From NCBI GenBank assembly GCA_020058085.1, contig JAGVER010000015.1, forward strand, positions 1 to 36,851: a stretch of DNA of 36,851 nt. The letters run 5' to 3'. This DNA is from Candidatus Omnitrophota bacterium. GTDB lineage: Bacteria > Omnitrophota > Gorgyraeia > Gygaellales > Profunditerraquicolaceae. The notes under the pieces are model-generated. The model saw only the letters and a program-made list of their open reading frames with translations. It was not told the DNA's origin and ran no database searches. Made by a program: the position numbers and the translations under genes. Below, one piece after another: positions 1-36,851 of this stretch (position 1 is the first letter of the stretch; the number at the start of each line of letters is the position of its first letter).

Positions 1-99
1 GGACCTTGCCTTTTAAGGCAAGGATGGATAATGGCCGCTCAAGTATCCAGCTTTTAGGGCTTCAAGAAACCGCGGGCTTTAGCCCGCGGAGCTTCATTT
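1..99. mobile_element. Non-autonomous two-hairpin mini-element resembling joined IS200/IS605 ends (PATE/MITE-like), truncated by the window edge
   Basis: Hairpins CCTTGCCTTTTAAGGCAAGG and CCGCGGGCTTTAGCCCGCGG ending GCTTCATTT; near-identical copy at 31504-31612. Confidence 0.7.
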
Positions 100-1193
100 T
101 CTTCTAGGAAAGACCTGACTACGCTAGAAACAAATTCCGCCTGTTTCTTTGTTAAATCAAAGAAAGATGGCAACCATAACCCGCGCGAGGATATATCCGA
201 AGAATTAGAAAATTTACTACCGCTAACCATGTAAGGTTTTTGTGTATGCAAAGGGTACCAAAAAGGACGACAACCGATATTAAATTTTGCCAAAACAGAT
301 TCTATTTTCTTTCTATTATAGACCAAAATATCCGTCCACTGCGCTACCTCGCCGTCTTCGTTTTCAAGAGAAGGTAAGACTACACCCGGAGAGTCCGATA
401 ACATTTCTTGATACCATTTATCTCTTTGCCTAGCTTGAAAAAGGCGGTTAGGAAGACTCTCTAATTGAGCAATGCCTATAGCAGCCTGAATGTTAGTTAA
501 TTTAAAATTATAACCCATAACTGGATGCAAATCATTTCCGCCGGTACCTTGAAAACGACGCCCCTGGTCTTTTAACTCAAGGAGCCGATTATGTAATTTA
601 CTATTATTAGTAGCAATCATCCCCCCTTGCCCCGTAGTCACTGTCTTATTGGCGGAAAAGGAGAAACACCCTGCATCTCCGAAAACACCTAGATAGCGGC
701 CCTTATATTTTGAACCTAATCCCTCCGTTGCGTCACAGATTATGGATAACCCTTTTCTTTTAGCCAACAGCTCTAACAATTCGTAATTAGCAGCTCTACC
801 ATTTACATCAACAGGTACAATAGCCTTAGTGCGGGGGCCGATATTTTTAGCCACCGCATTTATATCAATCGTAAACCTATGCGGCTCAATATCTACAAGT
901 TTTACTTTAGCTCCAGTTAAACGCACAGCATTAGCAGTAGCAATAAAAGTCAAATCAGGTACAATAACTTCATCACCAGCCCCAACACCCATTCCCATTA
1001 GCGCCAGAGCAATCGCGGCCGTACCACTAGTTACCCCAACGCAGTATTTTGCTCCGATAAATTCCGCGATTTTCTTTTCAAAAAGCCGTGTATAACTACC
1101 ATCGTTTAAATAATTACTCTCAATTACTTTAATTGCCAGCTCTTTTTCGCGTCTGCCGGTTTTAGGCAAAAACCAGGGGATATATTTTTTCAT
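54..1193 (-). CDS. DegT/DnrJ/EryC1/StrS PLP-dependent sugar aminotransferase (perosamine synthase-like)
   Basis: SGTAAI, TFIATANAV, FSFSANKTVTTGQGGM (PLP lysine) and GYNFKL motifs; last ~14 residues are encoded by the repeat element. Confidence 0.92.
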   Translation of the reverse strand: MKKYIPWFLPKTGRREKELAIKVIESNYLNDGSYTRLFEKKIAEFIGAKYCVGVTSGTAAIALALMGMGVGAGDEVIVPDLTFIATANAVRLTGAKVKLVDIEPHRFTIDINAVAKNIGPRTKAIVPVDVNGRAANYELLELLAKRKGLSIICDATEGLGSKYKGRYLGVFGDAGCFSFSANKTVTTGQGGMIATNNSKLHNRLLELKDQGRRFQGTGGNDLHPVMGYNFKLTNIQAAIGIAQLESLPNRLFQARQRDKWYQEMLSDSPGVVLPSLENEDGEVAQWTDILVYNRKKIESVLAKFNIGCRPFWYPLHTQKPYMVSGSKFSNSSDISSRGLWLPSFFDLTKKQAEFVSSVVRSFLEENEAPRAKARGFLKP

Positions 1194-1741
1194 AGTTTAT
1201 TTTCTAAGCACTTCTCAATAAGCTTAACCTGCCGTAAAACATTCTTGCGGTTACGCTTCTTAATAAATCTAAGCGGGATCCCCGCATATACCGACCATGG
1301 CTTAAACTTATAATTAGGAGTAACAAAACTTAAAGCTCCAATTACCACACCTTCTGGAATATCATTAGCCGGCATGATCACCGTATTTGCCCCTACAGCC
1401 GTAAAATTACCAATTCGAACATCACCGGTAATAAAATTATTCTTAACCTCACCGATTATTTCAAATACCTGCGGTGGGATTATGGTTACGATATCATTTG
1501 CAAAATCATCGCTAGCGCACCAGACTTTTACACCGGAGGAAAGACTACTGTAATCACCAAGTGTAAATTGCCATTCTTTACCACCTGCAATACTACAGCC
1601 AGAGGCAAGATGAGAACATTTCCCCACCCTAACTTTTGTTGAGAAATAGCTGAAGTCGTCGATCACTGAATACTCACCCACTATAAAATTGCCTGGGCAT
1701 CTAATTCTTATATTCTTTGATATAATAGGAGACATTTTCAT
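1190..1741 (-). CDS. Hexapeptide-repeat (left-handed beta-helix) acyltransferase
   Basis: Hexapeptide repeats VRIGNFTAVGANTVIM, VVIGALSFV and C-terminal VYAGIP. Confidence 0.85.
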   Translation of the reverse strand: MKMSPIISKNIRIRCPGNFIVGEYSVIDDFSYFSTKVRVGKCSHLASGCSIAGGKEWQFTLGDYSSLSSGVKVWCASDDFANDIVTIIPPQVFEIIGEVKNNFITGDVRIGNFTAVGANTVIMPANDIPEGVVIGALSFVTPNYKFKPWSVYAGIPLRFIKKRNRKNVLRQVKLIEKCLENKL

Positions 1742-1749
1742 CTTATCCT

Positions 1750-2955
1750 TTATTTTTTAACTATTCCCCAAAGATCAATTACCTTTTTTCCACGGGGAAT
1801 TTTCAAGACCTTATAGGCAGAATGAGGCACTCCGATTATGATAATATCACTGGATTTCAACAATTTCTCCTTGCTAACAAAGGTGCAATCTTTGGCAAAC
1901 TCATCGGAATAATAAACTTTTGCTCCATGAAATCTTAAGATTTTTCCCAGTTTGTAGGAGAGCGAATCTCTAATATCATCTATATCTGCCTTAAAAGTCA
2001 TCCCCAAAATACCTATTTTGGTTTTACTTAAATCGTGCTTCTGCCTTAATTTATTTACTAAGAAATTAGGCAACCCTTCATTGACCAACATAGCCGCATG
2101 CCCCAAAACAAAGTTATCACTACTAAACGCAACCAGCTGCATTGTATCCTTCAAAAGACAAGGCCCTGCGGCAAAACCAGCAGTAGGTAAAGTGGCTGTC
2201 CTTCCATAACCTTCTGTCATTGCCTGACGAACCTTATTGTAATCAACGCCAAAATCTCTGGCAATCATGTAAAACTGGTTGGTCACGGCAAACTGTATAT
2301 ACCTCCAAGAGTTGGAAAATAATTTAACCAACTCTGCTTCCTCTATCGAAGTCTTGATAATTTTAGGCGAGATAAGCCCAAACAACTTCGCAGCCTCATC
2401 TACCGCCTCAGCAGTCATACCGGAAACAATTTGAGGCAATTCCTCTAATTCTTTAACAGCATACCCCTGCACGATCCTCTCCGGACAATAAGCTATGCGC
2501 CAACTATTAGCGCTGCCGCCTAGTATTTTCAAGATCTGTTGGCAGGTATGGGGATATACGGTGCTGCGCACGATAATAACCTGATCTCTACGTAAATACT
2601 TCTTTAATTTTAGGAAAATTTCCAGAAAAACGCGGGTTTTAGGATTAAGATACTCATCGATAGGAGTACCTAAAGCAATAATTATGTATTTTCCTTTTGA
2701 GACACTCTTTAAATCAAGAGATACCGCAAGTTTTCCGTTTTTTAAAACATTTTTCAGAATGGGTTGGGCGCCATATTCAATGAAAGGCATAATACCTCTT
2801 TTAACCAATCCGGCTTTTACAGAATCGATGTCGGTTAAACATGTTTTTAACCCCTCTTTGGCAAATATTAGGCCCAACGGTAAACCCACATGCCCCAATC
2901 CGCCAATTACTACCACATCAAAAGGAAAACGAGATTTACTTTTCTTACTCATCAA
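1750..2955 (-). CDS. UDP-N-acetyl-D-mannosamine/nucleotide-sugar dehydrogenase (WecC-like)
   Basis: GLGHVGLP Rossmann motif, RSTVYP, YCPERI, AELVK, GPCLLKD, LGMTFKADIDDIRDS. Confidence 0.9.
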   Translation of the reverse strand: MMSKKSKSRFPFDVVVIGGLGHVGLPLGLIFAKEGLKTCLTDIDSVKAGLVKRGIMPFIEYGAQPILKNVLKNGKLAVSLDLKSVSKGKYIIIALGTPIDEYLNPKTRVFLEIFLKLKKYLRRDQVIIVRSTVYPHTCQQILKILGGSANSWRIAYCPERIVQGYAVKELEELPQIVSGMTAEAVDEAAKLFGLISPKIIKTSIEEAELVKLFSNSWRYIQFAVTNQFYMIARDFGVDYNKVRQAMTEGYGRTATLPTAGFAAGPCLLKDTMQLVAFSSDNFVLGHAAMLVNEGLPNFLVNKLRQKHDLSKTKIGILGMTFKADIDDIRDSLSYKLGKILRFHGAKVYYSDEFAKDCTFVSKEKLLKSSDIIIIGVPHSAYKVLKIPRGKKVIDLWGIVKK

Positions 2956-3159
2956 GAATTACCCTCCGGTCTAATGATTATTTCTCTTCATATCTATAAT
3001 AACTACTTATAACCATATTCGAACTGCTCTACAGTTATTTTTTTGCATCTTTCAATTGCTGCTAAAATCGATACAATGATCCTTAAGATAACCAAGCGGA
3101 AATTCCATATTTGAGGGAATATTATAACATTAAGGCGAGAGAAATAAAAGGTTTTTTAC

Positions 3160-3927
3160 TTAGAAAGGGATGGTAACGCCAGCTTCAATACCATGCTGAT
3201 CCTGACGTTTTTTTAGCCTTATAAAAGCTTTAACATCAAGGGTTTTCAAGAATTTATGCGTTATAGAAAGAGTCAACCCCAAAGGCTCTCCGAACTCGTT
3301 TTTAAGCGCAAATTGAACGTTATCACGGCCAAAGGTTACCTCTGCCACAAATTCTATTGCCTTTAGATTACCCTTGCCATAATCCATCTGAAAAGTTAGC
3401 CCCAAATTACGTCCAAACTTCCATTCGCCGTAGAGAATTAGCATCTGACCGGGTAAAGTCAAGCGACTTTGACGAATACCTATACCAATACGGTAACAGA
3501 TCTGGCCTTTCTTAGGATAAATTACTGGTGATTCAAGCTGAACTTTGAATTCAAAGCGCGAAGTTGAACTACCTTCGAGGAAATAGAGAATGCGATTAGC
3601 TGAAGACAACTTCCAGTAGCCCTTAAAGATTAGAGTATCGCGGCCGTCTTCAGAAATATACTCAATCCGCTGATTATTGTTTAGTTTCCAGCTACCCTTA
3701 AAAGTAAAAGTTTCCCTTGGGCCTTTGCGGCCGGTGGCTTCAAAACAAAGTTCGTTGTAATTATTGGCGCGCCAAGTGCCTTTAAGTTTAAGGATACGCA
3801 GACGTGAAAGAGGGGCTCTCCCCTCTGGGGAGAGCCCCTCTTCCGCTACTGTTTGGGTAGTTTCGACAACGATTGAATCAGATTCAGCTACAATAAAACG
3901 CCTACGGATATTATCGCTGCGCTTCAT
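3160..3927 (-). CDS. Hypothetical beta-rich protein with repeated GxW(K/R) motif and terminal Phe
   Basis: 255-aa ORF; LKGTWR, FKGSWK, FKGYWK, LYGEWK repeats; ends [10 protein letters not shown]. Confidence 0.7.
3808..3842. repeat. Intragenic inverted repeat (16-bp arms, 3-nt loop)
   Basis: AAGAGGGGCTCTCCCC-TCT-GGGGAGAGCCCCTCTT. Confidence 0.85.
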
Positions 3928-4960
3928 AGATCTCTTTAACTGTCTCTTCTATGCCGTATTTGTAATCCCATGTAGGATAATGTGATTTAAATTTCGATAC
4001 GTCGCTAATCCACCAGATATGATCACCAATACGGTTTTTATCTATGTATTCGTAGTTTAGTTTCTTTCCAGTTAATTTCTGACAAAGGTCGATTGCCTCT
4101 AAGATAGAGATGTTCGCGAAGCGACCACCGCCGATGTTATAAACTTCTCCGGAACGCGGAGCCTGAAAAAAGTGATAAAACGCGTTCACTAAGTCATAGG
4201 AATGGATATTATCGCGCACCTGTTTGCCTTTATAACCATAGATCATATATTTGCGGCCGGTGATCGCGCATTTAACAAAATATGATAAAAACCCATGTAA
4301 TTCAGCACCTGAATGCGCAGGTCCGGTAAGGCAACCGCCACGAAAAATCGCGGTCTTAAGACTAAAGTAGCGACCGTATTCCTGTGTCATTATGTCGGCA
4401 GCGACCTTAGAAGCACCAAATACTGAATGTAGGCAACTATCTATACTCATAGACTCATCAATACCTTTGTAGTATTGGTGAGTCCCGGTAAGTTCATAGC
4501 GCTTTTCAAGTTCAATTAAAGGCAGAAAGTTTGGCCTCTCTCCATAAACTTTGTTCGTTGAAGTGAATATGAATACTGCTTGCGGGGAATATTTCCTGAA
4601 CGCTTCCAGCAAAACAAGCGTACCTTGCGCATTAACTCCAAAATCTATCATGGGATCTTTCGCTGCCCAATCATGAGATGGCTGGGCCGCGGCATGAACA
4701 ATTAAGACAATATCTGAAACGTATTTCTTAAATATCTTGTTAATTTGATTATCATTACGGATATCTACAGAGTAATGCTTGTAGTTTTTGTATTTCGCCT
4801 GCAACCGCTTCTGGTTCCAGAGAACAGAACCATCCTTGCCAAAAAAACTTTTACGCATATTATTGTCAATACCAACGATATCAAAACCTTTTCCAGCGAA
4901 GAAACTTACGGTTTCAGATCCGATTAATCCACAGGAACCGGTAACTAAGACGACTGACAT
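3911..4960 (-). CDS. CDP-paratose 2-epimerase-like NAD-dependent epimerase/dehydratase
   Basis: [35 protein letters not shown] motifs; start placed at MSVVLVTG (4960). Confidence 0.8.
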
Positions 4961-4962
4961 AT

Positions 4963-5976
4963 TTAAAAGCCCTCCATAAGCCAAGTTTTATTCTCTAAAT
5001 ACCAGTCTATGGTAAGCTTAATCCCCTCTTTAAAATCGACCTTCGGTTTCCAGCCAAGCTCTTTCTTAATTTTAGAGGAATTTAGCGAATACCTTATATC
5101 GTGTCCGGGCCGGTCTTTGACAAATTTGTAGCGGTTCTGGCTTACGCCTAAATTCCTCAAGATGAGTTTTACTGTGTCAATATTTTTACTCTCTATTCCG
5201 CTACCTAGATTATATAGCGCTCCTATCTTACCCTTTCGCATAATCTGCATAATCCCTTTAGCGCAATCATTAACATAAAGCCACTCGCGGACATTCTGGC
5301 CTCTAGCATAAACAGGGACCTTGCCACCCTTAAGCACGCTTTTTATTGCTAAAGGAATTAATTTTTCCGGGAATTGCCATGGGCCATAGTTATTACAGGG
5401 ACGGATAATTATCGCGGGGAAATTATAAGTCCTGACATAAGCCTGTACTAGAAGATCAGCTGCTGCCTTAGAGGCAGCGTAAGGGCTATTCGATTTAATT
5501 GACGAGCTTTCGCTGAATTTGCCGTTTGGAATCTCTCCGTAAACTTCATCAGTTGAGATAAAAATAAACTTCTTTATATTATACTTACGACAAGCATCAA
5601 GTAGCACCTGTGTGCCTCGAATATTGGTTTCAATGAACGGCGAAGCATCGTTAATACTACGGTCAACGTGCGATTCAGCAGCGAAGTGCACAACAATATC
5701 TGGCTTTTCTTTTTGAAAAATAGATTGAATGCCGGTTTTATCGCAGATATCTGTTCTATAGAATTTAAATTTACCTTTTACTTCTTCAAGGCGCTTGAGG
5801 TCGCCGGCATAGGTAAGTTTATCAATTATAACTAAGCCGTAGGGGAGGTTTAAACCTCCCCTACGGCAAGAATAGCTCCCCTTGGGAAAATAGAACCATC
5901 TCCATTCTTTTACAAAAGCGCTGCCGATAAAACCTGCACCACCAGTAACTAAGATTTTAGGTAATCTCTTACGCAT
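4963..5976 (-). CDS. rfbB: dTDP-glucose 4,6-dehydratase
   Basis: [61 protein letters not shown]. Confidence 0.95.
5836..5867. repeat. Perfect 32-bp GTAG-type REP-like palindrome inside rfbB
   Basis: GCCGTAGGGGAGGTTT/AAACCTCCCCTACGGC. Confidence 0.9.
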
Positions 5977-6782
5977 TCGTCTAAAACTGAATTGATATTC
6001 CTTACTTTGAAACCACTCTTTTCAAGTTTGGTTGTTGACAAAACCAGATTGGTCCTTACTAATCTTAATTTCTTTAACGCGATTACCTTAAACTTACAGA
6101 GAGGAATATGCTTTTGATATACCTGCATAAGCTTAGGGTAACGCAGGCCGCCTTTATTTACCAGATTATATATTCCTTTAGCGTCAATACTAAGTAAATG
6201 GTTAATTGCCCTGACAAAATCCGGAATATAGGTTACAGAATTAGGAATATCAATAACCTTATTATACTTTAGGAGCTTATCCAATAGATTCTTGGGGTGC
6301 TTTTCGTTAATAAGCGGAATCCTCATCCGGATAATTAAAATATTATAATCACGAGAAAATTTCGCAATTGCCCTCTCAGCGTAAATTTTACTGCGGCTAT
6401 AAAATAACTTGAAAAAATAATCCTCGCTCTCTTCTTCTATTGGCCTACTCTTCTTATAGTCAAAATTAAATATGCAACCGCTTGATATATGAACCAATTT
6501 TATATTATTACGCAGCGCAACTTCTAGAAGAATTACCGGAACAAAGCTATTCGCCAATAAAACTCCGTCTATATCTTGCTCGCAATCATCGACATTCCTC
6601 TTACCGGTCAAACCGATACAGTTAATTATTACTTGAGGTTTATGTCTTTTAACTACTTTTTCGGCGTCTTTATAAGATTTTATTAAGCAATCGGTTATCT
6701 GACAATTCAATGCTTTTTGCAAACGCTCACCGATAAAACCTTTGCCTAATATAAGTATTTTTTTATTCATTAGCGAGACCAT
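5949..6782 (-). CDS. NDP-4-keto-6-deoxyglucose 3,5-epimerase/4-reductase (NRS/ER, UER1-like; RmlD fold)
   Basis: [47 protein letters not shown] correspond to the plant NRS/ER motif series. Confidence 0.8.
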
Positions 6783-7644
6783 TTAAATACTGGCCATAAC
6801 TCGTGGGAATACTACCAGCTAATTTTAGCAACTGTGCCTTTTTGATATAGCCCATACGATAGGCCACTTCTTCGGGACAACCAATCTTTAAACCCTGCCG
6901 CTCTTCTATTGTTTTTATAAAGACTGAGGCGTCTATAAGCGACTCGGGTGTGCCGGTATCAAGCCAAGCGTGCCCTCGCCCTAAAAACTGCACCTTAAGT
7001 TTTCCTTTTTTAATGTATTCATTATTGACACTGGTAATTTCCAGTTCGCCGCGGCTTGAAGGCTTAAGCCTTTTGGCAATTTTAACCACATTATTATCAT
7101 AAAAATAAAGCCCCGAAACCACCCAATTCGATTTTGGCTTCTTAGGCTTTTCAACGATAGAAACAACCCTACATTTCTTATCAAACCCAATCACTCCATA
7201 ACGCGCAGGGTCTTTAACCATATAACCGAAAACAACTGCACCGTTTTTTATTTTTGCCGAATTCTGGAGCAATTCACTAAGGTTAAAACCGTAAAATATG
7301 TTATCCCCTAAGATTAGGCAGACGCTATCTTTACCGATAAACTTTTCTCCGAGAATAAAGCTTTGGGCAATACCTTTTGGCTCATTCTGAACCAGATAGG
7401 ATATCTTAATTCCAAGGCTTGATCCATCGCCTAATAGATCCTTAAATCTGGGAGTATCTTTAAGAGTAGAGATGACCAATATCTCTTTAATTCCGGCAAG
7501 CATAAGCACAGATAAAGGATAATAAATCATTGGCTTATCATAAATCGGAAGCATCTGCTTACAAACACCCTTTGTAATAGGATATAGCCTTGTAGCCTTA
7601 CCACCGGCGAGGATTATCCCTTTCACCTTACCCCCTTTTCCCAT
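6763..7644 (-). CDS. rfbA: Glucose-1-phosphate thymidylyltransferase
   Basis: [58 protein letters not shown]; true start probably the GTG near 7626. Confidence 0.95.
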
Positions 7645-7888
7645 ATTTAAAATACATGAATATGAGTATCACCAATGTTACTAAAGATACAAAGTTCGCG
7701 CATATTATTATCGGGTCTTTGCGGTAGAGACCGTAAATTACCCATAAGAAGACTCCTAAAGAAAGTTGAAAGAGAGTAAACGGACTGACGTCTTTGACAG
7801 ATTTTGTCCTTAAGGATTTGATTATCTGGGGAACAAAAGAAAGCATTGTGAGGGTTGCTGCTATTGAGCCGATTATTGTCCAAATCAT
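7628..7888 (-). CDS. SemiSWEET (PQ-loop) sugar transporter
   Basis: Three hydrophobic helices, FVPQ motif, DVS, LWVIYG, IICAN; start placed at MIWTIIG. Confidence 0.88.
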
Positions 7889-7892
7889 AGAT

Positions 7893-9065
7893 TTACCCGA
7901 TTTTAACACTCAAAAAACGGCGGGAGCCTGCTTTAAGTATTCCGTTTTCTTTAGGAATAAAACTTTCCTTATCGACTTTTGTATTATTAAAACTTACCCC
8001 ACCCTGTTTAATTAAACGACGGACTTCATTCCCGCTTGCAGCAAGCTTGCTTTCAGTAAGTATCACGACAATATTCTTTTGACCATCGCTCCTAAATTCC
8101 GGCATATCTGCAGGGATTTCCTTTTGAGAGAAGACACGCGTAAACTCCTCTGCTTCTTTTTCCGCGGACTGCACAGAGTGATATTGGCTGATAATGAGCT
8201 TAGCTAAATTAACCTTGGCATCCCGAGGATGAATCTCCTTTACCTTAGCTAGATCTTCGTCAGTAAGCAACTCATAATATTTAATCATCATCTCGTCGGA
8301 TATTGACATGAGCTTACCGAACATATCTTTTGCCGACTCATTTATGCCGATATAATTACTATAGGATTTGCTCATCTTCTGGATGCCATCAGTACCCTCC
8401 AGAAGAGGCATAGTTAAAACGACTTGCGGCGGCTGATTATAATCCTTTTGCAGATCACGGCCAACCAAAAGATTAAAAATCTGGTCGGTTCCACCCAACT
8501 CTATATCTGACTTAAGCATTACTGAATCATATCCCTGAAGCACCGGATAAATAAATTCAGATATATAAATTGGTTTTTTATTATTCCTTCTTTGGGTAAA
8601 ATCTTCCCGCTCAAGCATCCTGTTCGCGGTGTAATGTGTAAGCAACCCGCTAAATTCAAGACCTTTCATTTTTTCAAACCATTTACTATTAAAAACAATT
8701 TTGAGCTTTGAAATATCAAGTATTCTGGCTACCTGTTTTTTATAAGTCTGGGCGTTTTTGGCGACTTCTTCTTTAGAGAGCTGCTTTCTAATTTCGGATC
8801 TTCCGCTTGGATCACCTATCTGGCCGGTAAAATCACCGATAAGAAAATAAACCTCATGACCTAAATCCTGAAACTGACGCAATTTCCGTAAGAGCACAGT
8901 ATGGCCTAGGTGCAAATCAGGCGCAGTCGGATCAAAACCTGCCTTAATCTTCAAGGGTCTTCGAGTTTTAATGCTCTCCTCGAGCTTTTTGCGCAACTCA
9001 ACCTCGGAAATTATCTCTACCGCTCCGCGCTTGATAATCTCTAATTGCCTGTTAATATCATACAT
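7893..9065 (-). CDS. tyrS: Tyrosine--tRNA ligase
   Basis: [13 protein letters not shown] (HIGH), ELGGTDQ, KMSKS, C-terminal S4 domain. Confidence 0.97.
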
Positions 9066-9103
9066 AGCAATCCCTTTTTTAGGCTAACCGCTACAAACCA
9101 CTT

Positions 9104-10645
9104 TTATAACCTCGCGGTGAGGCCAATTTTAGCCTGCTCAACATCCACTTTAATTATCTTTACCTGAAGCTTATCACCTGGTTTCAACGTTAAAATAGCA
9201 TCTTTATCTATCTCGCTGGAGTAAATTAAACCCTCGAGTCCTTCTTCCATCTTAACAAATACGCCAAAATCTGTAAGACTAACCACCTCTGCTTCCATAA
9301 CCATATCCAGAGGATATTTCTCGGCGATCTTAGACCATGGATTATCTAAAAGCTGCTTGAGGCCTAAGGCAATACGCCTATTTTGGGCGTCCACCGAAAG
9401 AACCACCACATCGATTTTCTGCCCTTTCTTTAGAATATCCTGGGGATGGCCTATCCTCTTGGTCCAAGACATATCCGAGACATGAATCATCCCTTCAAGG
9501 TTAGAATCCAGTTCAATAAAAGCGCCATAGTCTGTAAACCCGCGCACCTTGCCAGAGACTTTATTCCCCTGCTGGTATTTTGCCTCTGCCTCAAGCCAAG
9601 GGTTCTGTTCCAATTGTTTTAAGCTAAGCGATATCCTGCGCGAATCTTTATCAACGCTGATTATCTGGGTTTCGACCATATCTCCAACAGCAAACATCTC
9701 TCCGGGATTATTTATTCTCTTAGTCCATGAGATTTCAGAGACGTGAATCAAACCCTCAATCCCCTTCTCCAACTCCACAAATACCCCGTAAGGAAGGATG
9801 TTAACTACCTTACCTTTAATCTTAGCGCCAACTGTGAATTTATCCACAATGTCAGACCAAGGATCAGCCATCCTCTGTTTCAAACCCAAGGAAACTTTCC
9901 CTGAGTCTTTATCCATATTAAGGATCATCACATCGATCTTATCGCCCAAAGCAACAACTTCCGAAGGATGACTTATCTTTGACCAAGCCATATCCGTAAT
10001 ATGAAGTAAACCATCCACTCCGCCTAAATCAATAAAGGCGCCAAAATCAGTAATAGCCTTAACTGTTCCAGAAGCAATATTGCCGATTTTTAATTCCTGC
10101 CAAATCTTATCCTTGGCAAAATCCCTCTCCTTTTGCACTGCTTCGCGACGGCTTAGAATAATACTGCGCCTTAAGTTATTAATCTTAACGATCTTGAAAC
10201 CGTACGGTTTATAGAGAATATCTTTATCCGCCATATTTTTAAAAGCAGAAAGGGACAAAGGCAAGAAACCCTCAATTCCCATAACATCAACAAGGAATCC
10301 GCCTTTAACTTTCTTAATCGGCCTGCCTTCGACCATTGTTCCATCATGAGAAAATTTAACAATCTTATCCCATCCCTGAACACGTATAGCTTTCTCACGC
10401 GATAAGATTATATTACCGGCATCGTTTTCTATTGTTTCGATGAAGAGCTCAACCTCTCTACCTACCTCTAAGTCTTGTTTAGAAAACTCAGTAATTGCGA
10501 CAATCCCCTCGGATTTAAAACCTACATCCACTAATACTTCTTTTGTTTTGATAGCCACAATCTTTCCTGTAATTACCTGCCCCTCTTTGATAACCTTAAT
10601 ACTTTGATTGTATAATTCTTCCAATTCTGATTTTGCCTGTGACAT
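9104..10645 (-). CDS. rpsA: 30S ribosomal protein S1
   Basis: Multiple S1 repeats (DFGAFIDLGGVDGLLHITD, YGVFVELEKGIEGLIHVSE, YGAFIEL), VDVGFKSEG. Confidence 0.95.
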   Translation of the reverse strand: MSQAKSELEELYNQSIKVIKEGQVITGKIVAIKTKEVLVDVGFKSEGIVAITEFSKQDLEVGREVELFIETIENDAGNIILSREKAIRVQGWDKIVKFSHDGTMVEGRPIKKVKGGFLVDVMGIEGFLPLSLSAFKNMADKDILYKPYGFKIVKINNLRRSIILSRREAVQKERDFAKDKIWQELKIGNIASGTVKAITDFGAFIDLGGVDGLLHITDMAWSKISHPSEVVALGDKIDVMILNMDKDSGKVSLGLKQRMADPWSDIVDKFTVGAKIKGKVVNILPYGVFVELEKGIEGLIHVSEISWTKRINNPGEMFAVGDMVETQIISVDKDSRRISLSLKQLEQNPWLEAEAKYQQGNKVSGKVRGFTDYGAFIELDSNLEGMIHVSDMSWTKRIGHPQDILKKGQKIDVVVLSVDAQNRRIALGLKQLLDNPWSKIAEKYPLDMVMEAEVVSLTDFGVFVKMEEGLEGLIYSSEIDKDAILTLKPGDKLQVKIIKVDVEQAKIGLTARL

Positions 10646-10793
10646 TAAATTTTCTCCTTTTATTTTTATTATATTTTGTACTGCCTAGAATATTAATTAT
10701 TTTTTTCCGATAGTTCTTTTACGCTAGCCATTATCATTGTAGCAATTTCATGATAAGGCTTCCCCCTTTCTATATCTATTTAATCGCATAACC

Positions 10794-12185
10794 TTATGAA
10801 ACACCCCGTAAGATTATTTCTTCACCCAACTTTAATAATTTATTTGCCTGATTCAAGCTTTTTGCCTCGGCATAAGTACGCATAATCGGTTCAGTTCCTG
10901 AACCACGGAACATAAGCCAGCTTTCATCATCACAAATAAGCTTAATCCCATCATAATCTTTAACCTCAATCACTTTTTTACCCAATAGCTCTTTAGGTAG
11001 CGTTTCTTTCTTTGGCTCAACGCGGCGCGCAAGATGTAAATCCTGGCGCACGTAGTAATATTTACCGAACTTTTTCTCAGTTTCATTTAGAATCTTTAGA
11101 ATATTTTTGTTCCGGTAAACCATCATTTCGATCAAAAGCAATCCTGCCATTGTTCCGTCGCGTTCAGGTATATAGCCCTTAACTCCCATACCGCCTGCTT
11201 CTTCTCCTCCAGTAACGATATCCTCTGTCTCCATAAGATTAGAGATATATTTAAAACCTACCGGGGTTTCGTAAAGCTTAATCTTCAGGAATCTGGCGAT
11301 ATTATCCATCATCGTCGTGCCGCAGATTGTTTTTACTAAGCCCCCGGACCAGCCACGATCCTGATTTAAATGTAATGCTAAAAGCCCGAGTATTTTTTGC
11401 GGATGTATAAAAACTCCTCCGGGAGCAACCGCAGCAATCCTGTCCGCATCACCATCTAAGGCGATACCCAAATCAAATTTCTCTTTCCTTACACGCTCCT
11501 TTAGAACCTTTAAGTTCTCCTCTACTGGTTCAGGCCTTCCGCCATCAAAAGAAGGATTAATAGTATTATGGATAAACTCCAGTTTTATATTTGTGCCCTT
11601 TAAAACCTGCGCGATAAAGCTATCCCCCGAACCATACATAGAATCAACCAAGACTTTAAATCTCTTAGGCTTAATTTTTTTTAAATCAATATAATTACGG
11701 ATAAACTTAACATAATCTTTGATCAAATCTTTCTTCTCGGCTTCTAAAGATGAGGAATTCTTCTCTGCCACAGGATTCTTCCCTAAAAGAGCCTCAACTG
11801 CTTTAGTTATTTCAACTCCGGCCGCTCCACCCGAGGGCATCTTAATCTTAAAACCATTATACTCTGCTGGATTATGTGAAGCAGTAATCATAATCCCTAA
11901 ATCACACTTGTTATTTTTTACGGCAAGGCTTAATGCCGGAGTAGGCAGATAACGGTCTGATAAAATTACCTTATTGCCGTTATTTCCCAGAACTATAGCC
12001 GCAGCTTGCGCAAATTTTCCTGACATAAAACGCGTATCGTAGCCGATAGCCACTTTTTTTCCACTACCTAAATAATCAGCAACTGCTTGAGTAAGAATCC
12101 TAACATTCTCATAAGTATAAGAATCCGCTATGATTGCTCGCCATCCGTCTGTACCGAATTTAATCTCTGAAAATGATTCACCCAT
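10794..12185 (-). CDS. Phosphoglucomutase/phosphomannomutase family protein
   Basis: FGTDGWR, TASHNP phosphoserine loop, DGDADR metal loop, GGEE, RGSGTEP. Confidence 0.93.
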   Translation of the reverse strand: MGESFSEIKFGTDGWRAIIADSYTYENVRILTQAVADYLGSGKKVAIGYDTRFMSGKFAQAAAIVLGNNGNKVILSDRYLPTPALSLAVKNNKCDLGIMITASHNPAEYNGFKIKMPSGGAAGVEITKAVEALLGKNPVAEKNSSSLEAEKKDLIKDYVKFIRNYIDLKKIKPKRFKVLVDSMYGSGDSFIAQVLKGTNIKLEFIHNTINPSFDGGRPEPVEENLKVLKERVRKEKFDLGIALDGDADRIAAVAPGGVFIHPQKILGLLALHLNQDRGWSGGLVKTICGTTMMDNIARFLKIKLYETPVGFKYISNLMETEDIVTGGEEAGGMGVKGYIPERDGTMAGLLLIEMMVYRNKNILKILNETEKKFGKYYYVRQDLHLARRVEPKKETLPKELLGKKVIEVKDYDGIKLICDDESWLMFRGSGTEPIMRTYAEAKSLNQANKLLKLGEEIILRGVS

Positions 12186-12197
12186 TTATCTTTGCTC

Positions 12198-12848
12198 CTA
12201 TCTTAAGCTCTCTATTGCCTGTTTTGTATTTTTTGCCCCGAAAATATACGAACCGGCTGCTAAAATATTCGCCCCGGCCTCTCTTGCTAATTTTCCCGTA
12301 GCAGCATTAATCCCGCCGTCTACGGCAATATCCTTTTCAAAAATAGCTCGCAGCTGCTTTATCTTAGTCAGAGCAGATTTAATAAAGGCCTGCCCGCCAA
12401 AACCCGGGTTAACCGACATAACCAAAACAAAATCTACAAATTTTAAAGCCGGCTTGATCTTGCTAATCGGAGTTGCCGGATTTAAGGATACCCCAAATTT
12501 AATCCCCTTAGACTTTAAATTCCTATGCATCGCCTCAATTTCTTTAATTGAGGCAGTTTCAATATGCACGGTGATCATATCGCTGCCAGCTTGAACAAAG
12601 GCATTGATATATTGCTCCGGATCTTCAATCATAAGGTGCACATCCAAAGGAAGTGAGGTAGCTTTTCGCATATATTTTACCACTACTGGGCCGATAGTGA
12701 TATTAGGGACAAAATGTCCGTCCATAATATCCACGTGTAGCATATCCGCGCCCGCCCTCTCAACCCTTTTTATATCTTTAGCCAGAGAGCTAAAATCCGC
12801 GGATAATAACGACGGCGCGATCTTTACCTTAGGGGACATAAAAATCAT
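12198..12848 (-). CDS. rpe: Ribulose-phosphate 3-epimerase
   Basis: IAPSLLSADF, HVDIMDGHFVPN, DVHLM, MSVNPGFGGQ, VDGGI. Confidence 0.96.
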   Translation of the reverse strand: MIFMSPKVKIAPSLLSADFSSLAKDIKRVERAGADMLHVDIMDGHFVPNITIGPVVVKYMRKATSLPLDVHLMIEDPEQYINAFVQAGSDMITVHIETASIKEIEAMHRNLKSKGIKFGVSLNPATPISKIKPALKFVDFVLVMSVNPGFGGQAFIKSALTKIKQLRAIFEKDIAVDGGINAATGKLAREAGANILAAGSYIFGAKNTKQAIESLR

Positions 12849-13417
12849 CCTGTTTTATAAAGCTTGTTCTTGTTGATATAGTTATACACCGTTTCAGGTA
12901 CTAAATACCTGAAAGACTTATTTTCTTTGACACACTGACGCACTGAAAAACCTGAAATATCTACTGCTCTTATGCTCAATGTTTTAATATAAGCGGGGAT
13001 ATTCTCTAAAGGATATCCCGGGCGAGTAGCAGCGATAAATTTCACCATACTCATAATCTTATCCAAATCCTTCCACTCATCCAAATAAGTAAGCAGATCC
13101 GACCCGATAATAAAATACAACTCGTCCCGGGTATATTCTTCTTTCAACGCTCTTATCGTATCTATAGTATATGAGCGGCCTTCCCTTTTAATTTCTATAT
13201 CCGAGGCTACAAAATGTTTATTGCCTTTTATAGCGAGCTTAAGCATCTTAAGACGCGCCTGTGGATTAGCAATGTCAATATTATCTTTATGCGGTGGCAA
13301 GTTTGCCGGAATAAAAATAATCTTATCCAACCCCAACTTCTCCCGCGCTTCTTCTGCCAAGATCAGATGGCCGACATGAACCGGATTGAATGTCCCGCCT
13401 AGTATTCCTATTTTCAT
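12845..13417 (-). CDS. nadD: Nicotinate-nucleotide adenylyltransferase
   Basis: GGTFNPVHVGH, PPHK, SYTIDT, FIIGSD. Confidence 0.95.
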   Translation of the reverse strand: MKIGILGGTFNPVHVGHLILAEEAREKLGLDKIIFIPANLPPHKDNIDIANPQARLKMLKLAIKGNKHFVASDIEIKREGRSYTIDTIRALKEEYTRDELYFIIGSDLLTYLDEWKDLDKIMSMVKFIAATRPGYPLENIPAYIKTLSIRAVDISGFSVRQCVKENKSFRYLVPETVYNYINKNKLYKTG

Positions 13418-13436
13418 ATATTTTTAGGAAAAGTTC

Positions 13437-14690
13437 TTATTCCCTTATTTGTCCATTGCCAAAGATCGTATATTTATAAGTGGTTAACTCTTCCAAGGCC
13501 ACCGGCCCTCGCGCATGAAGCTTATCGGTGGAGATGCCTATTTCAGCGCCCATACCAAATTGATTTCCATCGGTAAAACGCGTTGAAGCATTTACATATA
13601 CACAGGCAGAATCAACTTTTTTTAGAAATTCTTTAGCATTCTTCTGATCATCAGTAACAATGCTGTCCGAATGATGCGAGCCGTATTTATTTATATGCGC
13701 GATTGCCTCATTAATTGTCTCTACTACTTTGACCGAAAGAATCAGATCTAAATACTCGGTATGATAATCTTTACCTGTTGCAAGCTTTATGCCACCTTTA
13801 GCGATCTTCTTAGTCATCGGGCAGCCGCGTAGCTCCACACCTGCTTCCCTAAATTTTTTTATCATCAACGGTAAGAATCTTACTGCGACATCACGATGGA
13901 CAAGCATACTCTCCATAGCATTACAGACTCCCGGCCGCTGAACCTTGGCGTTAAAACAAATTCTCTCTGCCATATTCAAATCCGCATAATCATCCACATA
14001 AACATGACAAATTCCTTTATAATGCTTAATTACCGGTATGCGCGAAAGGCTCATCACTCTCTTAATCAAATCCTCCCCGCCCCGAGGCATAACCAGGTCA
14101 ATGTAGTTATTGAGTTTAAGCAAAACATCTACTGCCTTCCTATCTTTAGTAGTGATTAAACTTACTACACCTTGCGGTAAATCATTGCTCTTGATCACTT
14201 CTTCTATTGTCCTAAAAATAGCGAGATTTGAATTCAAGGCCTCACTACCGCCACGCAAGATTACGCTATTACCTGACTTAAAACATAAACCGATACAATC
14301 TGCTGTGACATTAGGACGCGACTCATAAATAATAGCGATAACTCCTATAGGTACCCGTACTTTGTGAATTTTTAACCCTGAAGGTGAATCCCAAGATTTA
14401 ATCTCTTTCCCTACGGGATCATCGAGTTTAGCAACGTTTAAGAGACAATCAGCCATATCTTTGATTCTTCTCTCATCAAGAAGAAGCCGATCCATTAGTC
14501 TAGCGGGTAACTTTACTTTCTTGGCTAGAACTAAATCTTTTTTATTGGCCTTTAGGATCACACCTGAATTCTCAATCAAAGCATGAGCCATCTCCTCTAG
14601 TATTTTGTTCTTTTCTAGAGAGCTAAGGCCGGCTAGAACCCCTGCAGCACTAGCTGCATTTTTAGCAATATTTATAATTCGCTCTTTCAT
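13437..14690 (-). CDS. proA: Gamma-glutamyl phosphate reductase
   Basis: PIGVIAIIYESRPNVT, LRGGSEA, CNAME, NASTRFTDG, GISTDKLHARGP. Confidence 0.96.
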   Translation of the reverse strand: MKERIINIAKNAASAAGVLAGLSSLEKNKILEEMAHALIENSGVILKANKKDLVLAKKVKLPARLMDRLLLDERRIKDMADCLLNVAKLDDPVGKEIKSWDSPSGLKIHKVRVPIGVIAIIYESRPNVTADCIGLCFKSGNSVILRGGSEALNSNLAIFRTIEEVIKSNDLPQGVVSLITTKDRKAVDVLLKLNNYIDLVMPRGGEDLIKRVMSLSRIPVIKHYKGICHVYVDDYADLNMAERICFNAKVQRPGVCNAMESMLVHRDVAVRFLPLMIKKFREAGVELRGCPMTKKIAKGGIKLATGKDYHTEYLDLILSVKVVETINEAIAHINKYGSHHSDSIVTDDQKNAKEFLKKVDSACVYVNASTRFTDGNQFGMGAEIGISTDKLHARGPVALEELTTYKYTIFGNGQIRE

Positions 14691-15802
14691 AATATTACGA
14701 TATTGTCGCGATGGACAATTTCTTTAGCGAAACGGCTCCCTTTTGTTTTATCCAGCTCTTTGGCCGAAAGAGCAGACTTACCGCGAGCAAACTCAATATT
14801 TTTATTATCACAAATACAAACAATGTCTCCTGCGGAAAAATTTCCTACACAAGATACTATTCCCACCGCAAGCAAGCTCTTTTTATCTACTAAGGCTTTC
14901 TTTGCTCCTTCATCAACAGAGATACTCCCCTTAGGCCTCGTGCTAAAGGCCATCCAGCGTTTTTTAGCATCTAACAAATCTCCTTTAGCTAAAAAGATTG
15001 TCCCGCTGCCTAGAGGATTATTTATTACAGAATTAATAATATCTTTTTTTCTTCCGTTAGCGATAACACAAGGGATCCCTGAATCAGCACTAATACGCGC
15101 TGCCTCAATCTTAGTAACCATTCCTCCTACGCAAGCCTTCTTGCTCGTCGGACAGGCTAAAGATTTTATTGCAGGCGTAATCTTATCTATCACTTTTATA
15201 ACTTTTTTCTCACGATCCATCAGGCCATCGACATCAGAGAGCATAATCAAAATATCGGCCCCGACTAATATAGAGACTAAAGCTGAAAGACGGTCATTAT
15301 CCCCGAATTTAATCTCTTCAGTGGAAACAGTATCATTCTCATTTATAATCGGAACGCACTTTAATTTAAGCAGGGTATTTATAGTATTCCTAGCATTAAG
15401 ATAGCGCGCCCGATTAGAAAAATCATCCCAAGTTAAAAGCAACTGCGCGCAATTGAGCGACTCTTCTTTTAAGAATCTACGATATGCGCTCATTAACTCA
15501 TGCTGGCCTATGGCAGCGGCTGCCTGCAAAAAACTCAAATCCTTAGGCCTCTTCTCTAATTTTAATATCGACATGCCTAGGGCGATAGCGCCCGAAGAGA
15601 CCAGAATAACTTCCTTGCCGTCTTTAATCAATCCGGCTATTTGAGAGGTAAAGCTACTAATTAAGTTAGTGTCGAGCTTCTCCCTATCAGAATGGAATAA
15701 GCTTGAACCGATCTTAACCACTATTCTTTTATACTTTCGTGTCCGCGAAAGTATTTCATTTGAGAAGTTCTGGGAAACTTTATATTTTTTCTGCGACTGC
15801 AT
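14687..15802 (-). CDS. proB: Glutamate 5-kinase with PUA domain; repeat-derived N-terminal extension
   Basis: VVKIGSS, VSSGAIA, INENDTV, FGDNDRLSA, GGMVTK, HRDN; overlaps obgE 3' end. Confidence 0.95.
   Translation of the reverse strand: MQSQKKYKVSQNFSNEILSRTRKYKRIVVKIGSSLFHSDREKLDTNLISSFTSQIAGLIKDGKEVILVSSGAIALGMSILKLEKRPKDLSFLQAAAAIGQHELMSAYRRFLKEESLNCAQLLLTWDDFSNRARYLNARNTINTLLKLKCVPIINENDTVSTEEIKFGDNDRLSALVSILVGADILIMLSDVDGLMDREKKVIKVIDKITPAIKSLACPTSKKACVGGMVTKIEAARISADSGIPCVIANGRKKDIINSVINNPLGSGTIFLAKGDLLDAKKRWMAFSTRPKGSISVDEGAKKALVDKKSLLAVGIVSCVGNFSAGDIVCICDNKNIEFARGKSALSAKELDKTKGSRFAKEIVHRDNIVIL
15729..15783. repeat. Minimal degenerate copy of the ATACTTTCG...AGTATTTCATTT element within the proB 5' coding region
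   Basis: TTATACTTTCG-TGTCCG-CGAAAGTATTTCATTT...GAAACTTTAT matches 21133-21230 and the ends of 31504-31612. Confidence 0.65.
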
Positions 15803-16748
15803 CAATTAGCTCCTCTAACCCTTGCTTTTTCAAAGCTGAAATAGGATAGGCTTCTTTCTTAATCAATTTCTTAAAACGCTTCAGGTTCTCTTTTGCTCCT
15901 TCTAAATCAATTTTATTTAAAGCAATGATCTGAATTTTCTTGGCGACATCTTTACTGTAATTTTTTAATTCCTGATTAATAGCTTTATAATCTTCAACCG
16001 GATCTCTTCCTTCAAAACCGGAAATATCCACTACATGAATCAGAATCTTGGTGCGTTCAACATGCCTTAGAAATTTATCCCCTAATCCCTTGCCCTCTGA
16101 GGAACCTTCAATAAGGCCGGGAATGTCAGCAATAACAAAATTATTCTCATCGCGTTTAACTACCCCAAGAATAGGAAATTTAGTAGTAAAAGGGTATGCG
16201 GCGATCTTTGGCTGCGCGTTAGAAACATTGGATATCAAGGTAGATTTTCCAGCATTAGGAAACCCCACCAATCCCACTTCGGCAATAAGTTTAAGGTCAA
16301 GGGTAAGTTCTTTTTCCTCACCCGGCTCTCCAGGCATAGCTTCAGCATTAGGGCTATGAATATTGCCCAAGCCGCCCTTTCCGCCGAGAGCGACAATAAC
16401 CTGCTCGCCTTCTTCCTTTAAATCACGCAAAACACAGCCACTTTTTAAATCAGTAACAATTGTGCCTACAGGAACCCTAATAACCACAGGCTCCCCATCC
16501 CTACCTCTTTTTTTATTACTTGAGGCATGTCCCCCATGGACCGCGCGAAAATGGCGATTATAATGAAAATCCATGAGCGTAAAAATATTCCTGTCCGCAA
16601 GAAGTACTATATCCGCGCCTCTACCGCCGTCTCCGCCGTCAGGCTTGGCAAAACGCATGTACTTATCGCGATAAAGGCTGGCACAGCCCCTTCCGCCATC
16701 CCCTGCCTTGACAAAAATCTTTGCCTGATCTACAAAAGCAATTCCCAA
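15780..16748 (-). CDS. obgE: GTPase ObgE/CgtA
   Basis: FVDQAKI, glycine-rich Obg fold, GFPNAGKST, YPFTT, DIPGLIEG, NKID. Confidence 0.96.
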   Translation of the reverse strand: MGIAFVDQAKIFVKAGDGGRGCASLYRDKYMRFAKPDGGDGGRGADIVLLADRNIFTLMDFHYNRHFRAVHGGHASSNKKRGRDGEPVVIRVPVGTIVTDLKSGCVLRDLKEEGEQVIVALGGKGGLGNIHSPNAEAMPGEPGEEKELTLDLKLIAEVGLVGFPNAGKSTLISNVSNAQPKIAAYPFTTKFPILGVVKRDENNFVIADIPGLIEGSSEGKGLGDKFLRHVERTKILIHVVDISGFEGRDPVEDYKAINQELKNYSKDVAKKIQIIALNKIDLEGAKENLKRFKKLIKKEAYPISALKKQGLEELIDAVAEKI

Positions 16749-16749
16749 T

Positions 16750-17067
16750 TTAACTTCCCGACAAAATATCTTTTATCTTAATCTGGGTCAGCTTAACGCG
16801 GTGCCCTTTTGTCCAATGTGATGATTTACGACGGCGATACTTATAAGAGATGGTTTTTGCGCCCTTAACCTGGGCGATAACTTCGGCATTTATTTTGACA
16901 TCCTTTAAATAAGGCTGGCCCACTTCAACTTTCTTATCTTTAGAAAGTAAAAGTACCTTATCTATTGCGATATCCTTGCCTTCTTTGACATCCTGCTTAT
17001 CTACCTCAAGAATATCGCCCTTTTTTACATTGTACTGCTTTGCCCCAATTTCAATTATGGCATACAT
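16750..17067 (-). CDS. rplU: 50S ribosomal protein L21
   Basis: MYAIIEIGAKQY, VGQPY, KYRRRK, GHR; GGAG RBS upstream. Confidence 0.95.
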   Translation of the reverse strand: MYAIIEIGAKQYNVKKGDILEVDKQDVKEGKDIAIDKVLLLSKDKKVEVGQPYLKDVKINAEVIAQVKGAKTISYKYRRRKSSHWTKGHRVKLTQIKIKDILSGS

Positions 17068-17083
17068 TTTTACCGCTCCTTTT

Positions 17084-17245
17084 AATGAGCACTTAACTTA
17101 CGAACAGGAAAGTGTGAGTAAATTAAGTACTAATTTAATGAGGCCCAAACTTACGGAACGTAAGTGAACGTAAGTTTGTTGGCCGAATTCAATGAACACT
17201 TGACTTACGAATACGCAAGTATGAGTAAGTCAATGTGTGAACTGA
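17084..17245 (+). repeat. Three tandem 53-54-nt hairpin units with GNRA loops and tandem GA pairs
   Basis: AATGA at 17084/17137/17191 and ACTTACG at 17096/17149/17203; each unit is self-complementary. Confidence 0.75.
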
Positions 17246-17316
17246 TCCCGCACCATAGCTATCAAAAAGTTTATTGCGGGATCGATCATACAGCTGGTTA
17301 GAAATTAAGAGGAATT

Positions 17317-17345
17317 ATTATACACTACCGGCCTTATGGGGTCAA
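17317..17345 (-). promoter_or_regulatory. Sigma70-type promoter for the rplU-obgE operon
   Basis: TTGACC-17 nt-TATAAT on the minus strand. Confidence 0.7.
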
Positions 17346-18784
17346 GCTATCTTTATCTCTTCAATATGAAGGGTAGGATTAGAGACAAGGTTAATTTTAA
17401 CCTTAAACTTATACTCAATTGTCTTTAAATCTTCTTTGTTCTTCAAGATTTCATCAATGATTGAAGGTGACACGGTAAGGTTGACTTCCTTTAAAACCTT
17501 CCCTTTTAAGAATCGTTTGAGCTCTTTTAAAGCATAAATTGCTATAGTCATAGGAGACTTAACTTTGCCCCTACCACCGCAATAAGGACAGAGTTGATAT
17601 GAAAGCATCTGCACCGTTTTATGAATCCGCTCGCGGGTCATCTCTACCACGCCAAATTTAGAGATACCCAGAATATCGTATTTTGCCCGGTCATTACTTA
17701 ATGCTTTTTTAAGCGTACTTAGAACTTCCCGACGGTGATTTTCCTTTTCCATATCAATAAAGTCGATCACGATTATCCCGCCTAAATCGCGTAAAATTAG
17801 CTGCCTTGCCGCTTCCTGAGCCGCTTCGCAGTTTACCTTAAAAGCAGTCTCCTCCTGACTAAATTTTTTCTTGAATCCGCCGCTGTTTACATCAATAACT
17901 ACTAAGCCTTCCGTAGGTTCAATTACCAGATATGCCTTTGACTTTAAATAAACCCTACTTTCGTATATACGGCTAATCTGTTTTTCTATATCTTTTTCCG
18001 CAAATAACTCATCTCCGCGGTAAAACTCTACCTTTTTAGCAAGATAGCTTAAAAATGTACGCATAAAATGCTGGATGCGGTAAAACTCAGGTTTAGAGTC
18101 AACTAAAAGCTTAGAAACATCCTCGGTAAATGAATCACGGATTGCCCTTAATGTAAGATCGTATTCTTCGTAAATTAGACTGGGCGCTTTTTTCTGTCCA
18201 ATGGTCCTCTCGAGCCTTTTCCATAATTTATAGAGGAATTGGGCATCGCGCATTAATTCCTGCTTAGACTTATCACAAGCAGCAGTGCGCACGATAAAAC
18301 CAACATCTTTAGGAAGTTTTAAATCGTTAAATATCTGGCGCAGCCGCTTTCTCTCAACCTCATCTTCAATCCTGCGCGATATACCCACCTGTTTATCCTG
18401 AGGCATAATTACAAGATACCGTCCAGCTAAACCAATGTGCGTAGAGAGGCGCGGGCCCTTAGTTCCAAAAGACTCCTTAACAACTTGGACTAAGACTTCT
18501 TGGCCTTTCTTAATCTCCTTAGGGGCTTGAGCCTTAGGCGTATCCACAGATTCAAAAGCAAACTCTATCTCTGATAAATAAAGAAAACCCTTCTTAACTA
18601 AACCTATATCCACAAACGCGGCTCCTAAAGAAGGCAAAACCGCATCAATTCTCCCCTTATAAATATTTCCTACGATAGTCCTATCCTGCGGACGCTCAAT
18701 ATAATATTCCTGAAGCTGACCTTCAGAGACTATCGCAACACGCTTCTCTTGAGGTTCTACATTAATTAAAATTTCCCTGGACAT
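17342..18784 (-). CDS. rng: Ribonuclease G/E family (Rne/Rng)
   Basis: GNIYKGRI, AAFVDIG, IEPTEGLVVIDVNSG, RDLGGIIVIDFIDM, CPYCGGRG. Confidence 0.92.
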   Translation of the reverse strand: MSREILINVEPQEKRVAIVSEGQLQEYYIERPQDRTIVGNIYKGRIDAVLPSLGAAFVDIGLVKKGFLYLSEIEFAFESVDTPKAQAPKEIKKGQEVLVQVVKESFGTKGPRLSTHIGLAGRYLVIMPQDKQVGISRRIEDEVERKRLRQIFNDLKLPKDVGFIVRTAACDKSKQELMRDAQFLYKLWKRLERTIGQKKAPSLIYEEYDLTLRAIRDSFTEDVSKLLVDSKPEFYRIQHFMRTFLSYLAKKVEFYRGDELFAEKDIEKQISRIYESRVYLKSKAYLVIEPTEGLVVIDVNSGGFKKKFSQEETAFKVNCEAAQEAARQLILRDLGGIIVIDFIDMEKENHRREVLSTLKKALSNDRAKYDILGISKFGVVEMTRERIHKTVQMLSYQLCPYCGGRGKVKSPMTIAIYALKELKRFLKGKVLKEVNLTVSPSIIDEILKNKEDLKTIEYKFKVKINLVSNPTLHIEEIKIA

Positions 18785-19067
18785 CTTTTATTCTAATCCC
18801 TTCTGGTAGTTGCGGCTGAAGTTTATCTCTGAATTCTTCCGGAGAGACTGGAAACCTTAAGGCAATGGCCGCTTCTTCATGCTCGCTCTCTAGTCCTAAT
18901 TTTAAAGCTCTTTTTAAGCTAAGCTTTGGATGCGGAGAAAAACCCTCGGACAATTTAAGCGGTAGATCTGCCCTGCGCATCGCGCGCATGAATAAACGCA
19001 TCAAATCTAAATGCGAAATATACTTCATCATCCCAACTTTAGTAAAAACAAAATTTATCCTATACAC
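18762..19067 (-). CDS. Radical SAM-linked protein (DUF2344/TIGR03936-like), short form
   Basis: KYISHLDLMR, SEGFSPHPKLS, ALKLGLESE, LPEGI. Confidence 0.8.
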   Translation of the reverse strand: MYRINFVFTKVGMMKYISHLDLMRLFMRAMRRADLPLKLSEGFSPHPKLSLKRALKLGLESEHEEAAIALRFPVSPEEFRDKLQPQLPEGIRIKDVQGNFN

Positions 19068-20785
19068 TACTTTTTCTTTTTATCCGCAGGCTCAGCCCTT
19101 AATTCTATCTTTTGATCTAAGCGTTTCTCTAATCTCGCCAACTCTTGAGGGGTCAATTCGCCTTCTTGAATTATGCGGGCTTTAATAAAAATCAAGAGGT
19201 CAATTTTCTGCGTATCATTTGTCTCGCGGCCAAAGAATTTTCCAACCCAAGGTAATTTGCTAATAAAAGGAATCCCGATAAACTCTTTGCCCTTAACATC
19301 CTTTAGCAACCCACCGATAACCACCGTCTCACCGTCTCTAAGTAAAACTTGAGTCTGGGCTTCGCGCACATCAATAATCGGATATTTTGTCTCGGTAGTA
19401 GATTTAGTAGATCCAGTACCAGCTGTAGATGTAGCTGTAACATTAGAACTAGAAGAAGTGATGCTAGGATGAATAATCATATTAATATAGCCTTCTTCGC
19501 TTATCTGGGGCACAACATTTAATCTAATACCTATCTCCTGATAATAATCTAGAGTCTGGGTAACTGTTGCTCCAGATCCGGTATCTGTACCTGCAGTAAC
19601 CGTAGATCCAAGTATGGGAGTATGATACCCAACCAACATAGAGGCTTCCTGGTTATCAAGAGTAAGGATGCTTGGCGCAGATAATGTATTTGTATCAGCA
19701 TTATCCTCTAAGGCATGTATAACTGCCTCAAACTTAGTACCGGTCAATTTCTGAAAGACAAATTCAGCGCCTGCATTATAAGGCTCATACCCTAAAATTC
19801 CGGTTGATGATGGCCCGAATAAAGACGGAGTCAGAGCTGAACCAATAGTACCTCCATGCCCTCCTATTTCCTTTCCGGAAGCAACATCCTGCATGGTAAT
19901 TGTATTGGTTCTTGCAGTATTATTGCCTCCTAACCCCCAATCAAAACCAATATCTCTTAACTTATTACGATTAACCTCTATAATCTTTGTTTCAATAAGG
20001 ACTTGTTTTGGCTTCACATCAATCTTAGGCAATATTTCAGTGCGGATCCTATCTAAAAAACTAATAGTGTCGGTAACAATGAGCATTTTAGATTTTACCG
20101 AAGGGTCAAATTCCGCTTTTTTCATTACTGCCTCGCCCGTAGCGCTTTTTTCATATGAGACAGTCTCTGATTTTGCGGCTCCCGCGTTTTCTCTTGCTAG
20201 GGCTGCGCTAGTGTTTCCCGTATCCTTACCTATCTTAAATGTGCCGAATTGCCAACCCTTTTGGCCGCGGGCATAAAGAACCGAGGTTTTGCCGCGCGGA
20301 GAAAGTAATGGTATGATGATCTTTTGCGCATCCTGCGCGTCAAGAAACTTTAAGGTAAAAATCTCTGTTTGAAGCGGCTCCTCGGATGCGATCTTGGCAA
20401 CATTCTCTATCTTGGTAACAAGAATAATATTTCCTTGTTTCTGATAGCCAAAACCATAAGTCTTTAAAATTACATCTAGAGCCCTTTCCCAAGGCACATC
20501 AACCATCCTAATGGTAACATTGCCAAGTACATCCGGAGTTGTCACAATATTGGTCCCTGCCTTTAAAGAGATAATCTTCAGGACATTATGAATATCTGCT
20601 TCGTTAAAATCCAAGGTCACGTTTTCGCTGGTACTTAAATTATTTTCGGCTGAACTCTTTATTACCTGCTGCACCGGCTGAATTTCTACCACCTCTAGCG
20701 GCAAAGTCTGCTCCTCCGCTATTACCGAAATAAAAGAGATAAATATTAGTACCGCGCAAGAGCTTAATATTTTTTTAACAATCAT
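19067..20785 (-). CDS. pilQ: Type IV pilus secretin
   Basis: Signal peptide, VTLDFNEADI, VPWERALD, KQVLIETKIIEV, APSILTLDNQEA, DGETVVIGGL, IPFISKLP. Confidence 0.88.
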   Translation of the reverse strand: MIVKKILSSCAVLIFISFISVIAEEQTLPLEVVEIQPVQQVIKSSAENNLSTSENVTLDFNEADIHNVLKIISLKAGTNIVTTPDVLGNVTIRMVDVPWERALDVILKTYGFGYQKQGNIILVTKIENVAKIASEEPLQTEIFTLKFLDAQDAQKIIIPLLSPRGKTSVLYARGQKGWQFGTFKIGKDTGNTSAALARENAGAAKSETVSYEKSATGEAVMKKAEFDPSVKSKMLIVTDTISFLDRIRTEILPKIDVKPKQVLIETKIIEVNRNKLRDIGFDWGLGGNNTARTNTITMQDVASGKEIGGHGGTIGSALTPSLFGPSSTGILGYEPYNAGAEFVFQKLTGTKFEAVIHALEDNADTNTLSAPSILTLDNQEASMLVGYHTPILGSTVTAGTDTGSGATVTQTLDYYQEIGIRLNVVPQISEEGYINMIIHPSITSSSSNVTATSTAGTGSTKSTTETKYPIIDVREAQTQVLLRDGETVVIGGLLKDVKGKEFIGIPFISKLPWVGKFFGRETNDTQKIDLLIFIKARIIQEGELTPQELARLEKRLDQKIELRAEPADKKKK

Positions 20786-21240
20786 TCCCCCTCCTTACTT
20801 AACTCAACTTCAAAAGGTTGACCATCTTTTATAAAGATGACTTTTTTCTCTTCGATCTTAAGCACTTGATAATCACCTACAAAATCTCCCACCTTAACCA
20901 CTAATCCGTTAACTATGGCATAAGACATGGAGATCTTGTCATAAATTATTCCCTCAAGCTCAAGCCCTTCAGTTACTGAACGAGACTTTATCTTAATGAA
21001 CCTACCCTCTGGAGTAACTAACGGCATAAAAGGATCTCGTTCTCCCTTAGCATCATAAATGAAATCACCTTGCGCAAAAGAGAAACAATATACTAAAACG
21101 AAAAATAAATTCAGCAGAAATATTATTTTTAGTTTATACTTTCGCGGCCTAAAGTCTGCACTCTTTAGAGCACAAATGAGAGATATCCGCTCAAGTATTT
21201 CATTTAGGAAATCTCTGTAAGAAACTTTATTTCTTAACAT
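20782..21240 (-). CDS. PilP-like pilus assembly protein
   Basis: RDPFMPL motif, LEGII, AIVNG; located between pilO and pilQ; N-terminus contains a repeat element. Confidence 0.7.
   Translation of the reverse strand: MLRNKVSYRDFLNEILERISLICALKSADFRPRKYKLKIIFLLNLFFVLVYCFSFAQGDFIYDAKGERDPFMPLVTPEGRFIKIKSRSVTEGLELEGIIYDKISMSYAIVNGLVVKVGDFVGDYQVLKIEEKKVIFIKDGQPFEVELSKEGE
21133..21230. repeat. Degenerate copy of the 31504-31612 element within the pilP-like 5' coding region
   Basis: TTATACTTTCGCGGCC...CTCTTTAGAG...CCGCTCAAGTATTTCATTT shared with 31504-31571. Confidence 0.75.
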
Positions 21241-21808
21241 AGGTTTTAAGCGTTAAACTTACTCTCTGCCTTAATACTTCCTCTGGCCGTGCTTCTATTT
21301 TAAAGCTCTCTACGGAAATAAACGTCTGGCTATTTTCCAAATCATTAATAAATTTGCCTAAATTATGATAACCGCATATTAAATCCAAACTTATAGAAAC
21401 CGGGCTAAATTTAAGAGAAGCAGCTGCCTTCTGCGTATCACGAGAAGGTTTAATCTGCAATATCCTAACATTATTAGCATTGCCTATTTTTGAAATATCC
21501 TGCAATAGAGAAGCCAGCTGGTAATCAAATATAATTTTCTTAGCCTTGCCCTGGGACAGATTCTTCTGCTGCGATTTCATATCCTGCATATTCTTTAACC
21601 CAAAATCCAGCACTTTAAAGTCATTCTTTAATTTTACCATCCCATCAGCTGACTTTTTTGCCCAATTCATCTGGGCTTTGAGCAAGAAATTAAAATCTAG
21701 ATATAAAAACATGGTGCTTATAATCAGAATCAAAACTATCTTCTTGTTATCCAAGGCAAATTTCTCTATTAAATTAACCTTTTTTATCTCTTCTATCAAT
21801 TTAATCAT
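21227..21808 (-). CDS. pilO: Type IV pilus assembly protein PilO
   Basis: TM helix, coiled coil, GYHNLGKFINDLE motif; gene order. Confidence 0.82.
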   Translation of the reverse strand: MIKLIEEIKKVNLIEKFALDNKKIVLILIISTMFLYLDFNFLLKAQMNWAKKSADGMVKLKNDFKVLDFGLKNMQDMKSQQKNLSQGKAKKIIFDYQLASLLQDISKIGNANNVRILQIKPSRDTQKAAASLKFSPVSISLDLICGYHNLGKFINDLENSQTFISVESFKIEARPEEVLRQRVSLTLKTYVKK

Positions 21809-22398
21809 TTTAAAGTTCCAACTAAATTAAAATCTGCAACTTCATATCCACCTATAACTTCTTTTTGTATTGAACTTAATTCTAAAGAATTGAAATTTTT
21901 GACAAAATCAGGCCTATTCTTTAAATCATCAATGAAATTGCGGAGCAAAGAAACTTCTTCTTTAGTTAAGGATACCACTTTGCCCTGTAAATGAAACGTT
22001 TTTCCTGAAACTGAGATTACTTCAAACCATATTCCGGGAGGAAGAACTAAGCTTAATCTATTCAATTTCTCGGCCCAATTTATACGTTCATTTAACAACT
22101 TTTGTATATCTTTAGAGTCTCCAGAATAGAGCATTTGTTCATTATTAAAGTCTTCTAAGGTTTTTCTTTCCGGTAACATTCTCTCCCATTTATTTTTTAA
22201 CGCGTTTAACTGCGAGGATCGAGCTACCCCTAAGAAAACGATAATAATATGCACCATAATCAATAACACAAAAATTAGAGGGACTAACAAAATAAATTGT
22301 TGCGCTCCCGGCTTAACGCTTACCCTTACAGACTGCGCCTTTACGGGCTTAACAACTCTATTCCTTAATTCTTCCGGTAATAAGTTTATCTCGATCAT
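21805..22398 (-). CDS. pilN: Type IV pilus assembly protein PilN
   Basis: N-terminal INLLP PilM-binding motif, TM helix, LPPGIW. Confidence 0.88.
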   Translation of the reverse strand: MIEINLLPEELRNRVVKPVKAQSVRVSVKPGAQQFILLVPLIFVLLIMVHIIIVFLGVARSSQLNALKNKWERMLPERKTLEDFNNEQMLYSGDSKDIQKLLNERINWAEKLNRLSLVLPPGIWFEVISVSGKTFHLQGKVVSLTKEEVSLLRNFIDDLKNRPDFVKNFNSLELSSIQKEVIGGYEVADFNLVGTLK

Positions 22399-22400
22399 CT

Positions 22401-23435
22401 TTAGTTATTACGTAATGCCAAACCTACGGCTACGCTAAGCTCGCCTGATGATTTCTTAAGTTTCTCCGCGTCTATATTTTCTGGGATTTTTATCTTCTTA
22501 AAGGGATCCCAATATTCAACTTCAATACTTAATAAATGAGCCAACATTTCTTTTAAACCCTCAAACTTAGCGCTGCCTCCACTTAAAAAAACTTTGCTCA
22601 CATTTGAAGCCCCTTGACTCTCATAATAATCAAACGAAGTCCTAATCTCCCTTGCTAAATTTATCAAAGCAGACTCTATCCCTGCGTTTATTTTGCTTAG
22701 CTTCTCCTTATCCGGATTGATCTTTAAGTTCTCCGCATTAGCAAAATCAATACTAAAAATATCCGCGATCTTCTGGGTAAAGGTATTACCAGCAATTTGC
22801 AAATCACGGCTTAGGCGCGGAATGCCATTATCTAATATATCCAAATTACTCATTGAAGATCCAATATTAAGAAGCGCAATGGCCTTATGCTCTTGACTAT
22901 CCTCCTTGAAGGGATAATTAAAATTAAAGGCATTGAGCAAAGCTATGGAATCAATATCTATAATATTTGTTCGGCATCCTAGGCCTTCAATTAGCTTTAA
23001 ACGCTGATTAACCAAATCTTTTTTTACTGCGGCAATTAAAACCAGCATTTTATTATCGGGTAGGTCATCCTTCAGGATATACCCATCCAGATTTACATCC
23101 GCGATAGAAAAAGGTATATGTTTTTGTGCCTCGAACTTAAGCGCCTGTTTTAGTTCCGCGCTATTCATACGGACAAAATTTACATAGCGGATTACGCTCT
23201 GCTGTCCAGAGACGGAAATATTAACTAAATCCCCACCGGAATGAGATTGTAAAATATGACTTAAAACTTCTCCCAGCTCAAACCGCGCAGGTTCAATATC
23301 AAAACCGCAAAGTTCAGCCTGATCTTTAGCTAGTTTTAGTTTAACCACTTTTATCTGGGATACTCCGATATCTACCCCTATGGAAAACTTATCTTTAGAT
23401 AAGCCAATTTTTATTTTAGATAATATATTTTTCAT
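22401..23435 (-). CDS. pilM: Type IV pilus assembly protein PilM
   Basis: GVDIG actin-like start, EAQKHIPF, LNIGSS, EIRTSFDYY, LSGGSA, AVGLALR. Confidence 0.92.
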   Translation of the reverse strand: MKNILSKIKIGLSKDKFSIGVDIGVSQIKVVKLKLAKDQAELCGFDIEPARFELGEVLSHILQSHSGGDLVNISVSGQQSVIRYVNFVRMNSAELKQALKFEAQKHIPFSIADVNLDGYILKDDLPDNKMLVLIAAVKKDLVNQRLKLIEGLGCRTNIIDIDSIALLNAFNFNYPFKEDSQEHKAIALLNIGSSMSNLDILDNGIPRLSRDLQIAGNTFTQKIADIFSIDFANAENLKINPDKEKLSKINAGIESALINLAREIRTSFDYYESQGASNVSKVFLSGGSAKFEGLKEMLAHLLSIEVEYWDPFKKIKIPENIDAEKLKKSSGELSVAVGLALRNN

Positions 23436-23454
23436 ATTAATCGTAATTATTCAA

Positions 23455-23868
23455 CTACTCTTTTTTATCGCAGTCTTCCGATATCAAAAGATTTCCCGTA
23501 GTAACAGTAAATGCGAGCTTACCGGTTAATTTGCATTTAGTCGGAAAAGCATAACAACTATACCCTGAAGAATCTAATCTGGTGCAGCTATAGCTATACC
23601 CCTTGATTGAAGGTTCTGCCGCGTAATCTTTATCTAAATACGCGGGCTTAGACTGGCTTAAAATAGAGAGAGCCTTAGGATAAATTCCTTGATTATCACG
23701 GGCATAATTATCTAAAGCGGTAGCGATTGATTTTAATGTAGATTGAGCCATAGCCTCATTCTGGCTGTTAGTTATTTCTATAATTTTCCCAATGACAACC
23801 CTTAATAAGAGTGCACTTAAGGCGATAACTACCATTATTAAAACAAAGCTTTTTGCCTTCTCTCCCAT
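23455..23868 (-). CDS. Minor pilin-like protein (atypical prepilin site)
   Basis: KAKS/FVLIM hydrophobic N-helix, YARDNQGIYP, four Cys; start placed at MGEK. Confidence 0.65.
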   Translation of the reverse strand: MGEKAKSFVLIMVVIALSALLLRVVIGKIIEITNSQNEAMAQSTLKSIATALDNYARDNQGIYPKALSILSQSKPAYLDKDYAAEPSIKGYSYSCTRLDSSGYSCYAFPTKCKLTGKLAFTVTTGNLLISEDCDKKE

Positions 23869-23878
23869 TATTATCATA

Positions 23879-24331
23879 TTAATTATAAATCTTAAAATCC
23901 GTATCACCAGGACTTGCAGTATCGCTTCTCCTGATTATCCCGCCGGTTACGATCTGGTAGTTATGATCCGAGAGAGCCTCACTGACCGCCATTGCGCGAA
24001 TATCATAACCCCCTTGATCTATTGAACCCGGAATATAACGGAAATGGCCAACTTGGCCTATGCTTATAAAATCCTGCGGAGCGCATCTAGAATCAACTAA
24101 AAACTGTAGATTTGTTTCATCATTATTTAGAGAATATATCCCAGCATGCCCGGCAGCGTATATCTCAAAACTGGCAGCAATACTCTTTAAATTTGCTTGA
24201 GCATTTGATTCATTAGCCATCTTTCTTAGTTTAACCCCCTGTACTATCGCCATAATCAACAAAAAAGAAATAATGAAAACTACGAACATTATCTCCATGA
24301 GGGTAAACCCCTTTCGCTTTTTATTTTTCAT
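23879..24331 (-). CDS. Minor type IV pilin
   Basis: MKNKKRKG/FTLME class III signal. Confidence 0.85.
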   Translation of the reverse strand: MKNKKRKGFTLMEIMFVVFIISFLLIMAIVQGVKLRKMANESNAQANLKSIAASFEIYAAGHAGIYSLNNDETNLQFLVDSRCAPQDFISIGQVGHFRYIPGSIDQGGYDIRAMAVSEALSDHNYQIVTGGIIRRSDTASPGDTDFKIYN

Positions 24332-24421
24332 AGGCATAATTTTAGCATAAAATGCAATCTTAGCAATCATTTTTTGCAAGAAAATCGCAGAGGCGATTTT
24401 CAGTGGTTAGAAAAGTGCTTT

Positions 24422-26392
24422 TTACTTTTCTACACCATAAATAATTTTGGTAAGGAAACCCTTGGCCTTCAAATGATTAGGATTTATTTTCAGTGCTCTC
24501 TTGATTGCAGAAACAGCCTCTCTTTTTGAACCTAGATTCCAATAAGCCAACCCGAGATTAAAATAAGCATCAGCGTAGCGCGGCTCAAGCTCCACTGACT
24601 TCTTAAAAGCAAAAACCGCTGCCTGGAATAATCCTCGAATAGCAAACTCTACGCCCAAATCATTATACAACTTTACCGCGGCGGTCAACTTAACGGATTT
24701 TAGGTACTTATTAATTATAGTGGGATAATCATTCTTCTCTTTAAATGAATCTGTAATCTCGGGAATAGAATTAAGAACCTCCCTAGTTGACAACTGAAGT
24801 TTACCTTGAGCCTGATAAATTTTAGCGATATTAAAATGAGTGAAATTTAACTTAGGATCAAGCTTTAATGCCAAGAAATAACTCTCCAGGGCTTTGTCCC
24901 AGAGGCCCTCGACTTCATAGATACAACCTATATTATTTTCTATCTCTCCAAGCTTTAAGAGAGGCGCGGACTTTTTGATCAATTCATACTCTCTCTTGGC
25001 ATCATCAAACCTACCGATCTTAAAATAAACATTCGCCAGATTAGAACGCGCTTCAATAAGGTCTGGTTTAATCTCTAACGCCTTCTTGTATTCAAATATC
25101 GCCTTCTGATACATATTATGGCGGTATTCGTACTCCGTACCTAAATTATTATGAGACTGAAAACTATCCGGGGAGTATCTTATATTTTTTTCATAAAATA
25201 CAACCGGATCCTGCCAGTCGGCATTGCGAGAAAAAGTAAGCATTCCATAAAACAAAATGAGGACTATTGCGGAAAGAATAAACAGTCCTTTCCTTAAATA
25301 CCTGTTTAATAAATACACTACCATAACAAAAAAACTTATAGAAGATAGGTAAATAAAATGTTCGGCGATAAAGGCGTTTATAGGAAAAACCCCTGACTGC
25401 GGGAGTAAGAAGATTATAGCCCAAAATAACATGAAACAAAACACTTGACTGCCTCTTCTACGAGATAAGATACGCCAACAACAAAGACAAATCATTCCTA
25501 AAATAAACCAAGAAAGAAATAGACCTAAGAATGTGGATGGACGAATTATTGTCCAGCTCATATGTAAGCCAATTGGTAAAGATAAAAGCTTGAAATAGGT
25601 AAAGGCGACTTTAGGCAAAACAGTTATTCTTAAAATAAGAGGATATTCTGTTAACGCCGCAGGCCTAAAAGTCGCAAAATTAAAAATAGTCAACCTTAAA
25701 ACAATATAACCTAAAGCAATTATGATATAAGGTAAAACCGGCTTGATAATCTCCGCCGGCATCTTGCATGAATCCCTGCGGAAATAAAAAAGATAAGCTA
25801 AAATAACTAATGGAAAGACCAAAGATAATTCTTTGGATAATAAAGCTAAGATAAAGGCAAGAAAAGATAGAACAAGATAGGTTAACTTAGGTTTATAACC
25901 TTTGCCTTGGGCGCGTATAAACAAAATTAGCGAAGAGAATAAAAATACCCCCATGAGCATCTCTGCCCTACCAGAAATATAAGTAACTACCTCTGTATTC
26001 AACGGGCTTATACTAAAAAACGCCGCGCTTAAAAACGATACGCTAAAACTGGCAATAATATTGCGCAGAAATAAAAAAACCAGAAATGATACCAAGATTT
26101 GAAGCAGGATATTGGTAATATGATAACCGACCGGATCTAACTGCCAGAAATAATAATCCCAGATAAAAGAAAGAGCTTGTAAAGGACGGTAGAAATTGGA
26201 ACCAGATAAGGTACCGGCGTATAAATCATCCGAGAAGATCTTAAGCCCATTATGCCAATCTTGGATAAATGGATTTTTTACAATCAGGCCGATATCATCC
26301 CAGATAAATGGGCTATGCAGGGAATTAGAATAAACGACAAAAGATAAAACACTAATTACCAAAAATACCAATAATATTCTAAGCTTGGGCAT
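24422..26392 (-). CDS. TMTC-like GT-C membrane glycosyltransferase with C-terminal TPRs
   Basis: FIWDD, FYRPL, YHITNILL, EVVTYISGRAE, ALLSKE, AEHFIYLSS, RNADW, ~11 TM helices, TPRs (HNNLG, YFNLGLAY). Confidence 0.8.
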   Translation of the reverse strand: MPKLRILLVFLVISVLSFVVYSNSLHSPFIWDDIGLIVKNPFIQDWHNGLKIFSDDLYAGTLSGSNFYRPLQALSFIWDYYFWQLDPVGYHITNILLQILVSFLVFLFLRNIIASFSVSFLSAAFFSISPLNTEVVTYISGRAEMLMGVFLFSSLILFIRAQGKGYKPKLTYLVLSFLAFILALLSKELSLVFPLVILAYLFYFRRDSCKMPAEIIKPVLPYIIIALGYIVLRLTIFNFATFRPAALTEYPLILRITVLPKVAFTYFKLLSLPIGLHMSWTIIRPSTFLGLFLSWFILGMICLCCWRILSRRRGSQVFCFMLFWAIIFLLPQSGVFPINAFIAEHFIYLSSISFFVMVVYLLNRYLRKGLFILSAIVLILFYGMLTFSRNADWQDPVVFYEKNIRYSPDSFQSHNNLGTEYEYRHNMYQKAIFEYKKALEIKPDLIEARSNLANVYFKIGRFDDAKREYELIKKSAPLLKLGEIENNIGCIYEVEGLWDKALESYFLALKLDPKLNFTHFNIAKIYQAQGKLQLSTREVLNSIPEITDSFKEKNDYPTIINKYLKSVKLTAAVKLYNDLGVEFAIRGLFQAAVFAFKKSVELEPRYADAYFNLGLAYWNLGSKREAVSAIKRALKINPNHLKAKGFLTKIIYGVEK

Positions 26393-26399
26393 ATAATAC

Positions 26400-26428
26400 T
26401 AAAGGGGAGGAGATTTCTCCCCTCCCCT
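26400..26428 (-). terminator. Hairpin after the major pilin gene (terminator or stabiliser)
   Basis: AGGGGAGG-GGAGAAATCT-CCTCCCCT followed by a short T run. Confidence 0.6.
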
Positions 26429-26457
26429 ATTTCTAACTATTCACAAACAACCTACTT

Positions 26458-26838
26458 TTATAATGGTGTAAGCGATCCCCCTGTGGTTGCGGTATATGTA
26501 GTAGTACCTGTCTGTGCTGAACCTGCTGTTGCAACTATTGTATAACCTGTTGAACCAAGAGTACAGGTATAATTATAACCCTGGACCAGGTTACCGCAAT
26601 AGCTACCTGCAGAAGCAATAAATGTTGTCAGCGCAGCTACATCAGCCGGATAAGCACCAGCATTAGCTGTAGAGTAAGTCTCTGCTGCTGTAGATAAAGA
26701 ACGAACGTTAGCCTTAGCTGCCGCGGTATTAGCGGTAATTCTGGCCTGCAACAAGTTAGGTATAGCAATAGCTGCTAAAAGAGCTATAATTGCCACAACG
26801 ATCATGATTTCGACGAGCGTAAAACCCTTTCTATTCAT
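26458..26838 (-). CDS. pilA: Major type IVa pilin
   Basis: MNRKG/FTLVEIMIVVAIIALLAAIAIP; strong promoter, own terminator, GGGGGA RBS. Confidence 0.88.
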   Translation of the reverse strand: MNRKGFTLVEIMIVVAIIALLAAIAIPNLLQARITANTAAAKANVRSLSTAAETYSTANAGAYPADVAALTTFIASAGSYCGNLVQGYNYTCTLGSTGYTIVATAGSAQTGTTTYTATTGGSLTPL

Positions 26839-26986
26839 TTCAAATCCCCCTTTCTAAAGGTAAGATTAACTTTTTGCGATCTTTCTACTTAACCCCTGTT
26901 CTTACTATTGTATAAATTATAACTACCGATCTTCCAAGGGTTTATCTACTTCTCACGCTAAAGTTGCCTTTTATATCTCCAATACA

Positions 26987-27015
26987 ATTATACTTTTTCT
27001 TTGCTATCTTGTCAA
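26987..27015 (-). promoter_or_regulatory. Consensus sigma70 promoter upstream of the pilin gene
   Basis: TTGACA-17 nt-TATAAT exact match. Confidence 0.85.
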
Positions 27016-27019
27016 GCTT

Positions 27020-27079
27020 AAAATAATGGGGACGGTTCTAATTTTCTTTCAGGAAAATTAGAACCGTCCCCATTATTTT
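27020..27079. repeat. Perfect inverted repeat (27-bp arms, 6-nt loop), GGGGACGGTTCT family; may also terminate the GH94 gene
   Basis: AAAATAATGGGGACGGTTCTAATTTTC / GAAAATTAGAACCGTCCCCATTATTTT; partial relatives at 5885-5910 and 30394-30443. Confidence 0.9.
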
Positions 27080-29718
27080 CAACCAAGAACAACATCAATA
27101 GTACTAACTCGCTTCACGGGTAAACTTAAAATAATCTTACGGTTTATTACCAAGTAGTTCCCTTTATTTACAGTCAATTGCCTTGAATTTATCTTCAAGC
27201 CTTTAATCTTATATCTGCCATATCCGAGCTTGCGTGAATTTATAAAGTTAATACGTAAATGGCGGCCGGCAAAATCCCGAGTAATACTTATTTTAGTTGA
27301 ACCTCGAAATTGTTCTTTAGCCAATTTTGGTTCAATAATAAGTTTCCCAGCCCGCCCATAAACACCGAAGACCCGGGTTAATATTGTAAGTATAAACCAG
27401 CTGGCTGAACCAGTTAAATACGAATACATCCCCTTCCCTTGAGCATCAAAATATTCCGGCAGGCAAGGATAAATCCTGCTTTTTTCAAAGTCCGCCGCTA
27501 ACCTATAGAGCGAACTTAAAGCCTTCCACCCTTGATTAACCAACCCTCTGCTATACAAAGCATAAGCATACATTACTACCATATGCGAAAAGATCGCGCC
27601 ATTCTCTTTATCTCCATAAACAAATGAGAAAGCCCTGCCTAAAGAATACTGTTCTTCTTTAAAATCAGTATTTAAATGATACCCGCCGATTTTCTTATCA
27701 AAAAGGTATTTTTCTATGCTCTTAACAATCCTTTCTACCTGTCCCTGATCGGCTACTCCGCTTAAGATCGGAAAAACCTGAGAAGCAAGCATCATCTTTA
27801 AGGTATTGCCATACAATCCCTCAACTCGCGCTTTTTTGTTATCATAATAACCGTTGAAAAAACCTTCCTTGAGCCATTCTTTTTTTCGGATATGCCCAAG
27901 AATCCAGCTGGATTTTATCTTTAAATCGCGCGCTAAATCCTCAACTTTAATTTTAATTTTCTCTCCGGAGATTACACATTTCGTCTTCCCAAAGTACTCT
28001 TCCAATACTTTCTGCTTAAGCCCGATATTATTATAATTTATATGCTTAAAAAGGTTCTTTATCTCTTTGGCGATTTCAATTTCTTTTTTACCTGACTTAA
28101 GCAGCAGTTCTACAAGCCGAGAGAGATTCTTGGCATACATTGTACTAAAAGCAACACTCTCGCCAAATTCCTGCGCCATATCTAATCCGTCATTCCAATC
28201 CGCACCCTCAAGCCGAATATGGTTATGCGATCCAACATTGAAAAATTGGGTTAAGTTCTGAATTAAGAGATGCTCAAAGATCGTCCCTCGGTAAATCTTG
28301 CTGGAAGAGATTTTAAGTTTATTGCCGAAGCTGGCGCTCCAATCAGTATCAATCTTCCTTGACCGCCAGATGTGCTGGTCGCAAAAATAATCTGCCTTTT
28401 CAAATAAAATATTGAAATCACCGGTTTCGTTAATATATAGATCCAGAGCTAAAAGCGGCCAGATACCATGGTCCATCCAGACCCGCGCAATGTTATTACG
28501 ATCAGCGATAAACTCACCTTGCCTTTTCCCTATCACAGTCGCATTGGAACCATCAATACGCACACCTGAAAAATTATTAATTAAAATTTTGCGCGCTTCT
28601 CTAGGCTCGCTTAAAATTAACCCTAAACAATCCTGCCAGAGGTCACGCCAGCCGCGGCCGCCTTTACCATAATCAAAATCCGGCAGGAATGAACAACCAA
28701 ATATTTTTCTTAAAGATGGCTGAACAGCCACCCACTTAAACCAATTATCAAAATCATTATCACCTGATTTAATACTGATTCTATCCGCTTTATCAATCCA
28801 GAAGTTTTTAGTTTTATTTAAAGACGCGTCTACTTGTTTTTGAGATTTAAATTTACTAACCACGCTATTTATACCCTGAAGCCGTTGCGCGATCCCCATT
28901 ACTACGGTATAAGTATAAGCTTTACCGGAAGCTAATACTGCTTGAGAAAAACGCAATCCTCCCATCGCCTCTCTACCCTGTATGCTTCTTTTAACCGGTA
29001 GCATATTCTTTAATACGCTCTCCGGCGATTCTAAATCTCCCAAATCACCACAAAACATCTCTTGTGTTGGATAAAAATGTTGCGGCATATTGCCTCTCTC
29101 ATCCCAGCCTAAAACAAAATAATAATTCTTATTCGGCTTATGCCCTGCCTCATCGAATGAAAGCGTAGGCTTTGAAATGACGCCATACTTATTCAGAATA
29201 ATCCGCTGCAGTAAAGAAGTTACATGACGATGATCACGAATATTATTTGCGCCCCGGGCGTAAATGGGGATGGCTGCGGTAGGAATAAAGCAAACTTTTT
29301 TGCCGGATACGTTAGTAATTTTAACCTGCATTATCTCAACCGGCTCACCTGATGCCGGCACGAAAGAAAGAATTTCTGCCTTTAACCCGAGTTCTTCATT
29401 CTTACTACTAACTCTCTGCCAGAGCAAGCCAGCCTCTAGATCAGACTCGCGATCTTTGATTTTGGTTATTGACCAAATCTTATTTTTATCTAAATATATC
29501 CAGAAATTTCGTGAGGCTTTCGATAGAGATAAATCAATGCGGGAGACCGGCGGCATAAGAAAAGAATCCTGCCCGCTTTTTATATCACCGTGTAAATCAG
29601 GTGACAGAGAAGACATCAACGCTTCATTACAGAGGGGAAAATAAAGAGTTTTTATCTTATTCGTGGAAGAGAATATAAAACTACCAAAATTATCGCTAAA
29701 CTTGTAAGGCTTACCCAT
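27079..29718 (-). CDS. GH94 glycoside phosphorylase (laminaribiose phosphorylase-like)
   Basis: GGRGWRDLWQD, ADWNDGLD catalytic motif, GESV, KENGAIFSH, LTGSASW. Confidence 0.85.
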   Translation of the reverse strand: MGKPYKFSDNFGSFIFSSTNKIKTLYFPLCNEALMSSLSPDLHGDIKSGQDSFLMPPVSRIDLSLSKASRNFWIYLDKNKIWSITKIKDRESDLEAGLLWQRVSSKNEELGLKAEILSFVPASGEPVEIMQVKITNVSGKKVCFIPTAAIPIYARGANNIRDHRHVTSLLQRIILNKYGVISKPTLSFDEAGHKPNKNYYFVLGWDERGNMPQHFYPTQEMFCGDLGDLESPESVLKNMLPVKRSIQGREAMGGLRFSQAVLASGKAYTYTVVMGIAQRLQGINSVVSKFKSQKQVDASLNKTKNFWIDKADRISIKSGDNDFDNWFKWVAVQPSLRKIFGCSFLPDFDYGKGGRGWRDLWQDCLGLILSEPREARKILINNFSGVRIDGSNATVIGKRQGEFIADRNNIARVWMDHGIWPLLALDLYINETGDFNILFEKADYFCDQHIWRSRKIDTDWSASFGNKLKISSSKIYRGTIFEHLLIQNLTQFFNVGSHNHIRLEGADWNDGLDMAQEFGESVAFSTMYAKNLSRLVELLLKSGKKEIEIAKEIKNLFKHINYNNIGLKQKVLEEYFGKTKCVISGEKIKIKVEDLARDLKIKSSWILGHIRKKEWLKEGFFNGYYDNKKARVEGLYGNTLKMMLASQVFPILSGVADQGQVERIVKSIEKYLFDKKIGGYHLNTDFKEEQYSLGRAFSFVYGDKENGAIFSHMVVMYAYALYSRGLVNQGWKALSSLYRLAADFEKSRIYPCLPEYFDAQGKGMYSYLTGSASWFILTILTRVFGVYGRAGKLIIEPKLAKEQFRGSTKISITRDFAGRHLRINFINSRKLGYGRYKIKGLKINSRQLTVNKGNYLVINRKIILSLPVKRVSTIDVVLG

Positions 29719-29845
29719 AGGAACCTAAGGTATCATAAGATAAAGTGTTTTTCAATAAAAAACCTGTTTTCCTAAATGGCTGAACGGTTAAATCCAGCCC
29801 TACAAGAGTAGGTAAGCTCGGTAAAAACTGATAACCTTGAAACAT

Positions 29846-30241
29846 CTATAGGAACCTCTCAAAGCAGCCGGAAAAATTCTCTTTCATCATCTGGTAGATT
29901 TTTTCTTTATCTGAATAACGAATTTTTGAGAATCTTATGCCATAAATTTGTTTTGCCTTAACTTCTCTATGCCAAGTAACAGAAATTTCGATATCAAAAA
30001 AATGCTTCTCATTAAAATAAAGCTCTACACGTGCGTTAACCTCTGGTATTTTTTCTGTCATAGCTAGAGAAAATCCCTTCATGTTTAAATCCCTAACTTC
30101 ACAGGTCAGATAATCTTTAGAACCATGCCACTTTATTTTAGCAGGTGCCGCAATCTTCCACCTCGGCAATAGCCTTTTCTCAACAAAGGCGGGCTTTGGA
30201 GGCAGATCTTTTTTCTTTTGGAGAAAACTAAATAAACCCAT
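29846..30241 (-). CDS. PilZ domain protein
   Basis: EKRLLPR (RxxxR) and DLNMKG, VTW, YGIRF. Confidence 0.8.
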   Translation of the reverse strand: MGLFSFLQKKKDLPPKPAFVEKRLLPRWKIAAPAKIKWHGSKDYLTCEVRDLNMKGFSLAMTEKIPEVNARVELYFNEKHFFDIEISVTWHREVKAKQIYGIRFSKIRYSDKEKIYQMMKENFSGCFERFL

Positions 30242-30361
30242 TCCCTAATTCTCCTTTGCTAAAAGTTTTTGATTCTTTAATTGCTCAATAAATTCAACTC
30301 TACTCTAATCTACCATCTTGAATAGAATTATACCATTTCTATCCCATAATCCCAAGCAAGC

Positions 30362-30391
30362 AAAAAGGGCTGAACGATTAAGTCCAGCCCC
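30362..30391 (-). terminator. Rho-independent terminator, with a related hairpin at 29778-29799
   Basis: GGGCTGGAC-TTAATC-GTTCAGCCC-TTTTT. Confidence 0.7.
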
Positions 30392-30450
30392 TGAAAATAA
30401 TGGTCTCCGCTATCGCATGACGGAAAATTAGAACCATCCATTAATTCTAA

Positions 30451-30903
30451 CTATTTAGCTAGCTTACGATATCCAATAAATATAAGCACTACAAAAGCAA
30501 CTAATAATGATAAAAATCTCATCCAATCTTGGAGTGCAGACCAATAAAACATATAGCCCTCGGTTAAAGAGAAAATTCCTCCAAACATAAGACCTGTTCC
30601 TATTGCCTGGATGGGAACAATGGCACCAATAATGATGCAAATTATACCTACTGGAACAGCTACAAAGAAAAGTGTTCTCTGGAAAATCTTTTCTTTTTCA
30701 CGCCATATCCTATCTTTTTCTTTTCTTTCTTTATCTATCTTCGCCCTTTCTTCAGGAGTGGCCTTATCGTATCGTTGGTAAGAGTAGCTGTCGTAACGAT
30801 CTTGCCATTTAGGTGCAGGGCTGAATGTACTAACCCCATAGTGAACCAACATAGGTAAAATTATTGCAATACCAAACCCTAAAGCAAATTTCTTTGCAAG
30901 CAT
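30451..30903 (-). CDS. Hypothetical membrane protein (4 TM helices)
   Basis: Hydrophobic helices, charged periplasmic helix, GLMFGG; GGAGG RBS. Confidence 0.75.
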   Translation of the reverse strand: MLAKKFALGFGIAIILPMLVHYGVSTFSPAPKWQDRYDSYSYQRYDKATPEERAKIDKERKEKDRIWREKEKIFQRTLFFVAVPVGIICIIIGAIVPIQAIGTGLMFGGIFSLTEGYMFYWSALQDWMRFLSLLVAFVVLIFIGYRKLAK

Positions 30904-30924
30904 TTTCCCTCCTTTTTAATAAAT

Positions 30925-31392
30925 CTAAAGATTCTTTAGCATCTGTTCAATGACCTGAATATGCGACTTTTCAACGCAACTTAACTTCCTTAATACAACT
31001 AATAGCGGAAGACTCTCTGTATTACCGATCAGTTGTTTACAAAAATGGCTATAGAAATCGAATGCAGATTTTTCTCTTACTAAAGCAAGATTCAATGCTT
31101 CTTCGGCCCCCTTAGGCTTACTATACTTTTCTTTAGTTTCATACTTCATAATTCTTCTTATTTGAATTTCTGCATTACATTTCTCATTATCCAACATTCT
31201 TCGAATACCCCTAATATGAGCTTTTTCGGAATCACGTAACTTTCTTAAAGTAGATACCAAACTAAAATTTTTTTTATCTTTCAATAACTGATTATAGAAT
31301 TTATATGAATCTATTTCTTTTTGTAATGCAATCCCTAAAGCATCTCTAGCTGTATAAGGTTTAGAATATTTAGCTTTCTTAATATATTTCAT
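30925..31392 (-). CDS. Ferritin-like/rubrerythrin-family protein made of two duplicated halves
   Basis: Two A-x-x-x-A-L-x-x-E...FY...ExxH units; start placed at MKYIKK behind an AAGGGGGA RBS. Confidence 0.75.
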   Translation of the reverse strand: MKYIKKAKYSKPYTARDALGIALQKEIDSYKFYNQLLKDKKNFSLVSTLRKLRDSEKAHIRGIRRMLDNEKCNAEIQIRRIMKYETKEKYSKPKGAEEALNLALVREKSAFDFYSHFCKQLIGNTESLPLLVVLRKLSCVEKSHIQVIEQMLKNL

Positions 31393-31429
31393 TATCCCCC
31401 TTGCACAATAAGTACACACCAGCAAATCC

Positions 31430-31471
31430 GCCCAGAATGGGCGCACTTAGCGATCATTTAAGCCAAGGTGC
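31430..31471 (-). repeat. 42-nt two-hairpin motif, copy 1 (nested within a larger 31405-31496 stem)
   Basis: GCAC-C-TTGGCT-TAAATGAT-CGCTAA-GTGC-GCCC-ATTCT-GGGC. Confidence 0.7.
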
Positions 31472-31503
31472 GATAATAAGGCCGGGTGCTTATTGTTTAT
31501 AAT

Positions 31504-31612
31504 TTTATACTTTCGCGGCCAAAAACATTGCCTTTTAAGGCAAGGATGGATAATGGCCGCTCAAGTATTTCGCTTCAAGAAACCGCGGGCTTTAGCCCGC
31601 GGAGCTTCATTT
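31504..31612. mobile_element. Full copy of the IS200/IS605-end-like mini-element (no ORF)
   Basis: Near-identical to 1-99; outer ATACT-TTC-GCGGCCA / TGGCCGC-TCA-AGTAT stem plus two TTTA-loop hairpins. Confidence 0.75.
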
Positions 31613-31621
31613 AAGTTTCAG

Positions 31622-31981
31622 TTACAATTTAGGTAATACGAATTGATTTATTTTTTCCCTATCCTCTTTGCTTATAGAGACAAATTCTACACCGATTTCA
31701 TATGCTTTACTAGAGCTTGAAGTGCCCACCATAGATTCTTTTGACCAAACTGCTCTACCGGTTGCAGAGATCGATTCCTTTGAACCTGGCAGCAAAAACT
31801 TAAGGTCCAGCATAGTATAAGGATTTAGCCTTTCAAAAGCAACAATACGTATTCCAATTTCACTTATATCTTTGCTTAGTATCATCGGATCCGGTACTTT
31901 CTCTGGCGAAGATATTATTTTATAGTCTACCTTTACGTTAAGAGAAACCCTGGGAAAAGCCCTTTTTTCATCAAATGCCAT
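31622..31981 (-). CDS. PilZ domain protein
   Basis: EKRAFPR and DISEIG c-di-GMP motifs, GRAVW, IGVEF; AGGAGG RBS. Confidence 0.88.
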   Translation of the reverse strand: MAFDEKRAFPRVSLNVKVDYKIISSPEKVPDPMILSKDISEIGIRIVAFERLNPYTMLDLKFLLPGSKESISATGRAVWSKESMVGTSSSSKAYEIGVEFVSISKEDREKINQFVLPKL

Positions 31982-32143
31982 AAGCCCTCCTTTTTGTATA
32001 TTTTACTCCAAATAAAAACCCTCAACAAGCATTATTCTTGTAGAGGGCTCATCATTAATAACTAACATGGGAAAAAACATATCATTTTTTCCAACTAAAG
32101 ACCATTTGTGATATATTCTATTACAAAGGGTTAAGAAGAGAAC

Positions 32144-32168
32144 AAAAAATCCGCTCTTTAAGCGGATT
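32144..32168 (-). terminator. Terminator resembling the tRNA terminator
   Basis: AATCCGCT-TAAAG-AGCGGATT-TTTTG. Confidence 0.7.
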
Positions 32169-32185
32169 AATTGGTTGCTGATAAA

Positions 32186-32284
32186 TTATTTATGGAATAC
32201 CTCCTTAAGGATTACATTTGCAATATTCTCAGCTAAAAGTATGTTTCCTTTGTCAGTGCAATGCCCAAATTCACCACCGAACTC
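32186..32284 (-). pseudogene. C-terminal remnant of an SGNH/GDSL-like protein
   Basis: Manual translation EFGGEFGHCTDKGNILLAENIANVILKEVFHK-stop; no in-frame ATG before an upstream stop. Confidence 0.55.
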
Positions 32285-32395
32285 TTGCCCGTATCTAATG
32301 TAACTAAATAAGCATATAAATATGCTCTTCCTGCTTCCAGCACTATAAGAATAAAATATTGAATTTAATTATAGCACTCGATGAGCATAAAACAA

Positions 32396-32425
32396 CAAAA
32401 AACCCGCTCTTTTATAAGCGGGTTT
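32396..32425 (-). terminator. Terminator of tRNA-fMet
   Basis: AAACCCGCT-TATAAAAG-AGCGGGTTT-TTTG. Confidence 0.8.
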
Positions 32426-32474
32426 CTGTATCAATTGCGGGGCTGAGATTTGAACTCAGGACCTCAAGGTTATG

Positions 32475-32755
32475 CTTACTACTTCAGCTTGCGCTGCTCC
32501 ACCACAAAACTTGACGGATTCGTAGTCTGGACTATATCTTGACCCTTAATTAAAAGGGCCCCTGCCGTCTAGTCTCTACACCTTTCCGTAACAAATCTTA
32601 ACGGACTTGGCTCGGTATTACCTCACATTAAGAAGGCACCCAAACATAAAGGATTGTTTGGTGCCCACTCTCTGTGGGGCTTCACCGAATTTGACAGGTT
32701 ATCCTTCAATCGTTACCGACTGAAGAGCCCATTAGACAACAAAAATTGTCCATTG
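32475..32755 (-). ncRNA. Group I self-splicing intron (IC3-like), 281 nt, no homing endonuclease ORF
   Basis: P AAATTCGGTGAA, Q AATACCGAGCC, R GTAGAGACTAG, S AAGATATAGTCC; exon ends in U paired to G of the IGS ATGGGCT; terminal G. Confidence 0.92.
32636..32677 (+). repeat. 42-nt two-hairpin motif, copy 2 (antisense inside the intron P5 region)
   Basis: GCAC-C-CAAACA-TAAAGGAT-TGTTTG-GTGC-CCAC-TCTCT-GTGG. Confidence 0.7.
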
Positions 32756-32855
32756 AGCCTTGCGAGCTACCAGGCTGCTCCACCCCGCGATTATTTTTTA
32801 AAACAAGAAAATCGTTAATATTATAACACAATTTCTATATTAGCAAACTAAATAA

Positions 32856-33140
32856 TTACCTTTTGTTCTTCTCCGGAATTATCTTAATCGGAATTTCACC
32901 TTTTCTAACTACTCCCATCTTCTCCCGGGCAATTCTCTCCTGATAAACCGGATCGTTTTCTATTCTTTTCAGTTCCTGCTGTAACAAAGCATTCTCTACG
33001 TTCAGACGCCTAATCTTGTCTTCCAAATCAATATTCTTATCCCTTAACCCCTGCAGTTTAGCAAATCCCGGGATAAACAATACCAGGATAAAAGCCGTAA
33101 CCCCAAAAGACCAGAATGCTTTTTTTAATGTGGCTAACAT
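32856..33140 (-). CDS. ftsB: Septum formation initiator FtsB/DivIC
   Basis: TM helix, leucine zipper, ERIAREKMGVVRKGE; downstream of eno. Confidence 0.85.
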   Translation of the reverse strand: MLATLKKAFWSFGVTAFILVLFIPGFAKLQGLRDKNIDLEDKIRRLNVENALLQQELKRIENDPVYQERIAREKMGVVRKGEIPIKIIPEKNKR

Positions 33141-33143
33141 CTG

Positions 33144-34409
33144 CTATTTACTTAAAGAAACATCGGCATAAACTGCCTTAGGCCCCAGCCCTTCTTCAAT
33201 CCTCAAAAGTTCGTTATACTTACAAATCCTGTCCGTACGCGAAAGCGAGCCGGTCTTAATCTGGCCGCAACCGCAAGCTACCGCCAGATGAGCAATAGTA
33301 GTATCCTCTGTCTCGCCTGAGCGATGAGAGATAATTGCCTTATATTTATTCTTTTTGGCAATATTTATTGCCTCTATCGTCTCGGAGAGCGAACCAATCT
33401 GGTTAACTTTTATCAGTATAGCATTACCAATTTTCTCCGCAATCCCTTTCTTAAATATCTTAGGATTAGTCACGAATATATCGTCACCGACTAATTGGAC
33501 CCTATCGCCCAACTTATTAGTCATCTCCTGCCAACCTGACCAATCATGCTCGGAAAGCCCGTCTTCGATAGAAAGAATCGGATACTTGCTTAACCAACCT
33601 TCATAAATCTGGATCAGATCAGCAGAATTCTTTTCCGCGCCATCAAAGCTATACTTACCATCATTGCAAAATGAACTTGCCGCGCAATCCAGAGCTAAAG
33701 AAAGATCTTTGCCCGGTTTATACCCGGCTTTATCAATCGCCTGAATGATTAAATCCAGAGCTTCTTGATTAGAGGTAAGATTAGGAGCGAATCCGCCTTC
33801 ATCTCCAACGGAAGTGGAGAGTTTCTTAGATTTAAGCAAAGACTTTAAATTATGGAAGACTTCGGCAGCCATGCGCAAAGCTTCGTGAAAAGTTGGCGCA
33901 CCAACCGGCATAATCATAAATTCCTGAATATCCAGATTATTATCCGCGTGTAACCCGCCGTTTAAGATATTCATTAAAGGCACAGGTAAGATTCTGGCCT
34001 TTTCACCACCCAAGAATTTATATAAAGGCTGTTTCTTAGAGATCGCTGCGGCTTTAGCTACGGCCATAGATACGCCCAAAATTGCATTAGCGCCAAAATT
34101 AGCTTTATTCTCCGTGCCATCTGCTTTTATAAGTAGTGAGTCTATTTTATTAAAATCAGGAACAAGGCCCTTTACCTTTGACGCGATTACAGTATTAACA
34201 TTATTAACCGCTTTCAATACACCTTTGCCTAAATACCTCTTTTTATCGCCGTCTCTTAACTCCAGAGCTTCATTATCTCCAGTCGAAGCACCTGATGGGA
34301 CTGCCGCCCGCCCTAGAACACCATTCTCTAAGATCACATCTACCTCTACTGTTGGATTTCCACGGGAATCCAGAATCTCACGGGCTAATACTTTCTTAAT
34401 CTTGACCAT
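33144..34409 (-). CDS. eno: Enolase
   Basis: [44 protein letters not shown]; start placed at MVKIKK behind AAGGAG. Confidence 0.97.
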
Positions 34410-34421
34410 TTTATTCTCCTT

Positions 34422-34463
34422 GCCCAGAAAGGGCACACCGACCTATCCTTTAAGGCCGGGTGT
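34422..34463 (-). repeat. 42-nt two-hairpin motif, copy 3 (eno 5' UTR, abutting the RBS)
   Basis: ACAC-C-CGGCCT-TAAAGGAT-AGGTCG-GTGT-GCCC-TTTCT-GGGC then AAGGAG. Confidence 0.7.
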
Positions 34464-34502
34464 CATGATTAATTTTTTAGAATTTGTAAAACCAGGAAAC
34501 AT

Positions 34503-34530
34503 ATTATACACAACACCAATATACAGTCAA
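34503..34530 (-). promoter_or_regulatory. Putative eno promoter
   Basis: TTGACT-16 nt-TATAAT. Confidence 0.6.
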
Positions 34531-34612
34531 GGAATAAGTTGAGCTCCTTGAGGTTTTGTCTAGCGAAATCCTTGGTCGAACGTTAGATGAGACCAAGGAG
34601 TGCTCAAATAGT

Positions 34613-34641
34613 TTGACATAAAGTAAAAGTTGTGATAACTT
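34613..34641 (+). promoter_or_regulatory. Putative promoter of the FtsH-like gene
   Basis: TTGACA-17 nt-TAACTT with extended -10 TG. Confidence 0.55.
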
Positions 34642-34660
34642 TATCTCTTGAGGTGAAAAA

Positions 34661-36355
34661 ATGAATTTACGAAAAGTAAAAGTATTTTTAAGGTTACACT
34701 GGATAGGCGTTGTTTCGATAACCTTATTGATTATTATTGGCATTTCCTTCGTCTTCTTCCTACAAGCTGCTATTACTGCCTGGACTACTTCAGAATCATA
34801 TTTTAAAAAATCCGCCCTTGCCCAATATGGCATGTTCTTCTATATATTTCTAGTTTTACATATTATCAGCATGCCTTTAAGTGTAGTGGCGATGCTCTGG
34901 ACTATGCGCGGTGGATATATGAGTTTTACTAAAATGGGTAAAAAAGCAGTTAAGGGAGCAGATATTCGCATAGGCTGGAATGACGTTATCGGCATGGATG
35001 AAGCCAAAGAAGAAGCCATGGAAGTAGTGCGCTTGGTGACTGACCGCGCCCACCTTCAGCGTATCGGAGGAAAAATCTTAAAAGGCATATTAATGATGGG
35101 GCCTCCGGGCTGCGGTAAAACCTATCTTGCCAAAGCCATTGCCACCGAAGCAAACCTTCCTTTTATAGCTATGTCCGGTTCGGAATTTATTGAAATGTTT
35201 GTAGGCGTAGGCGCAAGCCGCATACGTAAACTCTTTAAACAAGCACAGCAGCTAGCTTACATTGAAGGCGGTTGCATCATCTTTATAGACGAACTTGATG
35301 CTGTAGGCTCCCAGCGTTCAGCAGGAGGTTTCGGCGGCCAGAGAGAAGCTAATTCCACACTAAATCAGCTCTTGGTTGAAATGGATGGCCTAAAAGATAA
35401 AGAACATAATATCGTTATCATCGGCGCGACTAACGCGCCAGAATCTTTCCTTGACCGGGCGTTATTAAGGCCCGGAAGATTTGACCGTAAATTTTACGTC
35501 CAGCTCCCTAATCTAGAAGAACGCGCAAAGTTGGTTCAATATTATTTAAAAGGCGTTAAATACGACCCTGCCATTGACGTAGCACGGCTGGCCAGATTAA
35601 CCGTAGGAAACAGCCCCGCAGATATCGCAAACCTAATTCGAGAAGCAACATTGATTGCCGTAAGAAACCATAAAGAACAAATCTCGATGAAGGAATTTAC
35701 CGAAGCTTACGATCGGGTAGAGATGGGCATCAAACACAAAGTAGTATTCAATGAAGATGAACGAAGAAAAATCGCCTACCATGAAGCAGGGCACGCTATT
35801 GCTATGTATTTCCTGGCTCCTCATTCAGATGTCTTTAAAGCCACAATTCTGGCGCGGGGCGGGGCATTGGGCTTTGTCATGCCACAGCCTCGTGAAGAAT
35901 TGCACATAGGAACCAAAGAACAATTCCTGGGCAACATTAAAGTGAGTCTTGGCTCTTACGCCGCAGAAAAACTAAAGTTTAACACCACCACTTCCGGAGT
36001 AGGCCAGGATTTTAATCATGCTATGCAAAACGCTTATAATATGGTTTGGAGATGGGGCATGGGCAGCTCCGGCCTAGTGGGAGATTATACATTACTCGAA
36101 ACAATGCGCGAGGATTATGGATCGTTTCGAGGCGAGAAATCTTCCTTCCTCTCTGAAAAATTAAAAGAGCAGTTGAGCGCTGATGTGCAGCAAATCCTAA
36201 ATACTTGCCTTAAAGAAGTAGAAGAACTTTTGAGAAATGAGTCCGATCTTCTTGACCGCTTTGCGCAAGAACTACTTGCCAAAGATGAACTCAATTATGA
36301 TGAAATCGAAGCCATCTTTAAAGAATTTAACAAAATCCGTCCTGCTATCCGTTAG
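34661..36355 (+). CDS. FtsH-family AAA+ zinc metalloprotease with short periplasmic region
   Basis: Two TM helices, [38 protein letters not shown]. Confidence 0.92.
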
Positions 36356-36851
36356 CTTATCCTCTCTTCTTATATCTGGTTGCTCTTACCCAAATGAGCC
36401 AACCTATAAAGAAAAAGACATTCCTGATATTATAAAAAAGATCTGCAAAGATGAATATGGCCTTGATGTAACCACCCAAAGAACGGCTAATACCTTATGG
36501 GTTTACGCACCAGTAGATCAAATCCTTCATAAAGATTACGGAAAAGATCAAAATAAAATATTTGACGAGAAAATGGTTGATAAACTAAGAAATATCCTGA
36601 TCACCATAGGCAGGGTATTAATTAGTTCGGATAATACCCCTCAATTCTTCGCCCTTCTTGTCTCGGATATCAATTTAGGGATAGACTATACAATTAGCGG
36701 AAATATATTAGATATAAAAAAGAGCTACGCCGCATTCATACCCGAAGAAGAATCAAACCGCAGGTATGTAGTAAAATTTTCATCTTCACCTGAAGCTATA
36801 GGCGACAAGACAGGATTTCATTTTATTCCATATGACATAACTATAAGCGAA
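36300..36851 (+). CDS. Putative lipoprotein, partial (runs off the window)
   Basis: Manual translation [34 protein letters not shown]..., lipobox-like; open to the window end; overlaps the ftsH-like 3' end. Confidence 0.65.
   Translation, partial: MKSKPSLKNLTKSVLLSVSLSSLLISGCSYPNEPTYKEKDIPDIIKKICKDEYGLDVTTQRTANTLWVYAPVDQILHKDYGKDQNKIFDEKMVDKLRNILITIGRVLISSDNTPQFFALLVSDINLGIDYTISGNILDIKKSYAAFIPEEESNRRYVVKFSSSPEAIGDKTGFHFIPYDITISE

Follow-up and report, generated by a model that had tools for sequence, protein, structure and literature searches.

The window, a stretch of 36,851 nucleotides from an Omnitrophota MAG (665 kb, 58% complete), carries an enolase gene (eno), an initiator-type tRNA gene split by a group I intron and a rubrerythrin/ferritin-like protein gene, each of which is accompanied by a copy of the same 42-nt motif (Table 1). 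The earlier note had placed two of the copies in the leaders of the protein genes and the third antisense within the P5 loop of the intron, and we found its positions to be exact and its gene contexts correct, with enolase (by its domains) downstream of the eno-leader copy and a rubrerythrin/ferritin-like protein downstream of the nested one. All three copies have the architecture described there: an outer RCAC/GTGY stem, a bulged C, a 6-bp inner stem and a TAAA(G/T)GAT loop, followed by an adjacent hairpin (hairpin 2) of 4 bp with a pyrimidine-rich loop of 5 nt. The pattern CACC-N6-TAAAKGAT-N6-GTG matches three times in the window where 0.09 matches are expected, and none of 100 shuffles reached three. 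Beyond what had been noticed before, the copy in the ferritin-like gene leader is itself nested in the loop of an outer copy. Folding predicts the Shine-Dalgarno (SD) sequence of eno to be unpaired with a probability of 0.98. ARAGORN called no tRNA at the intron-split gene.

Table 1. Units and neighbouring features in the window.
Feature	Position	Strand	Remarks
Single unit, eno leader (C-type)	34422-34463	-	Top model match of the genome, 59 bits; ACACC / CGGCCT / TAAAGGAT / AGGTCG / GTGT, then GCCC-TTTCT-GGGC
SD AAGGAG, 6-nt spacer and eno ATG	34407-34421	-	SD at 34416-34421, ATG at 34407-34409; abuts the unit directly
Initiator-type tRNA (tRNA-fMet) exons	~32754-32789 and ~32436-32501	-	Limits read by eye
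Group I intron, host of the antisense copy	32502-32753	-	Rfam RF00028, 55.8 bits
Unit antisense in intron P5 loop	32636-32677	+	Own-strand junctions TTAAGAAG^unit^GGCTTC
Whole nested array, rubrerythrin/ferritin-like gene leader	31403-31489	-	
Outer unit, 5′ half, and linker	31472-31489	-	GCACC-CGGCC-TTA plus 5-nt linker TTATC; pairs with 31403-31429
Inner unit of the nested array	31430-31471	-	Model match, 49.5 bits
Outer unit, 3′ half, and hairpin 2	31403-31429	-	GGATTT-GCTG-GTGT, then GTAC-TTATT-GTGC
SD AGGGGG and ATG, rubrerythrin/ferritin-like gene	31396-31401 and 31390-31392	-	Separated from the outer unit by a single A

A covariance-model search, which the earlier note had called for, returned 42 matches in this genome at E≤1e-3, or about one per 16 kb, so further copies exist. 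The unit as it emerges from these matches is about 43 nt long and consists of a 10-bp bulged hairpin (hairpin 1) and a second hairpin of 4-5 bp. The covarying stems claimed from three copies were borne out, the covariation of hairpin 1 being strong and above that of shuffles in both copy sets. Among 14 genome copies, 13 of them distinct, 93% of helix 1 is paired, both sides have changed in 8 of 10 pairs, and the covariation score of 0.534, which 0 of 500 shuffles reached, compares with 0.228±0.032 for shuffled copies and at most 0.134 when the partners were slid. In an alignment of 51 copies from other MAGs, which was fitted to the covariance model, pairing in helix 1 amounts to 97%, and the score was again attained by none of 500 shuffles. 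The wobble pairs of helix 1 number 19 G-T versus 6 A-C in 35 sense or other copies and 0 G-T versus 3 A-C in 6 antisense copies, counts that come from few copies, partly related to each other. Scanning with a structure-only descriptor that left out the loop sequence was uninformative (1303 matches vs 965 in shuffled sequence).

That the motif belongs to no known family holds for Rfam 15, where the window matches Intron_gpI only, the region 31300-34600 gives no match on any copy at E≤10, and eight further copy-bearing loci match SSU rRNA and FMN only, at E≤0.01. A riboswitch or other known RNA family was rejected, since no Rfam model matches the units. We also rejected a CsrA-type leader, because many loops lack GGA and none of the 41 relatives has a CsrA (PF02599) match above the cut-off, in a search whose controls (E. 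coli, B. subtilis and T. maritima) were positive. Integron attC sites have RYYYAAC and GTTRRRY core sites and extrahelical bases, and stand at the 3′ end of gene cassettes; this identity was dismissed too, as the outer stem of the units is RCAC/GTGY, not AAC/GTT, and the units precede core housekeeping genes. Nor do they fit MITEs, derivatives of DDE transposons with terminal inverted repeats and target-site duplications, given that a duplication is absent at fusA-tuf and that the unit ends are not inverted repeats of each other. A full-text literature search found no published description of the family, and the words repeat, transposase and hairpin are absent from the main text of the main Omnitrophota genome survey (PMC10066038).

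Several observations bear on how the copies are related. Identical 42-mers were found at two unrelated loci (C7:138757 and C11:21377), and units occur in tandem and nested in one another's loops. A three-way-junction composite recurs whole at C8:4424, C8:28173, C4:24695 and C5:140977, and a GTACCTCGAC unit sits at the identical position in four outer units; several composites thus come back as entire blocks, so the copies do not all stand for separate events. One subfamily is located in the 3′ arm of outer units, not in the loop. When we searched this assembly for an autonomous master element, taken as the halves of hairpin 1 lying 60-5000 nt apart, we found none; everything returned was either a nested composite or an unrelated pair of copies. 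Model matches are patchily distributed over 25 of 41 relatives, and within one genus the number of copies per genome ranges from 0 to 42, with four congeners having none, two of them 95-96% complete. Across the species collection, 28 stretches contain the exact C-type pattern, and 25 of these are labelled Omnitrophota or Omnitrophica. The family is one that has spread through the genome and is not a gene-specific control element.

The placement of the units is closely tied to translation starts. Gene leaders hold 33 of the 42 genome matches, every one in sense orientation; 21 are directly flush with the SD and start codon and another 12 form the upstream or inner parts of arrays with flush ends, while the remaining nine lie elsewhere and none of the 42 falls in a real coding region. 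In the leader arrays, hairpin 2 ends 0-1 nt before the SD. For other MAGs, a by-eye reading puts about 28 of 51 matches (a number that includes two duplicate pairs) flush or in flush arrays. The genes that follow are unrelated housekeeping genes (tuf, rpsM, rpsK, rplT, clpP, serA, eno and others). A switch that sequesters the SD was ruled out, since the SD is mostly unpaired in the predicted folds (median unpaired probability 0.63, with values above 0.5 in 14 of 20 folded leaders). The flush docking could partly reflect selection, in that this may be the sole tolerated position in very short leaders, and not targeting alone. By its covariation and its 5′ UTR location the family mimics a riboswitch or leader, which makes it a trap for comparative RNA discovery.

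Comparison with relatives (designated G001 and so on, this genome being G000) revealed empty orthologous sites at the two places where the earlier note had proposed to look for them, the eno leader and the intron P5 loop. At eno, the promoter and SD are present without a unit in G002, G010, G006 and G001. Between fusA and tuf, the empty site reads TTTAAAA(A)TAAGGAGG in G001, G006 and G010 and the filled site of this genome reads TTTAAAATA(91 nt, 2 units)AGGAGG, so that the insertion separates TA from AGGAGG and, an ambiguity of 1 nt aside, duplicates no bases. The orthologous sites of rpsM and rpsK are empty in congeners, and all four sites are without target duplication. These aligned sites show that units are gained at the DNA level, by precise insertions that leave no target duplication. 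In the reverse comparison, which took sites filled in G007, G010, G004 and G002, three of the four loci are absent from this incomplete assembly and the fourth has an unalignable spacer holding other repeats. Four DNA runs from two studies cover shares of 0.06-0.11 of the window and, at a likeness of at least 85%, yield contigs of relatives, not of this population, so that no polymorphic insertion or excision within a single population was seen; in this comparison, joints with sides shorter than 30 letters were ignored.

The P5 loop of the intron is empty in the sister species G007, and metagenome contigs of relatives have loops of 11-12 nt in place of the unit. In G002 the loop holds a unit of the same subfamily in sense orientation (GTAAG^unit^GTAAT), and in this genome the unit is antisense (AAGAAG^unit^GGC), 13 nt from the insertion point of G002. 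The two insertions are independent, with opposite orientations within the same 20-nt loop. Antisense copies were also met repeatedly in the loops of FMN riboswitches, where 8 genomes carry 10 such units, with flanks such as CTTTA^unit^ACCGCC and ACTG^unit^TACC, and this recurrence is new here. Units thereby inflate known RNAs: the FMN aptamer of this genome measures 209 nt versus about 125 usually, and the intron P5 is likewise enlarged. A strictly sense 5′-UTR distribution, which had been named as speaking against mobility, is thus not what we found.

In our view, the units are probably a miniature, non-autonomous family of structured interspersed repeats of the Omnitrophota, with a putative mobiliser. 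The earlier note had offered two readings, a mobile element recognised by an HUH-type enzyme or a protein-binding RNA/DNA module; mobility is well supported by the 42 matches, the identical copies, the tandem and nested arrangements, the empty sites, the two oppositely oriented intron insertions and the range of 0 to 42 copies, whereas the enzyme is left unsupported, Y1_Tnp being equally common in motif-free and motif-rich relatives. Units land in three kinds of target: positions immediately 5′ of the GGAGG core of the SD, typically WAA^GG; the SD-like TAAAG^GAT loop of units already in place, which is how nested and tandem arrays arise; and, in structured RNA genes, the terminal loops of the group I intron P5 and the FMN riboswitch. 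The WAA^GG target fits the SD, self-loop and intron sites and not the riboswitch sites, and no single uniform consensus was achieved across all sites. In gene leaders, the orientation of the units tracks the polarity of the SD. Insertion would be strand-specific and into a single strand, by a putative trans-acting enzyme that recognises the folded hairpins. Once inserted, the unit would be co-transcribed and fold on itself, leaving the SD free, which would explain why it is tolerated even in the leaders of the most highly expressed genes. The hairpins may then be kept intact as RNA, on the strand that happens to be transcribed. More tentatively, a dedicated system might actively integrate the unit into the AA^GG(A)GG core of ribosome-binding sites and into the unit's own loops, possibly through base-pairing of an anti-SD kind, and be retained as an inert insulator of the SD. 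Homing to its own SD-like loop would explain the self-nesting, and on such a scheme the strict antisense orientation in FMN riboswitches would indicate that the sense RNA is not neutral.

It seems to us unlikely that the units are REP-like and mobilised by a RAYT or IS200-type HUH Y1 transposase that reads the bulged hairpin on single-stranded DNA. Their architecture is indeed that of a bulged hairpin, insertion causes no target duplication, has a specific orientation and leaves a 5′ flank that varies little (WAA^), and 30 of the 41 relatives encode RAYT-like Y1 genes (50-77 bits, in ORFs of 160-250 aa), among them each of the four motif-rich genomes with a completeness of 90% or more (G002, G015, G020 and G021). 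However, of the 11 motif-free genomes with such completeness, 8 encode Y1 genes too, and when 13 Y1 loci of motif-bearing genomes were examined with ±2 kb of surroundings, a single locus had units nearby, confined to one side and forming the leader of the next gene. No Y1_Tnp was found in the motif-rich G000, G007 and G017, whose assemblies are 58-73% complete. TnpB occurs in only 5 of 41 relatives and shows no association with units, and TnpA/TnpB pairs occur in few relatives and are absent from most motif-rich ones. REPs, BIMEs and REPINs, which go with RAYT transposases (PMC3733652, PMC2817692, PMC3337134), resemble our units as short, GC-rich, imperfect palindromes that are structured, non-autonomous and lineage-specific, occur in many copies, are co-transcribed with genes and cluster in composite arrays. 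According to PMC3733652, however, REPs have one end marked by an unpaired GTAG or CGTC tag and lie mostly downstream of genes, whereas our units start with RCACC, close helix 1 with GGTGY, have no conserved GTAG or CGTC at either end and stand upstream of genes, flush with the SD, with no RAYT association found. They also comprise two unequal hairpins, and are arranged in direct tandem or nested, not as inverted pairs or in alternating orientation.

On another view, the unit is a purpose-built cis-acting RNA module of mRNA leaders that spreads because it is useful, either a site for a global RNA-binding protein or a standby site or translation enhancer offering an SD-like loop beside the true SD. 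The uniformly sense leader matches and their distance from the SD fit this view, as do the often SD-like loop (TAAAGGAT), the highly expressed hosts (tuf, ribosomal proteins, eno, clpP) and wobble pairs that track the transcribed strand. We nevertheless regard it as improbable: orthologous leaders lack the unit, also in a congener whose genome has 38 copies elsewhere, four congeners are entirely free of it, numerous loops bear no likeness to an SD (TAATTGAG, TAAATGAA, TATTTGAG), copies stand antisense in the intron and the FMN riboswitch, the SD is predicted not to be sequestered, and neither CsrA nor an Rfam family was found. To about the same low degree we would credit spread that needs no transposition machinery, by recombination, gene conversion or templated repair between leaders through SD microhomology, with selection retaining the harmless positions. 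Composite blocks that recur whole, among them the GTACCTCGAC unit, and the lack of an associated transposase are in keeping with it, but the insertions are base-precise with no flank homology beyond the SD, one 20-nt intron loop, where SD function is absent, was entered in opposite orientations, and riboswitch loops were entered repeatedly. An interspersed repeat with a putative mobiliser accordingly remains our preferred reading.

Other small repeats offer partial parallels to such a family. Single-strand transposition of IS200/IS605 elements involves hairpin-based ends, no target duplication, insertion beside a short specific motif and a fixed orientation. The units are like miniature derivatives of these elements in the absence of duplication and in an orientation tied to the target, and unlike them in that the whole element spans about 43 nt and the site seems constrained on either side (AA^GG); measured against the IS200/IS605 rule of strand-specific insertion 3′ of a fixed tetra- or pentanucleotide, with a TnpA (Y1) in the genome, the 5′ flank is mostly WAA, except at riboswitch sites, and neither Y1 nor TnpB is associated. 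Rickettsia palindromic elements, of about 100-150 bp, are likewise small palindromic mobile repeats; their folding keeps them from disturbing the functional genes, RNA genes among them, that tolerate them. They are, however, mostly intragenic and in frame, whereas our genome matches all lie outside real coding regions. The MIRUs of mycobacteria are modular, small hairpin-forming repeats with variable tandem numbers. We know of no self-nesting, base-precise SD docking or insertion into riboswitch or intron loops in BOX or MIRU repeats. The BOX elements of S. pneumoniae (PMC3049150) too are modular small hairpin repeats of variable tandem number, and BOX and MIRU repeats share with our units a location in operon intergenic spacers and near gene starts and the orientation of transcription, and differ from them in sequence and architecture.

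If the docking is active, ribosome-binding sites would be a natural integration target and 43 nt would hold all the cis information needed, which would be of interest for the mechanisms of mobile DNA and as a minimal insertion tag. If homing to the SD proved true, translation-initiation signals would become a class of transposon target. The units before tuf, ribosomal-protein genes, clpP and eno show how much structured 'junk' can be borne right at the translation starts of a streamlined genome, here one of about 1.2 Mb.

When we read the window sequence, the three copies of a 42-nt two-hairpin motif described in the earlier note were found at their coordinates and with the architecture given there, a 10-bp bulged hairpin (helix 1, with loop 1) followed by hairpin 2, and a pattern of the conserved letters matched the window three times versus 0.09 expected; the original observation of three units is real. 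Pfam bore out the enolase and rubrerythrin/ferritin-like genes said to lie downstream of two copies, and copy 2 is, as claimed, an antisense insertion in the P5 loop of a group I intron, which is the only window match in Rfam 15. The copies themselves have no Rfam 15 match even at E<=10, in agreement with the noted lack of a known family, and no published description was found in the full-text literature searched or in the main Omnitrophota survey, supplementary tables excepted. The ferritin-leader copy is nested in an outer unit, the two parts of which enclose it. Upstream of this array, a further stretch (…ACTTGAGCGGCC…GGCCGCGAAAGTATAAAA) resembles a spacer element of locus L029 and shows a depth spike in metagenome contigs of relatives (up to 570 in run X3), and because of this likeness and this spike it is probably another dispersed repeat.

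Coordinates of the units and of associated features in the window and in other contigs (C) of the same genome
Feature	Position	Strand	Remark
Outer unit, 3′ half and own hairpin 2	window 31403-31429	-	encloses ferritin-leader copy
Ferritin-leader unit	window 31430-31471	-	
Outer unit, 5′ half	window 31472-31489	-	encloses ferritin-leader copy
Probable dispersed repeat	window 31503-31632		resembles L029 16880-16930
Initiator-type tRNA gene	window 32436-32789	-	
Group I intron	window 32502-32753	-	Rfam 15
Intron unit (copy 2)	window 32636-32677	+	
eno-leader unit	window 34422-34463	-	
16S rRNA gene, 5′ end	C3:1-407	-	
Units upstream of 16S	C3:561-602, 892-933	+	
FMN aptamer	C4:33687-33895	+	L080 488-696
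Second repeat family	C5:118540-118885, 128960-129160, 129780-129915		L029 540-885, 10960-11160, 11780-11915
Third repeat type	C5:134480-134650, 136665-136800		L029 16480-16650, 18665-18800
Deepest nesting	C5:64500-64650, C11:53843-53993		
Identical 42-mers	C7:138757, C11:21377		
Other matches elsewhere	C5:45813, C11:49098		

Further copies in the assembly (G000; 665 kb in 15 contigs, 58% complete, the window being its contig C14) had already been found by simple pattern scans, and R1, a covariance model of the unit such as the earlier note had proposed, gives 59 matches at E<=10, of which 42 reach E<=1e-3. The covarying stems were recovered as well: in A1, an ungapped alignment of 14 G000 copies, helix 1 is 93% paired with compensatory changes at 8 of its 10 pairs, and its covariation score was equalled in none of 500 shuffles, slid controls being far lower. 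Hairpin 2 is 63.5% paired and scores more poorly than helix 1, because its loop varies in length and the ungapped alignment slips. Strong covariation was seen again in 51 R1 matches from the species-level collection and related loci. The G000 units include sub-families with different stems, loop 1 is not fixed (TAAAGGAT, TAATTGAG, TAAATGAA, TATTTGAG and AATAGGAT are all present), and identical 42-mers occur at unrelated loci. Of 41 genomes of the order, counting G000, 25 have R1 matches. Per genome of the genus the counts are 42, 38, 19, 3, 3, 3 and 1, with none at all in four others, of which two are 95-96% complete. In the species-level collection, 28 stretches contain the exact C-type pattern; they are labelled Omnitrophota/Omnitrophica in 25 cases, unclassified 'bacterium' in two and Planctomycetales in one (the submitter's label).

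When the 42 G000 matches at E<=1e-3 were classified by reading, 21 had an A(A)GGAGG-type Shine-Dalgarno (SD) sequence within 0-1 nt, followed by a start codon, and 12 lay upstream in tandem arrays or inner in nested arrays that end flush at an SD. The nine located elsewhere comprise the intron copy, one in an FMN riboswitch (where a second copy has E=0.011), a pair that lies upstream of the 16S gene and on the strand opposite to it, three that lie within another repeat family and two others; none of the 42 lies inside a credible coding region. By reading, about 28 of the 51 collection matches (two duplicate pairs included) adjoin an SD directly or belong to arrays that do. The leaders belong to unrelated genes (tuf, rpsM, rpsK, rplT, clpP, serA, parB, eno and others), named from their first residues by reading, with Pfam confirmation for eno and the ferritin-like gene only. 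A single A separates tandem neighbours. Nesting takes place in loop 1 of the enclosing unit (TAAAG^unit^GAT or TAAAT^unit^GAT, where ^ is the insertion point) and reaches three or four levels at most. Some composites recur as whole blocks in G000.

The 16S gene has its 5′ end at the edge of a contig, and its two units are 150-530 nt upstream, with no same-strand gene start nearby. Spacers of the ribosomal-protein region are filled by the second dispersed repeat family, the units of which end in ...TTCGCTAGACAAAAACATAAGGTGCTC; it, too, finishes with an SD-like sequence, AAGGTG, immediately ahead of start codons, and the three 42-nt units embedded in it have the opposite orientation. A third type of repeat is found in spacers between cistrons that congeners lack; it consists of long, near-perfect palindromes (CCCGTCTC...GACGGG enclosing an AT-rich hairpin), each with a further hairpin after it.

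The empty eno site that the earlier note suggested looking for was found in four related genomes (G002, G010, G006 and G001), whose unit-free leaders have the same TTGAC-N17-TGTATAAT promoter and the same AAGGAG(G)-6 nt-ATG. In the G007 leader (L024), the place that the unit has in G000 is taken, between promoter and SD, by a palindrome of about 110 nt (GTCATTCTGAAGGAGCC...GGCTCAGAATGAC) that is unrelated to it, so that different repeat families use the same eno leader. Between fusA and tuf, the empty site reads TTTAAAA(A)TAAGGAGG...ATG in G001, G006 and G010, and the filled site in G000 reads TTTAAAATA, 91 nt (two units) and AGGAGG...ATG, an insertion that is base-precise and without duplication. 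At rpsK, G007 has ...AAATACGAGGAG... and in G000 a unit directly precedes AGGGAG, while the nested array at rpsM occurs in G000 alone among the genomes compared. The units in all four leaders are G000-specific, and despite their unit-free leaders G002 and G007 have 38 and 19 R1 matches elsewhere in the genome.

The group I intron interrupts an initiator-type tRNA gene, which is why ARAGORN found no tRNA in the window. It was found in only three genomes of the genus (G000, G007 and G002), and in G003, G004, G005 and G010 the gene is uninterrupted, its two exon matches lying end to end. An empty P5 site, also sought at the note's suggestion, is present in G007, where the loop is short and without a unit (GAAGCC-TTAATTTGCAAAG-GTAATACC, intron sense strand). 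G002 carries a sense unit at ...GTAAG^unit^GTAATACC, and G000 carries one of the same sub-family in antisense, 13 nt further 5′. Relatives' contigs from four metagenome runs (two studies) have the intron with 11-12 other letters replacing the unit; every one of the four runs shows the joint 32622->32678, the sides of which reach up to 106 letters. The junctions of both units read AAG^unit^G on the strand of the unit, or AA^GG once the ambiguous G is shifted. The two units were inserted independently, and their orientation goes with a short purine target and not with transcription.

The FMN aptamer of G000 is 209 nt long versus a model of 138 positions; its P3 and P6 loops each contain an inserted antisense unit, of 43 and 45 nt. 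An FMN match was found in 36 of the 41 genomes searched (40 relatives and G000); 22 matches are of normal length (113-131 nt), those read having P3 loops such as GGCGGT-TAAG-CCCGC, and 14 are 146-209 nt long. Among the 29 sequences read for units, we found ten units in eight genomes (G000 and seven relatives), all antisense, in P3 (G000, G014, G020 with two in tandem, G022 and G031), P6 (G000 and G015) and the P4 region (G018 and G012); six are also R1 matches, and those of G022, G018, G012 and the second of G020 were recognised only by eye. Unrelated hairpins are present in seven other long aptamers. Since the aptamer is without a unit in seven congeners of G000, the pattern calls for either more than one gain in the same place or precise loss on several occasions. 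Antisense units in FMN-riboswitch loops are new here.

The earlier note had set a mobile DNA element against a cis-regulatory RNA, which a strictly sense 5′-UTR distribution would favour. Units before SDs are always sense, but those in FMN riboswitches are always antisense, as is the intron copy of G000; possibly, a unit that is sense in the RNA is not neutral for the riboswitch around it. In helix 1, 35 copies in sense or other contexts have 19 G-T and 6 A-C oppositions, and six antisense copies have no G-T and three A-C (G-U pairs in the host RNA), an asymmetry that, with such small numbers and related copies, is only suggestive as an RNA-level signal. When 20 of the 21 leaders with a directly flush unit were folded, the SD was mostly unpaired (median unpaired probability 0.63, above 0.5 in 14 of the 20); SD sequestration is not the unit's mode of action. 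No CsrA scored above the cut-off in the 41 genomes.

The HUH-type enzyme proposed for a mobile element found no support: Y1_Tnp (PF01797) occurs in 30 of the 41 genomes with no relation to unit copy number, was not found in the 58% complete G000, and has units beside it at one of 13 loci (±2 kb, motif-bearing genomes), where they lie on one side only and form the leader of the following gene. Five of the 41 genomes have TnpB, and a search of G000 for an autonomous master element found none. The units behave like the small structured repeats REP/BIME, BOX and MIRU, but they fail the defining REP features examined (tag, inverted pairing, downstream position, RAYT link) and the MITE features (TIR and TSD).

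With 1-nt ambiguities settled in the same way throughout, WAA^GG is the reading of most sites, whether at SDs (TAA^GGAGG, AAA^GGAGG), in the unit's own loop (TAAA^GGAT) or in the intron (TAA^GGTAA, GAA^GGGC). The rule is not universal, the FMN-riboswitch flanks CTTTA^unit^ACCGCC and ACTG^unit^TACC (unit's strand) not fitting it. The site preference of this family is unusual; selection may contribute to the flush position in very short leaders, and the preference for WAA^GG would explain both the docking of units at SDs and their nesting within one another.
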